In this document: in pieces, positions 1 to 64,000 of the stretch
How the letters are laid out: each line of letters begins with the position of its first letter
Position numbering within the stretch: position 1 is the stretch's first letter
Assembly: GCA_050291445.1 (NCBI GenBank)
Contig: JBNKJW010000091.1
Location: 1,659-65,658 of the forward strand
Length of the DNA: 64,000 nt
DNA from: Bacteroidales bacterium
GTDB lineage: Bacteria > Bacteroidota > Bacteroidia > Bacteroidales > NBLH01
Reading direction: 5' to 3'
Notes under the pieces: model-generated
The model's database searches: none
What the model was told of the DNA's origin: nothing
Seen by the model: the letters and a program-made list of their open reading frames with translations, nothing else
Program-made: the position numbers and the translations under genes

Positions 1-1
1 C

Positions 2-469
2 TTTGGCGACCATTTCGGAAGTTAAGCCCATGTTTAAATACCATTTGGGGTGCTTTAGAGCAATATCAGGGTGCGGTACCTGTCGCCAGCCACCCATTGA
101 AACCATCGACATGGTTTCGGCACCACCAGCTACAATAATATCCGCAATTCCGGCAGTGATTTTTGCCGAAGCAATGGCTATTGATTCTAATCCTGATGCA
201 CAATAACGATTAATGGTTGAGCCTGGTACTTCAACAGTATCCATAGTCATTAATGAAAGAAAGCGCCCCATGTTAAAGCCCGTTTCTGCTTCTGGAAATG
301 CATTTCCAACAACAATGTCATCAATTCTGGATTTTTCAATTTGTGGGAAGTCACTCATTAGTTTTCTGATCACTGCTGCTGCAATATCATCAGGTCGGGT
401 AAATTTGAATACTCCACGAGGGGCTTTACCTATTGCTGAGCGATATCCTCCTATTATATATGCGTTCAT
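2..469 (-). CDS. fadA: acetyl-CoA C-acyltransferase (thiolase), N-terminal part; the gene runs off the left edge
   Basis: Absent from the ORF track because there is no stop in the window. Reverse-strand translation from the ATG at 469-467 gives MNAYIIGGYRSAIGKAPRGVFKF...GSTINRYCASGLESIAIASAKI. NRYCASG is the thiolase nucleophile-Cys motif. The + ORFs 3..206 and 213..500 are its antisense shadows. Confidence 0.85.
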   Translation of the reverse strand, partial: MNAYIIGGYRSAIGKAPRGVFKFTRPDDIAAAVIRKLMSDFPQIEKSRIDDIVVGNAFPEAETGFNMGRFLSLMTMDTVEVPGSTINRYCASGLESIAIASAKITAGIADIIVAGGAETMSMVSMGGWRQVPHPDIALKHPKWYLNMGLTSEMVAK

Positions 470-541
470 GTTTCGTTCTTTTTTTAGTTTGTTGAGTTAA
501 TCGAATATTTCATTTTCTAACTAAAATCTATTGTTTCTTTT

Positions 542-612
542 GTTGCTGGTTTCTGGTATCTTGTTTCGGGTAGATTCAAACAACCAGTTACAAGCGTCTA
601 GAAACCAGCAAC
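542..612. other. 13-bp perfect inverted repeat in the fadB-like/fadA intercistronic spacer
   Basis: GTTGCTGGTTTCT (542-554) and AGAAACCAGCAAC (600-612) are exact reverse complements separated by 45 nt. Confidence 0.5.
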
Positions 613-618
613 TCGCAA

Positions 619-3021
619 CTAGTTCCTTAGAATCTTCCCTGAAGTAATCAAACTCTGCATCCTTTCCAAGGTCTTTTTCTGAGTACAAAGTTCAACAAAA
701 GCTCTTCTCTCTAAATCTAATAAGTATTCTTCCGAAACTTCAGTCAATGGAGTTGAAATATCTCCCCCAGCCATTACAAAACCAAGCTTTTGGGCTATCA
801 ATTTATCGTGTTCAGACATGTAGTTCCCTGTAACCATCGAATCTGCACCAACATAAACCAAGCCCATTGCTTCTTTGCCTAAAACTTTGATATTATTGCG
901 TGGCGCAGGTTGTACATATCCTTTTTCAACCATATTCAGTGCTACTTTTTTAGCATAGGCCAGTTGATGTGCACGGCTAACAATAACTTCATCAACACCT
1001 TTGCGCAAATAACCTAATTCAAAAGCTTCGTAAGCCGAAGTTGATACCTTTGCCTGACCAATTGTTAAAAAGCGGTTTGTGAAGGCATTGGTACGTACGT
1101 CTCCTTCGTGCAATTCATCCGATAACCGAAGGGCAAATTCCTTTGTACCTCCTCCGCCGGGTATTACACCAACACCAAACTCAACTAGTCCCATGTAAGT
1201 TTCGGCGTGGGCAATAACTTTGTCGCAATGCATTGATAGTTCACAACCACCACCTAAAGTCATTCCATGGGGGGCAGAAATTACAGGTACGGATGAATAG
1301 CGCATACGCATGGTTGTTTTCTGGAACCAATTAACAGCCCAACTAAGTTCGTCCCACTCTTGCTCAACTGCCAGCATAAAAATCATCCCAACATTTGCCC
1401 CAGCCGAAAAATGATCGCCTTCATTTGAAATAATCAGGGCTTCATATTCTGCTTCGGCCAAATCAATTGCTTTGTTAAGGCCTTGCAGGGTTCCTTGTCC
1501 AATGGTGTTCATTTTACTGTGGAATTCAATATTCAAAACCCCATCGCCTAAATCAAAAATGGTCGACTCATTATTTTTCCAAACAACATTTGTTTCACGC
1601 AACAGGTTCAATGAGAGTTTGTTATCTTGGCCTGGAATTATCTTGTAATCTTTATTTTTCTGATCGTAATAGTACTTGAAGCCTTTTTCAATTTTGTAAA
1701 ATGATTTTGCACCAGATTCAAGCATTTCATAAATCCAATCAGCAGGTTTTTTACCTGTCTCTTCCATTTGTTTGATACTTCCTTCAAGTCCAACTGCATC
1801 CCAGGTTTGGAAAGGTCCAAGTTTCCATCCAAAACCAGCATTTAAGGCATCATCAACTTTGTATATTTCATCTGAAATTTCAGGAATACGATTTGAAACG
1901 AATTGGAAAAGGCTGAAAAATGTACTTCGGTAAAAATCCCCAGCTCTTCCTTTATCACTAAACAAAATTTTGGTTCTTTTTGCTAAATCATCAACACCTT
2001 TTGTCTTTTCAAATACTGAAAATTTAGGTTTTGGAGTTTCAACATAATCCAATGTTTTAAAATCCAATGACAAAAACTTCTTTTTGCCATCCTCAACCAC
2101 TTTTTTGTAAAAACCTTGCTTTGTTTTTGAGCCCAACCATTTATTATCCAGCATTTTTTGCAGATAATCTGGTATGCCAAAAACTGCATTTGATTCATCT
2201 TTGGTTGTTTCGCGAATATTGTTTGCCACATGAACAAGTGTGTCTAGGCCAACAATGTCAGCTGTTCTAAAAGTGGCTGATTTTGCCCGGCCAATAATGG
2301 TTCCTGTCAGCTTATCAATTTCAGGAATGGTTAAACCATATTCTTTTACATTGTTAAATAATTGCATGATGGCAAAAGTTCCGACCCTGTTGGCAATAAA
2401 TGCCGGAGTATCTTTTGCAGGAACGGCCACCTTTCCAAGAAATCGCTCAGCGTAGTCACTTAGAAAATCAAGGACTTTTGGATCTGTTTTGCTTGAAGGA
2501 ATTATTTCAAACAACTGCAAGTAGCGCGGAGGATTAAAAAAATGCGTACCGCAAAAATGTTTCTGAAAATCTTCAGATCGGCCATCAAGCATTGCCTCAA
2601 TCGAAATACCTGAGGTGTTAGTCGTAATTAAAGTACCAGGTTTGCGATATTTTTCAACGTTGGTAAAAACCTGTTTCTTTATATCCAACCTTTCAATTAC
2701 TACTTCAATTACCCAGTCGTAATCTTTAATTTTGGGCAGGTCATCATCAAAATTACCGGTTGTTATTCTATTTGCAAACGACTGGCTATAAATTGGAGAT
2801 GGTTTCGATTTTAAGGCTGCTTTTAACGAATTGTTTACAATCCGGTTTCTTACCACCTTGTCTTCTAAACTGAGTCCTTTGGCTTTTTCTTGATCATTAG
2901 GTTCTTTTGGAACAATGTCTAATAAAAGCACTTCCAGTCCAACATTTGCAAAATGACAGGCTATTCCTGAACCCATTACGCCGGATCCAAGCACAGCAAC
3001 TTTTTTTATACGTCGTGTCAT
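619..3021 (-). CDS. fused 3-hydroxyacyl-CoA dehydrogenase / enoyl-CoA hydratase (FadB/FadJ-like, dehydrogenase domain N-terminal)
   Basis: 800 aa. N-terminal Rossmann motif VAVLGSGVMGSGIA. C-terminal crotonase-like region (ISNEGDHFSAGANVGMIF, GGGCELSMHCD). Adjacent to the thiolase gene. Confidence 0.9.
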   Translation of the reverse strand: MTRRIKKVAVLGSGVMGSGIACHFANVGLEVLLLDIVPKEPNDQEKAKGLSLEDKVVRNRIVNNSLKAALKSKPSPIYSQSFANRITTGNFDDDLPKIKDYDWVIEVVIERLDIKKQVFTNVEKYRKPGTLITTNTSGISIEAMLDGRSEDFQKHFCGTHFFNPPRYLQLFEIIPSSKTDPKVLDFLSDYAERFLGKVAVPAKDTPAFIANRVGTFAIMQLFNNVKEYGLTIPEIDKLTGTIIGRAKSATFRTADIVGLDTLVHVANNIRETTKDESNAVFGIPDYLQKMLDNKWLGSKTKQGFYKKVVEDGKKKFLSLDFKTLDYVETPKPKFSVFEKTKGVDDLAKRTKILFSDKGRAGDFYRSTFFSLFQFVSNRIPEISDEIYKVDDALNAGFGWKLGPFQTWDAVGLEGSIKQMEETGKKPADWIYEMLESGAKSFYKIEKGFKYYYDQKNKDYKIIPGQDNKLSLNLLRETNVVWKNNESTIFDLGDGVLNIEFHSKMNTIGQGTLQGLNKAIDLAEAEYEALIISNEGDHFSAGANVGMIFMLAVEQEWDELSWAVNWFQKTTMRMRYSSVPVISAPHGMTLGGGCELSMHCDKVIAHAETYMGLVEFGVGVIPGGGGTKEFALRLSDELHEGDVRTNAFTNRFLTIGQAKVSTSAYEAFELGYLRKGVDEVIVSRAHQLAYAKKVALNMVEKGYVQPAPRNNIKVLGKEAMGLVYVGADSMVTGNYMSEHDKLIAQKLGFVMAGGDISTPLTEVSEEYLLDLERRAFVELCTQKKTLERMQSLITSGKILRN

Positions 3022-3058
3022 ACTGTTAAATAAGTTATTGATTAGTTTGTTTTATTAT

Positions 3059-3514
3059 TTATATTTTGTTTAATAGATTTTCGTTATCACCAATTTCATC
3101 CCGCACACATTGTTTAATAATGTCAAATACCTTTACCATTTGTTCAATATCAGTTTGTTTTAATTTTTCCATTAACTTTTCATTAAAAGTCAGCACTGTT
3201 TGTTTGGCCAGTTTTCTTTTGGCTACTCCTTCCGAAGTTAAAAAAATTCTAACAATCCTTTTGTCATCTTTATCGCCTTCTCTAAATATTAGACCTTTTT
3301 TTTCCATGTTTTTCAAAAGACGACTTAAAGATGTTGGTTCCATGCCCATAAGAGGGGCTATTTTAGTGGCTGGTGTCCCTTCCTTTTCAACATTAATTAA
3401 AACATAGGCAATGGTTTGGGATAAATCGTACTTATTGGCAATACTATTGTACATTCTTGACATAGCATGCCAAGTTGATTTAAGATGAAAATCAACAGTT
3501 TCTTTTAATTTCAT
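3059..3514 (-). CDS. MarR-family transcriptional regulator
   Basis: 151 aa. Winged-HTH pattern TPATKIAPLMGMEPTSLSRLLKNMEKKGLIFRE..DKR. Sits upstream of the beta-oxidation genes. Confidence 0.85.
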   Translation of the reverse strand: MKLKETVDFHLKSTWHAMSRMYNSIANKYDLSQTIAYVLINVEKEGTPATKIAPLMGMEPTSLSRLLKNMEKKGLIFREGDKDDKRIVRIFLTSEGVAKRKLAKQTVLTFNEKLMEKLKQTDIEQMVKVFDIIKQCVRDEIGDNENLLNKI

Positions 3515-3648
3515 AAAAACAAATTTATTATGCTTGCATTACAAATTTATGAAAAAACATTATGCATGCAAAGGAATTATTTTGTTATTTTTGATTTGAT
3601 TTTACTAAAATATTTAAACCAAAATTCAATCAGTAAATAAATATTAAA

Positions 3649-4074
3649 ATGAAACTATCTGATTTTAAGCATGTTAAAAGAGTTGTTGTGCGCTATGATG
3701 ACTTGGATACCTTTAGCCATGTGAATAACAAAGCTTATTTGGCTTATTTAGAAGAGGCTCGTGTCGACTATCATAAACAACTATTTGAATGGAAGGGGCT
3801 GCTTGAATTTAATGCAATTGTTGCCAGAATTGAGATCAATTACATTCTTCCTGTATTTTATGGTGATGACCTTTCTTTGTATACAAGAGCTTCTAATATT
3901 GGAAACAAAAGTTTTGAATTAGAGACCTACTTTGTAGTACAAAAAGGGGAGGAAAAGGTAAAGGTTGCTGAGGCTAAAGTTGTTTTGGTTACAATTGATC
4001 CAAAAACAGGGAAAACCAGGCCAATTCCTGAAGAGGAAAAAAGAATCTTGTTGGAATTTGAAGGAAAGGCCTGA
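3649..4074 (+). CDS. acyl-CoA thioesterase, 4HBT/YbgC-like hotdog fold
   Basis: 141 aa. VRYDDLDTFSHVNNKAYLAYLEEARVDY matches the 4-hydroxybenzoyl-CoA thioesterase family signature. Confidence 0.8.
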   Translation: MKLSDFKHVKRVVVRYDDLDTFSHVNNKAYLAYLEEARVDYHKQLFEWKGLLEFNAIVARIEINYILPVFYGDDLSLYTRASNIGNKSFELETYFVVQKGEEKVKVAEAKVVLVTIDPKTGKTRPIPEEEKRILLEFEGKA

Positions 4075-4078
4075 TTCC

Positions 4079-5359
4079 TTACAAATATTCAATAACCTGC
4101 TCAAGTTTAATCCCACGCGATGCTTTTAATAAAATAGTAAAGTTTAGTAGCTCTTTACTTTTAAAAAAATTGCAAAGTGAAAGGGTGTCTGTAAAGAAAT
4201 GGTACTGCCCAAATGAATTGCTAAACTGGTAAAAATTATCACCAATAAAGAAAGCCTTATTAAAACCCAGTTTCGTTACCAGTTCAATAACTTTTAGATG
4301 CTCTTCTTTACCTGATTTGCCAAGTTCAAACATATCGCCCAAAATAAGTGCCTTTTTATCTTCTTTTATATTTAAGAAGTTTTTTATGGCAAGCTCCATA
4401 CTTGTTGGGTTGGCATTGTAGGCATCAATTATTAGTGTGTTTTTATTCGTTTTTTTTAGTTGAGAGCGGTTATTTTGTGGCTGGTATTCTTCAAGAGCAC
4501 TGATAATTTTGTTAGTAGGGATTTTAAAATAGGATCCAACAGATATTCCAGCTAAAATGTTATTAAAATTATACTCCCCAACAAGCCTGGTTGTAATTAG
4601 GTTTTCACCCCATTTTATTTTTAAAAAAGGACTGGAACCAATAAATTCAGCAAAAGTATTTTGCTTGGAACTCTTTCCATAGGTTATTTTAGTAAGGTTT
4701 ATAGCTTGTTTTAGCAATAAGTTATCCTCTCCATTAATAAATACTGTGCCGTTTTTTTTTCTTAAATAGACATAAAGTTCTGATTTGGTTTTTATTACGC
4801 CCTCAAATGAACCAAAACCTTCAATATGTGCTTTGCCAATGTTGGTGATAATACCAAAATCAGGATCTGCAATACCACATAACTCATCAATTTCACCCTG
4901 ATGATTTGCGCCCATTTCTACTACGCCCATTTCCGTTTCTTTTGTAAAAGATAATAAGGTTAAGGGTACACCTATATGATTATTAAAGTTTCCTTTTGTG
5001 TAACCAAGGTTGAATTTTTGTTGTAAAATTCTGCTAATTAACTCTTTAGTGGTGGTTTTTCCATTTGTGCCGGTAATGGCCAAAATAGGAATTTTTAAAT
5101 ACTTTCGATGATATTTTGCAAGCTCCTGGAGGGCAGATAATACATTTTTAACTAGGATAAACTTTTCATTTTTAGCAAATTCCGCTTCATCAACAATAGC
5201 ATAAGATGCTCCTTTTTCTATTGCCACATTTGCATATTTATTACCGTTAAAGTTATCGCCTTTAAGTGCAAAAAAAAGCTGCCCTGTTTCAATTTTCCTT
5301 GAATCGGTGGTTACACCAGATGAATTTAAATAAATTGAATGTAATTTTTGTATTTCCAT
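4079..5359 (-). CDS. murF: UDP-N-acetylmuramoyl-tripeptide--D-alanyl-D-alanine ligase
   Basis: 426 aa. Mur ligase P-loop ITGTNGKTTTKE and DAYNANPTSM motif. Confidence 0.9.
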   Translation of the reverse strand: MEIQKLHSIYLNSSGVTTDSRKIETGQLFFALKGDNFNGNKYANVAIEKGASYAIVDEAEFAKNEKFILVKNVLSALQELAKYHRKYLKIPILAITGTNGKTTTKELISRILQQKFNLGYTKGNFNNHIGVPLTLLSFTKETEMGVVEMGANHQGEIDELCGIADPDFGIITNIGKAHIEGFGSFEGVIKTKSELYVYLRKKNGTVFINGEDNLLLKQAINLTKITYGKSSKQNTFAEFIGSSPFLKIKWGENLITTRLVGEYNFNNILAGISVGSYFKIPTNKIISALEEYQPQNNRSQLKKTNKNTLIIDAYNANPTSMELAIKNFLNIKEDKKALILGDMFELGKSGKEEHLKVIELVTKLGFNKAFFIGDNFYQFSNSFGQYHFFTDTLSLCNFFKSKELLNFTILLKASRGIKLEQVIEYL

Positions 5360-5360
5360 A

Positions 5361-5397
5361 ACTAAAAATAAAAAACCCGCTGTATTTACAACGGGTT
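5361..5397 (-). terminator. Rho-independent terminator downstream of gldJ
   Basis: On the minus strand, AACCCG (12-nt loop) CGGGTT is followed by TTTTTATTTTT. It lies between the gldJ stop (5423) and the murF start (5359). Confidence 0.55.
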
Positions 5398-5422
5398 AAA
5401 AATATAAAGTAAAATTTATTTT

Positions 5423-6937
5423 CTAAAATCCACCTGGGCTACCTACCCTTGTCATTGCACATCTAAAACCTAAGTTTTCCTTTGCTTTTCTTTCATCAAG
5501 ATACCTTCTGGTTCCCGGGCTCATCCAATACATTCTGTCATTCCAGCCCCCGCCTTTGTATACTCTGGTGCGGTCACTTACCATTGAAGTCATATTTTTA
5601 CCTTTGGGGCCTGTTCCTGCGTAGTACATTCGGTCAGAACCTTTTGTATCCGAAACATCCAGCCATCCGCCTTCAGTATCAATGCTTGATTCAACGTCAC
5701 CATCTCTGTAGTTAATATTATCTGCTTTTTGATAGTTATGTCTTGAATAATCATCAGCTACAGGATCGAATGCAATTCTTCCTAAAGAATCTTTGTCTGC
5801 AATGGTTCCATCGGGATTTCTTCTCACAGTTTTAAATACATTTCCTCTAAATGGTCTGAATTCCTCAACATCTAAAGACGATAATTGCCTGAACACGTCT
5901 AAACACCATTCGTTTACGTTTCCAGCCATGTTGTACAAGCCATAATCATTTGGCCAGTATGCATCAACTGGAGCTGGTACCGATGCATTATCATTAAGCG
6001 CACCTGCAACACCCATCATATCACCACGTCCACGTTGGAAGTTTCCACGGAATTTACCTCGGTTTTGCTTGGTGTCATTTCTAACATAATGGCCATTCCA
6101 AGGAAATATTTTACGATTGTATATTCTTTCTGGCGATCCCATTGAGTTACCAATTAAACCAAGTGCTGCATATTCCCACTCAGCTTCCATTGGTAAACGG
6201 TACTTAGGAAGCATGATTCCATCTTCCATTATTGCGTGTCTTTCACCACCATCAAGTGTTGGTAAGTTTTCACGGATACCGCTTTCGTATTGACCTGCTA
6301 AATAGGCTTGTGTATTAAAATTGTCTTCGTCTACCTGGTTAGGGTTAGCCTCAAGAATTCCTTCATCCATTAAAGCCATTTCGTTTACCCTGTCTGTTCT
6401 CCAGGCGCAATAATCGGTTGCTTGTAGCCAACTTACACCTACAACAGGATAATTGTGGTAGGCCGGGTGCCTAAAGTAGTATTCTACGTAGGGTTCATTG
6501 TATGCAAGTTTTTTTCTCCAACAAAGGGTGTCTGGTAAGGCTTGTAAATAAACTTGTGGATAACTTACGTAAACTTTTGCTATCCAGTTCATGTATTCAC
6601 GATAATCGATGTTCCTTACTTCTGTTTCATCCATGTAATATGAAGCTACGGTAACTCTTCTGGGAATATTATTCCAGTCATAAATTACATCCTGGGCAGT
6701 TTGTCCCATTATAAATGTACCGCCTTCGATGAATACTAATCCGGGGCCTGTTTCTTGCTCAACATAATCAGAAACTTCGAAACGCCCAACGTCAGGATCG
6801 TTATATGCCCAGCCAGTTGTAGTGGATTCGCTACCTACACCGGCACCTCCACCTCCTCTACCAAAGCAAGAGCTTAATGAAATGGTTATTATTACTGATA
6901 TTACAAGTAAAACTGATTTAATCTTCATAACTATCAC
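5423..6937 (-). CDS. gldJ: gliding motility lipoprotein GldJ (SUMF1/FGE-like domain)
   Basis: 504 aa. Lipoprotein signal with Cys (ISLSSC) and an FGE-sulfatase-like C-terminal region (RVYKGGGWNDRMYW). The murF/gldJ/porU/porV neighbourhood is as I recall it from Flavobacterium. Confidence 0.85.
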   Translation of the reverse strand: MIVMKIKSVLLVISVIITISLSSCFGRGGGGAGVGSESTTTGWAYNDPDVGRFEVSDYVEQETGPGLVFIEGGTFIMGQTAQDVIYDWNNIPRRVTVASYYMDETEVRNIDYREYMNWIAKVYVSYPQVYLQALPDTLCWRKKLAYNEPYVEYYFRHPAYHNYPVVGVSWLQATDYCAWRTDRVNEMALMDEGILEANPNQVDEDNFNTQAYLAGQYESGIRENLPTLDGGERHAIMEDGIMLPKYRLPMEAEWEYAALGLIGNSMGSPERIYNRKIFPWNGHYVRNDTKQNRGKFRGNFQRGRGDMMGVAGALNDNASVPAPVDAYWPNDYGLYNMAGNVNEWCLDVFRQLSSLDVEEFRPFRGNVFKTVRRNPDGTIADKDSLGRIAFDPVADDYSRHNYQKADNINYRDGDVESSIDTEGGWLDVSDTKGSDRMYYAGTGPKGKNMTSMVSDRTRVYKGGGWNDRMYWMSPGTRRYLDERKAKENLGFRCAMTRVGSPGGF

Positions 6938-6968
6938 TTTTATTTTTTTTATCTTAATGCAAATATAA

Positions 6969-7934
6969 CTAAAAAGAAGGACAACTTATTGTGTTGTAAT
7001 TTCGAATTTTTTTATCACATGCAAATAAATATGTTAAACTTAGCTCGTGAGAACCTAATGATTGCCCAATAAATCTTGACAATGTAACATCATAACTATA
7101 AGATATTACCAACTTATTAACATTTAAATGAAAGGACAATATCAATGCATCGAAGTTCAATTCTAAACTGTTTCTTAAAAAAGCCCCGACAGACACCTTG
7201 CTAATGTCAAAATACATGCCATAGTAAAGCATGTTCATATTTTGTTGATTAATAAATACGACATTGGGTTCTAAGACAAAACTGGCCTTTTTTGAATCAT
7301 TTTTATCAATAGGAATAAGCGCCCCTGCATGGGCGGTAAATTTCATTGGGAAGTACTCATTATGGTCTTCAGATATAGTATGGGGGATGTGACTGGCTGA
7401 AAAACCTAAAAAATATTTTTTATAATTCAACAATGCGCCTGCCGAAAAGTCGGGTGTAATAAAACTTTGGTCGGCAATACTTTCGGAGTTTGGGTAAACC
7501 GTTCCCTGAACTGGATCAATCATGCTTGGGAAAACTAAATCTCTTGTATTCATACTTTTTTGATACACAGATGCTTGCAAGGCAAATTTCGCGGTCATTC
7601 TTTTCCCAAGCTGAACATGATAAGAATAAATAAAGTCTGCATTTATTTGATTGAAAGTTCCATTGCCTTGCTGGTCATTCATTAACCTTACACCTAATCC
7701 TCCATGCAACAAAGGAACATATTTATCCAATGAAGCACTGTAGGTAACATAAGGAAACTGTACCCCGGGCCATTGATTCCGATAGGAAAGTGCCAATTTG
7801 GGGCAATAATCAGCTCCAGCATAGGCAGGGTTTAAATAAAGCCTGTCGGCAAATAGCTGCGAGAATTGAACGTCCTGCGCCTCAATAAGCTGGGTAAACT
7901 GAAGTAAGATAAATATTTTAATTAATCTATGCAC
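6969..7934 (-). CDS. PorP/SprF-family type IX secretion system membrane protein
   Basis: 321 aa. Signal peptide, then QFSQLFADRLYLNPAYAG, the hallmark N-terminal motif of the PorP/SprF family. Confidence 0.8.
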   Translation of the reverse strand: MHRLIKIFILLQFTQLIEAQDVQFSQLFADRLYLNPAYAGADYCPKLALSYRNQWPGVQFPYVTYSASLDKYVPLLHGGLGVRLMNDQQGNGTFNQINADFIYSYHVQLGKRMTAKFALQASVYQKSMNTRDLVFPSMIDPVQGTVYPNSESIADQSFITPDFSAGALLNYKKYFLGFSASHIPHTISEDHNEYFPMKFTAHAGALIPIDKNDSKKASFVLEPNVVFINQQNMNMLYYGMYFDISKVSVGAFLRNSLELNFDALILSFHLNVNKLVISYSYDVTLSRFIGQSLGSHELSLTYLFACDKKIRNYNTISCPSF

Positions 7935-8227
7935 TTATATACTATTCTTTATTTGTTAGCTGTTTATATTAATGAAACCCTCATTGAAGGATTTATACGG
8001 AGAATCCCCCTCCTTGTAATGATTATGGGGCTGATTTTCATGTTTTAGCTATAGGTTAAATGTGTGAAAAAATGTTGCTAATTTAACCATCAATTAAAAA
8101 TTATGCCTAAAGTATAACGTAAGTAATTGAAAAATTGTGTGTAGCTAAAAAAATATAATTTGTGCACAATAAATTTAGCTAATTAGATTTGTATAATTTT
8201 ATACCGATTTTATAAAACCTATCAAAA

Positions 8228-11200
8228 ATGTATAAATTAAGGTTCGCTTGCTTGCTACTGATTCATTTTGTCGTCATAAAATCTGTTTATTCACAGAATT
8301 CAAATCAGCATTTTGAGATAAAGTGGCAGGATAAACAAGCTTTTTTTTCAATTGAAAATACTAATCAATCTTACCTGTTGTATTTTGAAGGAGCTGTTTA
8401 TGAGTATTCTAAGAGTTATTTGCCGCTATTTTCAAAACTTCTAAAAACAAATGATACACAAATAGAAGTTAAGTTGTTAAATCAAAAATATAGTGGTTTA
8501 ACCAAAGCTGAATTAAGTCAGGTTAAAGATATTGACAAAATACCTGGTGAAATAAAGGTGAAAAGTAAAGTGCAATTTATTAGAAAACAGACTTGGTTAG
8601 CACTCACTTTTATTCCTTTAAGGAAAAATAAATTGACAGGACAGTATGAAAAACTGATAAGTTTTGATGTTGAATATATACGAGCAAACAAAACAAAGAC
8701 TACTTCTCTAAAGAAATATTCTTTTGCTAATCAATCAGTGTTGCGATCTGGTACATGGATAAAAATTAAACTACCTAAAAGCGGTGTTTACAGGCTATCT
8801 TTTAACGAGTTAAGAGATTTAGGGATTGACCAGCCCGAAAATGTAAGAATATTTGGTAATGGTGGCAAAATGTTGCCCTATAACAACTCTGAAAAGAGAC
8901 CAGATGACTTGATTGAGAACCATGTTTTGTTTATGGATAATGCAGTTTATTTTTATGGGGACGGACCGGTTCAATGGGAATATGATGAAACCACAGACTT
9001 TTTTCATCACCAACGAAATTTGTATACCGATTATTCTTATTATTTTTTAAGTTCGGATTATTCTTCGGGAAATAATAATGCAATTGTTCAGGAAAATCAG
9101 GTAACAGGAGCGCAAACACATACCATTAATACATTTACGAATTTAATCTATCATGAAATTGATACCTTAAATTTGATTGGCTCGGGAAGGTTATGGGTTG
9201 GTGAAAGCTTTGATTTTCAGAACAGGTATGCCTTTAATTTTGAATGCCCTGGTTTGGTAACAAGTTCATTAGTTAAACTAAAGACTTCGCTGATTGCCCG
9301 GTCGCCTGTATCGAGCAATTATTTAATTAGTCTGGATGGAACCTCGTTTCAAAGTAATTTTAGTCCTGTAACTTACAGATACGAAGATGAATATGCGAAA
9401 CATAAAGTGGAGCATTTTGAAGCGCAGGTTAATAGTACAAATGAAATTAATGTACAGCTGGAGTATGTTGGCTCAGCTTCTTCAGAAGGCTGGTTGGACT
9501 ATTTATGTTTGAATGCTGAATGTGGACTCAGACTTGAAGGCCAGCAATTGCATTTTAGGAACACTCAGTCAGTTGGTTCAGGAAATATTGGGTTATTTCA
9601 ATTAAGTAATGTAAATAGTAATACTGTTGTTTGGGATATAACAAACCCTCAACAACCAAAACAGGTAAGTACAAACCTGAATGGTTCCACCCTTAGTTTT
9701 AAGCTATCAACTGATACATTAAGAGAGTTTATTGCCTTTGATCCTTCTATGGCGTACTCGCCAATTACTTCGGGTGAGGATATAGGCCTGGTGGAAAATC
9801 AAAACCTGCATTCAATTAATCAGGCAGATATGGTTATTATTAGCCATCCGGAATTTATAGAGTACGCCAGTGAGTTGAAGCAAATCCATGATGGTGAAAA
9901 TAAACTGAGTATTCAACTAGTTGATATTGAGCAAGTATACAATGAGTTTTCATCAGGGGGTAGAGAGGTTACAGCAATTAGGGACTTTATGAAAATGTTG
10001 TATGATAGGGCATCAAGCAATGAACAACTGCCGAAGTACCTTTGCCTGTTTGGAGATGGTTCTTATGATAATAAGCATACTTTCAGTAGTAACACTAATT
10101 TTATACCTACCTATCAGTCAGATAATTCGCTTAGTCCTACCCAATCGTTTGTTACTGATGATTTTTTTGGGCTTTTGGATGATAATGAAGGAGGTCACGA
10201 TGGCCTTGTTGATATTGGAATAGGGCGAATTCCTGTAAAAACAAAAGCTGAGGCAGCCTCAGCCATTCAAAAAATAAGGAAATACTTAAGCTCTGAGGCT
10301 TTTGGCGATTGGCGGAACAGGCTCTGTTTTATTGCTGATGATGAAGACAACAACATACACCAAAAGCAAGCGGATGAGTTAACTAGTATAATTAAAGATA
10401 AGTACCCTGTCTTTAATATTGAAAAAATATTTTTGGATGCTTACACCCAGGAGAGTTCAGCAGGAGGACAACGCTACCCCGGGGCAAAACTTGCAATTAC
10501 CAATCAAATTGAAAAGGGTGTTTTGGTAATGAATTACACTGGCCACGGCGGTGAAAGTGGATTAGCCCATGAACGGGTAATTACCATTGATCAAATTAAT
10601 AAATGGGCAAATAATGATAAATTACCTGTTTTTATGACAGCTACCTGTGAGTTTAGTCGTTTTGACAACTATGAAAAAACCACGGCTGGCGAGCTGGTAT
10701 TTCTAAATCCACAGGGAGGAGCTATTGCCTTGTTTACAACAACTCGTCTGGTATATGCTTCGCCAAATTTTCAGCTGAATAAAAATTTTTATAACTATTT
10801 GTTTGAAAATGATATTAGCACAAACAACAGGTTTAGGTTGGGCGATATAATGAGACTTACTAAAAATGCTTCGGGTTCAGGAATAAATAAACGAAACTTT
10901 ACTTTGCTTGGAGATCCCGCCCTTGAATTATCATTTGCAAACCACTTTATAAAGACCAATTCGATTAATGGTAAGGCAGTTCAATTAAATGCTGATACAC
11001 TAAAAGCGCTTGACAAAGTGACAATTACCGGAGAAGTTCAGGATATTACTGGAACAAAAATTATTGATTATAATGGAATTGTGTACCCGGCCATTTATGA
11101 CAAAGAAAATGAGGTGAAAACATTGAATAATGATGGTGATGGTGTATTTACCTATAAGGTGCAGAACAGTAAGTTGTTTAAAGGACAAGCAAGTGTAAAT

Positions 11201-12025
11201 AATGGCAATTTCCAGTTTAGTTTTATTGTTCCTAAAGATATAAAATACAATATCGATACCGGGAAAGTGAGCTATTACTCGGCTAACAACCAGTTGATTG
11301 ATGATGGCAAAGGGAGTTTTAAAAATATCCTGATTGGAAGTTCAGGTACAAATGGGATTTCTGATAGTGAAGGACCTGAAATTCAGCTATACTTAAATGA
11401 TGAAAGTTTCGTAAATGGTGGTATTACAAATAGCAGCCCTAAATTGCTGGCTTTTTTTAATGATGAAAGCGGGATAAACACAACAGGAAATGGAATTGGG
11501 CACGATATTGTGGCCACCATTGATGATAAAATAGAACAGCAATTCACCTTAAATGAGTATTATGAGTCCAACATTGATGACTTTACGGGTGGGAAATTAA
11601 ACTTTTCTTTTCCTGAGCTTGAACCCGGAGAACATAAACTCCATTTAAAGGCCTGGGATGTTTATAATAACTCTTCCGAAGATTCGATTTTGTTTAATGT
11701 GGTAGAATCGGAAAGGTTTGAAATTAGTCATGTTTTAAATTATCCCAACCCATTTTCAACCAATACTTCTTTCTTTTTTGAACACAACAGACCAAATGAA
11801 CCAATTGAAGTTTTGCTGCACGTTTTTACTGTGTCTGGAAAAGTGGTAAAAACAGTACACACCGAAATGGTTACTAAAGGTTTTCGTTCAGAAGGACTTC
11901 CCTGGGACGGAAGGGACGATTTTGGCAATAAAATAGGGCGAGGGGTTTATTTTTACAAGTTGTCGGTAAGGACTTCAACTGGTGAAAAAGCCGAAAAAAT
12001 TGAAAAACTACTTATCCTAAATTAA
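8228..12025 (+). CDS. porU: type IX secretion system sortase PorU (C25-like peptidase)
   Basis: 1265 aa. Gingipain/C25-like core (NYTGHGGESGLAHERV, TATCEFSRFD). C-terminal T9SS sorting-domain-like beta segment (NYPNPFSTNTSFFFEH...KLLILN). Immediately upstream of porV. Confidence 0.9.
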   Translation: MYKLRFACLLLIHFVVIKSVYSQNSNQHFEIKWQDKQAFFSIENTNQSYLLYFEGAVYEYSKSYLPLFSKLLKTNDTQIEVKLLNQKYSGLTKAELSQVKDIDKIPGEIKVKSKVQFIRKQTWLALTFIPLRKNKLTGQYEKLISFDVEYIRANKTKTTSLKKYSFANQSVLRSGTWIKIKLPKSGVYRLSFNELRDLGIDQPENVRIFGNGGKMLPYNNSEKRPDDLIENHVLFMDNAVYFYGDGPVQWEYDETTDFFHHQRNLYTDYSYYFLSSDYSSGNNNAIVQENQVTGAQTHTINTFTNLIYHEIDTLNLIGSGRLWVGESFDFQNRYAFNFECPGLVTSSLVKLKTSLIARSPVSSNYLISLDGTSFQSNFSPVTYRYEDEYAKHKVEHFEAQVNSTNEINVQLEYVGSASSEGWLDYLCLNAECGLRLEGQQLHFRNTQSVGSGNIGLFQLSNVNSNTVVWDITNPQQPKQVSTNLNGSTLSFKLSTDTLREFIAFDPSMAYSPITSGEDIGLVENQNLHSINQADMVIISHPEFIEYASELKQIHDGENKLSIQLVDIEQVYNEFSSGGREVTAIRDFMKMLYDRASSNEQLPKYLCLFGDGSYDNKHTFSSNTNFIPTYQSDNSLSPTQSFVTDDFFGLLDDNEGGHDGLVDIGIGRIPVKTKAEAASAIQKIRKYLSSEAFGDWRNRLCFIADDEDNNIHQKQADELTSIIKDKYPVFNIEKIFLDAYTQESSAGGQRYPGAKLAITNQIEKGVLVMNYTGHGGESGLAHERVITIDQINKWANNDKLPVFMTATCEFSRFDNYEKTTAGELVFLNPQGGAIALFTTTRLVYASPNFQLNKNFYNYLFENDISTNNRFRLGDIMRLTKNASGSGINKRNFTLLGDPALELSFANHFIKTNSINGKAVQLNADTLKALDKVTITGEVQDITGTKIIDYNGIVYPAIYDKENEVKTLNNDGDGVFTYKVQNSKLFKGQASVNNGNFQFSFIVPKDIKYNIDTGKVSYYSANNQLIDDGKGSFKNILIGSSGTNGISDSEGPEIQLYLNDESFVNGGITNSSPKLLAFFNDESGINTTGNGIGHDIVATIDDKIEQQFTLNEYYESNIDDFTGGKLNFSFPELEPGEHKLHLKAWDVYNNSSEDSILFNVVESERFEISHVLNYPNPFSTNTSFFFEHNRPNEPIEVLLHVFTVSGKVVKTVHTEMVTKGFRSEGLPWDGRDDFGNKIGRGVYFYKLSVRTSTGEKAEKIEKLLILN

Positions 12026-12105
12026 TTTGTAATACTAAAAATTAATTCTCTACGTTACTCTAATTTAAATATATTTGCGATTTAAAAACCAGCTTAACTA
12101 TACTT

Positions 12106-13287
12106 ATGAAAAAATTAGTAACATTACTTTTGCTTAGCTTGAGCGTTTTCCTAAACCTTGATAAACTTAATGCACAATTTACAACCAGTGGACAAGATTT
12201 AGATGAGCGATTAAATACAATAACAACTGCAGTTCCGTTTCTGACAATAGCGCCTGACTCAAGAGCCGGTGGAATGGGAGATTTGGGAGTGGCAACAAGC
12301 CCGGATGTAAATTCGCAACACTGGAATCCTGCTAAATATTCATTTATTGAAGATGATTTTGGGGTGGGCATATCTTATACTCCTTGGTTAAGGGCATTGG
12401 TTGATGATATTGAACTGCTGTATCTATCTGGATATAAGAAACTTAAAAATAGTGGTGCCTTGGCAGCAAGTCTTCGATATTTTTCACTGGGGAATATTAC
12501 ATTTACCGACATTAACGGGTCTACAATTAGAGATTATAAGCCAAATGAGTTTGCTTTAGATGTTTCATACTCCTTATTATTTACAGATGGTTTTTCGGGG
12601 GCAGTGACTTTAAGATATATCAATTCAAACCTTACAAATGGCATAAGTTCATCAACTGCTGATGCTCATCCAGGAAGGTCTGTTGCAGGCGACATCTCCA
12701 TGTTTTATACCAAAGATATTAAACTAGGAGGCAAGCCTTCCAATATGTCATATGGCTTGCAGGTTTCTAATATTGGTAACAAAATTTCCTATACCGATTC
12801 TGAATCAAATTTCCTTCCTACAAATCTGAAGATAGGTGGAACACTTACCCATAATTTTGATGAATATAACTCTCTGATGATTGGTGCTGATTTTAGCAAA
12901 CTACTTGTTCCAACACCACCACTAAAAGGTGATAATGATGAAGTGCTGGCCGGGAAAGATGATGATGTATCAGTAACAACAGGTATGTGGCAATCATTTA
13001 ACGATGCCCCTGGTGGTACCAAGGAAGAATTGAGAGAAATAACCATGTCGTTTGGGGCGGAATACTGGTACAATAAAAGATTTGCGCTTAGGGCTGGTTA
13101 TTTTCACGAGCATGAGGTAAAAGGAAACAGAAAGTTTTTTACTATGGGACTTGGGTTAAAACTTAATGCATTTCAGCTTGATTTTGCCTATTTACTGGCT
13201 AAACAAAATAATCCACTTGAAAACACTTTACGTTTTTCATTATTGTTTGATTTCAAGGGACTTAAGGTGGAGAGTGCAGAAGAATAA
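12106..13287 (+). CDS. porV: type IX secretion outer-membrane protein PorV (LptO)
   Basis: 393 aa. AVPFLTIAPDSRAGGMGDLGVATSPD matches the conserved PorV N-terminal motif. Beta-barrel-like C-terminus. Confidence 0.9.
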   Translation: MKKLVTLLLLSLSVFLNLDKLNAQFTTSGQDLDERLNTITTAVPFLTIAPDSRAGGMGDLGVATSPDVNSQHWNPAKYSFIEDDFGVGISYTPWLRALVDDIELLYLSGYKKLKNSGALAASLRYFSLGNITFTDINGSTIRDYKPNEFALDVSYSLLFTDGFSGAVTLRYINSNLTNGISSSTADAHPGRSVAGDISMFYTKDIKLGGKPSNMSYGLQVSNIGNKISYTDSESNFLPTNLKIGGTLTHNFDEYNSLMIGADFSKLLVPTPPLKGDNDEVLAGKDDDVSVTTGMWQSFNDAPGGTKEELREITMSFGAEYWYNKRFALRAGYFHEHEVKGNRKFFTMGLGLKLNAFQLDFAYLLAKQNNPLENTLRFSLLFDFKGLKVESAEE

Positions 13288-13310
13288 AAGTTTTTTTCTA
13301 ATATAAAATT

Positions 13311-13351
13311 AGCTACTTATGAATTTGTTATATTTGTAAGTAGCTTTTTTA
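13311..13351 (+). terminator. Rho-independent terminator after porV
   Basis: AGCTACTTA (17-nt loop) TAAGTAGCT followed by TTTTTTATT. Confidence 0.6.
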
Positions 13352-13366
13352 TTATAACGTATTATT

Positions 13367-13846
13367 ATGAAGATAAAGGTCGGTTTTGGTTTTGATGTGC
13401 ATGCCCTTGATGAGGGAGAAAGCCTGATTATTGGTGGTGTTGAAATTCCTCATACAAAAGGAACAATTGCGCATTCTGATGGTGATGTACTAATACATGC
13501 AATTTGTGATGCCTTGCTAGGAGCTGCTAACTTGAGGGATATTGGCTACCAGTTTCCTGATACAAGCAATGAATTTAAGGATATTGACAGCAAAATATTA
13601 CTGAAAAAAACATATGAGTTGTTAAAAGAAAAAGGCTTTCAAATTGGCAATATTGATTCAACAATTGCTGCCCAGCAACCCAAACTAATGCCACATATTG
13701 ATGCAATGCAGAAAACCTTGGCTGATATTATGGAATTGGATATTGAGGACATTACAATTAAGGCAACCACAACCGAAAAATTAGGCTTTGAGGGTAGGGA
13801 AGAGGGCATTTCGGCTTATGCAGTTGTTTTGATATCGAAAGTTTAA
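13367..13846 (+). CDS. ispF: 2-C-methyl-D-erythritol 2,4-cyclodiphosphate synthase
   Basis: 159 aa. GFGFDVHAL and GHSDGDVLIHAICDALLGA motifs. Confidence 0.95.
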   Translation: MKIKVGFGFDVHALDEGESLIIGGVEIPHTKGTIAHSDGDVLIHAICDALLGAANLRDIGYQFPDTSNEFKDIDSKILLKKTYELLKEKGFQIGNIDSTIAAQQPKLMPHIDAMQKTLADIMELDIEDITIKATTTEKLGFEGREEGISAYAVVLISKV

Positions 13847-13984
13847 CTTTGACAAGTCTGAAAAGAGATTGATATGATTGAAAAAAGGGGGTATTCAATC
13901 ATTGCAATCTTTATCAATCAAAAAGTTAGTTTTTAAACTGAACATTTTACTGAAAAGTACACATATATCAATGATAAGATTTTA

Positions 13985-14356
13985 ATGATTAATGAAACAA
14001 AAAAAACAGTTGTGATTGGAGCAAGCCCCAATCCCGCAAGGTTCTCTTACAAGGCGGTGAGCCTGTTAAGCTCTTATGACCAGCCAGTTGTGGCAGTTGG
14101 TATTAGAGATGGCCAAATAACTGGAGTAATGATTCAAAAGGGAAAGCCGGAAATTAAAGATGTACACACTGTATCTTTGTACATTGGGCCGCAAAGGCAA
14201 CCTGAGTACTATAATTATATTTTAGAACTTAACCCTCAACGAATTATTTTTAATCCTGGAACTGAAAATCCTGAATTATATTCATTAGCAAAAGAGAAAA
14301 ACATTAAAGTGGTGGAGCATTGCACATTGGTGATGTTGAATTCGGGGGAGTATTGA
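13985..14356 (+). CDS. CoA-binding domain protein (YccU-like)
   Basis: 123 aa. VVIGASPNPARFSYKAV pattern. Confidence 0.75.
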   Translation: MINETKKTVVIGASPNPARFSYKAVSLLSSYDQPVVAVGIRDGQITGVMIQKGKPEIKDVHTVSLYIGPQRQPEYYNYILELNPQRIIFNPGTENPELYSLAKEKNIKVVEHCTLVMLNSGEY

Positions 14357-14386
14357 GGTTGACCAGGCTACTAAAAAAAATAGAAG

Positions 14387-14719
14387 ATGTATAAAGAAAT
14401 TAAAACCCTTGAAGAATTTAAACAGGTAATTGGTGAAGATGATGCAGCATTGTTCTATTTCTCTCACCAGCAATGTAATGTTTGCAAAGTGCTGAAGCCT
14501 AAAATTGCCGAACTTATTAAAGCTGATTTTCCAAAAATTGGACTTTTTTATTGCGATACGGTAAATTCGCCAGAGCTGGCTGCCCAAAATAGTGTTTTTG
14601 CAGTACCTACCTTGTTGGTTTATTTTGGTGGTAGGGAGACCATTAGAAAAAGCAGAAATCTAGGAATTGAGGAGCTGAAAATGGAGTTAGAAAGGCCTTA
14701 TGGACTAATTTTCGAATAA
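14387..14719 (+). CDS. thioredoxin-fold protein with CxxC
   Basis: 110 aa. CNVC redox motif in a thioredoxin-like context, with the cis-Pro region AVPTLLVY. Confidence 0.75.
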   Translation: MYKEIKTLEEFKQVIGEDDAALFYFSHQQCNVCKVLKPKIAELIKADFPKIGLFYCDTVNSPELAAQNSVFAVPTLLVYFGGRETIRKSRNLGIEELKMELERPYGLIFE

Positions 14720-14774
14720 AAAAAGCCATGGAAACCCATGAGCTTATATTGTACCTTAAAATTTCGCTTATTGT

Positions 14775-14807
14775 AAAGCCTTTTTGGCCTTGGCTTTTTT
14801 CTTTTTT
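14775..14807 (+). terminator. possible terminator after the thioredoxin-like gene
   Basis: AAAGCC (11-nt loop) GGCTTT followed by TTTTCTTTTTT. The stem is short, so the call is weak. Confidence 0.35.
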
Positions 14808-15039
14808 GCTGGGTCAATACTATGCTCTGCATTCACGTCACTTGCCAGGATTGGCTCCATATGCAAGTTTATAACTTATTGTAAAGATTTTACATTGCTT
14901 GCATAAACTGTTCCTGAACCTTCTTCTATTGTAATTTCATCTGCTCCTTGTGTAATAGATTGCAGATCCATTACGATAGCCGATTCACTAGTTCCACCAA
15001 TAAACCTTGCATGGAACATTTGATTTGTTGGAACTTGCC

Positions 15040-15192
15040 CTAGTGTTAAGTCACATCTTAAATGATGGTTGCAATTATCCGCTTAGCGGGTTCTTGAGCT
15101 GTGTAATTAGCTTATTTTTAGTGCTTAGCATTTTATAATCAGACCCGCTTAGCGGTTTTTATACCGTTGAAATATCATTGACTTAACATCAG
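15040..15192. mobile_element. MITE-like element with the same terminal repeats as the 110-nt element and a different interior
   Basis: The left end is CTAGTGTTAAGTCA and the right end is TGACTTAACATCAG, a degenerate inverted copy. The interior carries CCGCTTAGCGGG / CCCGCTTAGCGG inverted repeats. Confidence 0.45.
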
Positions 15193-15298
15193 TGTTAAGT
15201 CAAATTTGATATTTCTGGTAATTAGCCAGGTGATAACACCTGGCTGGTGCACTTGTCAGGTGTTGTCACCTGACAAATTAGATTTGACATCACACTAG
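15189..15298. mobile_element. 110-nt MITE-like element, copy 1
   Basis: About 95 percent identical by eye to 39439-39549 over the first 90 nt or so. Terminal inverted repeats are (C)TAGTGTTAAGTCAAAT / ATTTGACATCACACTAG. Two internal hairpins. Confidence 0.6.
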
Positions 15299-15505
15299 GT
15301 TTCCATCACCATCTTCTCCATGAAAATTATCAATAAAAATCTTTTGTTTTGTATCATCATTCTCATCTTTTATTATATTTACATCATATTGTTGACTTTC
15401 ATTATCTGTAACTCTATATTCTCCTGTTATAGCATCTCTTGGATCAGTTAAGACTGTTACATCATCTAAACACGAACTAAAAAATGGAAGAACAATTAAT
15501 AATAC

Positions 15506-15803
15506 TAATAACCTGAGTTCGACATAAAATATTCAACACAGAAATTCGGAATTATACCAGATATGTGCTAAAAATGCAGAAAGAATAGCGGGCTATTTTG
15601 AGGGATTTTTAGTGTAGAGATGGTGTGATTACCTCCGGTGAGTGCTTCGCAGTTCCGAATTTTCTATTAGATTTGATTAATTTTTGCATAAATCACACCA
15701 ATTTTTCTAGAACTATCCCGATAGTCCTTCAGAAATTTGTTGCAATTTCTGCTAAAAATTAATTCAAACTGTGTGAATATTTTTTATCGAACTCAGGTTA
15801 TTA
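15506..15803. mobile_element. 298-bp MITE with terminal inverted repeats of about 35 bp
   Basis: The left end TAATAACCTGAGTTCGACATAAAATATTCAACACAG is a near-exact reverse complement of the right end CTGTGTGAATATTTTTTATCGAACTCAGGTTATTA. There is no ORF inside. It interrupts the lipoprotein ORF. Confidence 0.65.
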
Positions 15804-16194
15804 AGATAAATTTATATTTTTTTTACGTTTAAGCGCTTGTTTACCACTAAATCTAGATATTGCGGTACTCCACATCTTTTCAAATCACACAAACATTTAA
15901 ACTACAAGTATTTTCGGTACTCTGCACCTATAAAAAAACAGGTTCAACATTAAAAGCTCCTTTTCCGTAATACGATGAAGGAGGAGTTGCGCAATATTTG
16001 TAGATTATTAATTGACAAGCGATTTAAGGTGCAGAGCACCGTAATAACTTGTCTGCCTTCATGCATTGATAAAAACCATACCAAACAATTTGAAGATATA
16101 ACAGCGGGTGAATTTTTAACTCAGCGCTTGCGAGAAATTGGTTTATATTAGATAGGAGATTTGAGCACACTTACACTATGCAAGGACCTCTATA

Positions 16195-17145
16195 TCAATC
16201 ATCTACAACACCCCTGGCTGCCTTTATGCCATCCGACATAATGTTGTGGATAGCATGCACATTGGTATGATAACCACTGGTTTTAGTGGTATATTGCCTT
16301 ATTACAATGATTTCAACTCCATCCTGGTTGCTTTGTTCTTTAATTACATTATGCGATGTTGAAACTCCGTTAAAGTACTTTCCTAATCCAAAACCCTCTT
16401 TTGCAACCAAAACTACATAAAAATAAGGGTATTGCTTGCCCTGTACATCGTTGAGTGATACCTGAGCATACATTCCCAGAAACTTTTCCGGCTGGTTTTT
16501 AAATTCAATCTTAATTTTTGTATCCGAAGGATATTTTTGCTCACTCCCTCTCACATAAATTAAATAATCAATTTTATCATCTGTTAGTGCTTGCTCAAAG
16601 CCTTTTAGTACGTTTTGAAATAGCTTAATTTTGTTTACCAGTTGAGGGGTTGTGGTTATTCTTCTTACTCCGGTAAACCAATGAGGATAAAGTAATACAG
16701 CAATATTTGCCACCATGATAAGCGATAGTTTTTCATTTGAAAAAACACCTGTCCCCCAGATTAGTACAAGTATCACAATGCTTAAAATAAAAAACAATAC
16801 TCCTCTCCCACTTGTAATATCAAATGCACTGATATCCCATTTACGAGCTTTCTTATTAATTTCAACAATATTATTAAACTGCTCCTTATCGGTTTTTACC
16901 CATTCCGAACCAGCTTTATATCCTGCTAATTTTATTCTGCTATCATAACCTTTAACCAACAATAGCAAGTTCCCCCCAAAGACAAATAATATTCCAGGGA
17001 AGGTTGCGAGGCTGTAATATTGTAGCACAAAACCAATTGCAATTAGAAAAATGCTCAAAAACAGTCGTACCTGATAGGTCAATGATTTCCAAATGTGAAA
17101 AATCACCACACCTTGTTCTTCTTTCGACAATAACAAAGTACTCAT
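16195..17145 (-). CDS. membrane protein of unknown function (about 4 TM helices plus a soluble C-terminal domain), third gene of the radical SAM cassette
   Basis: 316 aa. Hydrophobic helices at roughly residues 25-45, 48-68, 113-135 and 140-160. Its start overlaps the radical SAM gene stop (ATGA at 17142-17145). I recognise no family motif. Confidence 0.7.
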   Translation of the reverse strand: MSTLLLSKEEQGVVIFHIWKSLTYQVRLFLSIFLIAIGFVLQYYSLATFPGILFVFGGNLLLLVKGYDSRIKLAGYKAGSEWVKTDKEQFNNIVEINKKARKWDISAFDITSGRGVLFFILSIVILVLIWGTGVFSNEKLSLIMVANIAVLLYPHWFTGVRRITTTPQLVNKIKLFQNVLKGFEQALTDDKIDYLIYVRGSEQKYPSDTKIKIEFKNQPEKFLGMYAQVSLNDVQGKQYPYFYVVLVAKEGFGLGKYFNGVSTSHNVIKEQSNQDGVEIIVIRQYTTKTSGYHTNVHAIHNIMSDGIKAARGVVDD

Positions 17146-18527
17146 AATGCTTTTATTTCTAGGGTTTTATATAATTCTTCGTATCCTAAATTTCGCCAGT
17201 ATAATGGACAAGCCCCATTGCAAACAGCCAGGCTCTCGCAGTTTTTACAAATATCATGGGCAAATCCTTTTTCACGATAAAATTTCGCCTGCTTTCCTTC
17301 CCAAACTTCAGCAAATTCAGAAGAGACTAGATTCCCAACAGGCTCATCATAAGAAGAGCACGGCAATACATCGCCATTAGGTGCAACAGAAAGCAAACCA
17401 TCGCAGGCAGCGCATCCTTTGTTGCCTAAATCGTGCGTTATGGTATTAAACATGCAAAGCGGAACTGGCGAATACCACATGAATTCAATTCCTTGTGTCT
17501 TGCTGTTTTCCTGTATTTGCTGAATGATCTCACCCACTTCGCTGTATTTAATTACCAATCCTTCGTTAAAAACACTGCTCCCTGTTGGAATAACCAGGTT
17601 CATGCTAAAACGATCCAATCCAAGCGATTTCACAAATTCAGGTAATCGAATGCAATCTGTCTGATTTTTTTTGTTCAAGGTGGTATTTGTATGAACATGA
17701 ATACCCAACTCTTTAAAAATCTTTACTGTATTGATACTTTTTTCAAAAGCTCCTTTGTGATGCACCAGATTATCATGAGTGGTTGATGTGGTACCTTCAA
17801 TGCTCACCTGCACTGAATCCAGTCCTGCATTCACCAATTTCTCAGCGTATTCCTTATCAATCAAGGTTCCGTTGGTAATCAGGTTCACCCTCATTCCCAG
17901 GTTTTTGGCATATTTTATACAAGCAATTAAAACATCCTGCCTTAATGTTGGTTCGCCACCAGTAAAACTTATTGATGGAACTTTTGCCTTGTTATAAATG
18001 GTATTGATTATCTGCTTAAACTGATCCAAATCAAGCTCCTGATTACTACCTGTTGGGTTAGTGGTGCAATTGCAACCTGCATAACAAAACTGGCATTTTA
18101 AATTGCATTTGTAGGTTAAAGCCAATTCCGACAAAACTGGCAGTTTGCTAAAGCCTAAATCAAATTTTTCTTTTTCAACAGCAGGGTTAAGGCTAAATTC
18201 GTCAAGATTTCCTTCGAGGTTTAGTTTTAAAGCCATCATAAAATCCTCAATTTCAGCTGATTTTGCAGCGTCAAGGTGCTTAACCACATCGGCAATTTTA
18301 CCACCATCCAGAAGATATTGCAGAATTTTTACTGCACTAGCATTTATTTTTGTGGCCTGATTTGGACGTTTGATAAGCATGTTGTCCTCTGTACGGACAA
18401 AAATGTAAGGTTTAACATTGCCAATAAACTCATCTACCCACAATAAATGTGTTTTGTCCTGACTTCGACTTTGCTTAGCCTCACAGACATGATTGCCTGT
18501 GCTTTTTATTTTCTTTTTCCAAAACAT
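17142..18527 (-). CDS. radical SAM / SPASM-domain enzyme with an N-terminal PqqD-like (RRE) peptide-recognition domain
   Basis: 461 aa. Contains CX3CX2C (CNLKCQFC). SPASM cysteines are CAACDG...NGDVLPC and CKNCESLAVCNGAC (CX2CX5CX3C). The N-terminal 110 aa or so (PYIFVRTEDNMLIKRPNQATKINASAVKILQYLLDGGKIADVVKHL...IEDFMMAL) resemble PqqD/RRE. Confidence 0.9.
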   Translation of the reverse strand: MFWKKKIKSTGNHVCEAKQSRSQDKTHLLWVDEFIGNVKPYIFVRTEDNMLIKRPNQATKINASAVKILQYLLDGGKIADVVKHLDAAKSAEIEDFMMALKLNLEGNLDEFSLNPAVEKEKFDLGFSKLPVLSELALTYKCNLKCQFCYAGCNCTTNPTGSNQELDLDQFKQIINTIYNKAKVPSISFTGGEPTLRQDVLIACIKYAKNLGMRVNLITNGTLIDKEYAEKLVNAGLDSVQVSIEGTTSTTHDNLVHHKGAFEKSINTVKIFKELGIHVHTNTTLNKKNQTDCIRLPEFVKSLGLDRFSMNLVIPTGSSVFNEGLVIKYSEVGEIIQQIQENSKTQGIEFMWYSPVPLCMFNTITHDLGNKGCAACDGLLSVAPNGDVLPCSSYDEPVGNLVSSEFAEVWEGKQAKFYREKGFAHDICKNCESLAVCNGACPLYWRNLGYEELYKTLEIKAL

Positions 18528-20110
18528 TAATGTGATCCTCCACTAACGCAAGCTGAATGACAAGCTGAATGGCATGCCGAATGACATGCAGAGTGACATG
18601 CCGAATGACAAGCCGAATGGCAGGCATCATGACATACATTGATATCCTGCAAAATATCCACTGATGGTGCTGTTAAATGATCTGTATCTATTGGGATATC
18701 ATACTCATACTGATGAGGATTGCGGTAATGATACCTGTAATTGAAATAATTAATGTTTCCATAGTACCAGTGGTACCATAAATGGTTTGAGTTTTCCTGA
18801 TAATACTGTTGCTGTTCCTCTTCGGGGATGTTTTTTTTGCCCCAATCACCCATCATTTCGCGATAGTATTTTTTTGTTTCTTCAATATCGCAATCCCAGG
18901 CTTTTTTCTGGATATTTTTAACAATCAGGTTCATCATGTCTTCTAGTTCCTGTTGCGAAAATTCACCATCATCGGCCAATGAATCGTAAAGTTGCTTTTC
19001 GTAAACACCTAAAACACTTGTATCAGGTCCAGGAATAACTTCTACTTTTAAAGGAGATTTTGTTATTACTTTTAAAAACTGCTCATTTTCAAGAATGCTT
19101 ACCATTCCACTTAGGATACTTTTGAATGGAACTTCAAGATAAAAAGTAGCTTCTAATGGGGTTAAATCCATGCATATTTTCCCATCGATATGATAATGCG
19201 AAAGGGTGAGTTTAGGTGGTGTCCAGTCCAGTCTGCCCCAGTCAATTTCGCTAAGGCCTTCTTTGGCTTTTACCATTGATTTATGCTTGCGCCCAACTAT
19301 CAGGTAAAAAATGGCAATAACTACAAGCACCAAAACAATAAAAATGCCCCTGTCTGCCTTTTTTTCGCTCATCGGGACAAAATCAGTACTGTCATACATT
19401 TCTGTATTTCCTAAATTGAACCAATGTGCAGGCATGTAAAATTGGGTGCGCATATGAAACCTTACCGGAGGATACTCTTTATGAAAAACCAGCATCAGTT
19501 TGCCACTTTTACTTTTTTGGTAATCAACCAAAAACTTTTTGTTGACAAACTTCTCGGTCATTATGATGTTCTGGCCCATGTAATAATCCCGTAAAACGGG
19601 GTAGCCTTCCACAGCTTGCTCAGGCAAAATAACTTTTAATGTGTAGTGTTGCATGTTGTGGGCTTCATCCCACTTAACAGGCGACCAGTTAAATACAGTG
19701 AGCATTTGACCATCATCCTTTTGAGTATTAACCAGGTAGCCTGCAGTATTAAAATTGGTCGAAAAATAAAAAACATAAGTAAGATTACCGCTTGAAACAC
19801 CTTTGCCATCTGCAAGAATAATATCCCATTTTTCAGAATCGTATTTGTATATTTTTAACTTGTAGCGATTTCCAAAATCATCAACTGCATAAGATTCATC
19901 TGAAAACTCTTGAATATCAAGCCGCTCATTGCCTTTAAAGTAAAAACCATGCATTTCGCCCGATACTATTTTGTATTGTACAACATAGGCAACATTAGCT
20001 TCACCGTTTTTACTAAGTTCTACCGTTGTTTCAACAAAATTGATGGTGCCGCTTCCTGCAAAAAGATGAAGTGTAAGCAGCATAAAGAAAAGAATACAAC
20101 AAGTACGCAT
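18527..20110 (-). CDS. single-pass membrane protein (DUF2207-like ectodomain) with a C-terminal (Cys-His-Ser-Ala) tandem-repeat tail
   Basis: 527 aa. Signal peptide, then an ectodomain (INFVETTVELSKNGEANVAYVVQYKI..HGFYF). One TM helix, GIFIVLVLVVIAIFYLIVG, followed by RKHK. A Tyr/His-rich segment. The tail is DINVCHDACHSACHSACHSACHSACHSACHSACVSGGSH*. Its stop overlaps the radical SAM gene start (TAATG at 18527). Confidence 0.8.
   Translation of the reverse strand: MRTCCILFFMLLTLHLFAGSGTINFVETTVELSKNGEANVAYVVQYKIVSGEMHGFYFKGNERLDIQEFSDESYAVDDFGNRYKLKIYKYDSEKWDIILADGKGVSSGNLTYVFYFSTNFNTAGYLVNTQKDDGQMLTVFNWSPVKWDEAHNMQHYTLKVILPEQAVEGYPVLRDYYMGQNIIMTEKFVNKKFLVDYQKSKSGKLMLVFHKEYPPVRFHMRTQFYMPAHWFNLGNTEMYDSTDFVPMSEKKADRGIFIVLVLVVIAIFYLIVGRKHKSMVKAKEGLSEIDWGRLDWTPPKLTLSHYHIDGKICMDLTPLEATFYLEVPFKSILSGMVSILENEQFLKVITKSPLKVEVIPGPDTSVLGVYEKQLYDSLADDGEFSQQELEDMMNLIVKNIQKKAWDCDIEETKKYYREMMGDWGKKNIPEEEQQQYYQENSNHLWYHWYYGNINYFNYRYHYRNPHQYEYDIPIDTDHLTAPSVDILQDINVCHDACHSACHSACHSACHSACHSACHSACVSGGSH
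18548..18634 (-). repeat. in-frame 12-nt tandem repeat (7 units plus a final Cys codon) encoding CHDA-(CHSA)x6-C
   Basis: Read codon by codon on the minus strand. The units differ by synonymous changes: Cys TGT/TGC, His CAT/CAC, Ser TCA/TCG/TCT, Ala GCT/GCA/GCC. Confidence 0.9.
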
Positions 20111-20311
20111 TTTTAAAAAGTTTGATTTTGGCCAATAAAAATAACGATTTATAACTTTTTAGCTCAACAAACAGGGTAATTTAGGATGATTCTAAAGAAG
20201 AGGAATTCGCTCAACATAGAATCAAAACTATTCCAATACCATTTCTTAAAACAAATTGATACTTTTGTACAGTTTTTTAATATTGACAAATCAATAATTT
20301 CAGGTTTTAAA

Positions 20312-20851
20312 ATGCAACAAACAGAACAGAAATTTACCCAATTATTTGAAAAAGAACAACTTAAAAACATTGATTTTTACAGCATTGATGGGAATTATTT
20401 ATCCTTTGATGAGAAGAACGAATGGATTTTTAGGGGAGGTATAGAGTTTATTTTTGAATCATACACCATTAGTATAGGTTGGAACAACGAGATGCATTTA
20501 AATGAAATGGTTGAGGGTGAGCTTGATGATTTAATTGGTGAATTGGACGTGTATGACTTAGAATTAGGGGAGCTTGCAACTATTGAGAAGCTTAAAGGGC
20601 AAAAAGTTAAAAATATTGACTTTAAATGGACTTTTTATCAGGAAATGGATGAAGAAATGGAGCTGACCGATGAAAAAACATACATTCCTCAGGAACTTAA
20701 GCTAGAATTTGAAGATGGGACGAAAATGCAGGTTGCGGGCATTGTCTTCCAGCTTAAAGATAATCAAATACATAACCCAGTTTATGATCCGCAAAGCATG
20801 CTAATGATAACTGTTGACAAAGAGGTTGAAATTGCTGAAATGGAAGAATGA
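20312..20851 (+). CDS. hypothetical acidic cytoplasmic protein
   Basis: The track ORF begins at 20186 with a non-ATG start. I prefer the ATG at 20312 (MQQTEQKF) because a TACTTTTG -7 box lies at 20260-20267, inside the longer ORF. I recognise no family. Confidence 0.55.
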   Translation: MQQTEQKFTQLFEKEQLKNIDFYSIDGNYLSFDEKNEWIFRGGIEFIFESYTISIGWNNEMHLNEMVEGELDDLIGELDVYDLELGELATIEKLKGQKVKNIDFKWTFYQEMDEEMELTDEKTYIPQELKLEFEDGTKMQVAGIVFQLKDNQIHNPVYDPQSMLMITVDKEVEIAEMEE

Positions 20852-21054
20852 TTAATGACATCATAGTTGTTGGACATTATTCATTTTAGCCAATTATTAA
20901 AAATGTTTATTGATATATTTGTATATTTGTATATCGATCTTTGCTTTTTTCTCTCTTAAATGCACAAATAAACAAAAATACTGATAATCAACGAGTTAAA
21001 ATTGCAATGAAAAGACATTGATACCTAATTGCTAACTTCTAATTTCTAAAAATT

Positions 21055-21444
21055 ATGGACTATTCAATTAATAAAAAACTACCCGGAAAATCTTTTGATG
21101 AGGCTATTTCGTTGGTTACTGAACTACTTAAAAATGAAGGTTTTGGAATTATAACTGAAATAGACATAACCAGCACACTGAAAGAAAAAATAAGTGTAGA
21201 CTTCAGAAAGTATAAAATTTTAGGAGCCTGTAATCCACATTTTGCTTATGAATCGATAAAGGTGGAGGATAAAATTGGTGTTTTTCTACCATGCAATGTG
21301 GTTGTTCAGGAACATGAAAGCGGAGAGGTTGAAGTTTCGGCAATGGATCCAATAGTTGCAATGAGCCCTGTTGAAAATCCGTTAATGGTAGATTTTGCAA
21401 AAGAGATAAGAGAAAAGCTGTACAACGTAATAGAAAACCTGTAA
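21055..21444 (+). CDS. DUF302-family protein
   Basis: 129 aa. The size and the pattern GFGIITEIDITSTLKEK...YKILGACNP are typical of DUF302. Confidence 0.75.
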   Translation: MDYSINKKLPGKSFDEAISLVTELLKNEGFGIITEIDITSTLKEKISVDFRKYKILGACNPHFAYESIKVEDKIGVFLPCNVVVQEHESGEVEVSAMDPIVAMSPVENPLMVDFAKEIREKLYNVIENL

Positions 21445-22184
21445 TGAGCAAGTTTGCTGTATTATCTGATATTCATGGCAATTCATGGGCATTAAAAGCT
21501 GTTTTGGATGATTTATTGGCACGAAACATTGATTTAGTTGTTAACCTTGGCGATGTTTTATACGGCCCACTAGATCCAAAGGGAACATTTGAAATTTTGC
21601 AAACAATTGAAACGATTGGAATTTGTGGGAACCAGGACAGGCTATTGCTTGAGAACATTGATAAAAAAGTGGATAACCAAACCATGAATTTTGTTTTTAG
21701 CCAATTGGATAATGCAGCAATTGACTATCTAAAAAACTTAACTTTTGATCATCATCATAGTTCAGGTGTTTATTTTTGCCATGCATCGCCACACAAAGAT
21801 GATGAATACCTAATAGAAAAACTTTTTAAAACGCATGTTGGAATAAAAGAAAACCACGAAATAGATGCAGTCTTAGAAAATATTGACGAAAAAGTGGTAG
21901 TTTGTGGGCACAGCCACCAACCCAAGGTGGTAAAAACGGGCAAAAAGCAGATCATTAACCCTGGAAGTGTTGGCCTGCCTGCATATGATGACGAATTGCC
22001 TATTTTTCATAAAATGGAAACACATTGCCCTGATGCAAACTATTGCATTCTAACCCTTGAAAATAACGAAGTTAAGAATATTGATTTGGTTGCCGTTTCC
22101 TACGATTTTGAATCTGCAGCTAACATGGCCCAAAAAAATAACCGTCCGGACTGGGCTAAATGGCTTAGAACCGGACGAGGATAA
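21444..22184 (+). CDS. metallophosphoesterase-family protein
   Basis: 246 aa. Calcineurin-like motifs SDIHGN, GDVLYG, GNQD and GHSH. Its start overlaps the upstream stop (TAATG). Confidence 0.85.
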   Translation: MSKFAVLSDIHGNSWALKAVLDDLLARNIDLVVNLGDVLYGPLDPKGTFEILQTIETIGICGNQDRLLLENIDKKVDNQTMNFVFSQLDNAAIDYLKNLTFDHHHSSGVYFCHASPHKDDEYLIEKLFKTHVGIKENHEIDAVLENIDEKVVVCGHSHQPKVVKTGKKQIINPGSVGLPAYDDELPIFHKMETHCPDANYCILTLENNEVKNIDLVAVSYDFESAANMAQKNNRPDWAKWLRTGRG

Positions 22185-22213
22185 TATATAAGCAATAGTC
22201 AAAAGGTTTTCTG

Positions 22214-22570
22214 CTAAATGTCCCTCATTAATTCACCAAGCCGAACCAATTCTTTTTTAACCTGGCTAATGCCAATTAAACCACCAGACATTCCACTTGA
22301 ATGTTTGGTTACTCTGAGATCAATGGAAGAATCAGCTTCTTGCATTTGAACCATGAACTTAAAATATTTTACAAACGCCCCAAAAAGAATACGCATGGTT
22401 CGGTTTCCTTTTTCGTAAACCGAATTGGTACCGCCACCTTCTACCAATTTATAGCCATTTGCTAACAAGGTTTCATCAACAGACTTGGTAAGGGTACCCA
22501 TATCAACACCTTCATATTTATGGATAAAATAATCACCGGTACTTTGAACATTTTCTTTAAAATAAGCCAT
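22214..22570 (-). CDS. hypothetical protein
   Basis: 118-aa ORF that overlaps no other gene. No recognisable motif. Confidence 0.55.
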   Translation of the reverse strand: MAYFKENVQSTGDYFIHKYEGVDMGTLTKSVDETLLANGYKLVEGGGTNSVYEKGNRTMRILFGAFVKYFKFMVQMQEADSSIDLRVTKHSSGMSGGLIGISQVKKELVRLGELMRDI

Positions 22571-22707
22571 GATTCCTAGATTTAGTTAAATAATAATAAA
22601 ATTAAAGTTAATAATGTTTTTAGGTTTCTCAAAAAGGAGAATGATGAGTTTTTCAATGAGCTTTCAATGTAATTCAAAAAGCAACTATATTGCGTTTCAA
22701 AAAAATC

Positions 22708-23075
22708 ATGTTTAAGAACAAAGATTTAACGGCTATTCTTTTACTTTCATGCCCCGACAGAATGGGATTGGTTTCGCGTATTTCTCTTTTTATTTTTGAA
22801 AGAGGCGGAAACATTACAAACATCCAATAACACACTGATAATAAGATTAATACTTTCCTTTATTCGGGTTGCCTGGAAGAATTACCTGAGGAACTTGCCC
22901 CATTTGGAAAAGAGTTTAAAGCAAAGTGGAAGATTCGTTTTAGCGAGAAAAACTAAGAGCCGCAATTTTTGTGTCGAAGTTTGAACATTACTTGCAGGAT
23001 ATTCTTTGGCGGCATAGCATTGGTGAGTTTAATATTGAAATCCCGTTAGTGGTTTCAAACCACGAAAAGTTGAGA
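22708..23075 (+). pseudogene. purU: formyltetrahydrofolate deformylase fragment with frameshifts, a nonsense codon and 3' truncation
   Basis: Frame 0 reads MFKNKDLTAILLLSCPDRMGLVSRISLFIFERGGNITNIQ, then TAA at 22828-22830. Frame +1 reads SFIRVAWKN. Frame 0 resumes with LPEELAPFGKEFKAKWKIRFSEKN, then TAA at 22954-22956. Frame +2 reads AAIFVSKFEHYLQDILWRHSIGEFNIEIPLVVSNHEKL. The formyltransferase domain (about 170 aa) is missing. Confidence 0.75.
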
Positions 23076-23449
23076 GGGCTAAAAAATAAGGACGGCTGCC
23101 CAACCGTCCTTTACAAACTCAATTAACCTAAAACAAAATTATTTGATTATCTTAGGTTCAACAAATTTAAATAATTTCTGTTAATAAATGATCATTACTT
23201 TTCTGTTTTTTTATGTTATGATTATCAGTTTGTTGATGTTTTTTATAGAACCAAACTGACAGTCAACTATTTGTATGTAATCTTATGATTGCAGTACTAG
23301 CCAAAAAGTAATCCAACATCGTTAAATTTTGTTAAAAGCCTGAGTTTGTGACGGTAAAAGTCTTATTTTTGTTCTGAATGAGCGGGTAAGATTTCTGCTT
23401 ATTAACCTGGCATCTTGATTGTGGCAGGAGTATCAAAAATCTTAAATTT

Positions 23450-24976
23450 GTGAAAAGGCAATACATTTGGATTCTTATTTTATTGATGTCGGTTGCACTA
23501 CTTGGATTAATTGTGGTGCAATTCAGATGGATACAAAATGCCATAAAGGTTGAAAAGAGAAAGTTCAACTCATTGGTTGAGAAAAGCTTATCCGAAATTG
23601 TAGATAAAATTGCTGAAAGGGAAACAGTACTATACAAAGAAAAGGAAATTATTTCTTTTAGCGATAAAAATGATGCCTATCGCTTGTCGGATCAGGTAAA
23701 TACTGAATTGCTCGACAGCTCAAAACATCTGCTAACTAAACCTCAGATAACCATTTCGGTTAAAGATTCTAATTTCTACCGGATTACTAATGGCAAGCTT
23801 GATGAAGATGCTGAACCTGAGTTAATTACCAAAGAGGATATTCGAACAAAAGAATTAAATAGGTTCACCAATGAATTAATTTATGTTGATAACTTTACAA
23901 ACCGGTTGGTGCGAAAAGAGATTAATCTAAAACAACGTATTTCTCAAGGTGCATTAGAAGTTATTATTAAAATTGTTTTTAAGAATAACAACATCGATTT
24001 AGGTTACGAATATGCGGTTGCTAAGGAAAATGAGAGTGAGCTGTTTAAATCTGCAAATTTTGATTTAAGTACAGAGCCCAGAGTGTACCAGAAGTTATTA
24101 TTCCCCGATGATGAGCTAGCAGAAGATATTCTGGATGATAATTATACCTTGTTGGTTTATTTTCCAAACGAGAATTCCAGTTTTGATTCCTTACCTGCAA
24201 TTGTAATTACTTCAATTGTGCTAACACTTGTTATTTTAGGAATTTTTATACTTACTACCTATATTATTTTAAGACAAAAGCGCATTTCTGAAATAAAAAA
24301 TGATTTTATTAACAACATGACCCATGAGTTGAAAACACCAATTTCAACCATTTCTTTAGCTTCGCAAATGCTTAAAGATTCATCAATTTCAGAAAAGGAT
24401 AAAAATTACAGGCAAATATCGGTCATTATTGATGATGAAAGCAAAAGGCTGGGCTTTCACGTTGAAAAAGTGCTTCAAATGGCCATAATTGATAAAGGAG
24501 GGGTGGAGCTAAAATGTAAAAAAATTAATTTGCATGAGCTTATTGAGCAAATACTATTAAATATCAACCTAAAACTTACCGAAAAAAACGGCAGGATTAC
24601 ACCAAACCTAAAGGCTCAAAAAGTAGAAGTTTTAGCAGATGAGCTGCATCTTTCAAATGTATTCACTAATTTACTCGACAACGCAATAAAATATAGCAAA
24701 CAAAACCCTTTAATAGAGGTAGATACCAAAAACATTAACGGACATGTAGTAGTTTCGATAAAAGATAATGGAATAGGTATAAGAAAAGAAAATCAAAAGA
24801 AGGTTTTTGAGAAATTCTACCGCGTACCAACTGGCAATATTCATGATGTGAAGGGGTTTGGACTGGGACTAAGCTATGTAAAAAAGATTGTTGAGCAGCA
24901 CAAAGGCCACATTCACCTGAGTAGTGAAACAGGAAAAGGTTCCGAATTCAAGGTTTACATCCCATTTTTAAAATAA
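23450..24976 (+). CDS. sensor histidine kinase
   Basis: 508 aa. Two TM segments. H-box MTHELKTPIS, N-box NLLDNAIKY, G-boxes DNGIGI and GFGLGLS. The start is a GTG at 23450. An ATG 12 codons downstream is an alternative. Confidence 0.9.
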   Translation: MKRQYIWILILLMSVALLGLIVVQFRWIQNAIKVEKRKFNSLVEKSLSEIVDKIAERETVLYKEKEIISFSDKNDAYRLSDQVNTELLDSSKHLLTKPQITISVKDSNFYRITNGKLDEDAEPELITKEDIRTKELNRFTNELIYVDNFTNRLVRKEINLKQRISQGALEVIIKIVFKNNNIDLGYEYAVAKENESELFKSANFDLSTEPRVYQKLLFPDDELAEDILDDNYTLLVYFPNENSSFDSLPAIVITSIVLTLVILGIFILTTYIILRQKRISEIKNDFINNMTHELKTPISTISLASQMLKDSSISEKDKNYRQISVIIDDESKRLGFHVEKVLQMAIIDKGGVELKCKKINLHELIEQILLNINLKLTEKNGRITPNLKAQKVEVLADELHLSNVFTNLLDNAIKYSKQNPLIEVDTKNINGHVVVSIKDNGIGIRKENQKKVFEKFYRVPTGNIHDVKGFGLGLSYVKKIVEQHKGHIHLSSETGKGSEFKVYIPFLK

Positions 24977-25088
24977 ACATTTTCTTACATTAAAATAGCC
25001 TTCTTAGCAAAATTGGATTTCATAATTGAGATTTTTAAGTTATATTTGTTTAGATTAAGTACAAAATACTCTTACTTAGGATTAAACT

Positions 25089-25784
25089 ATGGAAGGAAAA
25101 ATAAAAATACTATTGGCCGAGGATGATATTAACCTTGGCTCTCTGCTGACCCAATACCTTAATGCCAAAGGCTTTGAGACTGATTTGTTTCCAGATGGTG
25201 AAAAGGCCTATGATGGGTATACAAAAGGACAATATGATATTTGTATACTGGATGTAATGATGCCTAAGAAAGACGGATTTACCCTGGCCAAGGAAATAAG
25301 AATGACAAATAGCAAAATCCCAATTATATTTCTTACTGCAAAAACCCTTAAAGAGGATGTTTTGGAAGGATTTAAAATTGGTGCCGATGATTACATTGCC
25401 AAACCTTTTGTGATGGATGAACTCTTGTTCAGGATTGAAGCTATTATGCGAAGAGTATCCGAAGGTGGTGATGGTAATGCACACAAAGATAAATATGAAA
25501 TAGGTGAATATAATTTTGATGTTAACAAACAATTGCTTCACAAAGGCGAAAATACAATAAAGTTAACCACCAAAGAGTCGGAATTGCTTGCCTTATTATG
25601 CGCTAATAAAAATAATATCCTGGAAAGAAACTTTGCCCTTAAAGCTATCTGGAAAGATGATAACTACTTTAATGCCAGGAGTATGGACGTATACATTACT
25701 AAGTTAAGAAAGCACCTTAACGAAGATCCCTCAATAGAAATAATTAATGTTCATGGTAAGGGGTATAAGTTGATTGTTACTTAA
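25089..25784 (+). CDS. OmpR/PhoB-type response regulator
   Basis: 231 aa. Receiver domain (LLAEDD, DVMMPKKDG, LTAK) plus a winged-helix C-terminus (MDVYITKLRKHL). Confidence 0.9.
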   Translation: MEGKIKILLAEDDINLGSLLTQYLNAKGFETDLFPDGEKAYDGYTKGQYDICILDVMMPKKDGFTLAKEIRMTNSKIPIIFLTAKTLKEDVLEGFKIGADDYIAKPFVMDELLFRIEAIMRRVSEGGDGNAHKDKYEIGEYNFDVNKQLLHKGENTIKLTTKESELLALLCANKNNILERNFALKAIWKDDNYFNARSMDVYITKLRKHLNEDPSIEIINVHGKGYKLIVT

Positions 25785-25802
25785 TATAAGAAATTGGAGT
25801 TT

Positions 25803-25841
25803 TGAAATTAGGACTTTGATACAAACTAAGTTCTAATTTCA
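25803..25841. repeat. AT-rich hairpin built from the CTAA(T/G)TTCTAA motif family; possible terminator
   Basis: TGAAATTAGGACTT (11-nt loop) AAGTTCTAATTTCA, a 14-bp stem with one mismatch. It lies 19 nt after the response-regulator stop. Confidence 0.45.
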
Positions 25842-25924
25842 AATTTCTAAGTTCCATCTCTCCAATAATTTCCTAAAAACAAAGAGTTTCCTATTTTTGC
25901 AATCAATTAAAAAAGCATTGCAAA

Positions 25925-27859
25925 ATGATATCAATTAATCAGGTTTCTGTAAATTTTGGTGGTTTTAGTCTGTTTTCCGACATTTCTTTTATGATAAACC
26001 CTAAAGATAGGGTTGGACTTGTAGGGAAAAACGGTGCTGGAAAATCCACCTTATTAAAAATAATTTTAGGTATTGATCAACCTACTGAAGGAACCGTTTC
26101 AAAGCCCAAAGAATTAAGTTTTGGATACCTTCCACAGCAAATGACCTATGCATCAGGGAAAACGGTTTTGCAGGAAGCCTTGACTGCTTTTGAAAGCTTA
26201 AATAAAATTGAAAAACAAATTGATAAAATAAACCTGGAGATTGCTTCAAGGGAGGATTATGAATCGGATGAATACCATGGCCTGATTGATAAATTGACAG
26301 AGCTTAATGAAAGGTTGCAAATCTTAGGCATTGCTGATAAGGATGCTATGGTTGAGCAAACTTTAAAGGGGCTTGGATTTAAAACAGAAGATCTTGTAAG
26401 GCAGACAACGGAATTTAGTGGGGGATGGAGAATGCGTATCGAATTGGCAAAAATCCTACTTCAAAAGCCTGATGTACTGCTACTTGATGAGCCTACTAAT
26501 CACCTTGACATAGAGTCAATCCAATGGTTGGAGGATTTTTTGAAAAATTACCATGGTGCTGTTGTTTTAATTTCGCACGACAGGGCTTTTTTGGATAACA
26601 TTACTAAAAGAACCATTGAAATTTTGTTGGGGAAGGTTTACGATTACAAAGTTTCGTATTCAAAATACCAGGAATTGCGCAAAGAAAGGTACGAGCAGCA
26701 AATGGCAACCTATGAAAACCAACAAAAGAAAATTGCTGATACTGAGAAATTTATAGAACGATTCAGGTACAAAGCAACCAAGTCGGTGCAAGTACAATCA
26801 AGGATTAAGCAATTGGAGAAAATGGATCGAATAGAGGTGGATGAGCTGGACAATGCTGCTATTCATTTCAAGTTTCCACCGGCACCCAGATCAGGGGCTA
26901 TTGTTGTGGAAACCGAAAGACTTTCAAAAAGCTATGGCGAAAACAATATTTTGCATGAAATAGACCTGATTGTTGAAAGGGGTGAAAAAATAGCTTTTAT
27001 TGGCCGAAATGGTGAGGGAAAAACAACCTTATCAAAAATTGTTACCGGCAATTTGGATTACGATGGAACTCTGAAAATGGGGCACAATGTTAAGATCGGT
27101 TACTATGCCCAAAACCAGGATGAATTGCTGGACGAACAAAAGACTGTTTTTGAAACGTTGGATGATATTGCAGTAGGCGATATCAGAACGCAGGTACGAA
27201 ATATTCTTGGGTCTTTTTTGTTTAGTGGCGAAACAATCGAAAAGAAAGTAAAGGTACTGTCTGGTGGAGAACGTTCGCGACTGGCAATGGCTAAACTCTT
27301 GCTTGAACCATACAACTTATTGGTGCTTGACGAGCCTACTAACCACTTGGATATCAGGTCGAAAGAAATACTAAAGCAAGCTTTAATTAGTTATGATGGA
27401 ACATTGATGGTGGTTTCGCACGACCGTGATTTTTTAGATGGCCTTGTGAATAACCTGTATGAGTTTAGGAACAAAAAAATAAAACAACATTCGGGTAATA
27501 TTTATGAGTTTTTAAAAAAGAAAAAGGTTGAATCTTTTAAAGAAATAGAGCGAAAAAAAGTTGACAAAACTGTTGAGGCTGAAGAAAAAGTATCGGAAAA
27601 CAAACAAAGCTATCTTGAAAGAAAAGAAACCGAAAAACAAAGGCGCAAGATTGTAAATAAAATTACTGCAGTTGAGGATAAAATAACAAAACTGGAGGCT
27701 GAAATTGAGAAGGCTGAACAGCTAATGAGTGAGGGTAAAGAAGTTGAGAGTAATTTTTTTCAGCAGTACGAGCAATTAAAAAAAGATTTGGAGAAAGAGA
27801 TGCATGATTGGGAAAACCTGCAGATAGAACTTGAAGAGTTTGAAAGCAGTTTACAGTAG
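25925..27859 (+). CDS. ABC-F family ATPase
   Basis: 644 aa. Two Walker A motifs (GKNGAGKST, GRNGEGKTT), two ABC signatures (FSGGWRMR, LSGGERSR), no TM domain, and a coiled-coil C-terminus. A TATTTTTG -7 box lies at 25892-25899. Confidence 0.9.
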   Translation: MISINQVSVNFGGFSLFSDISFMINPKDRVGLVGKNGAGKSTLLKIILGIDQPTEGTVSKPKELSFGYLPQQMTYASGKTVLQEALTAFESLNKIEKQIDKINLEIASREDYESDEYHGLIDKLTELNERLQILGIADKDAMVEQTLKGLGFKTEDLVRQTTEFSGGWRMRIELAKILLQKPDVLLLDEPTNHLDIESIQWLEDFLKNYHGAVVLISHDRAFLDNITKRTIEILLGKVYDYKVSYSKYQELRKERYEQQMATYENQQKKIADTEKFIERFRYKATKSVQVQSRIKQLEKMDRIEVDELDNAAIHFKFPPAPRSGAIVVETERLSKSYGENNILHEIDLIVERGEKIAFIGRNGEGKTTLSKIVTGNLDYDGTLKMGHNVKIGYYAQNQDELLDEQKTVFETLDDIAVGDIRTQVRNILGSFLFSGETIEKKVKVLSGGERSRLAMAKLLLEPYNLLVLDEPTNHLDIRSKEILKQALISYDGTLMVVSHDRDFLDGLVNNLYEFRNKKIKQHSGNIYEFLKKKKVESFKEIERKKVDKTVEAEEKVSENKQSYLERKETEKQRRKIVNKITAVEDKITKLEAEIEKAEQLMSEGKEVESNFFQQYEQLKKDLEKEMHDWENLQIELEEFESSLQ

Positions 27860-27913
27860 GTACTTTATAGAGGTGTGATTGCAGAAGGAGAACTGAATAG
27901 AAAAAAAAAGGAA

Positions 27914-28510
27914 ATGCTAAAACTAGCTGAGTTGGATTATCGAAGAGTCAGGCTTGAATCTGAAAGACTGGTATTGAAAGAGGTTCCAATGGAGCAAAGA
28001 AATCGGTTTTTCGAGATTTTTTCGGATAAAGAAGTTTTGAGATATACTGATAGGGAAATTACCGAAACAATTGATGAAGCCATACTATTTTTAAAAGACT
28101 GTCAAACAAGGGCGGCGCAGAAACTACACATTTTTTTAGGACTTTTTAGGAAAACAGATAAAAAACTGCTGGGTACATTAAGTTTATACCAGATTGATTT
28201 AAAGCATTCATTTGCTTCGTTGGGGATATTAATAGCCCAAAAATACTGGCGAGAAGGATACATGAGCGAAGCTTTATTGAGTTTCCTGGATTTTTATTTT
28301 GTTAAATTGAAGTTTAATCGTATTGAAGCTCAGACATTTGTAGATAATTTACCAGCAGTAAAGTTTTTTGAGAAACTTAAATTCACAAAGGAAGCTATGT
28401 TGCGAGAGAATTTTAAAATTGAGGGCAAGTATGAAAATTCATATCTTTTTTCAATGTTAAAAAAAGATTTTGAAAAATATTACCATCCGAATTCGTCTAA
28501 ACTGAGATAG
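27914..28510 (+). CDS. GNAT-family N-acetyltransferase (RimJ/RimL-like)
   Basis: The track ORF starts at 27875 with a non-ATG codon. The first ATG is at 27914 (MLKLAELDY). GNAT core: LGILIAQKYWREGYMSEAL. Confidence 0.75.
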   Translation: MLKLAELDYRRVRLESERLVLKEVPMEQRNRFFEIFSDKEVLRYTDREITETIDEAILFLKDCQTRAAQKLHIFLGLFRKTDKKLLGTLSLYQIDLKHSFASLGILIAQKYWREGYMSEALLSFLDFYFVKLKFNRIEAQTFVDNLPAVKFFEKLKFTKEAMLRENFKIEGKYENSYLFSMLKKDFEKYYHPNSSKLR

Positions 28511-28603
28511 TTATGGTTTATTTTAAATTATCTAAATATTTAGTTATTAAAGAACCAAATTGTTTGTATTTTTAAAAATTGAAAATAATGAAAGGTTTTA
28601 ATC

Positions 28604-29098
28604 TTGAATATTCGAATTGCAAAACAGGAAGATTTAGAAAGAATTGTTGAAATATATAACCAGGCAATCCCAACCCATCGCTCAACTGGGTTTATTAGTC
28701 TTTTGACAGTTAATGACAGGCAGGAATGGTTTGATAGGCATATGCCGGATTTTTACCCCATTTACCTTGCAGAAATTGATGGAAAAGTGGTTGGCTGGAA
28801 CAGTGTAAGTGCTTACAGGGAAAAACGGCTGGCGTTTCGTTTTTGTGCCGAAACAAGTTACTATATTGATAAAGATTTTCACCAACAAGGAATTGCCACC
28901 AGATTACTAGAGCATGTAATTGAGCAATGCGAACATTTACAAATAAAAACCCTGATTGCCTACATTCTGGAAAGAAATACACCCAGCATTCGTCTATTGG
29001 AAAAATTTGGCTTTAAGCGATGGGCCATTTTACCTGATATTGCTGATTTTGATGGTAAAGAAGTGGCTCATACAATTTACGGGAAAAGAATTTACTAA
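28604..29098 (+). CDS. GNAT-family N-acetyltransferase (phosphinothricin acetyltransferase-like)
   Basis: 164 aa with a TTG start. NIRIAKQEDLERIVEIYNQAI and QQGIATRLLEHVI fit the PAT-like subfamily. Confidence 0.8.
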   Translation: MNIRIAKQEDLERIVEIYNQAIPTHRSTGFISLLTVNDRQEWFDRHMPDFYPIYLAEIDGKVVGWNSVSAYREKRLAFRFCAETSYYIDKDFHQQGIATRLLEHVIEQCEHLQIKTLIAYILERNTPSIRLLEKFGFKRWAILPDIADFDGKEVAHTIYGKRIY

Positions 29099-29143
29099 AA
29101 CAAAAATGGCTGTCTCAAAACTAGATTTTAGACACTGTACTTT

Positions 29144-29215
29144 GGCAAGCTCAGTAACCGAGCCTGCCGAAGTACTCAATGTCCAATAATTTAATGACTT
29201 TTACCTACGGTGAGG
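29144..29215 (+). repeat. structured intergenic repeat, family X, copy 1
   Basis: Aligns with the reverse complement of 39302-39372. Shared blocks are GGCAAGCTCAGTA, GCCGAAGT.CTCAATGTCCA and ACTTTTACCTACG.TGAGG. Confidence 0.6.
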
Positions 29216-29261
29216 GCTTGGCCGTTGAGACAACCTCATTTTTTATTCAAGTCTATAACTG

Positions 29262-29344
29262 TACCGAACCGCTGTTAGTAATTGGTTTGCTTTACAAGCT
29301 TGCAAACCAAAACTGCCAGTCGATCGGCATATACAAAGCCATTT
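29262..29344. repeat. 83-nt direct repeat, family Y, copy A
   Basis: TACCGAACCGCTGTTAGTAATTGGTTTGCTTTACAAGCTTGCAAACCAAAACTGCCAGTCGATCGGCATATACAAAGCCATTT. It differs from 30681-30764 at about 8 positions. Contains the hairpin GGTTTGC..GCAAACC. It abuts the peptidase stop codon. Confidence 0.7.
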
Positions 29345-30632
29345 AATCTAATTCTATTGGCATTTTGAGCCAATTTTTAAGCGAATCAATTATTTTTTGT
29401 TGTTCATCAGCATCAAAATTGTTGATTCTCGTTTTATGGCTGCCTTCTTTTTTAACCATTTTTAGTGCATTGGTTTTTCCATCAACTAATTGAACAGCTG
29501 ATGCTGACCATGGATCATACTCTCCGTAAATGTAGATGATGTTATTACCTTTGTTTTGAAGAAACTCATTTACATCCTTCATGCTTTGATAATTGTAAGT
29601 GGTATCAACACCCAAAGGCAAGGTGAAATTAAAATTGGGGTTTTTAACTGTTTCAATTAGTTCTCCGAATGGTTCAATATCGTAACTATAAAACCCAATT
29701 TCAGTAAGTGCCTGATAAAAGAATGGACGAATAGGTTCAATTCCTTCTTCAGAGAAAAAGGAGAACCCTATTTTAGCAAAAGCATCAAAAACTTTATCTA
29801 AATCTTCAGCATCAGCAGGAATATCTTTGCACGCTAAATCTCCCCATTGCCAAAAAGCAAAAGAAAACTCAAGCACACTATATTCAAAGGCAGCTTTATA
29901 CCCCATTTTAAAGGTCATTTCATTTTCGGTGGTATAATTTATAAATAGGGGAAGCAACTTATCCTTGTTTTCAAGCAAAAGTTTCTGAAATTCATGTACC
30001 CTGTTTCTGCATTCTTTTGTTCCCACATTAGCCAGAAAATTATAAACCCGTGGTTCTACTTTACTAAAATTTATTGGGGCAACATAGGGGATTGTTACAT
30101 CCACATCATTTGGGTAAAAATATTTGTAATAAAGTGCAGTTTGCCCGCCTTTGCTAATTCCTGTACTTATCCATTTTTCTTTGTAAACCTTTTTAAATAG
30201 CTGATTGATAATATGGTGATCTTCAGCTGCTTGTTTAATGGTTAAATACTGCCAGTTGATGGAGTCGGGAACAGATTCATTGAAATAACGGTGCTCAACA
30301 ATTAGTTGATTGGCTCCGATTAATTTTGTCGGCTCCGACAGATAGTTTCTTCGTGCCGAATAACCTTTAGTTACCATCACCATTGGTCTGGAAAAATCAA
30401 GGTGTGAAAGATAAATTTTCTGAAGAAAGGTGCTGGTATCTTCACCAAAATGATCAAGCTTTTGCCTTAACATTATTTTGTAGCACTTTTGACAACCTTC
30501 TATGCTGTCAATTTCTTCAATAGTAACATTTGGCAATTGAGCAAGAAATTCATCTATGTTTTTAGGTTTCTCTTTGCAGGAAAATAGTAGTACTAAATGT
30601 GCCAAAAAAAGTAGTGAAAACAGTTTATTCAT
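29343..30632 (-). CDS. secreted alpha/beta-hydrolase serine peptidase (S28/S37-like), lipoprotein
   Basis: 429 aa. Signal peptide with Cys (LLFSC). QKLDHF...TF.QK near the N-terminus. Nucleophile elbow GISKGG, then FYPNDVDVTIPYVAP. The family is assigned from memory of the S28/S37 patterns. Confidence 0.7.
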   Translation of the reverse strand: MNKLFSLLFLAHLVLLFSCKEKPKNIDEFLAQLPNVTIEEIDSIEGCQKCYKIMLRQKLDHFGEDTSTFLQKIYLSHLDFSRPMVMVTKGYSARRNYLSEPTKLIGANQLIVEHRYFNESVPDSINWQYLTIKQAAEDHHIINQLFKKVYKEKWISTGISKGGQTALYYKYFYPNDVDVTIPYVAPINFSKVEPRVYNFLANVGTKECRNRVHEFQKLLLENKDKLLPLFINYTTENEMTFKMGYKAAFEYSVLEFSFAFWQWGDLACKDIPADAEDLDKVFDAFAKIGFSFFSEEGIEPIRPFFYQALTEIGFYSYDIEPFGELIETVKNPNFNFTLPLGVDTTYNYQSMKDVNEFLQNKGNNIIYIYGEYDPWSASAVQLVDGKTNALKMVKKEGSHKTRINNFDADEQQKIIDSLKNWLKMPIELD

Positions 30633-30680
30633 TAGTTCTATAAATTTTATGAATATGATTAGGCGCTTGTTTACTTGTTA

Positions 30681-30764
30681 TACCGAACCGCTGTTAGTAA
30701 TTGGTTTGCTTCACAAGCTTTCAGACCAAAACTGTCAGTTATTCGGCATATACAAAGCCATTTT
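30681..30764. repeat. 84-nt direct repeat, family Y, copy B
   Basis: Same orientation as copy A. Lies between the pepP stop (30877) and the peptidase start (30632). Confidence 0.7.
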
Positions 30765-30876
30765 AAAATTTCAATTTACAATATTTCAAACTGGCTTAGT
30801 ATACATGGGAAAGTGTCAGAAAATCAATTTGCGTTTAGAGCTATACAAGCGCACAATCATATTTTACGAATTTGAA

Positions 30877-32664
30877 TTAAATTTCTTTTGTATTTTCCTT
30901 TAGCCAATGAAGCTCTTCACCTTTAAAATATGCTGAAAGCTTTTTATAAACTAACTGGTGGTAATCATTCAGCCAGTCAATTTGTTTTTGGGTTAAAAGC
31001 TTAGTATTAACAAGTTTTAAATCAATCGGACACAGTGTAACTGTTTCAAATTTAAGGAATTGACCAAACGCCGTTTCTTTGTCTTTCACCACTAAAATCA
31101 GATTTTCTGTCCTGAAACCGTATTCACCTTCGCGGTAAAAGGCTGGTTCATCAGAAGTTAGCATCCCTGTTGTTAAAATTGTGCTTACATCTCCAGAAGC
31201 ACTTGTTCCAATAGTTTGTGGGCCTTCATGTACATTTAGGAAAAAACCAACACCATGCCCGGTACCATGCCCAAAGTTCATGTTGTTGTCCCACAGTGGT
31301 TTGCGGGCAAGGGCATCCAACTGGTAACCTTTAGTACCATAAGGAAAAACAGCCATTGCTAAATCAATGGTCCCTTTCAATGCAAGCGTAAAGTCATCTT
31401 TTTGGGTTTGTGTTGGGTTGCCCAACGTTACTGTTCTGGTAATATCTGTTGTTCCACCATAGTATTGGCCTCCTGAATCGATTAAGTAGATACCTTCAGG
31501 ATGTAATTCAACATTTGTTTCTGGTGTGGCGCTGTAATGTGGCATTGCTGCATGGGCATTATAGGCTGAAATAGGGGCAAAACTTTCATCAAAAAAACCT
31601 TCTTGTTCTGCCCTGAACCACCGCAATTTTTCGGAAGCGGATATTTCGGTTATTTTTTCTTTGCCAATTGAAGTGTCCAGCCAATAAAGGAATTTTACCA
31701 TGGCCACCCCGTCTTTTATCATAGTTTTTTTGATGTTTTTTATCTCAACATCATTTTTTAAGGCCTTTTGGCGGGTAGTAATGTTAAGGTAATCAACAAT
31801 ATCACATTCCATTGGGATGGCGTTAAACAGGGCAAAGTTGGTTTTTGAAAACTGTGTGGCCACTACCATGCCTTTTTCTATTTTGGCAATTGAGTCAAAA
31901 ATTTCGTTGTACCCTTTTATAAAAATACCATCTTTTTTCAGTTCAGATTCAACCAATGCTGTTACTTTTTGTTTGTCAATAAATAAAACAGCGCTCTCCT
32001 GTGAAATCAAAGCATACGAAATTGCAAGTGGAACAAAAGGTATATCTTTTCCACGAATATTGAACAACCAGGCGATATCGTCAAGGCTTGAAATAATCTG
32101 GTAATCAAATTCCGTTTTTTTCATTTCATCCCGCAGGTCATTTAATTTTTCAGTCCTGGATTTGCCTGCATATTTCACATCGTGCAGGAATATTTCTTCT
32201 TGGGGGATAGAAGGGCGGTTTTCCCATAAAATATTAACCAGGTCAACATTTGAATCAAGAATAAAGTGTTTTCTTGTAAATGATGCATTCATTTTTTCCA
32301 CCAATGCTAATGGAAATACTTTTCCATCAAAGGCAATTTTACTGTTTTGGGGGAGTTTTTCATTAAGCCAACCAATAAATTCGGGTGCATGTGGCGTTTT
32401 TAGCTTAACCATCTCAATATTAGAGCCTTTCAGCTGCTCTTCAGCTTGGATGAAGTACCTTGAATCTGTCCATAAACCTGCAAAATCTTGAGTAACAACA
32501 ATATTTGCAGCTGAACCAGTGAACCCTGAAAACCATTTAATAGTTTTCCAATGATCGGCAACATACTCGCTTAAATGTGGGTCGTACATTGGAATGATGT
32601 AAGCATCAATTTTTTCAAGGAGCATTTCAGCCCTAAGTTTTGCTAGATTTTCGTTTACTGACAT
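30877..32664 (-). CDS. pepP: Xaa-Pro aminopeptidase (M24B, with creatinase-like N-terminal domains)
   Basis: 595 aa. M24 metal-ligand region HGTGHGVGFFLNVHE and the SDEP..Y..GEYGFRTEN pattern. Confidence 0.9.
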   Translation of the reverse strand: MSVNENLAKLRAEMLLEKIDAYIIPMYDPHLSEYVADHWKTIKWFSGFTGSAANIVVTQDFAGLWTDSRYFIQAEEQLKGSNIEMVKLKTPHAPEFIGWLNEKLPQNSKIAFDGKVFPLALVEKMNASFTRKHFILDSNVDLVNILWENRPSIPQEEIFLHDVKYAGKSRTEKLNDLRDEMKKTEFDYQIISSLDDIAWLFNIRGKDIPFVPLAISYALISQESAVLFIDKQKVTALVESELKKDGIFIKGYNEIFDSIAKIEKGMVVATQFSKTNFALFNAIPMECDIVDYLNITTRQKALKNDVEIKNIKKTMIKDGVAMVKFLYWLDTSIGKEKITEISASEKLRWFRAEQEGFFDESFAPISAYNAHAAMPHYSATPETNVELHPEGIYLIDSGGQYYGGTTDITRTVTLGNPTQTQKDDFTLALKGTIDLAMAVFPYGTKGYQLDALARKPLWDNNMNFGHGTGHGVGFFLNVHEGPQTIGTSASGDVSTILTTGMLTSDEPAFYREGEYGFRTENLILVVKDKETAFGQFLKFETVTLCPIDLKLVNTKLLTQKQIDWLNDYHQLVYKKLSAYFKGEELHWLKENTKEI

Positions 32665-32709
32665 TTTATTAAAATTATAAAATTATTATGCTATTACCTA
32701 AAAGAATGC

Positions 32710-35073
32710 TTATAAAGCTTGATGCTCTGTCCGTCTAATGATCTCATTTTGTAAATCCTCGCCCAAATCGTTAAAATAATCGCTGTAACCTGCTACACGT
32801 ACAATTAAATCGCTGTACTTTTCGGGTTGCTTCTGTGCATTGCGCAACACCTTGGAATCGACCACATTAAATTGAATATGGTGCCCATCCATTCTAAAAT
32901 AGCTACGAATTAGCGCTATTAGTTTAGGGATACCATCTTCTTCATCAAAAAAGCTGGGTGCAAAGCGCTGATTAAGCAATGTTCCTCCTGTTCGGATATG
33001 ATCAATTTTTGCAGCAGATTTTAAAACAGCTGTTGGACCATTTCTGTCTGCTCCCTGTACTGGTGAAATACCTTCGGAAAGTGGCACGCCTGCTTTTCTT
33101 CCATCCGGCATGGCGCCAATAACACTACCAAAATAAACATGACTGGTAGTTGGCAAAAGGTTTATTCTGTGTTTGCCGTCTCTTGCTGTTGGCCTTCCAT
33201 TAACCGCATCGTAAAAAATATCGAAAATAATGGGTAAATGTTCATCGGCATAATCATCATCGTTACCATATTTGGGTGTATCATAAACAAGTTTTTTTCT
33301 TAGTTCTTCGTGGTTCTCAAAATTTTTGTTGAGGGCTTCAAGCATTTCGCCCATTGTTGTGGTTTTGTGATCAAAAACATGGTATTTAAGTGCTGTTAAT
33401 GAGTCGGTTGTACTTCCCAGGCCAACACCTTGTATATAGCTGGTATTGTACCTGGCACCGCCTTCGTTGTAGTCACGGGCATTCGAAATACAGTCATCAA
33501 TGATTAACGAAAGGAAAGGCACAGGCAGGTTTTTGGCAAATAAACGCTCAATTACATTGTTGCCCCTGATTTTAACATCAATAAAAAAGTTCAATTGTGT
33601 TTTATAGGCAGCCATTAGTTCGTCCATTGATTTGAACTCCAGTGGATTGCCTGTTTTTAATCCAATTTGTTTTTTTGTTCTGGGATCAAAACCATTGTTG
33701 AGGGTAAGCTCCAGAATTTTATTAAGGTTGAAATATCCGGTTAAAAAATAGGCCTCATTTCCAAAAGCTCCGCTTTCAACGCAACCGCTTGCTCCTCCGT
33801 TTCGTGCGTCTTCAATGGATTTTCCCTGACGAACCAATTCCTGGATGATGGAATCGGTATTAAAGATGGATGGCTGCCCAAATCCGGTTTTGCTTATTTT
33901 TAAAGCCCTGTTGATGAATTTATCCGGGTTCTTTTTGCTCAATTGAACCATTGAACTAGGCTGAAGCAAACGCATTTCTTCAATCACATCTAAAATGATG
34001 TACGATAGTTCATTAACTGCATTAGAGCCATCTTGTTTTAAACCACCAACATTAATTAATGAAAAATCGGTGTAAGTGTTACTTTCTAAGGCTGTTACCC
34101 CCATTTTGGGAGGTGCAGGATGGTTGTTGAATTTAACCCAGAAAGCCTGTAGAAGCTCAATGGCTCGTTCTTTTGTTAAAGTTCCATCTTCCAGGCCTTT
34201 TTTGTAAAATGGATAAAGGTGCTGATCCAACCTGCCGGGGTTAAAAGAGTCCCAGGGATTTAACTCAGTAATAACAGCTAAATGCACAAACCAGTAATAT
34301 TGCAAAGCCTCGTGGAAAGTCTGAGGAGCATTTTCAGGGATATTTTTGCAAACTTGTACCATCTCCAGCAGCTCTGCTTTTCTTTCTACATTTTGCTCGT
34401 TACCAGCCAGTTCTGTAAGCTTATCGGCATTTCGGTTTGCATACATTATCATGGTATCAGCAGCAATTTCCATGGCTTTTAGCTCTTCGCTTTTGTCTAG
34501 GGCTAAAGGGTCAGTGTAAAAATCAATTTTCGCCAGACTGTCTGCAATATCTTTTTTAATGTCTTTTAGTCCTTTTTTGTAAATTTTATCTCCAGCAACT
34601 GTATGCCCTGGGGCACGCTGCTCCTGAAACTCGGTAAAAACACCTGCATCATATGCGTTCAGCCAATCTTCCGTCATAGCATTCATGATTTTATCACGGT
34701 TGTTTTTTCCTTTCCAGTAAGGTATAATTGTATTTTTGTAAATTTCTTTGTCTTCACCACTCACTTTGAAAGAAACTTTTTTTCGGGTGTTTAAAATCTC
34801 TAAATCTTGTAACGAATGAAGGCTTACTTCTGGATAAGTTGGTGTTGCTTTTGGTGCTGGTCCTCTTTCTCCTACAACGAGCTCATTTTCACCAATATAC
34901 AACTCTTTTCTCGACATCAAATACTTGAAAGAAAGTGCTCTACGGACTGGCACTGAAACCTCCATTGCTGCATTGCTTTTGTAAAATTCGGTTATTAAAA
35001 CGGCCCGTTCTGTGGAGAGACGGTTGATTGCATTTAAGCTATTTTCCCGTAGTTGTTTTATTCTGTTGTTCAT
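32710..35073 (-). CDS. glycyl radical enzyme, PFL2/glycerol-dehydratase-type (1,2-eliminase class); substrate unknown
   Basis: 787 aa. C-terminal glycine-radical motif VRVAGYSDYF. Catalytic loop GASGCVESG, the Cys-x-Glu of eliminase-type GREs rather than the Cys-Cys of PFL. Confidence 0.9.
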   Translation of the reverse strand: MNNRIKQLRENSLNAINRLSTERAVLITEFYKSNAAMEVSVPVRRALSFKYLMSRKELYIGENELVVGERGPAPKATPTYPEVSLHSLQDLEILNTRKKVSFKVSGEDKEIYKNTIIPYWKGKNNRDKIMNAMTEDWLNAYDAGVFTEFQEQRAPGHTVAGDKIYKKGLKDIKKDIADSLAKIDFYTDPLALDKSEELKAMEIAADTMIMYANRNADKLTELAGNEQNVERKAELLEMVQVCKNIPENAPQTFHEALQYYWFVHLAVITELNPWDSFNPGRLDQHLYPFYKKGLEDGTLTKERAIELLQAFWVKFNNHPAPPKMGVTALESNTYTDFSLINVGGLKQDGSNAVNELSYIILDVIEEMRLLQPSSMVQLSKKNPDKFINRALKISKTGFGQPSIFNTDSIIQELVRQGKSIEDARNGGASGCVESGAFGNEAYFLTGYFNLNKILELTLNNGFDPRTKKQIGLKTGNPLEFKSMDELMAAYKTQLNFFIDVKIRGNNVIERLFAKNLPVPFLSLIIDDCISNARDYNEGGARYNTSYIQGVGLGSTTDSLTALKYHVFDHKTTTMGEMLEALNKNFENHEELRKKLVYDTPKYGNDDDYADEHLPIIFDIFYDAVNGRPTARDGKHRINLLPTTSHVYFGSVIGAMPDGRKAGVPLSEGISPVQGADRNGPTAVLKSAAKIDHIRTGGTLLNQRFAPSFFDEEDGIPKLIALIRSYFRMDGHHIQFNVVDSKVLRNAQKQPEKYSDLIVRVAGYSDYFNDLGEDLQNEIIRRTEHQAL

Positions 35074-35174
35074 GATTGTTCTTTTTGTATTTCACAGAAA
35101 AACGAAGAGGTACACAGAGTCTTTCTCCTTGTATATTTGTGTTTCTCAGCGCACCTGTGTAACACTTCTGTTTA

Positions 35175-35972
35175 TTAATTTCCTATTTTTACATCAAATC
35201 CAATGGTCTCAATTTTTTCTTTAAGTTCATGCAGGTTTTCTTTTTGCAGTGATTTAGTATCCCCCATTTTGTTTTCCATCTTCATTTTACCGTATTTATG
35301 GTTATGCATGTTATGATAAGGCAACAATGTTAACTGGTTAATATTCTTCAATTTTCTTAAAAACAGAAGCATTTCAGCCAGGTTGTTTTCATCATCATTT
35401 ATTTTAGGAATTACCGGGAAACGGATAATCACTTTTTTCTTTTTTTTATCTAAGTTAAGAAGGTTTTGCAATATTTTTTCATTGCTGACACCCGTATATT
35501 TTAGATGTATTTTAGCATCCATGTGTTTCAGGTCAAACAAAAAAAGTTTCGTTGTTTCTGCAACTTTATTGAAAATTTTTTCATTAGCAAAGCCGCTGGT
35601 ATCAACAGCTGAGTGAATACCTTCATTATCGCACTTTTCAAGTAATTCAATTAAAAACTTGTGCTGCATTAAAGGTTCTCCACCTGAAAAAGTGACTCCA
35701 CCTCCTGATTCTTCATAAAAAATACAATCTTTTTCAATTTCTTTTATTACTTCATCAGTAGTCATTAATTTGCCAATAGTTTCTTTTTGTTTGTAGGAAA
35801 TCCCATCAAGCATGCATCTTTGTATTGAGTTTTCTGATTTAATGTTTTGACTTTCAGGGTTATGACACCACCAGCAGCTCAATGGACACCCCTTAAAAAA
35901 CACAGTTTGCCGTATTCCCGGACCATCGTTTATCGAGTAACGTTTAAAACTATATATGATACCTTTTTGCAT
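35175..35972 (-). CDS. glycyl-radical enzyme activating protein (radical SAM)
   Basis: 265 aa. N-terminal CPLSCWWCHN (CX3CX2C) after DGPGIR, and a GGEP motif. Directly upstream of the GRE gene. Confidence 0.9.
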   Translation of the reverse strand: MQKGIIYSFKRYSINDGPGIRQTVFFKGCPLSCWWCHNPESQNIKSENSIQRCMLDGISYKQKETIGKLMTTDEVIKEIEKDCIFYEESGGGVTFSGGEPLMQHKFLIELLEKCDNEGIHSAVDTSGFANEKIFNKVAETTKLFLFDLKHMDAKIHLKYTGVSNEKILQNLLNLDKKKKKVIIRFPVIPKINDDENNLAEMLLFLRKLKNINQLTLLPYHNMHNHKYGKMKMENKMGDTKSLQKENLHELKEKIETIGFDVKIGN

Positions 35973-36353
35973 TGTGAGGCATTTTAGACTAAAATAAATT
36001 GTGAAAATAAAGTGGTGGCTGGAGTCATTTTAAAGAGGTCACAAAAACACACTAATTTCTAATAACCAATGACTAATTTCCGGATTAGCAAATTAGACAT
36101 TCAAAAAGGTGTCTGTAGTAACGGCTGTAGATGTTATTGAATAAATTGTGCCTGTACATACTACAAAGTTACTAAAAATCCAACTTGGTACAATGACATA
36201 GATCAACAATTAAAATTAACTTGATCAAAAGCGTGCAAACCTTTGTTATTAAGTGCTCTATGTGTTTTTTATTAGTGTATGAATTGCAAAGAATAAAAAT
36301 CTTCATTACTTTCAACATGAATTTATTTTGTTGAGAGCATTAAGGACGTTATC

Positions 36354-39275
36354 ATGTGTTGCAGAAAAATTATAGTTGTACTTGTTTTCGTTTCATTTTC
36401 CTTGTCTGCAAATGCCCAGATAAAAAGCATTGGGGTACCGTTTATTAAGAATTATGAAAGAAGTGATTATGGTGCTGCAACTCAAAACTGGGATATTGTT
36501 CAAAATGAGGATGGTATAATGTATTTTGCCAATAACAACGGAGTGCTTGAATTTGATGGTACGAACTGGAAAATTTATCCCATAAGTAACCTGTCAGTGC
36601 CCCGATGCCTGCATATAGGTAAAGATAGAAAGCTTTGGGTTGGTGCAGCCAATGAATTTGGTTACCTGAAAGCTACCAAAACAGGAGAATTTTCTTATAT
36701 TTCGATTAGTGACCTGGTACCTGAAGGGTATGAAAACTTTAGCGAAATTTGGAAAATATACGAATCTGATGCTGGAATTTATTTTCAGGCTTTTGAGGTT
36801 CTGTTCTTTTACGATTATGAAAAAATCAAGGTAATTGAAGATTTTAACGATTATCATTTTAGTTTTTATGTAAACAACAGGTTATTTATACAAGACAGGG
36901 ATGAAGGACTTAAAGAATTAAGAGGGGAAAGGCTTTACCTAATTGAAGGGGGGGAGAAATTTAAAGAGGACATGGAAGTATGGCAAATGATCCCTTTTTC
37001 GATAGATACCATATTAATTGCTACTCAGAGAGATGGTTTGTTTTTATATGATGGCTATAAAATTCAAAGTTATGATTTTAAGTTAAACAACTACCTTATA
37101 GATAAACAGATATTTTCGTTACAAAAAATACAGGATAAATACCTTGCTTTTGGAACTATACAGAGTGGGTTGTTGGTTACAGATTTTAAGGGGAACCTTA
37201 TACAACACATTGACAAGTCGAAAGGTCTGCAGAACAACACCATTTTAAGTCTTTTTGAAGATAAGTCAGGGCATATTTGGCTGGGGCTTGACAATGGGAT
37301 TGATTTTGTGGAAATTAATTCAGCTTTTACTTTCTTAAACGATGCTTTAGGTATTGAGGGCACAGGATATACCGCAAAATTATTCAACAACAACTTATAC
37401 CTGGGAACCAACCAGGGCTTGTATTATAAAACCTGGGATGATATTAATAAAACGGATATTAATGAAGAGAAATTCAGCATTGTTGAAAATACATTTGGAC
37501 AGGTGTGGAAGTTGCAACAAGTAGGTGCAACCTTGTTTTGTGGTCATAATACAGGAACCTTTGTTGAAAAAAATGGCCAATTTGAAAAAATAAGTGAAGA
37601 AAATGGTGGGTGGACATACACTCAATGGAGCAATGACGAAAATTTGCTTATTGGCGGAACCTATTCAAACTTAACAAAATATGTGAAAAATAATGACCAT
37701 TGGCTGTTTGAAAAAGCAATACCTGGGTTACATGAGTCGTGCAGACAGGTTTGCATTGATTCGCTGGATAATGTTTGGATTAGTCATGGCTCAAAAGGCA
37801 TTTATAAAGTAAGGCTATCACCAGAAAAAGATTCGGTAGTTTCGTTTAAGCTTTACAATGGTAATAATGGATTGCCTTCGGCAATTGGCAACTATGTTCA
37901 TAAGCTATTTAATCAAGTTATTTTTTGCGCCAATAAAGGGGTTTTTCAATACAACTATTCCACCGACAGGTTTGAGCCTTCTTCTTTTTTCAACAAGCTA
38001 TTTGGTAAAAATAACAGAATCCGTTACCCCGAGTTTGATGAAGATGGAAACCTCTGGTTTTATAAAAACGATTATCCTGCAATGTTAGAAAAAGCTGAAA
38101 ATGGATGGCAAGCAACTGATGCTTCATTTCATAAATATGGGAATATATACGTAAATGCATTTGAGAACCTTGAAATCATTGACGCTTCAAATGTTTTATT
38201 TGGGACTGAGAAGGGATTCATTCATTTTAATCCTCAATTGGTGGATACTTCAAAAATAGCCTTTAAAACCCTGATAAGGAGCGTAGAGTTTACAGAAGCA
38301 TCCGATTCACTGCTGTACAGTGGGGGAATAAACACTGTAGATTTGGAAAGGACTGCTCTTCCTTACAAAATGAATGCAATGAAATTTAACTTTGCTGCCC
38401 CTGTTTATGAAAGCCCCGAACGGACAGAATACCGGTTTAAACTGGAGGGTTTTGATAAACAATGGTCAGGCTGGAGCACTAATACAACCAAAGAATATAC
38501 AAATATTCCTCCTGGCAGCTATACTTTTGAGGTTGAATCAAAAGATATTTATGAAAATATTGGTGAAAAAGCCTCTTTTTCTTTTGTTATCCTTCCTCCC
38601 TGGTACAGTACATATTGGGCATATATTGGCTATTTTGTTTTATTGGTTTTTAGTGTTCTATATATAATGAAGTATTTAGAGGGGAAATTTAATGACGCAA
38701 AAGTGGAACTCAAAAGAAAAGAGCAGGAAAAGTTGAAGAAAAAAGAAGAGGAATTTGCGCGTGAAAACCTATTGAATGAACAGAAAATCATTAAATTGAA
38801 GAATGAAAAACTTGAGACTGAGGTGTTGCAGCAAAAAACTGAAACAGAAATGAAGAACAAAGAACTGGCTTCTGTTGCTATGCAAATAACCCATAAAAAT
38901 GAAATTCTTGGTAGTTTAAAATCAAAAATAGAAACTCTCTCTGAAAAAGTTAATACACAGGCACAAAAAGAATTAAAACAATTAATAAAAACAATTGATG
39001 AGGATTTGAAGCTGGATGAAGATTGGAACCAGTTTAAAAAACACTTCGAAGAAGTGCATGCCAACTTTTTTAAACGTCTTAGAGAAGATTATAAAGAATT
39101 AACCCCAAAAGATTTAAAAATGTGTGCCTATTTACGAATGAATTTATCTACCAAAGAAATTGCCCCATTAATGAACATTTCTGTAAGAGGTGTTGAAATT
39201 AGTCGCTACAGGCTTCGCAAAAAACTTGGTCTTCAGAAGGATGCAAACCTCATTGAGTTTATGCTTAATGTGTAG
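36354..39275 (+). CDS. membrane-tethered one-component regulator: periplasmic beta-propeller / Y_Y_Y sensor, TM helix, coiled coil, LuxR-type HTH
   Basis: 973 aa. Signal peptide, then a repeat-rich ectodomain resembling the hybrid two-component-system sensor type. The triple-Tyr region is EYRFKLEGFDKQWSGW...YTFEV. The TM helix is YIGYFVLLVFSVLYIM. A Lys/Glu coiled coil follows. The C-terminal HTH is LTPKDLKMCAYLRMNLSTKEIAPLMNISVRGVEISRYRLRKKLG. Confidence 0.85.
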   Translation: MCCRKIIVVLVFVSFSLSANAQIKSIGVPFIKNYERSDYGAATQNWDIVQNEDGIMYFANNNGVLEFDGTNWKIYPISNLSVPRCLHIGKDRKLWVGAANEFGYLKATKTGEFSYISISDLVPEGYENFSEIWKIYESDAGIYFQAFEVLFFYDYEKIKVIEDFNDYHFSFYVNNRLFIQDRDEGLKELRGERLYLIEGGEKFKEDMEVWQMIPFSIDTILIATQRDGLFLYDGYKIQSYDFKLNNYLIDKQIFSLQKIQDKYLAFGTIQSGLLVTDFKGNLIQHIDKSKGLQNNTILSLFEDKSGHIWLGLDNGIDFVEINSAFTFLNDALGIEGTGYTAKLFNNNLYLGTNQGLYYKTWDDINKTDINEEKFSIVENTFGQVWKLQQVGATLFCGHNTGTFVEKNGQFEKISEENGGWTYTQWSNDENLLIGGTYSNLTKYVKNNDHWLFEKAIPGLHESCRQVCIDSLDNVWISHGSKGIYKVRLSPEKDSVVSFKLYNGNNGLPSAIGNYVHKLFNQVIFCANKGVFQYNYSTDRFEPSSFFNKLFGKNNRIRYPEFDEDGNLWFYKNDYPAMLEKAENGWQATDASFHKYGNIYVNAFENLEIIDASNVLFGTEKGFIHFNPQLVDTSKIAFKTLIRSVEFTEASDSLLYSGGINTVDLERTALPYKMNAMKFNFAAPVYESPERTEYRFKLEGFDKQWSGWSTNTTKEYTNIPPGSYTFEVESKDIYENIGEKASFSFVILPPWYSTYWAYIGYFVLLVFSVLYIMKYLEGKFNDAKVELKRKEQEKLKKKEEEFARENLLNEQKIIKLKNEKLETEVLQQKTETEMKNKELASVAMQITHKNEILGSLKSKIETLSEKVNTQAQKELKQLIKTIDEDLKLDEDWNQFKKHFEEVHANFFKRLREDYKELTPKDLKMCAYLRMNLSTKEIAPLMNISVRGVEISRYRLRKKLGLQKDANLIEFMLNV

Positions 39276-39301
39276 TAATTTATAGTTATATCTAACAAAT
39301 T

Positions 39302-39442
39302 CCTCATCGTAGGTAAAAGTTGCTTATTTGATGGACATTGAGCACTTCGGCATGTGGTATACTGAGCTTGCCTAAGTGCTCAGTGTACCATCTGTCAATT
39401 AAAATCACTTTACCCGAAACTTCACGCTTGACATGACACTAG
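39302..39442 (-). repeat. structured intergenic repeat, family X, copy 2 (inverted, longer), ending in a CTAG-terminated repeat arm
   Basis: 39302-39372 is the reverse complement of 29144-29215. The 3' part ends in CTTGACATGACACTAG, the same terminal sequence as the neighbouring 111-nt element. Confidence 0.55.
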
Positions 39443-39549
39443 TGTTAAGTCAAATTTGATATTTCTGGTAAATTAGCCAGGTGACAACACCTGGCTGGTG
39501 CACTTGTCAGGTGTTGTCACCTGACAAACTAGCCTTGACATGACACTAG
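39439..39549. mobile_element. 111-nt MITE-like element, copy 2
   Basis: Bounded by CTAG at 39439-39442 and 39546-39549. Hairpins are CCAGGTG-ACAA-CACCTGG (39477-39494) and TTGTCAGGTG-TTGT-CACCTGACAA (39504-39527). The terminal CTAG supplies the pcm stop codon. Confidence 0.6.
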
Positions 39550-40190
39550 CTCTGTCTGCCTTCCAACATAGGAACAAATAAAAACTCCCCAAAATCTGTT
39601 TTTCTATATTTTGTATTCGATAGTCGTACAATTGAATACATGGTTTGCGATTCGGAATCACCAACAGGAATTACTAAAATGCCACCTATAACCAACTGTT
39701 TTTGTAATGCCGGAGGAATAAAAGGTGCACCTGCTGTAACAATAATTTTATCAAAAGGGCCATAACTGGGCTTTCCCTTATAGCCATCACCATAAAAAAA
39801 CTGTGGGTCGTACCCCAATTCGTTTAAAAGAGCCTGCGAACTATAAAAAAGCTCTTTTTGGCGCTCAATGGTGTAAACTTTCGCCCCCAACTCTAATAAA
39901 ATAGCCGTTTGGTAGCCCGAACCTGTGCCAATTTCAAGTACTTTATCTCCTTTTTCAATTCCCAATAGTTGCGATTGAAAAGCTACCGTATATGGTTGCG
40001 AAATAGTTTGCCCTGCACCAATAGCAAAAGCTTTATTTTGGTAGGCCAATTTATCGTAACTGGCATCCATAAAAAAATGTCGGGGCAGCTTAGCCATTGC
40101 TGCCAGTACTTTTTTATCTGTTATTCCTTGTTCTTTTAGTTCTTCAACCAGTTTTAATCGTAGCCCTTTGTGTTTATAAGTATCTTTCAT
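39546..40190 (-). CDS. pcm: protein-L-isoaspartate O-methyltransferase
   Basis: 214 aa. SAM motif VLEIGTGSGYQTA and the TISQPY motif. Confidence 0.9.
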   Translation of the reverse strand: MKDTYKHKGLRLKLVEELKEQGITDKKVLAAMAKLPRHFFMDASYDKLAYQNKAFAIGAGQTISQPYTVAFQSQLLGIEKGDKVLEIGTGSGYQTAILLELGAKVYTIERQKELFYSSQALLNELGYDPQFFYGDGYKGKPSYGPFDKIIVTAGAPFIPPALQKQLVIGGILVIPVGDSESQTMYSIVRLSNTKYRKTDFGEFLFVPMLEGRQS

Positions 40191-40303
40191 CGCTTACTTT
40201 CTGGTTATAGGTTGCTTGTCTCTGGATGCTGGTTGTTCTCAGCCATAGACTCAACCTTTATACTAAGTTCTAAGTTCCAATTTTTAATACACCAATATAC
40301 AAA

Positions 40304-41704
40304 TTACCCCAGGATCATCCCCACAATAGTAGCCGACATTAGCGAAGCTAAAGTACCAGCTAGCAGAGCTCGCATTCCATATTGTGAAAGAAGTACCCTT
40401 TTTCCTGGTGCAAGCGATCCAATTCCTCCAATTTGTATTCCAATTGATGCAAAATTAGCAAAGCCCGCCAACATATATGTAGACATGATGATCGATTTTT
40501 GTTCAGCAAAGGCTCCAGCTGTTTTTAAATCACCTAAACTAATGTATCCAATAAATTCAGTCATGATAATTTTTTCACCTAACACTCTTCCTACCAAGGT
40601 AATATCATCAGAGGCAACACCCAATAACCACATCAACGGGGCAAATATGTAGCCTAAAATAAATTGTAAAGAAAGTTCTTTGTATTGTCCTCCTGATATG
40701 TCTGCTACCCATCCGTTTAATGAAGTCCAGTCACCAATCAAAAGAAAGACATAGTTGATAAGGGCAATAAAGGCTACAAAAACAAGCAGCATGGCACCCA
40801 CATTAACAGCTAACTTTAGTCCTTCGCCAGTTCCATTTGAAATAGCATCCAATACATTTTTCCCTATTTTTTCGCCTGATATTTTCACATCAGAGTCAAT
40901 TTTCTCAGTTTGAGGTATTAGAATTTTAGAAATAACTACTACACCTGGCGCAGCCATCACAGATGCAGCCAATAAGTGTTTTGCAAAAATCAGCCTTTGA
41001 GCAGGATCTGTACCTCCCAAAACGCTTATATAAACAGCTAAAACACCTCCTGCTAAGGTAGCCATTCCACCTGCCATCACCAGCAGAATTTCTGATTTGT
41101 TCATTTTTTCCAGGTAGGCCTTAATCATTAAAGGCGATTCTGTTTGACCCAAAAAAATATTCCCTGCAACCGAGAGGCTTTCTGCACCCGAAAGTTTCAT
41201 TGCTTTGGTCATCAACCAGGCCAGGCCATAAACTACTTTTTGAATAATTCCGTAGTAAAAAAGTACACTTGTTAATGCCGAGAAGAAGATAATAGTAGGC
41301 AATATAGTAACTGCAAAGTTCATTAAGGGGCTTTCTATTTCTCCCGAATCAAAGGATTTAAAAAGGTACTTTGTACCTTCCATGCTAAAGTCTAGTATTT
41401 TAACAAATACACTTCCGGCAGTTTCAAATACAATTTGTATAGCGGGGATGTATAAAATACTGATAGCCAGCACGATCTGTGTTGTAAGCCCTATGCCTAC
41501 AATTTTCCAGTTTACTGCTTTTCTGTTCGAACTAAACAACCAGGCAATTAAAATAAGCACCGCCATTCCTAATGCCCCACGTGCCAGACTTTCTATACTA
41601 AACCCGCCTGAATCTAACGAAACCACTTTTTCTTGTGCAATTAGCAGATGATGGGAAAATAAAAATACGATAGTTAATGATAAAACTTTGGATAACCTTT
41701 TCAT
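40304..41704 (-). CDS. concentrative nucleoside transporter (NupC/CNT family)
   Basis: 466 aa, polytopic. Contains the CNT-like motifs GQTESPL and GFANFASIGIQIGG. Confidence 0.85.
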   Translation of the reverse strand: MKRLSKVLSLTIVFLFSHHLLIAQEKVVSLDSGGFSIESLARGALGMAVLILIAWLFSSNRKAVNWKIVGIGLTTQIVLAISILYIPAIQIVFETAGSVFVKILDFSMEGTKYLFKSFDSGEIESPLMNFAVTILPTIIFFSALTSVLFYYGIIQKVVYGLAWLMTKAMKLSGAESLSVAGNIFLGQTESPLMIKAYLEKMNKSEILLVMAGGMATLAGGVLAVYISVLGGTDPAQRLIFAKHLLAASVMAAPGVVVISKILIPQTEKIDSDVKISGEKIGKNVLDAISNGTGEGLKLAVNVGAMLLVFVAFIALINYVFLLIGDWTSLNGWVADISGGQYKELSLQFILGYIFAPLMWLLGVASDDITLVGRVLGEKIIMTEFIGYISLGDLKTAGAFAEQKSIIMSTYMLAGFANFASIGIQIGGIGSLAPGKRVLLSQYGMRALLAGTLASLMSATIVGMILG

Positions 41705-41864
41705 AATTGGGTTTTACGGGTTTTAAAAGACGGGCTAAAATAGCTTAAAACTTTAAAAAATCGAAATAAAAGGAGGGGAAAAGTTGTAATTCAATATTAA
41801 CTCATCTAAAAATAAATGGGTTTACCCTTAAGTTTATTATTGGCAGGCAATTGTATAAAGTTGT

Positions 41865-42455
41865 TTATTTACGTTTATTGATCTCGTCCCTTATTTTAGA
41901 TGCCAGTTCATAATTTTCGTTATTGATGGCTTCATTAAGCATTTGATCGAGTTCATCTAAACTTTGTTCTTCCAGGTTTTTATTACTTTGAATGGCCTCA
42001 ACTTCCTCTTCTTCCTGTCCAGCTGCTTCGGTGGCGGTTCCAAATTCATTGGAGGCAATACCGGCTTTATCCAACACACTTTCGTTGGCATAAATTGGGC
42101 ATTTAAACCGAATGGCCAGTGCTACTGCATCAGAAGTTCTTGAATCAATTCTGATACGGTTGGCAAAACTTTCACAAACCAGCTCGGCATAAAAAATACC
42201 TTCTTCTAATTTTGTAATATGCACTTCAACGAGGTTAATGTTGTAGGCATTAGCAAAATTAATGAACAAATCGTGGGTTAGTGGCCTAGGAGGGCGCATT
42301 CCTTCCAAGGCAATTGCAATTGCTTGAGCTTCAGCAGTTCCAATCACTATAGGTAATTTTCTTTCACCATTATCTTCAATCAAAACCAATACATAAGCGC
42401 CAGATTGGGTCTGACTATATACCAAACTTTCAATATTTAACTTTATCCTGTTCAT
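41865..42455 (-). CDS. bifunctional nuclease (DUF151/BFN) protein with a C-terminal UVR motif
   Basis: 196 aa. RPLTHDL motif and a C-terminal LNEAINNENYELASKIRDEI UVR-like helix. Confidence 0.8.
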   Translation of the reverse strand: MNRIKLNIESLVYSQTQSGAYVLVLIEDNGERKLPIVIGTAEAQAIAIALEGMRPPRPLTHDLFINFANAYNINLVEVHITKLEEGIFYAELVCESFANRIRIDSRTSDAVALAIRFKCPIYANESVLDKAGIASNEFGTATEAAGQEEEEVEAIQSNKNLEEQSLDELDQMLNEAINNENYELASKIRDEINKRK

Positions 42456-42636
42456 TTCCTTTTTAAGGCCTTCTGTTTAGATAAACAAAAGTAATAAAAT
42501 TGTTCAAGAAATTTATTTTATCCCAAATTAACTTAATTTAGATTTTTTAATAAACAGATAATGAGATTTTTAGTCTTTGTGACTTGCTCTTTTACAAAAT
42601 AACTAATCTGCCAATTACAAAATATCGATTGATGTT

Positions 42637-42667
42637 TTTGTGGTATTGATTAATTTTTCTACTTTTG
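42637..42667 (+). promoter_or_regulatory. Bacteroidota-type promoter for rplU-rpmA
   Basis: TTTG (42637-42640), a 19-nt spacer, then TACTTTTG (42660-42667). This matches the -33 TTTG / -7 TAnnTTTG consensus and leaves a leader of about 90 nt. Confidence 0.45.
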
Positions 42668-42762
42668 CAGTCCAAAATAACCTTCCGGGGTTCTTAAGAG
42701 ATAAAGTCAAGTAAGTCAGTTTGTTACAGATTTTACCACCCTTGGAATTAACAATTTATATT

Positions 42763-43074
42763 ATGTATGCAATTGTAGAAATAGCTGGACAACAGTTTAA
42801 AGTAGAGAATGATAAGAAGATTTTTGTTCACCGTTTAGATAATAAAGAAGGTGACAAAGTGGAGTTTGAGCAAGTTCTTTTAGTTGATAACGAAGGTGAC
42901 GTTAAAGTTGGTGCCCCTACTCTTAAAGGAGCTAAAATTGAAGCTGAAGTTATTGCGCATGTTAGGGGCGACAAGGTTCAAGTATTCAAAAAGAAAAGAA
43001 GAAAAGGATACCAAAAACAAAATGGTCACCGACAGGATTTTACACAAATCGAAATTAAATCGATTAGCTTGTAA
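42763..43074 (+). CDS. rplU: 50S ribosomal protein L21
   Basis: The start is taken at the ATG at 42763 ([14 protein letters not shown]), the canonical L21 N-terminus. The track ORF starts upstream at a non-ATG codon. Confidence 0.95.
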
Positions 43075-43109
43075 TAAACTTAAAATAAGAATATTAAAAA
43101 TTTATAGAT

Positions 43110-43376
43110 ATGGCACATAAGAAAGGAGCCGGTAGTTCGAAAAACGGTAGAGAATCACATAGTAAACGACTAGGAGTAAAAATATTCGGTGGTCAGATTT
43201 GTAAAGCCGGAAATATTATTATCAGACAAAGGGGCACCCAGCACCATCCTGATGAAAATGTAGGCATGGGGAAAGACCATACTTTATTTGCATTAATCGA
43301 CGGAGTAGTAACTTTTAATAAAAAACGAAACAATAAATCTTACGTTTCTGTTTTGCCGGTTGAAGAAAGCAAGTAA
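43110..43376 (+). CDS. rpmA: 50S ribosomal protein L27
   Basis: [24 protein letters not shown] is the canonical L27 N-terminus. Confidence 0.95.
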
Positions 43377-43452
43377 GTTTCTAAAAAATATTTTAGTAAA
43401 TCTCCTATCATTATCATAAAAACTGATAATTTTAGGGGATTTTTTATTTTCC

Positions 43453-43549
43453 GAAATTAGAAATTGGAACTTAGAACTTTGTAAATAATTTCTAATATAC
43501 TAATATCTAATTTCTAATATACTAAGTTCTAACACACTAATTCCTAATT
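43453..43549. repeat. cluster of CTAA(T/G)TTCTAA-type AT-rich motifs in both orientations, directly upstream of serS
   Basis: GAAATTAGAAATTGGAACTTAGAAC ... TCTAATATACTAATATCTAATTTCTAATATACTAAGTTCTAACACACTAATTCCTAATT. The left arm is the reverse complement of the motifs on the right. Confidence 0.6.
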
Positions 43550-43552
43550 AAA

Positions 43553-44827
43553 ATGCTGACAATTAAGATATTAAGAGAACAAAAAGACGAAGTTGTTAAA
43601 CGTTTAAAGATTAAAAATTTTGAGGCTGAAGCTATTATTAATGACATTTTAGAAGTTGATAATCAGCGCAAAGAGGTACAAACAAGTTTGGATAATTGTT
43701 TAGCAGAATCAAATAGTTTATCAAAGCAAATTGGGCAGCTATTTAAAGAAGGAAAGCAGCAAGAGGCAAATGCTGCTAAAGAACGTACGGGTGTTTTAAA
43801 AGCCGAATCGAAAGAGCTTAGTGCAAAATTAACCGAGCTTGAAAATAAGCAGAACGAATTGATTGTACAGTTACCAAATATTCCAAGCGAAGAAGTTCCT
43901 CCAGGAAAAGGAGAGAATGATAATGTAGAGGTGAAAAGTGCTGGCGATATACCTGAGTTGGGCAATAATAAATTACCTCATTGGGATTTGGCAAAAAAAT
44001 ACGATTTAATTGATTTTGAACTAGGTAATAAAATTACAGGATCAGGTTTTCCGGTATACAAAGGGAAAGGTGCCAGATTGCAAAGAGCCTTAATTACCTA
44101 TTTTTTAGATAGGGCTGTTGACGAGGGCTATTTTGAAGTAATTCCTCCTTTGATGGTGAACGAGGCTTCAGGTTTTGGAACAGGTCAATTACCTGATAAA
44201 GAGGGGCAAATGTATCATGCAACTCAGGATAATTTTTATTTAATTCCAACAGCAGAAGTTCCGGTAACCAATATTTTTAGGGATGAAATATTAAGCAGCG
44301 AAGACTTTCCTATAAAAAGAGTTGCCTATACTCCTTGTTTCAGGCGCGAAGCAGGCTCGTATGGTAAAGATGTTCGTGGACTAAACCGTTTACACCAGTT
44401 TGATAAAGTTGAGATTGTTCAATTGCGTCACCCATCAGATTCTTACAATGGTTTAGATGAAATGGTAAGCTACGTAGAGTCGTTGGTTAAAAGTTTAGGT
44501 TTGCCTTACCGAATTCTTAAACTTTGTGGTGGCGATATCAGTTTTACTTCAGCACTCACCTATGATTTTGAAGTATTCTCTGCTGCACAGGAAAAATGGC
44601 TGGAAGTAAGTTCTGTGTCTAATTTTGTTGATTATCAGGCAAATAGGCTTAAACTAAGATTCAAAGAAAAGGGTGAAAAGAAAACCCAATTGGCACATAC
44701 TTTAAATGGAAGTGCTTTAGCATTACCACGCATAGTCGCCGCTCTTTTAGAAAATAATCAAACTGCCGAAGGAATAAAAGTACCAGAGGTATTGGTTCCT
44801 TATATGGGGATTGATATGATTTCGTAA
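43553..44827 (+). CDS. serS: serine--tRNA ligase
   Basis: 424 aa. N-terminal coiled coil and class II motifs (FRREAGS, TLNGSALALPR). Confidence 0.95.
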   Translation: MLTIKILREQKDEVVKRLKIKNFEAEAIINDILEVDNQRKEVQTSLDNCLAESNSLSKQIGQLFKEGKQQEANAAKERTGVLKAESKELSAKLTELENKQNELIVQLPNIPSEEVPPGKGENDNVEVKSAGDIPELGNNKLPHWDLAKKYDLIDFELGNKITGSGFPVYKGKGARLQRALITYFLDRAVDEGYFEVIPPLMVNEASGFGTGQLPDKEGQMYHATQDNFYLIPTAEVPVTNIFRDEILSSEDFPIKRVAYTPCFRREAGSYGKDVRGLNRLHQFDKVEIVQLRHPSDSYNGLDEMVSYVESLVKSLGLPYRILKLCGGDISFTSALTYDFEVFSAAQEKWLEVSSVSNFVDYQANRLKLRFKEKGEKKTQLAHTLNGSALALPRIVAALLENNQTAEGIKVPEVLVPYMGIDMIS

Positions 44828-44905
44828 GATAATGATATATAAATTTTTTGGATGGGTGTTATTTTTTGGATGATGCCCATTATTGTTTTAATGACAAATT
44901 AAATT

Positions 44906-44913
44906 TACTTTTG
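44906..44913 (+). promoter_or_regulatory. candidate -7 box for the ATPase/nuclease-like operon
   Basis: TACTTTTG lies 27 nt before the ATG at 44940. Only a partial -33 (ATTG, ending at 44885) is present. Confidence 0.35.
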
Positions 44914-44939
44914 CTTAGTAATCAATGAACTAAAAGATT

Positions 44940-46226
44940 ATGAGCCTGATTTTTAAAATAAATGAACTTGGCCCGATAAAAAATACGCAATTTGAGTTTA
45001 AGCCATATTGTATTTTCACAGGTGAAAGTAATTTGGGGAAAAGTTATTCGGCTTTTTTAATTGCTGCCTTTTTTAAACTTATAGAGGAAGAGCATTTTAA
45101 AGTATTTGTTGATGACTTATATGATTTTACTAAGTTAAGTAAGACAATAGCTGAAGGTAAATCTGATACAATATTATTTGAGAGGAAAGGTTTTCAAGAA
45201 TATTTATACAAAAACATACCACAGCAAATTGCATACCTTACAGGAAATGAGTTGTTTGATTGTGATGTGGAAGTAGAAACTGAACTTGATGATATTATCA
45301 TTGAAGTTAATTCTCCGAAGAGTCGAAAATCATTACTTGGTAAAAATGTGCCATTTGTTACTGTTGATGGAACTATAGAAAAGATTGCTGAATCTTATAC
45401 TGAGCAAAATGAAGAAAGTCTTATTTCTTTTTTTCATATGAAGATTTATCGAGAACTCCTAAAAAGGATTTTTAAAAGAAATTGGTTGGGAACAATCATA
45501 TTACCTCCAGGGCGAGGGGCTGTTTACCCTTCATCATTTACAATGAAGAAGAATATTGCCAATACAGGCATGTATAATGATTTTTTGGAGAGGATGGATG
45601 AGGTTACTTCACCAAGTGCTTTAAAAAATGAGCATGATGAGTTAATTGATAAATTATTATTGGAGATTTTTCAGGGCAAGATAAGTGTTGATAAGGATAA
45701 ATTTTATTATGATTTTAATGGGCAAAGAATTCCCTTACAAGCAGCTGCTTCATCTATTAAAGAGTTGGCTCCGATGCATTTAATTTTGCAAAAAGGTAAT
45801 TTGAATGAAAAGTCTGTTCTACTTGAAGAACCAGAGGCTCATCTACATCCAAATCTACAAAGGAAAATCGCTTCGCTTTTAGCAGTTTTTATTAATAGGG
45901 GAGGTTTTTTACAGGTTACAACACATAGCGATTATTTCCTTAACCAAACAAATAACCTGATAAAAATGGCCGTTCTTAAGAAAAAGGAAACGGAAGGGTT
46001 TTCTGACTTAAAAGAAAAAGTTGAAAAGTACGGAATTCAAGAAGGAATGTATTTGGATAAAGAGAAAGTTGGTGCGTATTATTTTGAAAAGAGGGAGGAT
46101 GGTAGTGTTGAGATAAAAGAACAGAACTTGACCAAAGAAGCTATTCCATTTGATACGTTTGAAAAAACTGTAAATGGGATGATGGATGAGACTGATCTTA
46201 TTAATGAATCCTTTTATTCAGAATAG
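44940..46226 (+). CDS. ABC/OLD-type (AAA_15/AAA_21-like) ATPase with no fused nuclease domain
   Basis: 428 aa. Walker A is GESNLGKS. Walker B and the following motif are VLLLEEPEAHLHP. The H-loop is QVTTHSDYF. An insert of about 260 aa separates Walker A from Walker B. Confidence 0.85.
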   Translation: MSLIFKINELGPIKNTQFEFKPYCIFTGESNLGKSYSAFLIAAFFKLIEEEHFKVFVDDLYDFTKLSKTIAEGKSDTILFERKGFQEYLYKNIPQQIAYLTGNELFDCDVEVETELDDIIIEVNSPKSRKSLLGKNVPFVTVDGTIEKIAESYTEQNEESLISFFHMKIYRELLKRIFKRNWLGTIILPPGRGAVYPSSFTMKKNIANTGMYNDFLERMDEVTSPSALKNEHDELIDKLLLEIFQGKISVDKDKFYYDFNGQRIPLQAAASSIKELAPMHLILQKGNLNEKSVLLEEPEAHLHPNLQRKIASLLAVFINRGGFLQVTTHSDYFLNQTNNLIKMAVLKKKETEGFSDLKEKVEKYGIQEGMYLDKEKVGAYYFEKREDGSVEIKEQNLTKEAIPFDTFEKTVNGMMDETDLINESFYSE

Positions 46227-46227
46227 T

Positions 46228-46815
46228 ATGTTAGAAAAAGTCACTGAAATCTTTAAGGATGAATTTATTCTGCAAAGTACTGTTGATGAAATTATAATCG
46301 ACCTGAGTGAAAAAGGGGAAGATTGCAAGATAAAGCTTACCGGAGGACAATATATTGAACTAAGGGATGGACTTGTAGAGAGTTTAGGAAACAAGCTGTT
46401 AAAAGGTAAATTGGGAGAAAATTGCGATGCCATTATCCTAAATAAGTCAGAGGAAAATATAAACCTCTTTTTAATTGAGTACAAAAACAATATTGGGTTT
46501 AAGAATTTTGAGAAAATATGTAATCAATTAAATGCAACTTATGTTAAAACTTTAGCATTAATAAATATAGTATTCAAGATTGAAGATATAAATGTAATTT
46601 ACGTTTGTGTTGGTAAAATTCATGAAAAAGCACAAAAAGCTGTTTTATCTTCTAAAACAAACAAACCAAATTTGTTAAATCAATTGGTCAGAAAAGGTGA
46701 AACTTCAATAAAAGAGATCCCCTTCAGATTGGGTTTTTCTGTTAATGACTCCTTTCGAAAATCGAATGTGAATTTTGTACATTCAGAATGTGGGACTACT
46801 TCGCTTTCAATTTAG
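46228..46815 (+). CDS. small protein of unknown family with a D...ExK (PD-(D/E)xK nuclease-like) motif
   Basis: The start is taken at the ATG at 46228, 1 nt after the ATPase stop. The track ORF starts at 46186 inside the ATPase gene. The motif is GENCDAIILNKSEENINLFLIEYKNN, with D and ExK 17 residues apart. The nuclease assignment is motif-level inference only. Confidence 0.55.
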   Translation: MLEKVTEIFKDEFILQSTVDEIIIDLSEKGEDCKIKLTGGQYIELRDGLVESLGNKLLKGKLGENCDAIILNKSEENINLFLIEYKNNIGFKNFEKICNQLNATYVKTLALINIVFKIEDINVIYVCVGKIHEKAQKAVLSSKTNKPNLLNQLVRKGETSIKEIPFRLGFSVNDSFRKSNVNFVHSECGTTSLSI

Positions 46816-46908
46816 GGTATTTTTTAAGTGATTAAAATCATTTGCCCAACCGGTAAAATGGAATAATTTTGTCGGGATTTTACTATCTGTGTATTAAAAT
46901 TTAGAGCT

Positions 46909-48183
46909 ATGAGGAATTTATGGATTCTACTATTACTTATCACTTTTTCAGCTACTTCGCAGGTTAAGTTTGACGACTATTTTTTGCCAAAAACCCTTCG
47001 TTTTGATTATACCAGGGCTGGTGATGCTGATACCTCAAAGGTTTTTTTTGAACAGCTGAAACAAGAGCAATTTTGGGGAGGTTCAAAAACCAATTTAATT
47101 GACACTTTTCAGTATGGCGATTACATGCTTCAGGTTTACGATTATACTGGCGAAAAATTGATTTATTCAAGAGGTTACTCCTCGCTGTTTCGCGAGTGGA
47201 TTGATACAGAGGAGGCCAAAACTTTGCCCAGAAGTTATTATGGTTCGGTGGTAATGCCCTTTCCAAAGCATAAAATCACAATAAAACTGCAAAACAGAGA
47301 TAAAAAAAATGTGTTTAGGACAGTTTACGAGCTAAAAGTTGACCCAAATAATAACTATTTCATTGTAAAAGAAGAAGGCAATAAATATAAAACTGAAAAA
47401 CTACATGACTCAGGAGATCCTTCCATAAAACTTGATATAGCTGTACTGGCTGAAGGGTATACCCGCCAGGAAATGGATAAGTTCAAAAAGGATGTAGAGC
47501 GTTTTATAGGCTATTTTTTCAAAGTTTCGCCATTTAAAGAGAACAAAGATAAAGTAAACTTTTGGGCGGTTTATTCAGAATCGGAAGAATCAGGAACTGA
47601 TATCCCAGGGATAAATATGTGGAAAAAGACCGTATTAAATACCAATTTCTATACTTTCAACAGCGAGCGATATTTAACCACCCGTGATGTAAAGCAAATT
47701 CGTGACTTGGCTGCACATGTGCCTTATGATCAGATATATATACTTGTAAATAGTGACAAGTACGGTGGCGGAGGTATTTATAATTATTACAATTTATGCA
47801 CTAGCAACAACCAATATTCCGAAGAGGTTTTTACTCATGAATTTGGCCATGCATTTGCTGCATTAGGAGATGAATATCAATATGGTTACGAAAATGCAGC
47901 AGATATTTATGATATGAGTGTGGAGCCATGGCAAGTAAATCTGACCAATTTGGTTAATTTTGATAGCAAGTGGAAAGATTTGGTAGAGAAGGAAACACCA
48001 ATTCCTACTCGCGAAGAAGATAACTTTAAAGATAAAGTAGGTGCTTTTGAAGGTGCCGGTTATGTAAAAAAAGGTATATACAGGCCTGTTTATGATTGTA
48101 AAATGCGATCAAATTCAACAAAAGAGTTTTGTCCGGTTTGTTACAGGGCAGTTTTGGCATTTTTAAAGTTTTACACCGAATAG
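46909..48183 (+). CDS. M64-family (IgA-peptidase-like) zinc metallopeptidase
   Basis: 424 aa. Signal peptide and HEFGHAFAALGDEY zinc motif. Size and N-terminal domain are consistent with M64. Confidence 0.85.
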   Translation: MRNLWILLLLITFSATSQVKFDDYFLPKTLRFDYTRAGDADTSKVFFEQLKQEQFWGGSKTNLIDTFQYGDYMLQVYDYTGEKLIYSRGYSSLFREWIDTEEAKTLPRSYYGSVVMPFPKHKITIKLQNRDKKNVFRTVYELKVDPNNNYFIVKEEGNKYKTEKLHDSGDPSIKLDIAVLAEGYTRQEMDKFKKDVERFIGYFFKVSPFKENKDKVNFWAVYSESEESGTDIPGINMWKKTVLNTNFYTFNSERYLTTRDVKQIRDLAAHVPYDQIYILVNSDKYGGGGIYNYYNLCTSNNQYSEEVFTHEFGHAFAALGDEYQYGYENAADIYDMSVEPWQVNLTNLVNFDSKWKDLVEKETPIPTREEDNFKDKVGAFEGAGYVKKGIYRPVYDCKMRSNSTKEFCPVCYRAVLAFLKFYTE

Positions 48184-48193
48184 CAAATAGCAA

Positions 48194-48793
48194 ATGGAAT
48201 TAAATTTTTTGGATATCGTTTCGTGTTTTATGGTCCTGTTTGCAGTAATTGATATTACTGGTTCCATACCAATTATTATTGACTTAAAAGAAAAAGGTGG
48301 TAAAATTGAAGCAGCTAAAGCGACCATTGTAGCCTTTTTGATAATGATTGTGTTTTTATTTGCAGGTTCATCGGTGTTGGGATTATTTGGGGTGGATATT
48401 TCATCCTTTGCTATAGCAGGTGCAATGGTACTTTTTTTCCTGGCACTTGAAATGATTTTAGGCATTAGTTTGTTTAAAGATCACACTTCAGGAAGTGCTT
48501 CTATTGTTCCATTGGCTTTTCCTTTGATTGCTGGTGCAGGTTCAATGACTACTTTGCTCTCGTTAAGGGCTGAGTATGAGCTTTATAATATTATAGTGGC
48601 ATTGGTTTTAAATATGGTGGTTGTGTACATAGTTTTACGGCTTACCAGGTTTTTTGAACGTATTTTAGGCCAAAATGGGATTATGATTTTACGCAAAATG
48701 TTTGGTATTATTCTGTTGGCCATTTCAATTAAGTTATTTATGTCTAATTTAGCTGTTTCAATCGGCAAATTTTTCCCAAACCTTGTAAATTAA
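48194..48793 (+). CDS. MarC-family integral membrane protein
   Basis: 199 aa with about 6 TM helices. The N-terminal [14 protein letters not shown] pattern fits MarC/UPF0056. Confidence 0.8.
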
Positions 48794-48794
48794 A

Positions 48795-49256
48795 ATGAGT
48801 AAAATTACAATTTATACCGATGGTGCGGCAAGAGGAAACCCTGGTCCGGGTGGTTATGGTGTGGTTTTAATGTCGGGCCCTCATCGAAAAGAGTTATCTG
48901 GTGGTTTTGCTTTAACCACTAATAACAGGATGGAGCTTTTGGCTGTGATTGTTGGCCTTGAAACATTGAAAAAAGCCAATAGTGACGTTACTATTTATTC
49001 TGATTCGAAATATGTGGTAGATGCAGTTGAAAAAAAATGGGTTTTTGGTTGGCAAAAAAAAGGCTTTAAGAACAAAAAAAACCCGGATCTTTGGAAAAGG
49101 TTTTTGAAAATTTACCCAAAGCATCAGGTAAAGTTTATTTGGGTAAAAGGGCATGCAAATATTAAAGAAAATGAGCGTTGCGATCAGCTGGCAGTTAAGG
49201 CTTCGCATCAAAGCAACCTACCGGATGATGTTGGGTATGTTTCTAATAATGAGTAG
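48795..49256 (+). CDS. rnhA: ribonuclease HI
   Basis: 153 aa. [29 protein letters not shown] and [15 protein letters not shown]. Confidence 0.95.
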
Positions 49257-49267
49257 GCTGGCCTTTT

Positions 49268-50455
49268 TTAAGAAACTTGTTCTACCGGGATTTTTTCCAG
49301 GTTGTGCTGGTTGATTAACGGATTTGCGTAAATGCCTAAAAAGATGCGTTTTATAGTTTCCGGCTCTCCATCTATATTACCAATACATCCCATCATATGT
49401 TTGTTGAATGAGTTGAACTCTGCCTTGGTGTATTTATCAGCAAATTTGTTTGTTCCCGAAAGAATATCATAGGCAATATAACTACCTTCAAATAATTTGA
49501 ATCCTTTATGGATGCTTTTATCAATAATTTGAGCCAAACGAACATACTGATCGTTTTTGAACTTAATTGCGTCTAACTCATCTAATTCTTCATTTAATAC
49601 TTTGCCAAAATGAAAATGTACCCGCCCTTTAAAGCTTTCAAGACCTCCACTCATGCTTAATAAATCTTCTTTTGGATCTTTTATATAATTTCCATCCCGC
49701 AAGCGGGCATATAGTTCAACAGTTTTTGCTTTATCGCATGGCTCCACTTCATAAGAGATTGAAACAGGGACAAGTTTTATTTTTTTAAAATATTCAGCAA
49801 CTGTTTTTTTGCTGCTCATGTGGATCATTTTCAATAAGCCAGAGTGTGTGCTGTCATTCCCATTTTTTGTCCTGCCCTCTTTTTGGGCTATCCAAACCGA
49901 GTTTTTTTTCTCAAGCAGTGTGTATTTAATGTAGGAAGAGAGTTCCTTAGATGCTGCAAGCATTTCTTTAACCGGGAGGTTTCGCTTAACAACAAAACTT
50001 TTATTTAGTTTAACCAGCATCTCAATCCATGGAAATATCAATAAGTTGCTGCCAATTGCTATCTCAGTTGTTTTTATTTTATTTTCAAAGAAAATTACAT
50101 TTAGTAGTGCCGAATCAAGAATTATATCTCTGTGGTTCGACATAAATAAATATTTCTTATTTGGATCAATATTTTCAAGTCCCGAAAAACTAAGTTTATT
50201 AATGGTTTTATCTATGATAATTCGAAGGTAATAATAGACCACTTCTTTTTGAAACTCTTTGATTGTTGAAATTTTCCGGAGGTTTTTATTGACCTCAGAA
50301 AGATTTTGTTTTGGATAAACAATAGATAAAACTTTTTGAAAATCAGGCTCTTTGAGCAGTTGATTAATTACTTCCTTAATTTCACTATTGGTATATGGTC
50401 TTATTGATTGAAAATCGTTATCGTATTGCATAGTTGTTATTTTGGCAAATGACAA
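49268..50455 (-). CDS. lysophospholipid / glycerol-phosphate acyltransferase-family protein
   Basis: 395 aa. HX4D acyltransferase motif NHRDIILD, plus EGRTKNG. Confidence 0.75.
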   Translation of the reverse strand: MSFAKITTMQYDNDFQSIRPYTNSEIKEVINQLLKEPDFQKVLSIVYPKQNLSEVNKNLRKISTIKEFQKEVVYYYLRIIIDKTINKLSFSGLENIDPNKKYLFMSNHRDIILDSALLNVIFFENKIKTTEIAIGSNLLIFPWIEMLVKLNKSFVVKRNLPVKEMLAASKELSSYIKYTLLEKKNSVWIAQKEGRTKNGNDSTHSGLLKMIHMSSKKTVAEYFKKIKLVPVSISYEVEPCDKAKTVELYARLRDGNYIKDPKEDLLSMSGGLESFKGRVHFHFGKVLNEELDELDAIKFKNDQYVRLAQIIDKSIHKGFKLFEGSYIAYDILSGTNKFADKYTKAEFNSFNKHMMGCIGNIDGEPETIKRIFLGIYANPLINQHNLEKIPVEQVS

Positions 50456-50794
50456 ATAATAAACAGATTGATTTTTAGGATATTATACCTTCTTACAGCA
50501 ATTGTTTACCAGCCATGTTCAAAAGTTGCACAAAAGTATCAAAAATAAGGCGTAATTCATTGTAATCAACTTCTTTTTTCTGCCTAATTTTATATCAAAA
50601 CAATAAGCAATTCTTCAGAAAAATTGCTTATTATGCGATAGTCAGGTCTTTTAATAATTTAAATTACGAAAAAACTTCACCAAAATTAAATTCAATTTTT
50701 GATATATTAGATTGTGAGTGAATTATGTTGTGTAATTTTAAACAACATAATGTTTGAATGATTTCAAACGTTGATATTTATGTAAATTTGCAGT

Positions 50795-52624
50795 ATGAGA
50801 ATAAAAACAAAGTATTTGGCTTTATTGTTTTTGGCTTTTTTAAGCTTTAAGGTAGCAGGGCAGGAATCAAATGTGAGGTTGGCCTATCAGTATTATCAAA
50901 ATAATGAATATGAAAAGGCAGCTGTGCTTTTTGAGGAGTTGTACAATAAAAACAAGGCCAGCATTTATTTTACCTATACAATAAATAGTTTAATCAAAAT
51001 TGAAAGCTATGATAAAGCTGAAAAAATGATTAAAAAACAGATTAGGCGAGATAAAAAAAATATATTAAACTATATTGAGTTGGGCTATCTTTATAAAGTT
51101 AAAAAAGACCTGCCCGAAGCTGAAAAAAACTATAACTATGTAATCCGAAATTTGCCCGAAAATAAGAATGGTATTGTAAGGGTTGCTAACTCTTTTCTTA
51201 CCAAAAGGGAGTTTGAGTATGTAAACCAGACCTATGAAAGAGGACGAAAGTTAATACCTTATCAATTTCACCTTGAGTTGGCTAATTCATATGCTTATCA
51301 AAGAAAAAGCCAACAAATGATTGATGAATACCTGGATCTTTTAAAACAGGATCCGGCAAAGCAGTTGCTGGTTCAGAATAGTTTACAATCAAAAATGGTA
51401 GGTGCATTTGATGAAAATCTGAAAGAGATTGTAAAAAGGACTTTGATAAAACGAATTCAAAAAGAGCCCAGAGTATATGTTTATAACGAATTACTGATTT
51501 GGTACTACATACAACAAGAGAATTTTGGGAGTGCAATAATACAAGCAAAGGCGCTCGACAAAAGGAGAAAGGAAGGGGGGCTTAGGTTAATAGAGTTGGG
51601 TGAGTTGGCCTTGCAAAACAATGAATTTACAAATGCCCGTGAGGCATTTGAATATGTTTTAAAAAAAGGAAGTTCGTCACCTTTTTACATCGAAGCAAAA
51701 CTTGGGTATTTAGATGTACTTTACAAACAGGTTGAATTTGGACAAATAAAAGAAGGTGTTGATATAGAGGGCGTTGAGGCGCAGTATGAGGAGGTAATCA
51801 ATGATTTTGGCCATCAGACAGAGACTGTAAGATTAGTTAAAGATTTAGCTCATTTACAGGCATTTTACTTAAATAAAAGTGAAAAAGCGGTTGTGCTATT
51901 ACAAAACATTATTGAGGATAAAAGGCTGGATCCTTTATTTAAAGGTGTATGCAAAATTGAGCTTGGGGATATTCTTTTGTTAAGAAATGAGGTGTCTGAT
52001 GCTATTCTGGAGTTTGCCCAGGCCGCTAAAATGAACGAAAGCAATGAGGTAGGCGATAAAGCCAAACTCCGCAGGGCTACTTTGGCTTTTTATACGGGTA
52101 ATTTCACATGGGCACAGGCGCAGTTAGATGTGTTAAAAACGGGTACTTCAAAATTAATTGCCAACGATGCTTTTAAGCTTTCGATGTTAATAAAAGACAA
52201 TACTGGTGTAGATTCTGTTGAGACTGCATTGCAATACTATGCCCGCTCTGAGATGTATTTACAGCAAAATAAAGAAGACCTGGCATTAAAAACATTGGAT
52301 TCGTTAGAAGTGATGTTTAAAACCCATTCGCTGATTGATGATGTCCTTTATCTAAAAGCCAGAATTTATGAGAGACGAGGTAATTTAGAGAAAACAATTG
52401 TTTTTTTAGAGAAGATTGCAAAAGAATATTCTTATGGGTTATTGGGAGATGAAGCAACCTATAAGTTGGCTCAAGTGTATGATTATCAAATGAATGACAA
52501 GAAGAAGGCTCAGGAATACTATAAGAAAATAATCTTCGATTTTCCAGGAAGTATTTTTGTTACAGATGCACGAAAACGATTTCGATTTTTGCGGGGAGAT
52601 AAAGGAGATAAGCCCGGGTTGTAA
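50795..52624 (+). CDS. tetratricopeptide-repeat protein (secreted)
   Basis: 609 aa. Signal peptide and multiple TPR-like helical pairs. A TAAATTTG -7 box sits only about 6 nt before the ATG, so the leader is very short or absent. Confidence 0.8.
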   Translation: MRIKTKYLALLFLAFLSFKVAGQESNVRLAYQYYQNNEYEKAAVLFEELYNKNKASIYFTYTINSLIKIESYDKAEKMIKKQIRRDKKNILNYIELGYLYKVKKDLPEAEKNYNYVIRNLPENKNGIVRVANSFLTKREFEYVNQTYERGRKLIPYQFHLELANSYAYQRKSQQMIDEYLDLLKQDPAKQLLVQNSLQSKMVGAFDENLKEIVKRTLIKRIQKEPRVYVYNELLIWYYIQQENFGSAIIQAKALDKRRKEGGLRLIELGELALQNNEFTNAREAFEYVLKKGSSSPFYIEAKLGYLDVLYKQVEFGQIKEGVDIEGVEAQYEEVINDFGHQTETVRLVKDLAHLQAFYLNKSEKAVVLLQNIIEDKRLDPLFKGVCKIELGDILLLRNEVSDAILEFAQAAKMNESNEVGDKAKLRRATLAFYTGNFTWAQAQLDVLKTGTSKLIANDAFKLSMLIKDNTGVDSVETALQYYARSEMYLQQNKEDLALKTLDSLEVMFKTHSLIDDVLYLKARIYERRGNLEKTIVFLEKIAKEYSYGLLGDEATYKLAQVYDYQMNDKKKAQEYYKKIIFDFPGSIFVTDARKRFRFLRGDKGDKPGL

Positions 52625-52827
52625 AAAAATGCTATTCTAAAAACATGGAATTAAGATGCTGATTATGAGCTATTTGTTGTTTTTTTTGGAAGCTGTTTGG
52701 TTTTAGTGTTTATTGAAAATAGAAATGAAACCAGTGCCTTATATTTTTTTTAGGAGAATAGGTACTATACAAATAAATTCAGTACCTTTAAGTCTCGTTT
52801 TTGTAACACTTATTAAAAACCTCTAAA

Positions 52828-53472
52828 ATGAAAAAATTTGCTGTGGTACTTTCTGGAAGTGGCGTTTACGATGGAGCTGAAATTCACGAGGCCACAATGA
52901 CATTGTATGCTATTATGAAACATGGTGGAACCTATGATATTTTTGCACCAGATATCGATCAACATCATGTAATTAACCACATTACAGGCAAAGAAATGCC
53001 TGAAACAAGAAATGTTTTGGTTGAATCAGCAAGAATTGCTCGTGGAAAAATAAAAAACCTGGCCGATTTTGATGCTGCTGACTATGATGTTTTAATTTTT
53101 CCGGGCGGTTTTGGTGTGGCTAAAAACCTTTCGAGCCTTGCTTTTGATGGTGCTGATTGTACTGTTGATTTAGCTGTTGAGCAGGCAGTACTAGCCATGG
53201 TAAAAGAAACAAAACCAATTGGAGCTTTATGCATTGCGCCTGCCATGATGGCTAAAATTATCCAGGGAGCGCTGGTAACAGTTGGCAGTGACGAAGGAAC
53301 CATTTCAGCGATTGAAAAAATGGGAGGAAACCATCAGCTAACAACACATGGAGAAATAGTGGTTGATGAAGCTTTTAAATTGGTCACTACCCCTTGCTAC
53401 ATGTTGGATGCTAATATTTTGCAAATTGCAGAAGGCGCTGAGAATGTAGTAAAACGCTTACTTGAATTTTAA
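52828..53472 (+). CDS. elbB: ElbB-type DJ-1/PfpI-family protein (isoprenoid biosynthesis glyoxalase ElbB)
   Basis: 214 aa. KFAVVLSGSGVYDGAEIHE...DVLIFPGGFGVAKNLS...ALCIAP. Confidence 0.85.
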   Translation: MKKFAVVLSGSGVYDGAEIHEATMTLYAIMKHGGTYDIFAPDIDQHHVINHITGKEMPETRNVLVESARIARGKIKNLADFDAADYDVLIFPGGFGVAKNLSSLAFDGADCTVDLAVEQAVLAMVKETKPIGALCIAPAMMAKIIQGALVTVGSDEGTISAIEKMGGNHQLTTHGEIVVDEAFKLVTTPCYMLDANILQIAEGAENVVKRLLEF

Positions 53473-53508
53473 TGTAAATTCTAACATCTAATTTCTAAGT
53501 TATTTTTC

Positions 53509-54420
53509 ATGATACAGCAAGTTGCAATTATTGGCTCGGGCACTATGGGTAATGGCATCGCTCATGTTTTTGCCCAAAATGGATATAAAGTTGAACTAAT
53601 TGATGTTGATCAGCAAGCCTTGGTTAAAGCAATAAATACAATTGCAAAAAACCTGGATCGTATGATCAAAAAGGAAAAAATAACCGAAGAAGAAAAGCAA
53701 AAAACACTGGCAAATATTATCACTTTTTCGGGCAACGAAAAAGCATCGGCTATTGCTAAAGGTGCTGGCAATGCAGATTTGGTAATTGAGGCAGCTACTG
53801 AAAACCCCGAGGTGAAGTTTAAGATATTCAGCGAGTTAGATAAGGTTTGTAAAGAAGGTTGTATTTTAGCCACAAATACTTCTTCAATTTCTATCACTAA
53901 AATTGCAGCGCAAACCAAACGGCCAGAAAAGGTTATTGGGATGCATTTTATGAACCCTGTTCCCATCATGCAACTGGTTGAGGTTATTAGAGGGTATAAA
54001 ACTAGTGATGAGGTGACTCGGTTAATTATGGATACCTCAAAAAAACTGGGAAAAAAACCTGTTGAGGTGAATGATTTTCCAGGGTTTGTTTCAAACCGGA
54101 TTTTGATGCCCATGATAAATGAGGCCATCATTACACTTAACGAAGGGGTAGCAGGAGTAGAAGAAATTGACACTGTGATGAAACTTGGAATGGCCCATCC
54201 AATGGGACCATTGCAATTGGCAGACTTTATTGGCCTTGATGTTTGTTTATCAATTATGAATGTACTTTACGAAGGATTGGGTAATACGAAATATGCGCCA
54301 AGCCCCTTATTGATAAATATGGTAAGCGCTGGAAACCTGGGGGTAAAGTCGGGTGAAGGCTTTTATAGTTGGGGGCATGGAACCAAAGATTTAATTGTTT
54401 CAGATTACTTTAAAAAATAA
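53509..54420 (+). CDS. hbd: 3-hydroxybutyryl-CoA / 3-hydroxyacyl-CoA dehydrogenase
   Basis: 303 aa. VAIIGSGTMGNGIA Rossmann motif, plus the NTSS and GMHFMNPVP motifs. Confidence 0.9.
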   Translation: MIQQVAIIGSGTMGNGIAHVFAQNGYKVELIDVDQQALVKAINTIAKNLDRMIKKEKITEEEKQKTLANIITFSGNEKASAIAKGAGNADLVIEAATENPEVKFKIFSELDKVCKEGCILATNTSSISITKIAAQTKRPEKVIGMHFMNPVPIMQLVEVIRGYKTSDEVTRLIMDTSKKLGKKPVEVNDFPGFVSNRILMPMINEAIITLNEGVAGVEEIDTVMKLGMAHPMGPLQLADFIGLDVCLSIMNVLYEGLGNTKYAPSPLLINMVSAGNLGVKSGEGFYSWGHGTKDLIVSDYFKK

Positions 54421-54421
54421 T

Positions 54422-55042
54422 CTAAAGCATTCCATTTTCAATACGGATAACAATGTCTTCAATCATCCGATCATCGCCTTTGGCATCGTACTCCATTTTC
54501 AGATTTGAGCCAAATAGCCGGGCAACTGATTGCCAAAAAAACGCACTCAATGATCCTTTTAATTCTTTAACAATTTCATAAGTAGTGTTTCCGGTTTCTC
54601 GGTCTATTAGTTTTATTAAAATCTTGCCCTGTGTAAAAGTGAGTTTACGTAACTTGCCTTCAAATTCCTTTTTTAGGGCTTTTTCCTTTTGTTTTAAATA
54701 GAAACTTTTTTGTTTTTTAGTTTTGTATTGCTCAAGATCCTCATTGATGTCTTTTAGCTGTTCACTTACAATTTGCGAATAAGGATACACCTTTTTTACA
54801 TAAAGTACCAATCTTGAGTACCTTCTTTTCTGCCTTCGCGATTTAAATTTGTATGGAGGCCGTATAATAATTGCTCTAAGTGGCACATGAATTAATGTAT
54901 CATTTTCTTCAATTAAGGCCTGAACAAGGTAACCATCAATTAAACTTGGATCTTTAATTGTATCAATGCGAACAACTGTTTGCGATTGGGTTTGCAAACC
55001 TGATAAAATCACAATAATCAATAAAGACAGTTTTCTTAACAT
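54422..55042 (-). CDS. hypothetical secreted protein (possibly DUF4294-like)
   Basis: 206 aa with a signal peptide and a Lys/Arg-rich middle section. The family name is recalled with low certainty. Confidence 0.55.
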   Translation of the reverse strand: MLRKLSLLIIVILSGLQTQSQTVVRIDTIKDPSLIDGYLVQALIEENDTLIHVPLRAIIIRPPYKFKSRRQKRRYSRLVLYVKKVYPYSQIVSEQLKDINEDLEQYKTKKQKSFYLKQKEKALKKEFEGKLRKLTFTQGKILIKLIDRETGNTTYEIVKELKGSLSAFFWQSVARLFGSNLKMEYDAKGDDRMIEDIVIRIENGML

Positions 55043-55165
55043 CTAAAATTCTTTAAAACCTGACTACAACCTACTTTTGCAAAATTACAAAATTCAGCAA
55101 TTCATCAGATCTATTCTCTCCAGATAGTAACGTTAAATAACATTAAAAAATATATCATTCAAAAA

Positions 55166-56641
55166 TTAATTTGTCCTGCTAGTTCGCCAGGTGGCTTTCT
55201 TTTCTTTTTTTTCGGGTAATTTAGAAACTCGCTTATTTTCGTTAATCAGTTTGGCCATAATAATAGCTGCAATTTCCGAATTACCACTATCTGCTAATGA
55301 TTTTTCTGGGTCGAAATACTTTTGTACAAAGTGAGTATCGTAATCTCCTGAAACAAAGGCCTTGTGCTCCATTACAAATTTGCCAAAACTTAAAGTGCTT
55401 TCAATACCCGAAAATTTATATTCATCAATTGCTCTTTTCATTCTCACAATCGCTTTCTGGCGGGTTGGGGCGTAAACTATTAATTTTGAGATAATTGGGT
55501 CGTAATAAATTGGTATTTCAAGGCCATTATCGTAACCATCATCAATTCTGATACCAATGCCTCCTGGTCTTTTATAGTTTTTAAGAATACCAATATCGGG
55601 TAAAAAATTATTTTTTGGATCTTCGGCATACACCCGTAGTTCAATAGAATGCCCTTTTATTTTTAAATCATCCTGCAAAAAACTTAATTTATCACCCATA
55701 GCAACCTTTACCTGTTCTTTTACTAAATCTGTCCCTGTAATAAATTCAGTAACAGTGTGTTCCACTTGTAGCCGGGTATTCATTTCAAGAAAGTAAAATT
55801 GACCGTGATCATAAAGGAACTCAACCGTACCTGCACCCTCATAATTACATACTTTAGCTACTTTAACAGCAGTTTCAGTCATTTTTTTTCTGGTTTCTTC
55901 ATCCAATACGGTTGATGGGGCCTCTTCAATAACCTTTTGGTGCCTGCGCTGCACAGAGCATTCTCTTTCAAATAAATGGACAACATTTCCGTGCTGGTCT
56001 GCAAGTATCTGAACCTCAATGTGGCGCGGCGAAGCTATGTATTTTTCTATGAATACAGAACCATCTCCAAAAGCAGATTTTGCCTCGCTAATAGCTTGTT
56101 GTATTTGTTCCTCAAATTCATTTTCCGATTGCACAATCTTCATCCCTTTTCCACCACCACCAGCTGCAGCTTTTATTAAAACCGGAAAACCAATTTTGGT
56201 AGCAATATCTTTTGCTTCTTTACTATCAACAACGGCTTTTTCGGTACCTGGAACCATAGGTATACCAAAGTTCTTTAAAGTAGCTTTTGCTGCAAGCTTG
56301 TTACCCATCAACTTAATAGTTTCTGTACTGGGACCTATAAATTTAATGCCTGCATCTGTCACCTTACGTGCAAACTCCTCATTTTCAGACAAAAATCCGT
56401 AACCAGGGTGAATTGCATCAACATTGAGTTTTAAGGCAATTTCAATGATTTTTTCACCATTTAAATAAGATTCTGAGGAAGGGGCCGGGCCAATACAAAC
56501 CGACTCATTGGCATAAATGGTATGTGGCATTAACCTGTCTGCTTCAGAAAAAACAGCCACTGTTTTTATTCCCATTTCTTTTATCGAACGCATTATCCGC
56601 AAGGCAATTTCGCCTCTGTTAGCAATAAGTATCTTTTTCAT
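55166..56641 (-). CDS. accC: biotin carboxylase subunit of an acyl-CoA carboxylase
   Basis: 491 aa. ATP-grasp motifs GGGGKGM and EMNTRLQVEH. No accB or carboxyltransferase gene is adjacent in the window. Confidence 0.9.
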   Translation of the reverse strand: MKKILIANRGEIALRIMRSIKEMGIKTVAVFSEADRLMPHTIYANESVCIGPAPSSESYLNGEKIIEIALKLNVDAIHPGYGFLSENEEFARKVTDAGIKFIGPSTETIKLMGNKLAAKATLKNFGIPMVPGTEKAVVDSKEAKDIATKIGFPVLIKAAAGGGGKGMKIVQSENEFEEQIQQAISEAKSAFGDGSVFIEKYIASPRHIEVQILADQHGNVVHLFERECSVQRRHQKVIEEAPSTVLDEETRKKMTETAVKVAKVCNYEGAGTVEFLYDHGQFYFLEMNTRLQVEHTVTEFITGTDLVKEQVKVAMGDKLSFLQDDLKIKGHSIELRVYAEDPKNNFLPDIGILKNYKRPGGIGIRIDDGYDNGLEIPIYYDPIISKLIVYAPTRQKAIVRMKRAIDEYKFSGIESTLSFGKFVMEHKAFVSGDYDTHFVQKYFDPEKSLADSGNSEIAAIIMAKLINENKRVSKLPEKKEKKATWRTSRTN

Positions 56642-56722
56642 TTACAATAAATTGGTTAGGTTAAGTGCCTTAAAGTTAATGAAAAGCATAAAATAAGCAA
56701 ACTGGTAATTCAAAGTAAAAAG

Positions 56723-57628
56723 CTAGCGGGTTAGAGCTTTCATTGTTTCTTCAATGTCTCTTGGAGTTTTGTATATTTTTCGGTATTCTGTCATCGACAA
56801 GTCCGACCAGTACAATGGGAACCTATATTTACCGTGCAATATGGTTGCAGAATTTCCTATCAAAACAAGCTCATAAGGCAATGCAGCAAGGTGCGATTTA
56901 CCCAGTTTCTCAAGAAAATTGGCTTCGCCTGTTCTAATGTCTTGCAGTCCAATTCCAAAAACAGCTATTTCACGCTCTTTAAAGACCAACTCATACACTT
57001 TGAAAGCGCCATCTTTTCTTGCCTGTAAATTTTTTCTAATAGTTTCAACCCCATTTTCAAAGGAACTAAATTGGATTAACTCAATAGCATCATCAAAACT
57101 AGGGTTACGAACAAGAAACCTGAATTCTTTAAGTTCCCTTTCTGTTAAACTACTGGTAATAAATGGTGTAAATTCTGAACTGATTTTGAACAATGCAATT
57201 TTAATATCTAAAGAAATTTGATTGAGTTCAATTTCGTATTTTTTTACATCATCCCTAAGGTAGGCATAAAATAAATATTCAGGATTTAAAAGGCTAACTT
57301 CAACTTTATTGCCTTTTTGAATTAGCCCAATTCGCATAACAGCAGCCATAACACCTCTGCCACCAGTTTTAAGAGTTAAATCAATTAAATCTTGTCGTGT
57401 ATAGGTAATGACCAGAAGGTTATTATCTTTAGCGGGGTGGTAACTTCCAATAACCTCAAAGCTGTCAGCTTTTAAGGCATTTTCAATTTTAATTTTTACT
57501 TCATCTATACTGCCTTTGTGCGTGCCTAATTTATAGAAAGCTACAAGGCCACCATCAGCAAATGCCATTGATGATGAGATGGTTAAGCAGAAAATAATGG
57601 AAAATATTTTGTGCGAAATTGGATTCAT
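56723..57628 (-). CDS. hypothetical secreted protein
   Basis: 301 aa with a signal peptide. I recognise no motif. Confidence 0.55.
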   Translation of the reverse strand: MNPISHKIFSIIFCLTISSSMAFADGGLVAFYKLGTHKGSIDEVKIKIENALKADSFEVIGSYHPAKDNNLLVITYTRQDLIDLTLKTGGRGVMAAVMRIGLIQKGNKVEVSLLNPEYLFYAYLRDDVKKYEIELNQISLDIKIALFKISSEFTPFITSSLTERELKEFRFLVRNPSFDDAIELIQFSSFENGVETIRKNLQARKDGAFKVYELVFKEREIAVFGIGLQDIRTGEANFLEKLGKSHLAALPYELVLIGNSATILHGKYRFPLYWSDLSMTEYRKIYKTPRDIEETMKALTR

Positions 57629-57912
57629 TTATGATTTTCTCCCCCAAATTTGGATTTGTCTAAATTAACTAAAATTGTAACTAAATTACAATATTGTGGA
57701 CTATTTTCCACAAATTTCATATAAAAATAGACTGTTTTAACTTTTTGTAGTATCAACAAACAATTTGTAAAGATAAAATTATTAATATTCTATTTTATGC
57801 CTGTTACAAACATTAATTTGAGGGGTAAGTGTTTATTTTTGACTAATGAATTTAACCAATAACCCTCTTTTGAAATTTTATTTATAAATTTACTCCGATT
57901 TTTTTTCTGTGA

Positions 57913-58971
57913 ATGACTAATTTTATGGTTGGCTATAAATTTTCTTTTTTGCTATTGCTGTTCCTATCTGCAATAACAATAAATGCCCAAAAACTCTTGT
58001 CAGAGGAGGAATTGGAGCAAACAGAAGTATATAGTAGCCTTGATGAAGCATTTCAGAATCCTGAAAAGGTTTACCAGCTAGATCTTTTAACAAGTGATTT
58101 AAAACAGCTACCATCATCTATAAGCAAATTAAAAAAACTGCAACGACTTTTCTTGTACGAGAATCAGTTAACCGAACTTCCACCAGAAATTGGGGAGTTA
58201 ACTAATTTACAGGAGTTGTACCTGGATGGTAATTCGCTGAAAAAATTGCCGCCGGAAATTGGAAAACTGAAAAACCTGATAATCCTTGGATTGCATGGCA
58301 ATAAAATTGTCAGCCTTCCTCCGGAAATAGCTGGGTTAGTATCTCTGGAGGTATTGTATCTTACTGAAAATCAGTTGTCTGTCCTACCAAAGGAGATCGG
58401 TAAATTACAAAGACTAGAGAGCCTCGATTTAGCCTATAATAAATTGGTTAATTTGCCTAAAGAAATTGGCAAACTTGGTAAGCTTAAAGAGTTATTTCTG
58501 ACAGCAAATATGATAAAACAAATCCCAAAAGAACTAGGCAAGTTAAAAGAGCTGGAGAAATTTTATTTGGACGACAATAAACTGCTTCAGGTGCCTATTG
58601 AAATAGGCGAGCTTAAAAAACTTAAGCAATTAGGATTGGCAAATAACAATTTAACATCAATACCTAGCTCGCTTGGTCAACTAAAAAAACTTGAAAGTCT
58701 TTACCTGTCTGGTAATCAGCTACGTAGGCTGCCTGTTGATGTGGGCAGGTTAGAGAACTTGCAAAATTTATTTTTATCAGACAATTTTTTGCTAAGTTTA
58801 CCTAAAGAAATGGGGCAGCTAAAAAAACTTAAGGAGTTGAACTTGTATAATAATAAATTGACCTACTTGCCTAATGAGTTTTCTCAACTGGTGAGTTTAG
58901 AAAATTTGGGTATTGGAAAAAATGATTTAAAAACCCTTCCAGGAAAGCTTAGTGAGATTAACGTCTATTAA
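57913..58971 (+). CDS. leucine-rich repeat protein (secreted)
   Basis: 352 aa. Signal peptide, then about 12 consecutive 23-residue LRRs (LxxLxLxxNxLxxLPxEIGxLxx). Confidence 0.9.
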   Translation: MTNFMVGYKFSFLLLLFLSAITINAQKLLSEEELEQTEVYSSLDEAFQNPEKVYQLDLLTSDLKQLPSSISKLKKLQRLFLYENQLTELPPEIGELTNLQELYLDGNSLKKLPPEIGKLKNLIILGLHGNKIVSLPPEIAGLVSLEVLYLTENQLSVLPKEIGKLQRLESLDLAYNKLVNLPKEIGKLGKLKELFLTANMIKQIPKELGKLKELEKFYLDDNKLLQVPIEIGELKKLKQLGLANNNLTSIPSSLGQLKKLESLYLSGNQLRRLPVDVGRLENLQNLFLSDNFLLSLPKEMGQLKKLKELNLYNNKLTYLPNEFSQLVSLENLGIGKNDLKTLPGKLSEINVY

Positions 58972-59114
58972 AGTAAACCTCTTTCCTTCTATTTTCTAGA
59001 AAATTGAACCATTTTTAAAAACATTATTTTGTTTTAGAAATTTTATTAATTTTACTGAAAGGATTTTTGATTAGAAACTTCATTAATATCAATTTTTAAA
59101 GGTAGCTATTTTTA

Positions 59115-59957
59115 ATGCAGGTAACGCAAGAAGATATACAAAGGGTAATTACAGCAATAAGAAGTAGTTCTACTTATGATTTTAGGAATTATTCAATTAA
59201 ATCATTTACTCGAAGAATTGAAAAAGCGCTTTTCGATTTTAAACTGAATATAACAAGCTTAATAACAAAGATAAAGTCGGAACCTAAATTTATTGAAAGC
59301 CTTGTTAAAAATATTACCGTAAACACTACCGAATTATTTCGCGATCCTAAAGCCTGGCAAACCCTTAGGTATAGAATCTTAAATCAGTTTAGCGAGAATA
59401 GGAAGATCAATATCTGGCATGCAGGTTGTTCTACCGGACAAGAGGTTTACTCAATGTTGATTCTATTGAATGAATTAGGAATGCTTGAGAAAGCTAATGT
59501 TTTTGCTACTGATATTAATGAAGATGTGCTGAAATCTGCAAAAAAAGGTGAGTATACCTACAGGTTTAATCTTGAATATTTCGAAAACTTTAATAAGGTA
59601 GTTCGCGAAAATCCTTTTAATTATGAACTTTATAATGAAGTACCATATTCAAGGTATTTTGAAATTGATAAAGTGAATGATTCAATCAAAGTTCATGAGT
59701 TTTTGCGGAAAAAACCGGTTTGGTTAAAGCACGATCTTGTAAATGAAGGAAATGTTTTCAATACAAAGTTTGATTTGATAATGTGCAGGAATGTATTGAT
59801 TTATTTTAATACAGATTTGCAGTCGCATGTTTTTGAGACTTTTTACCATAGTTTATTTAGAAAAGCGGTATTAATGATAGGAATTCATGAAAGTATAATT
59901 GGATCAATGGCTAATAATTTTAATAAATCGGGTTTAATTTATTTAAGAAAAGATTGA
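59115..59957 (+). CDS. cheR: CheR-type protein-glutamate O-methyltransferase
   Basis: 280 aa. TELFRDP, SAM motif IWHAGCSTGQEVYS, and CRNVLIYF. Confidence 0.85.
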   Translation: MQVTQEDIQRVITAIRSSSTYDFRNYSIKSFTRRIEKALFDFKLNITSLITKIKSEPKFIESLVKNITVNTTELFRDPKAWQTLRYRILNQFSENRKINIWHAGCSTGQEVYSMLILLNELGMLEKANVFATDINEDVLKSAKKGEYTYRFNLEYFENFNKVVRENPFNYELYNEVPYSRYFEIDKVNDSIKVHEFLRKKPVWLKHDLVNEGNVFNTKFDLIMCRNVLIYFNTDLQSHVFETFYHSLFRKAVLMIGIHESIIGSMANNFNKSGLIYLRKD

Positions 59958-59958
59958 T

Positions 59959-60792
59959 TTGAGTCTTAAAAAAGTTATATTAGGTATATCAGATGTAAAA
60001 AGCCTATTTCAGGCTGTAAAAACAAGTCAATCAATAGATTTTTCGAACTATGCCCTTAGTTCTTTAAAACGGCGGGTAGAAAAATTTATGGATAGTTATT
60101 TTCTTTCAAACATCGACGAGCTAATCAACAGGTTAAGTAAGGATAATATTTTTTTTGGAATGTTTTTACAAGCTATTCTTGTTGAGGAGACTGAAATGTT
60201 TAGGGATCCTGAGTTTTGGAGCGAGCTAAAAAATATTGTACTGAAAAAGTACAGGTATGCCACAGAAATAAAAATATGGTTACCGGACATTAATTCAGGT
60301 GAAGAATTGTATTCGTTACAAATTATTTTAGAGCAATTAAACCTGGCTGAAAAAACAACAGTTTTTGTCAGTACACTGAGCAGTTTAAATGCCGAAAAGA
60401 TTAAAAAGGCTGTTTTCGATCAGAAAAAAATGGAAATTAACATTGCTAATTTCGAACGTTTTGAGGAAGGAGCTAATTTGAATGAATATTTCCAGCAAAA
60501 AGGAACTATTTCCGAACTTAATGTTAATTTTCAGTCTAAGTTAGTAGTTGAACAGCATAACCTTTTCAATGATAGGGAGTTAGGTGTGTTTGATCTTGTG
60601 CTTTTCAGAAACAAGATGTTATATTATAACCCACAATTGAGATTTGATGCCCTAAAAATAATTACATCCTGTATTAGACCAGGAGGATATATTGCTGTAG
60701 GAATAAAAGAATTGCTTGACTACCCCTTATGGGAAAATGATTATATTGTTTTAAGCGACTCGGAAAAAATATATAAGAAAATATTGAAATAA
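59959..60792 (+). CDS. CheR-like paralog with a degenerate SAM-binding motif I
   Basis: 277 aa. The TTG start is 1 nt after the cheR stop. It is supported by N-domain similarity upstream of the first ATG (SIDFSNYALSSLKRRVEKFM against STYDFRNYSIKSFTRRIEKAL). TEMFRDP is present. IWLPDINSGEELYS replaces AGCSTGEE. Confidence 0.75.
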   Translation: MSLKKVILGISDVKSLFQAVKTSQSIDFSNYALSSLKRRVEKFMDSYFLSNIDELINRLSKDNIFFGMFLQAILVEETEMFRDPEFWSELKNIVLKKYRYATEIKIWLPDINSGEELYSLQIILEQLNLAEKTTVFVSTLSSLNAEKIKKAVFDQKKMEINIANFERFEEGANLNEYFQQKGTISELNVNFQSKLVVEQHNLFNDRELGVFDLVLFRNKMLYYNPQLRFDALKIITSCIRPGGYIAVGIKELLDYPLWENDYIVLSDSEKIYKKILK

Positions 60793-60811
60793 TTAAGGAA
60801 GTATAACTTTA

Positions 60812-61378
60812 ATGGCATACAAATACATAATTATAGGAGGATCGGCAGGAAGCTTTCAAACTGTTACAAACATACTTGCCTCTTTACCGGCAGGTTTTCC
60901 ATATCCTGTTTTTTTGTGTCTTCATCGATTAAAACATGTGCGGACTGGCTTTGTTGAAGCTTTATCGATTAAATCAAGCATAAAAGTTGTTGAGCCAAAT
61001 GATAAGGAATTTATTCGCCAAAACAAGGCCTACTTAGCCCCGGCTAATTATCATATGTACTTTGAATTGGGTAACCATATTGCATTATCTACCGAGGAGG
61101 CTGTTAACCATTCTCGCCCATCTATTGATATTTCTTTTGCTTCGGCAGCATATACCTACAAATCAAAATTAATTGGCATAATTTTATCTGGTGCTAATAA
61201 AGATGGTGCATTTGGTTTAAGCCAGGTAAAAGAAAATGGTGGCCTGACTATTGTACAGGATCCAGAAGAATGCCAGGTGAGGACAATGACAAGTGCAGCA
61301 ATTAGTGCAACTAATGTTGATCATGTGTTTAACGTTGAAAAGATTATTGAGTTTTTACTTAAAATGGGAAGTAAGTAG
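60812..61378 (+). CDS. cheB: CheB-type protein-glutamate methylesterase, catalytic domain only (no receiver domain)
   Basis: 188 aa. GGSAGS (Ser), LCLHRL (His) and SGANKDGA (Asp) are in the expected order. Confidence 0.85.
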   Translation: MAYKYIIIGGSAGSFQTVTNILASLPAGFPYPVFLCLHRLKHVRTGFVEALSIKSSIKVVEPNDKEFIRQNKAYLAPANYHMYFELGNHIALSTEEAVNHSRPSIDISFASAAYTYKSKLIGIILSGANKDGAFGLSQVKENGGLTIVQDPEECQVRTMTSAAISATNVDHVFNVEKIIEFLLKMGSK

Positions 61379-61421
61379 GCAATTTACAATTTGGCTAATT
61401 CTTGAAGATTATATAAAGACA

Positions 61422-62231
61422 ATGAAGAAAAACAGAATTAAGATAGCAGCTATTCTTCTTTTTATTTTGCAATTGGCCCTTGGGGTGAAATCCTTTCTGA
61501 TTGTGAGAAAGATAGCAATGATTGAAACACTTGCAGAGCTTACAACTGTGGACAGGTTGCTGTTATTTGCAGGATTTTTAGCGGGCGTTTTAATTTCATT
61601 GGTATTGATAATTTTGGTTTTTAGCTCTTTTGCCAACGTTGAAAGTAGTACTAGTAGTACCGAAGAAGAAAAAAAGATGGAAAAGAAGCGAAAAGCTAAA
61701 AAGAAAGGTGAAAAGGAGGAAGTTAATGAAACGAGCTATGAAAACAAGCAAGTTCTTGAAAAACTCAACCTTGAACTTTCTGATATTGACCAAGTTGATA
61801 AGCTTTCGGAAAAAATATTGATCAATATTTCAAAGGTGTATGATATTATGCAGGGAGTTTTCTTTGTGAAAGATCCAGCAGATAAAGTATTTCGCAAAGC
61901 TGGAGCATATGCATATTACAACGAGGATGAACTACGAGAGTTTACAGAGGAAGTTGGACTTTCTGGTCAGGTAGCTGTAAACAAAAAACTATTGAATATC
62001 TCAAACATTCCTGAAAAATATATTACGGTGCTTTCAGGTTTGGGAAAATCATCGCCAGCAAATCTTTTAATCATACCTGTTGTTTATAATGATGAATCGA
62101 TAGGAATAATTGAACTGGCATCATTTAAAAAATTTGATTCTTTTGCCGAGGAGACTTTAACTGATTTTACCAATCAGATTAGTGGAAAGTTATCTGAACT
62201 AAATAAACCTGCCGAGCTTTCAACTAAATAA
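61422..62231 (+). CDS. membrane-anchored GAF-domain protein
   Basis: The start is taken at the ATG at 61422 (MKKNRIK). The track start at 61293 overlaps cheB. Two TM helices, a Glu/Lys-rich linker (SSTEEEKKMEKKRKAKKKGEKEE) and a C-terminal GAF-like domain (GLSGQVAVNKK...LIIPVVYNDESIGIIELASF). Confidence 0.75.
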   Translation: MKKNRIKIAAILLFILQLALGVKSFLIVRKIAMIETLAELTTVDRLLLFAGFLAGVLISLVLIILVFSSFANVESSTSSTEEEKKMEKKRKAKKKGEKEEVNETSYENKQVLEKLNLELSDIDQVDKLSEKILINISKVYDIMQGVFFVKDPADKVFRKAGAYAYYNEDELREFTEEVGLSGQVAVNKKLLNISNIPEKYITVLSGLGKSSPANLLIIPVVYNDESIGIIELASFKKFDSFAEETLTDFTNQISGKLSELNKPAELSTK

Positions 62232-62886
62232 ATTCTTTTAAGGCACCAAATATTACAATTGCATAAAGATAAAATCTGATATATCTTGTTAGCCCATAAA
62301 GCATGAAGGTTTTAAAAGGGTATTTGACTATTCCTGCAGCAGTACTTATCATAGCAAAAGGCAATGGAAACAAGGCCGCCATTATTATTACCAGCCCTCC
62401 CCATTTTTCTATCATATCAAAGTTTTTTTCGTATCTTTTTTTTATGTGTTCCTTAACCTTTTTTGATCTTCGCGTAAACCTGCCCAAGTAGTAGGCAGTA
62501 ATGCCACCAATGTAAGATATTGTTGCTAAGATGGTTACAAGAACATATGGGTGCTCAGGGAAACGTGCTTTTGACCAGACAATAAAAATGTCGGGAGGTA
62601 TCATTCCCATAAATGATTCTGTAGCATAGAAAAACAAGAACACATAAATGGGTTTTAAGTGGTTTACAAAATTTTTGATTACTTCTTGTTGGTGTTTTAA
62701 GTCAAATATCCAATCAAGAATAAAAATGGCCAAAACAATTCCAACAAGTATAAGTATCAGCTTTAGGAAATTTTTGCCTAAAAAGCTGTATAGCCCAATT
62801 CGTTTATTCCATTTATGTTGTATTCGAAACCGTTCTTTCGTAGTCCTTCGTCTCAAATTGTCAGTAGCGTTATTCGCTTTATTCAT
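62224..62886 (-). CDS. DedA/YqaA-like (VTT-domain) membrane protein
   Basis: 220 aa, polytopic. Pattern ESFMGMIPPDIF...GGITAYYLGR. It overlaps the GAF gene convergently by 8 nt. Confidence 0.55.
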   Translation of the reverse strand: MNKANNATDNLRRRTTKERFRIQHKWNKRIGLYSFLGKNFLKLILILVGIVLAIFILDWIFDLKHQQEVIKNFVNHLKPIYVFLFFYATESFMGMIPPDIFIVWSKARFPEHPYVLVTILATISYIGGITAYYLGRFTRRSKKVKEHIKKRYEKNFDMIEKWGGLVIIMAALFPLPFAMISTAAGIVKYPFKTFMLYGLTRYIRFYLYAIVIFGALKEFI

Positions 62887-63063
62887 CAGTATTTTACAAA
62901 TATTTTGAAGCAGACAGCAAAGTTAGTTATTAATTATTAGCTTTTAATTATCTGCTAATATTTTTTAACATATCTTAATTTTATTAATTTCACTTCAGAA
63001 AGAATAATTAAGCTTTTACAATAGAGTACAAAAATTCTTTATAAACAATACCATAGTTTTTTT

Positions 63064-63999
63064 ATGATTAAATTGCGTTCTATGAGCGAAGATTTACTTA
63101 GTTTTATTTGGAAATACAGGCTTTTCAAAAGAATTATATGTTTTAATATGGAAGGTCAGTCTCCGGAAGTATTAAGTCCGGGCATACAAAATACCAATGC
63201 TGGGCCTGATTTTACCGAGGCAAAAATTAAGGTGGATGGAACAACCTGGGTTGGAAATGTTGAGATTCACTCTAAGTCATCGGATTGGGATTTGCACAGG
63301 CATTACCAGGATAAAGCCTACAATAATGTAATTTTACAAGTAGTAGCTAAACATGATAAAGATGTTTTTACTGAGGACGGCAGAATGTTGCCAGTAATTG
63401 AGCTGGAGCTATCTGAAGCATTAAAACTAAAATATGAAAGTTTTCTCTGTGAAAAGAATTGGATTCCATGTGAACAAGATATCCAGGAGGTTGATGGTTT
63501 TAGGCTTAATATGTGGCTGGGAACTGTACTTGTTGAGCGGCTCAATAAAAAGGCCAAGCAGATTGAAGCTTTGCTAAAATTAAATAAAAACAGTTGGGAG
63601 GAAACAATTTATCAGCAAATTGCCAGAAGTTTTGGTTTTAAAGTAAATGCCGAACCTTTTGAATGGCTTGCAAAATCAATCAAATTGAATATTTTAGCAA
63701 AACATCAGAATAACTTGCACCAACTTGAGGCATTATTATTTGGGCAAGCTGGGTTTTTAACGGAAAATGTTGATGATGAGTATTTTAACGAACTAAAAAA
63801 GGAATATTCTTTTTTAAAACAGAAATATAGCTTAAAACCTTTGGAAAAGCACATATGGAAGTTTTTAAGATTAAGGCCTTCAAACTTTCCAACTGTAAGA
63901 ATAGCGCAATTTTCAAAACTTATTTATAAATCAAAATCGCTTTTTTCTAAAATAATTCAATCAGAAAATGTTGAAGAACTGATTGGATTATTTAACCTA
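63064..63999 (+). CDS. DUF2851-family protein, N-terminal part; the gene runs off the right edge
   Basis: Absent from the track because there is no stop in the window. Translation from the ATG at 63064: MIKLRSMSEDLLSFIWKYRLF...SPGIQNTNAGPDFTEAKIKVDGTTWVGNVEIHSKSSDWDLHRHYQDKAYNNVILQVV. This is the pattern I associate with DUF2851. Confidence 0.7.
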   Translation, partial: MIKLRSMSEDLLSFIWKYRLFKRIICFNMEGQSPEVLSPGIQNTNAGPDFTEAKIKVDGTTWVGNVEIHSKSSDWDLHRHYQDKAYNNVILQVVAKHDKDVFTEDGRMLPVIELELSEALKLKYESFLCEKNWIPCEQDIQEVDGFRLNMWLGTVLVERLNKKAKQIEALLKLNKNSWEETIYQQIARSFGFKVNAEPFEWLAKSIKLNILAKHQNNLHQLEALLFGQAGFLTENVDDEYFNELKKEYSFLKQKYSLKPLEKHIWKFLRLRPSNFPTVRIAQFSKLIYKSKSLFSKIIQSENVEELIGLFNL

Positions 64000-64000
64000 A

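Follow-up and report, generated by a model that had tools for sequence, protein, structure and literature searches.

The gene considered here ends in a tandem repeat that is conserved as peptide and diverged as DNA, and the question raised by the locus is whether its mixture of codons reflects selection on the peptide, selection on the codon variety itself, or neither. The window, i.e. the whole stretch of 64,000 nucleotides that was analyzed, comes from a Bacteroidales bacterium with a 6.9-Mb, 35% GC genome, in which the repeat motif is present at one site only. The repeat (18551..18634, minus strand) is made of seven 12-nt units, one CHDA and then six CHSA, which correspond to residues 493-520 and form the C-terminus of a DUF2207-like membrane protein of 527 aa (18527..20110, minus strand). 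In the initial annotation, the units were described as near-identical tetrapeptides written in mixed synonymous codons, with D replacing S in unit 1 only; a recent slippage expansion was considered untenable, purifying selection on the peptide was proposed, and selection against recombinational loss of units was suggested as a further possibility.

Both the codon list and the single replacement proved exact when the minus strand was read. Unit 1, starting at 18634, is TGT CAT GAT GCC (CHDA), and the CHSA units 2 to 7 follow as TGC CAT TCG GCT, TGT CAT TCG GCA, TGT CAC TCT GCA, TGT CAT TCG GCA, TGC CAT TCA GCT and TGT CAT TCA GCT. All differences among these six fall at third codon positions, and units 3 and 5, which are not adjacent, have the same DNA. 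On the 3' side the units are followed by a conserved cap, CVSGGSH with its TAA stop (18527..18550, minus strand), composed of a degenerate eighth unit, TGC GTT AGT GGA (CVSG), and of GGA TCA CAT TAA (GSH and stop), ending at 18527. The start at 18548 used in the initial annotation takes in the Cys codon of this degenerate unit. AGT is found for Ser in the cap, as against TCN in the repeat units. Eight Cys stand at a spacing of 4 within residues 493-521, and the last 35 residues hold 8 Cys and 8 His, the seven repeat units alone accounting for 7 of each. Tandem Repeats Finder reports a period of 12, with 5.9 copies and 84% matches, periods of 24 and 36 scoring higher.

Conservation was evaluated at two levels, the genus and the wider family of homologues. 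The gene is present in seven species genomes of the genus, with whole-protein identities of 58-85%. Nine tail sequences were read, including that of the window and one from another family, and Nei-Gojobori counts were obtained for seven full-length copies, of which six are congeneric and one belongs to another family. Each congeneric copy reads NVCHDA(CHSA)6CVSGGSH, from the flanking NV through the stop. When synonymous and non-synonymous differences were counted over the whole tail, Nd was directly observed to be 0 at 82 non-synonymous sites in all within-genus pairs, at pS values of 0.57-0.91, which correspond to synonymous saturation. The body of the protein, within the genus, shows a pN of 0.09-0.30 and a pS of 0.66-0.85, and at such rates 7-23 replacements would be predicted in the tails of within-genus pairs. 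Throughout the genus, Ser is encoded by TCN in the repeat units and by AGY in the cap, a split expected under strict purifying selection, which would forbid the non-synonymous steps that separate the two codon sets. The Gly codons of the cap differ within the genus (GGA, GGT, GGC and GGG).

A scan of one genome per species identified 123 relatives, and the best 80 of the 123 loci were examined. The tail is present in 79 of them, the exception being a contig that ends before it. The holders span about a dozen phylum-level labels, mostly of anaerobic groups, including Bacteroidales MAGs, Aminicenantes, Acidobacteria, Cloacimonetes, Verrucomicrobiales, Planctomycetota, Elusimicrobia, Omnitrophota, Hydrogenedentales, Actinomycetes/Gaiellales/Thermoleophilia, Desulfobulbus alkaliphilus DSM 24258 and Bacillota (among them Acetivibrio mesophilus N2K1). 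The 85 distinct tails examined comprise 645 units, and in 645 of 645 the first, second and fourth residues are C, H and A; position 3 alone varies, with S in 483 units, D in 94, G in 32, A in 19, N in 16 and Q in 1. The unit number is nearly fixed across lineages, being 7 in 43 tails, 8 in 34 and 9 in 8, and it ranges from 2 to 10 in more distant metagenome proteins. The cap takes the forms CVSGG[SGA][HR] and CVSSGH among the 85 tails, and 26 of the 53 invariant columns of a 36-sequence alignment lie within the last 35 residues.

At the DNA level, recoding of the tail is tolerated. In high-GC metagenome contigs, quite different codons spell the same CHDA(CHSA)6CVSGGSH peptide, and the GC3 of tails spans 0.18-0.97 with the peptide kept. 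Tails of the same peptide show a mean DNA identity of 79.8%, compared to about 81% for independent synonymous draws (2.31 differences per 12 nt). Two apparently frameshifted homologues, P0003 and P0027, were considered as cases of decay and rejected: in each, a single indel within a GGGG/CCC run lies a short way upstream of the repeat and an intact tail is retained in another frame, and the rSAM gene is split on one of the two contigs, so that assembly errors are the simplest explanation of both.

Free amino-acid variation or frameshifted repeats among orthologues would have indicated neutral low-complexity sequence; neither was found, since Cys, His and Ala are fixed in the 85 tails and both apparent frameshifts have intact tails. 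The initial annotation had been right to set aside a recent slippage expansion, which does not fit a tail Nd of 0 with saturated synonymous sites, and there is strong support for its proposal of purifying selection on the peptide, from the same count, from the invariance of the units and from the narrow range of 7-9 units per tail. Taken alone the codon pattern is ordinary, being the signature expected of a peptide repeat that is old and under strong selection. What makes it valuable is that it shows none of the Cys, His and Ala residues of the tail to be dispensable for function, in lineages of very low to very high GC. Purifying selection would hold each of these residues and the CVS[GS]G-type cap, and would keep the unit number within a narrow range, the free third positions drifting to the codon-usage equilibrium of each genome; such drift at free positions would be the origin of the codon-scrambled look.

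In order to evaluate whether drift accounts for the codon mixture, the alternative to be considered is that codon variety is itself selected, identical neighbouring 12-nt units being prone to slip or recombine, to change the unit number and to be purged. This corresponds to the selection against recombinational loss put forward in the initial annotation, and mixed synonymous codons in amino-acid repeats have been linked to repeat stability in other systems, for example CAA in CAG tracts and the Notch opa repeats (PMC4632060). In the window, the CHSA units differ on average by 2.2 per 12 nt, against 2.31±0.30 for random draws from the genome codon usage, as taken from 1,743 long ORFs, and the codon frequencies of the tail are close to those of the genome. 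Since both match the genome expectation, the window gene needs only age and drift, and its codon mixture, compared to those of the Notch opa and CAG cases, is quantitatively that of neutral synonymous drift, for which no stabilising selection at the DNA level is needed. Moreover, the adjacent-unit effect expected under slippage avoidance is missing in the window gene, where adjacent units are 2.0 nt apart and non-adjacent ones 2.3 nt, and three congeners contain identical adjacent units.

Family-wide, the lag between units was analyzed in 77 tails sharing less than 90% mutual DNA identity, under two null models; the analysis was exploratory, several tests were tried, and the outcome depends on the model chosen. 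When units were permuted within each tail, adjacent same-peptide units were found to differ by 2.57 nt against 2.31±0.05 expected, identical adjacent pairs numbered 13 where about 24 were expected, and 59 of the 77 tails exceeded their own permutation mean, all of which favours slippage avoidance; units two apart were more alike (2.09 nt). When units were instead drawn from other tails matched for position and GC3 stratum, the adjacent excess was gone (2.57 against 2.60 nt; 13 against 13.4 identical pairs), and what was left was an excess of similarity at lags 2-4, where 25-27 lag-2 pairs were identical and about 10.5 would be expected. For the 31 tails whose peptide is exactly that of the window, the adjacent excess is seen under both nulls (lag 1, z of +2.8 and +3.7), together with lag-2 similarity (z of -3.0 and -3.5); lags 3-5 are null.

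Two other sources of this pattern were discarded. Inherited position-specific codons are ruled out as the origin of the alternation, position-wise codon frequencies being flat, and codon usage made extra even, as engineered scrambling would have it, was not observed: Cys and His codons are somewhat more even than in the same loci and Ser and Ala codons less so, with no consistent direction. The data point weakly to a family-wide synonymous super-period of 24 nt, dependent on the null model, which is compatible with occasional duplication or conversion of two-unit blocks and purging of single-unit slippage. Given the lag signal, the synonymous sites of different units are not entirely independent of one another, and pure drift is slightly too simple a description. 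Much of the signal, on the other hand, is lag-2 similarity, which nearest-neighbour repulsion alone cannot generate. Selection for codon variety as such is therefore judged unlikely, coming as its signal does from an exploratory analysis with several tests, and selection against recombinational loss was not established: the window units behave as random synonymous draws, and the family signal is weak and varies with the null.

The nature of the constraint on the peptide was approached from the protein and its neighbours. The 527-aa protein starts with a signal peptide, followed by a DUF2207/ribophorin-like beta-sandwich (residues ~20-227); the N-terminal DUF2207 profile PF09972 matches residues 22-169 with 26.9 bits against a gathering threshold of 24.4. 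The beta-sandwich is modelled confidently and resembles ribophorin I and the N-domain of M1 aminopeptidase, at a low TM-score (0.27). A single transmembrane helix (254-286), with RKHK directly after it, precedes a winged-helix-like and helical region (318-451), which leads to the tail. By the positive-inside rule, this region and the tail would be cytoplasmic. The Cys/His tail is modelled at a pLDDT of 31-46, which suggests a flexible tail.

Directly downstream of the target gene lies the gene of a radical SAM/SPASM enzyme (rSAM) of 461 aa (17142..18527, minus strand), whose start overlaps the stop of the target gene (TAATG). Both a radical SAM core and a SPASM domain are recognized by profile (PF04055 at 1e-28, PF13186 at 5.9e-10); the CX3CX2C motif is at C141/C145/C148, and the Cys-rich SPASM domain is C-terminal. 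About 125 residues precede the core, the alignment to the PDB entry 8vpo begins at residue 64, and a search of the N-terminal region gave no PqqD/RRE profile match at E<=0.01. The closest solved structures are all those of peptide modifiers, namely SkfB (1.4e-19), PqqE, CteB and SuiB. A third conserved gene, whose start overlaps the rSAM stop (ATGA), encodes a membrane protein of 316 aa (16195..17145, minus strand), for which no family match was obtained. For all three cassette proteins, NCBIfam models score below their own cut-offs.

The linkage of these genes is likewise a direct observation. In 78 of the relatives' 79 loci with a tail, the next gene downstream is an rSAM orthologue, one per cassette; in the 79th genome, of Cloacimonetes, it is found on a separate contig, with 54% identity. 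An orthologue of the 316-aa membrane protein is encoded next to the rSAM gene, on its downstream side, in 72 of the 79 loci, and, of the remaining 7, six break off within the rSAM gene or directly beyond it and the other is the Cloacimonetes locus that lacks the linkage. Given that the genes are linked, that the affinities of the enzyme are with peptide modifiers and that the tail seems flexible, the tail is probably the substrate of the adjacent rSAM enzyme. Precedents in which rSAM enzymes act on the repeats of entire proteins are CrpA/CrpC (PMC13692751) and HxsA (PMC13128918). On the whole, we regard it as highly probable that the tail is a peptide module of ancient origin, held by very tight purifying selection, whose third positions have drifted, and which is probably modified by the coupled rSAM enzyme. 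In such a system a flexible cytoplasmic C-terminus would be modified by the translationally coupled radical SAM/SPASM enzyme, the minimal conserved putative substrate being (CHxA)7-9-CVS[GS]G. Among possible chemistries, the one we consider most likely is a repeated Cys-centred crosslink in each 4-residue unit, for which a thioether is proposed only tentatively; the invariant His may serve recognition or metal binding.

Rather than being modified, the tail might act as a Cys/His array binding metal or Fe-S clusters, with the rSAM enzyme acting elsewhere or using the tail for cluster or electron handling. The density of 8 Cys and 8 His within the last 35 residues would suit such a role, the genes of NifU and cysteine desulfurase (NifS) adjoin one distant cassette, and metal binding is suspected for CrpA, a Cys-repeat protein (PMC13692751). 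The strict adjacency to a peptide-modifier-type rSAM/SPASM gene, which holds for 78 of 79 loci and spans about a dozen phylum-level groups, is however typical of an enzyme-substrate pair, and neither the invariant Ala nor the invariant 4-residue spacing is obviously needed for metal ligation. An unmodified array is accordingly judged improbable, somewhat more so than selection for codon variety.

A neutral low-complexity or recently slipped repeat, or an element acting at the nucleotide level (RNA structure, antisense gene or ribosome-binding site), is extremely improbable, despite the short period detected by Tandem Repeats Finder and a GGAGGA located 8 nt upstream of the rSAM ATG in the window, since third positions vary freely and amino acids do not, the same peptide is kept over the whole GC3 range, the 52-aa ORF at 18481-18639 is merely another frame of the repeat, recent slippage and neutral low complexity are excluded by a dN of 0 at saturated dS together with the family-wide invariance, and the varying Gly codons, by which the cap holds no conserved ribosome-binding site, rule out a Shine-Dalgarno constraint on its SGG.

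The evidence from codons and dN/dS helps to validate an uncharacterised tail-modification cassette, in which the interest of the locus lies, and it favours the view of an uncharacterised tail-modifying system with the DUF2207-like target, the radical SAM/SPASM enzyme and the 316-aa membrane protein as its components. A more specific reading, for which the arguments seem evenly balanced, is that an undescribed rSAM modification is made on each C-H-x-A unit at the cytoplasmic end of a membrane protein, and that the 24-nt super-period stems from genuine dynamics of a repeat whose unit number is fixed. A literature search by repeat type, by DUF2207 with radical SAM and by peptide string returned no relevant paper on the cassette.

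Among known systems, the closest in architecture are the CXXX-repeat targets and their maturases (TIGR04117, TIGR04118, TIGR04115 and PF27846, tSAM_targ_Cxxx_rpt), which have in common a C-terminal tandem repeat with Cys at every fourth residue, beside a radical SAM/SPASM gene. The TIGR04117-type arrangement is found in the window. The CXXX-repeat targets, however, are short peptides (profiles of 46-98 positions), whereas here the repeat ends a single-pass membrane protein of 527 aa, and in the window His and Ala are invariant too. TIGR04117 gives 9.4 bits on the whole protein and 13.5 on the tail alone, against a cut-off of 50, and the window rSAM scores 29.8 bits with TIGR04115 (rSAM_Cxxx_rpt maturase), against 350. 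PF27846 has weak precomputed matches on some distant homologues only, and the resemblance to the CXXX profiles is confined to the repeat. The ACGX rSAM model, TIGR04340, reaches 91.3 bits against a cut-off of 400, its repeat being A-C-G-x and that of the window A-C-H-x. In the antiphage HXS system, the rSAM enzymes HxsB and HxsC mature the HxS-repeat effector HxsA (PMC13128918). It shares with the cassette the rSAM-dependent maturation, here putative, of a protein with a short His-containing repeat, and differs by its H-x-S motif and two rSAMs, compared to a C-H-x-A motif and one rSAM in the window; NF038332 (HxsC4) gives 94.7 bits against 500. PADLOC returned only generic viperin-like rSAM matches. 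Judged from sequence, the cassette appears to work like a CXXX-repeat rSAM target system and to belong to no named family among those tried (TIGR04115, TIGR04117, ACGX, HXS and PADLOC).

PapB acts on a regularly spaced, repeated Cys motif. Together with SkfB and CteB, it belongs to the sactipeptide and ranthipeptide maturases (SkfB, CteB-SCIFF, PapB-freyrasin), which provide the nearest solved structures and profiles, with family scores far below the cut-offs; the putative substrate in the window differs in being the tail of a membrane protein. A large Cys-repeat protein, not a small peptide, is the target in Methanococcus voltae, where CrpC, an RRE-containing radical SAM enzyme of the SPASM type, installs thioethers (ranthionine) on CrpA (PMC13692751). 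The repeated motif of Crp spans 17 residues and contains C-x-x-Q/D, unlike the 4-residue unit of the window, and CrpC belongs to TIGR04463, a model absent from the 25 best NCBIfam matches of the window enzyme. The Crp system has neither a membrane anchor nor a third membrane protein, whereas the cassette described here has both.

The peptide CHDA(CHSA)6CVSGGSH, which ends the tail protein of the window, is also encoded, with GC-rich codons, in two ENA metagenome contigs (L016, positions 5300-5700, and L017, positions 4900-5300). In both of them a one-base indel is found in a GGGG/CCC run shortly upstream of the tail, and it is because of this indel that their called proteins, P0003 and P0027, show the repeat as LPLGLP... 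The radical SAM gene of L017 is, in addition, in two pieces. The upstream indels and the split of the radical SAM gene are probably assembly indel errors. In a congeneric assembly (G004), the tail-protein gene is split across contigs C453 and C206 (loci L007 and L011): on one contig the gene runs out near query residue 478, while its companion starts about 10 residues ahead of the first repeat unit. The repeat is assembled intact. In the window itself, a 52-aa ORF on the minus strand (18481-18639; MYVMMPAIRLVIRH...) is just the repeat read in a different frame; it should not be annotated.

The sequence just upstream of the tail was compared in the alignment of tail-protein homologues. In many distant homologues, from Elusimicrobia, Omnitrophota and others, the motif C-[YF]-[ED]-G-x-F is conserved at a distance of 5-8 residues ahead of the first repeat unit; in its place the clade of the window carries D-I-x-x-x-I-N-V.

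The tail gene and the radical SAM gene of the window overlap by TAATG. Among relatives of the same genus (L025, L026, L031), the two genes are in some cases separated by roughly 120-450 nt, according to tblastn coordinates. Small elements may have been inserted in these gaps, a reading suggested by the MITE-like elements noted from sequence near the cassette of the window in the initial annotation. The sole tail-bearing locus lacking a downstream radical SAM gene is that of a Cloacimonetes MAG (L036, L103), where the orthologue (54% identity, E 1e-161) is found on a separate contig of the same genome. On the contig of one distant homologue (P0032), NifU and a class-V, cysteine desulfurase-like aminotransferase directly follow the three-gene cassette. 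This arrangement could point to a connection with Fe-S metabolism, but it could also be a coincidence.

A further radical SAM ORF is located outside the window, in the same genome (G000, contig C255, 9562-10461; L106). It contains one in-frame TGA, so that it may encode a selenoprotein, be a pseudogene or carry a sequencing error. This ORF is the genome's top match to TIGR04115, the NCBIfam model of CXXX-repeat radical SAM maturases, but its score of 63.7 bits does not reach the cut-off, which is 350.

Follow-up and report, generated by a model that had tools for sequence, protein, structure and literature searches.

The window analysed here, a 64,000 nt stretch from a Bacteroidales bacterium (contig JBNKJW010000091.1, positions 1,659 to 65,658), carries a two-gene cassette between serS and a gene for an M64 peptidase. 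The first gene encodes an ATPase of 428 aa (44940..46226, + strand, stop codon TAG at 46224-46226). It is followed by a co-oriented partner gene of 195 aa (46228..46815, + strand), here called the effector, and the two are separated by the single nucleotide at position 46227. The partner start is put at an ATG at 46186 by a mechanical ORF finder and also by the gene call of the database, giving a protein of 209 aa that overlaps the ATPase. The N-termini of all partner homologues, on the other hand, align to the ATG at 46228. The coordinates and the homologues thus agree with the first-pass annotation of this DNA, which had described a partner of about 195 aa starting 1 nt past the ATPase stop.

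Upstream of the cassette a terminator-like hairpin followed by a T-run (44851..44881, + strand) separates it from serS, and in two orthologous loci, L003 and L004, serS is likewise followed by an equivalent GGATGCTA...TAGTATCC hairpin and T-run. A TAnnTTTG box of the Bacteroidota -7 type, TACTTTTG, is present at 44906..44913 on the + strand as reported earlier, 27 nt 5' of the ATPase ATG. By itself the motif is not enriched over chance expectation in the window, which is AT-rich (112 occurrences observed, 105.5 expected), though a box is found at the equivalent position in both orthologous loci (TATATTTG in L003 and TATTTTTG in L004), where the surrounding spacer is otherwise poorly conserved. 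A scan for sigma-70-type promoters was uninformative, with 13 matches against 10 expected. Downstream of the effector gene a second terminator-like hairpin (46850..46875, + strand) lies in spacer sequence that L009, the closest relative, also has at its empty site. Because the position of the box is conserved in L003 and L004 and hairpins are found on both sides, it is plausible that the cassette forms its own transcription unit.

The first gene encodes an ABC ATPase of the OLD/PtuA/Rad50 type without a nuclease domain. Walker A (GESNLGKS, residues 28-35, with K34) and the H-loop (TTHS, residues 327-330) were both confirmed and are invariant across 65 ATPase homologues. The Walker B with its extension was also recovered, but the Walker B/D-loop at residues 293-304 reads VLLEEPEAHLHP and not LLLEEPEAHLHP as first given. 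Further motifs are LPPGRG, with R192, and a signature-like AASSIKE (268-275), and the protein ends in a helical/β extension of approximately 90 aa. Pfam detected only AAA_15/AAA_21, over residues 6-335, and neither TOPRIM nor HNH nor any further effector domain was found in the ATPase, in accordance with the earlier description. The AF2 model of the ATPase (pLDDT 88.2) gave 169 PDB matches in Foldseek at E <= 1e-3, led by the PtuA proteins of retrons Eco8/IA/Ec78, Septu PtuA and Rad50/SMC heads (E 1e-9 to 1e-6). The solved sequences closest to it are the OLD family nuclease 6p74 and PtuA.

Among the PADLOC models the top match of the ATPase, and the best of 94, was the PD-T4-4_A model PDLC04033 (E 2.4e-32, 110.8 bits, in two stretches), and a second PD-T4-4_A model, PDLC04032, matched at 7.9e-18. 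The models PDC-M47A (7e-26), HEC-02A (3.5e-14) and PDC-M29A (2.6e-11) also matched; these belong to PDC-M47, HEC-02 and PDC-M29, which are computational candidates of PADLOC-DB v2. Matches to AriA (8.6e-12), the best GajA (2.6e-9) and PtuA (5e-7) were weaker, and the NCBIfam PtuA equivalog reached 19.3 bits, with its cut-off set at 500 bits. As genuine PD-T4-4_A proteins from plasmids score 1e-123 to 1e-260 on the PD-T4-4_A models, we regard the ATPase of the window as a distant member of this family.

The effector matched nothing in Pfam, NCBIfam or PHROG, and a profile search of PDB sequences returned nothing. No TOPRIM was detected in the ATPase or the effector, and no HNH in the effector, by Pfam, NCBIfam and PADLOC. 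A homologue search by word index gave three proteins with the effector and seven with the family alignment, and it was the exhaustive profile search that opened the family. In the resulting alignment (34-37 sequences, 25% mean identity) the sole invariant columns are D67, E84, K86 and Q100. The first three fall on the two motifs that had been proposed as a PD-(D/E)xK core, CDAIIL (66-71) and FLIEYK (81-86). This proposal stands as regards the residues, but the motifs are 9 residues apart instead of 13, and D67 and E84 are separated by 16 residues. The fourth invariant residue, Q100, was missed in the first-pass annotation.

The AF2 model of the effector shows an α/β core (pLDDT 91.6) in the order helix 47-57, strand 68-74, strand 77-89, helix 91-112 and strand 121-131. 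D67 starts the first of these strands, E84 and K86 lie in the second, and Q100 is within helix 91-112. This agrees with the signature of the PD-(D/E)xK superfamily, in which a conserved D...(D/E)xK triad sits on the β2-β3 hairpin of an αβββαβ core. A search of PDB and BFVD with Foldseek found nothing at E <= 1e-3, the best match being FokI at E 0.047. The weak top matches also comprise DdmD, AF1548, PaqCI, Upx, BspD6I, BsoBI, XisH, SgrAI, BamHI, Cfr10I and HamA, and the top 30 weak PDB matches are mostly nucleases of the restriction endonuclease fold. The assignment of a nuclease fold is therefore based on motifs, topology and weak-match enrichment. Taken together, the effector is predicted to be a small PD-(D/E)xK-type nuclease with D67, E84, K86 and Q100 as candidate catalytic residues. 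The effector itself also matched PDC-M53A (E 0.004); just one of 34 family members shows this match, and hence we took it as noise.

The relation of the effector to PD-T4-4_B is apparent at the level of the family. The effector of the window matched none of the PD-T4-4_B models of PADLOC at E <= 1. The PD-T4-4_B models were, however, matched by 5/34 members of the effector family (best 5.2e-8), and the nearest outgroup, P0126, matched PD-T4-4_B at 3.6e-5. PDC-M29B, a shorter model of 164 positions, was matched by 11/34 members (best 2.7e-7) and not by the effector of the window. Genuine PD-T4-4 pairs were recovered from plasmids, and in the opposite direction an HMM of the effector family matched the three plasmid PD-T4-4_B proteins with E-values between 8e-6 and 3e-5. 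All matches of this HMM were to genes that follow an ATPase relative, among them the partner in a Vibrio phage; the rest of the 593 ORFs gave no match, even with E relaxed to 10. Alignment of the effector family against PD-T4-4_B by hhalign (E 8.2e-5, probability 61%) placed CD on CD, ExK on DxK and QL on QLE. A pairwise BLASTP between the effector and a PD-T4-4_B protein was not significant. These profile comparisons support a remote but consistent homology between the effector family and PD-T4-4_B. The partner had been described as smaller than, and different from, known effectors; this is not supported, as PD-T4-4_B is of the same size class (models of 190-206 positions, plasmid proteins of 198-210 aa) and homologous at family level. 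The effector of the window falls below current PD-T4-4_B thresholds, and automated tools would therefore probably miss the system.

Further, we investigated the distribution of the pair. In 21 of 21 loci with an ATPase relative, the next gene downstream is the partner. Scanning of viral contigs with the ATPase alignment detected homologous pairs in phage genomes, and others are nearly the sole cargo of ColE1-type plasmids of 4.2-4.8 kb. On chromosomes the homologous pairs are patchily distributed in unrelated contexts; in Prevotella intermedia, for instance, a relative adjoins mfd. At the serS site the pair is absent from L009, whose serS is 91% identical, and from L010. Altogether the spacer 3' of serS holds the pair in four lineages and a ParE toxin module in one (L013), and is empty in two. 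In the comparison with L004, identity is 67% for the ATPase, 53% for the effector and 72-81% for the neighbouring genes, hence the pair diverges faster than its flanks. Neither a defence island nor an integrase nor any other marker of mobile elements was found within 10 kb of the pair, the neighbours being purely housekeeping genes. No tRNA or Rfam element that could serve as integration target was present in the window. The cassette borders were also inspected for duplicated target sites and inverted repeats, and the empty site for remnants, with nothing convincing found. The pair is thus an accessory two-gene module that moves as a unit among genomes, phages and plasmids and is polymorphic at the serS site. 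The presence/absence polymorphism that had been suggested as a check is borne out by the relatives, and together with the carriage on phages, plasmids and unrelated chromosomal sites it agrees with the view of the pair as an immunity module.

PD-T4-4 of E. coli ECOR58 has been experimentally validated as anti-phage (Vassallo et al. 2022, PMC9519451). Like the pair in the window it is a two-gene operon with the same gene order and a near-abutting stop and start, in which A, an OLD/ABC ATPase, lacks a nuclease domain and B is a PD-(D/E)xK protein of approximately 200 aa with no Pfam family. It also shares the motif layout CD...(D/E)xK...Q(L/I) and is found on mobile elements. The ATPases of PD-T4-4 are longer (460-483 aa, against 428 aa in the window), and identity to the ATPase of the window is approximately 29%, over the part from Walker B to the C-terminus only, the inserts not being alignable by BLAST. 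The effectors are less than 20% identical, with DxK in PD-T4-4 and ExK in the window. The pair in the window differs also in its host phylum, Bacteroidota, and in standing alone on the chromosome instead of within an ICE.

WonAB, from the WASA-1 prophage of Vibrio cholerae, protects against phages, and its authors assign both it and PD-T4-4 to one larger family in which ABC-ATPase sensors are paired with nucleases (PMC12137116). The operon of "OLD-ABC ATPase + novel REase" of Krishnan et al. 2020 is grouped here with WonAB (PMC12137116). WonAB has the same architecture and proposed logic as the pair in the window, an ABC ATPase with a small PD-(D/E)xK effector. Mutants of the ATP site of WonA abolish defence, and the catalytic lysine of WonB is essential, as K71A abolishes defence and toxicity (PMC12137116). 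By residue numbering only, the Walker A lysine is K34 in both ATPases, and R192, E296/E297 and H329 of the window lie near R182, E300 and H333 of WonA. WonB is smaller (16.1 kDa, against approximately 22 kDa), and WonAB is prophage-borne in Gammaproteobacteria. The relation of WonA/WonB (AWB73975.1, AWB73976.1) to the pair in the window is inferred through PD-T4-4, on the statement in PMC12137116.

Septu, retron PtuAB, Gabija (GajAB), PARIS (AriAB) and P2 Old share the OLD-family ABC ATPase sensor or regulator with the pair, and as a group they are the best structural matches of the ATPase model. Their effectors are HNH (PtuB) or TOPRIM (GajA, AriB, Old) proteins, in contrast to the PD-(D/E)xK protein of the pair. 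We rejected Gabija, Septu, PARIS, Old and AbiL, since the pair lacks such a TOPRIM/HNH effector and their profiles score far more weakly than PD-T4-4_A. The first-pass annotation had likewise set the pair apart from Septu, PARIS and Gabija.

The pair is hence a divergent Bacteroidales member of the named PD-T4-4/WonAB family and not a new kind of system. The earlier pairing of an OLD/ABC-class ATPase with a predicted PD-(D/E)xK-type partner is supported. Its description as an uncharacterised system, in contrast, is not supported: the best model of the ATPase is PD-T4-4_A and the effector family is homologous to PD-T4-4_B, and as PD-T4-4 is validated and its relative WonAB has been dissected, the pair falls largely within an already named system. 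It is very probably an anti-phage system, and we consider it likely that this is a lone chromosomal copy of a PD-T4-4/WonAB-type two-gene anti-phage system.

From the studies of WonAB (PMC12137116) and PD-T4-4 (PMC9519451 and bioRxiv 10.1101/2025.07.10.664194) we outline how the pair might act. The ATPase would dimerise head-to-tail around two ATP sites, and its C-terminal extension would bind one or two nuclease subunits and keep them inactive. A cue from phage replication, along with ATP binding or hydrolysis, would then license the nuclease, the activity of which would arrest the infected cell as abortive infection. WonB shuts off translation while the chromosome is not degraded (PMC12137116), and purified EcPD-T4-4 cut 0/11 DNA substrates (bioRxiv 10.1101/2025.07.10.664194); for these reasons RNA of the translation apparatus is favoured over bulk DNA as the substrate of the nuclease.

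The failure of purified EcPD-T4-4 to cut any tested DNA (bioRxiv 10.1101/2025.07.10.664194), along with the lack of a significant structural match between the effector and any nuclease, would also suit a small protein that has no catalytic activity and serves as adaptor or sensor, its restriction-enzyme-like fold being degenerate, with the ATPase acting by another route. That D, ExK and Q are the sole invariants at 25% mean identity is what one would expect of a catalytic site, and the mutant of the equivalent lysine in WonB, K71A, loses both defence and toxicity (PMC12137116), which makes a non-catalytic role very unlikely. We give even less credence to a housekeeping pair for DNA repair or recombination, in which a Rad50/SbcC- or RecF-like ATPase and a structure-specific nuclease would act together on the host chromosome. 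Such a pair would fit the core-gene neighbours, the adjoining mfd in Prevotella intermedia and the matches of the ATPase model to Rad50 and SMC heads. It would not be expected to be absent at the same locus in the closest relative, to occur patchily in unrelated contexts, to be carried by phages and plasmids or to diverge faster than its flanks. Moreover, the ATPase has no coiled-coil insert of Rad50/SMC length and its best model matches are defence ATPases, leaving this reading exceedingly improbable.

An addiction module resembling a toxin-antitoxin system, not primarily immunity, in which the ATPase neutralises a nuclease toxin and loss kills the cell, would account for pairs that are nearly the only cargo of small ColE1-type plasmids, for a pair standing alone amid housekeeping genes and for the ParE toxin module that L013 carries in the same slot, and overproduction of WonB is indeed toxic (PMC12137116). 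This toxicity, however, needs WonA and its ATPase activity and is not seen in ΔwonAB, which argues against simple sequestration (PMC12137116). Both PD-T4-4 and WonAB protect against phages (PMC9519451, PMC12137116), and the clean empty sites in close relatives imply that loss of the pair is tolerated; we therefore consider an addiction module unlikely, and retain the PD-T4-4/WonAB-type anti-phage system as the preferred reading.

The pair opens no new class of system. The models of defence finders were mostly built from Proteobacteria, and they recognise the ATPase and miss the effector. Members of the clade in Bacteroidota, and in phages from the gut and the environment, are for that reason probably more numerous than current counts suggest. 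The effector-family alignment and an HMM with the invariant D, ExK and Q would allow the family to be annotated. Further, we speculate, with rather low confidence, that the Bacteroidota and phage clade might be a functionally distinct branch whose ExK nuclease cuts, instead of DNA, one specific RNA of the translation machinery and, separately, that the spacer 3' of serS might serve as a slot where small immunity or toxin modules are captured repeatedly and independently of an integrase. Either point, if true, would exceed what is known for PD-T4-4/WonAB. The compact Bacteroidales version (428 + 195 aa), of which both proteins are confidently modelled, is a reasonable extra candidate for biochemistry.

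The cassette sits within the gene order rplU, rpmA, serS (43553-44827), cassette, M64 peptidase gene (46909-48183), MarC gene and RNase H gene. It consists of a 428-aa ATPase ORF (44940-46226) and a 195-aa effector ORF (46228-46815) starting 1 base after the TAG stop, which agrees with the first-pass annotation. For the effector, public gene calls and the ORF finder alike choose ATG 46186 (209 aa, 41-nt overlap with the ATPase), but the N-termini of all homologues align to ATG 46228, and this conservation supports 46228 as the likely start. Terminator-like hairpins with T-runs lie 3' of serS (44851-44881) and 3' of the effector gene (46850-46875). The TAnnTTTG box reported upstream of the ATPase gene was confirmed (44906-44913), and two orthologous loci have one in the corresponding position, within spacers that otherwise show little conservation. 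It should be noted that such boxes are not enriched in the window (112, against 105.5 in shuffles). Neither tRNA/tmRNA genes nor Rfam families at the gathering threshold were detected in the whole 64-kb window (1-64000).

Pfam assigns only AAA_15/AAA_21 (residues 6-335) to the ATPase, as expected from the earlier reading that it lacks a TOPRIM, HNH or other effector domain. The Walker B stretch had been misread and is in fact VLLEEPEAHLHP. The PADLOC search proposed at that stage gave PD-T4-4_A, the ATPase component of the E. coli anti-phage system PD-T4-4, as the best of 94 matches (2.4e-32), followed by PDC-M47A, a second PD-T4-4_A model, NsnB, HEC-02A and AriA, while the GajA, Old and PtuA models match only at 1e-9 to 1e-7. 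The score against the NCBIfam PtuA equivalog is far under the cut-off. Among 65 homologues (29-67% identity) the invariant columns are Walker A G-S-GKSY, P189, S272 and E275 of a signature-like AASSIKE stretch, EEPE-H-HP and TTHS, with P190 and R192 near-invariant. For the AlphaFold2 model built from this alignment (pLDDT 88.2), PDB yielded 169 matches at E <= 1e-3; OLD-type ATPases, from retron Eco8, retron IA/Ec78/Ec83 PtuA and Septu PtuA, rank highest, and Rad50 and SMC heads come after them. Among proteins of solved structure, an OLD-family nuclease and PtuA are closest in sequence, with similarity confined to the Walker B-H-loop region, and no solved structure exists for any member of the ATPase's own subfamily. 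From the Pfam, PADLOC-DB, NCBIfam, motif and structure-match results together, we conclude that the protein is an OLD-family ABC ATPase without attached nuclease.

The effector has no match in Pfam, NCBIfam or PHROG. A word-indexed search returned only itself and two proteins at 52-54% identity, and an exhaustive profile search from these three sequences revealed 37 representative proteins, nearly all of 195-229 aa. Positions 18-73, the N-terminal part of this profile, were also matched by six separate stretches of P0132, a protein of 4076 aa (E 8e-10); this match is probably repetitive or low-complexity, and P0132 was excluded from the alignments. Mean column identity in the family is 25%, and the sole invariant residues are D67, E84, K86 and Q100, within the pattern C-D-G-I...(I/L)-E-(L/Y)-K...Q-L; CDAIIL and FLIEYK are 9 residues apart, not 13 as first counted. 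In the AlphaFold2 model, which is confident (pLDDT 91.6, pTM 0.89), D67 opens strand 68-74, the following strand (77-89) carries E84 and K86, and Q100 is in the long helix 91-112, after which comes a further strand (121-131), a predicted arrangement that matches the PD-(D/E)xK core suggested from the motif. In the proposed Foldseek check nothing was found in PDB and BFVD at E <= 1e-3, and the weak PDB matches are mostly restriction-enzyme-fold nucleases (FokI, DdmD, AF1548, PaqCI, Upx, BspD6I, BsoBI, XisH, SgrAI, BamHI, Cfr10I and Hachiman HamA). We read the effector as a putative divergent nuclease of this fold, on motif and topology rather than on a significant structural match.

We looked at relatives of the ATPase (31-67% identity) elsewhere: on further Bacteroidota contigs, in Prevotella intermedia, at Bacteroides capsule loci, in a spirochaete and on eight IMG/VR viral contigs. 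The effector-family HMM matches the ORF directly 3' in all 21 loci, with stop-start spacing of 1-8 nt or overlap. As the flanking genes vary from site to site, the unit is exactly two genes.

A functional selection yielded PD-T4-4 from E. coli, in which it resides in an ICE-like element (PMC9519451); it is described as an OLD-ABC/P-loop ATPase with a PD-(D/E)xK nuclease (bioRxiv 10.1101/2025.07.10.664194; PMC12137116). Searching plasmids with the window ATPase by tblastn detected pairs on Klebsiella pKPN6 and E. coli plasmids, scoring 1e-123 to 1e-260 for PD-T4-4_A and 1e-44 to 1e-108 for the nuclease component PD-T4-4_B. These PD-T4-4_B proteins (198-210 aa) have no Pfam family and carry SCDLV...D-x-K...Q-L/I-E-N-S, thus D-x-K where the window effector has E-x-K. 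PADLOC PD-T4-4_B models match 5 of 34 effector-family members (best 5.2e-8), PDC-M29B matches 11 of the 34, and P0126, the protein that is the nearest outgroup of the window's clade, matches PD-T4-4_B at 3.6e-5. Alignment of the two families by hhalign (E 8.2e-5, probability 61%) aligned both N-termini and placed CD, (E/D)xK and QL in register. The effector-family HMM was run against 593 ORFs, comprising all those of the window and of every fetched locus. Beyond partners of Bacteroidota/phage ATPases it matched three PD-T4-4_B proteins from the plasmids and, in a P2-like Vibrio phage, the protein partnered with a PD-T4-4-like ATPase (these at 2.5e-6 to 3e-5), and nothing more up to E = 10. Thus four independent links, by PADLOC models, P0126, hhalign and family HMM, join the effector family to PD-T4-4_B. 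The window's own effector reaches no PD-T4-4_B model in PADLOC-DB, however, and pairwise BLAST was uninformative. We therefore assign the window pair to the PD-T4-4 family, in a distant Bacteroidota/phage clade, and do not regard it as a new system. The earlier proposal of an uncharacterised ATPase-nuclease immunity pair hence stands as to class and function but not as to novelty; the pair is a divergent addition to a known, experimentally validated kind. An automated search would probably flag the ATPase alone, as an orphan, and the practical value lies in an effector profile for a clade overlooked by current models.

The M64 protein, scanned against species-representative genomes, identified seven loci. 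In the closest, L009 (serS 91%, M64 89% identity to the window), serS and M64 abut across 168 bp (L009:5833-6000), both ends of which align to the spacers flanking the cassette (44828-44939 and 46816-46908). The site is also empty in L010 (74% and 69%), and the pair is present in L002, L003 and L004 (serS 77-81%, M64 72-74%), a presence/absence polymorphism of the kind that the earlier reading proposed to look for. Two more distant loci hold other genes: in L013 (3331-4336) a 77-aa ORF is found with genes for a ParE toxin (Pfam 1.7e-8) and an FKBP, and in L015 (4009-5906) there are FKBP and NhaA genes. The spacer 3' of serS was seen as a variable slot in related Bacteroidales/Bacteroidota, with the pair in four lineages and empty in two. 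Protein identity between the window and L004 is 72-81% for the flanks, 67% for the ATPase and 53% for the effector. No integrase, tRNA, repeat, inverted repeat or duplication was found at the borders.

Relatives of the pair are also found in genuine phage genomes. On IMG/VR contigs they lie between tape-measure and tail-sheath genes (L026:4905-6996), close to an amidase gene (L027:4986-6931) or upstream of Rha-like regulator and large-terminase genes (L030:4983-6955), and in P2-like Vibrio phage 1.202.O between repressor and integrase genes (L033:1484-3515). Bona fide PD-T4-4 pairs are carried by Klebsiella pKPN6 (NC_009652.1, 4259 bp) and E. coli pSCU-105-5 (4802 bp); such non-mobilizable ColE1-type plasmids (4.2-4.8 kb) have hardly any cargo but the pair, next to Rop and an HTH protein. 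Since site occupancy varies and relatives occur in phage genomes and on small plasmids, the pair behaves as an immunity or conflict module and not as a core function.

In this analysis we observe what the window pair consists of, that its genes are coupled and that the pair is mobile; the rest of its mechanism would follow that of its relatives. WonAB of Vibrio cholerae, which its authors group with PD-T4-4 in one larger family, requires both genes for defence, which is lost in the Walker A lysine K34A, R182, E300 and H333 mutants and in the effector lysine mutant K71A; effector toxicity appears only with active ATPase present, Lon degrades the effector, and infection is aborted once phage DNA replication has begun, with translation stopped and the chromosome intact (PMC12137116). 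Purified EcPD-T4-4 forms higher-order complexes and cut none of 11 DNA substrates (bioRxiv 10.1101/2025.07.10.664194). On account of these results we consider it quite probable that the window pair is a nuclease system of the abortive-infection type, in which the ATPase would license the nuclease, and we tentatively favour an RNA over a DNA target. That the pair is instead an addiction or toxin-antitoxin module is less well supported; the tiny-plasmid cargo may bear on whether PD-T4-4 also acts in plasmid maintenance. A repair pair is likewise less well supported, as is a non-catalytic partner, the latter to be set beside the uncut DNA substrates on one side and the K71A mutant on the other.

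In three gut Bacteroides contigs (L020, L021 and L022, 8001-9984) a homologous pair lies within capsular-polysaccharide loci, where the upstream glycosyltransferase sets vary by contig and the pair and downstream genes are constant.
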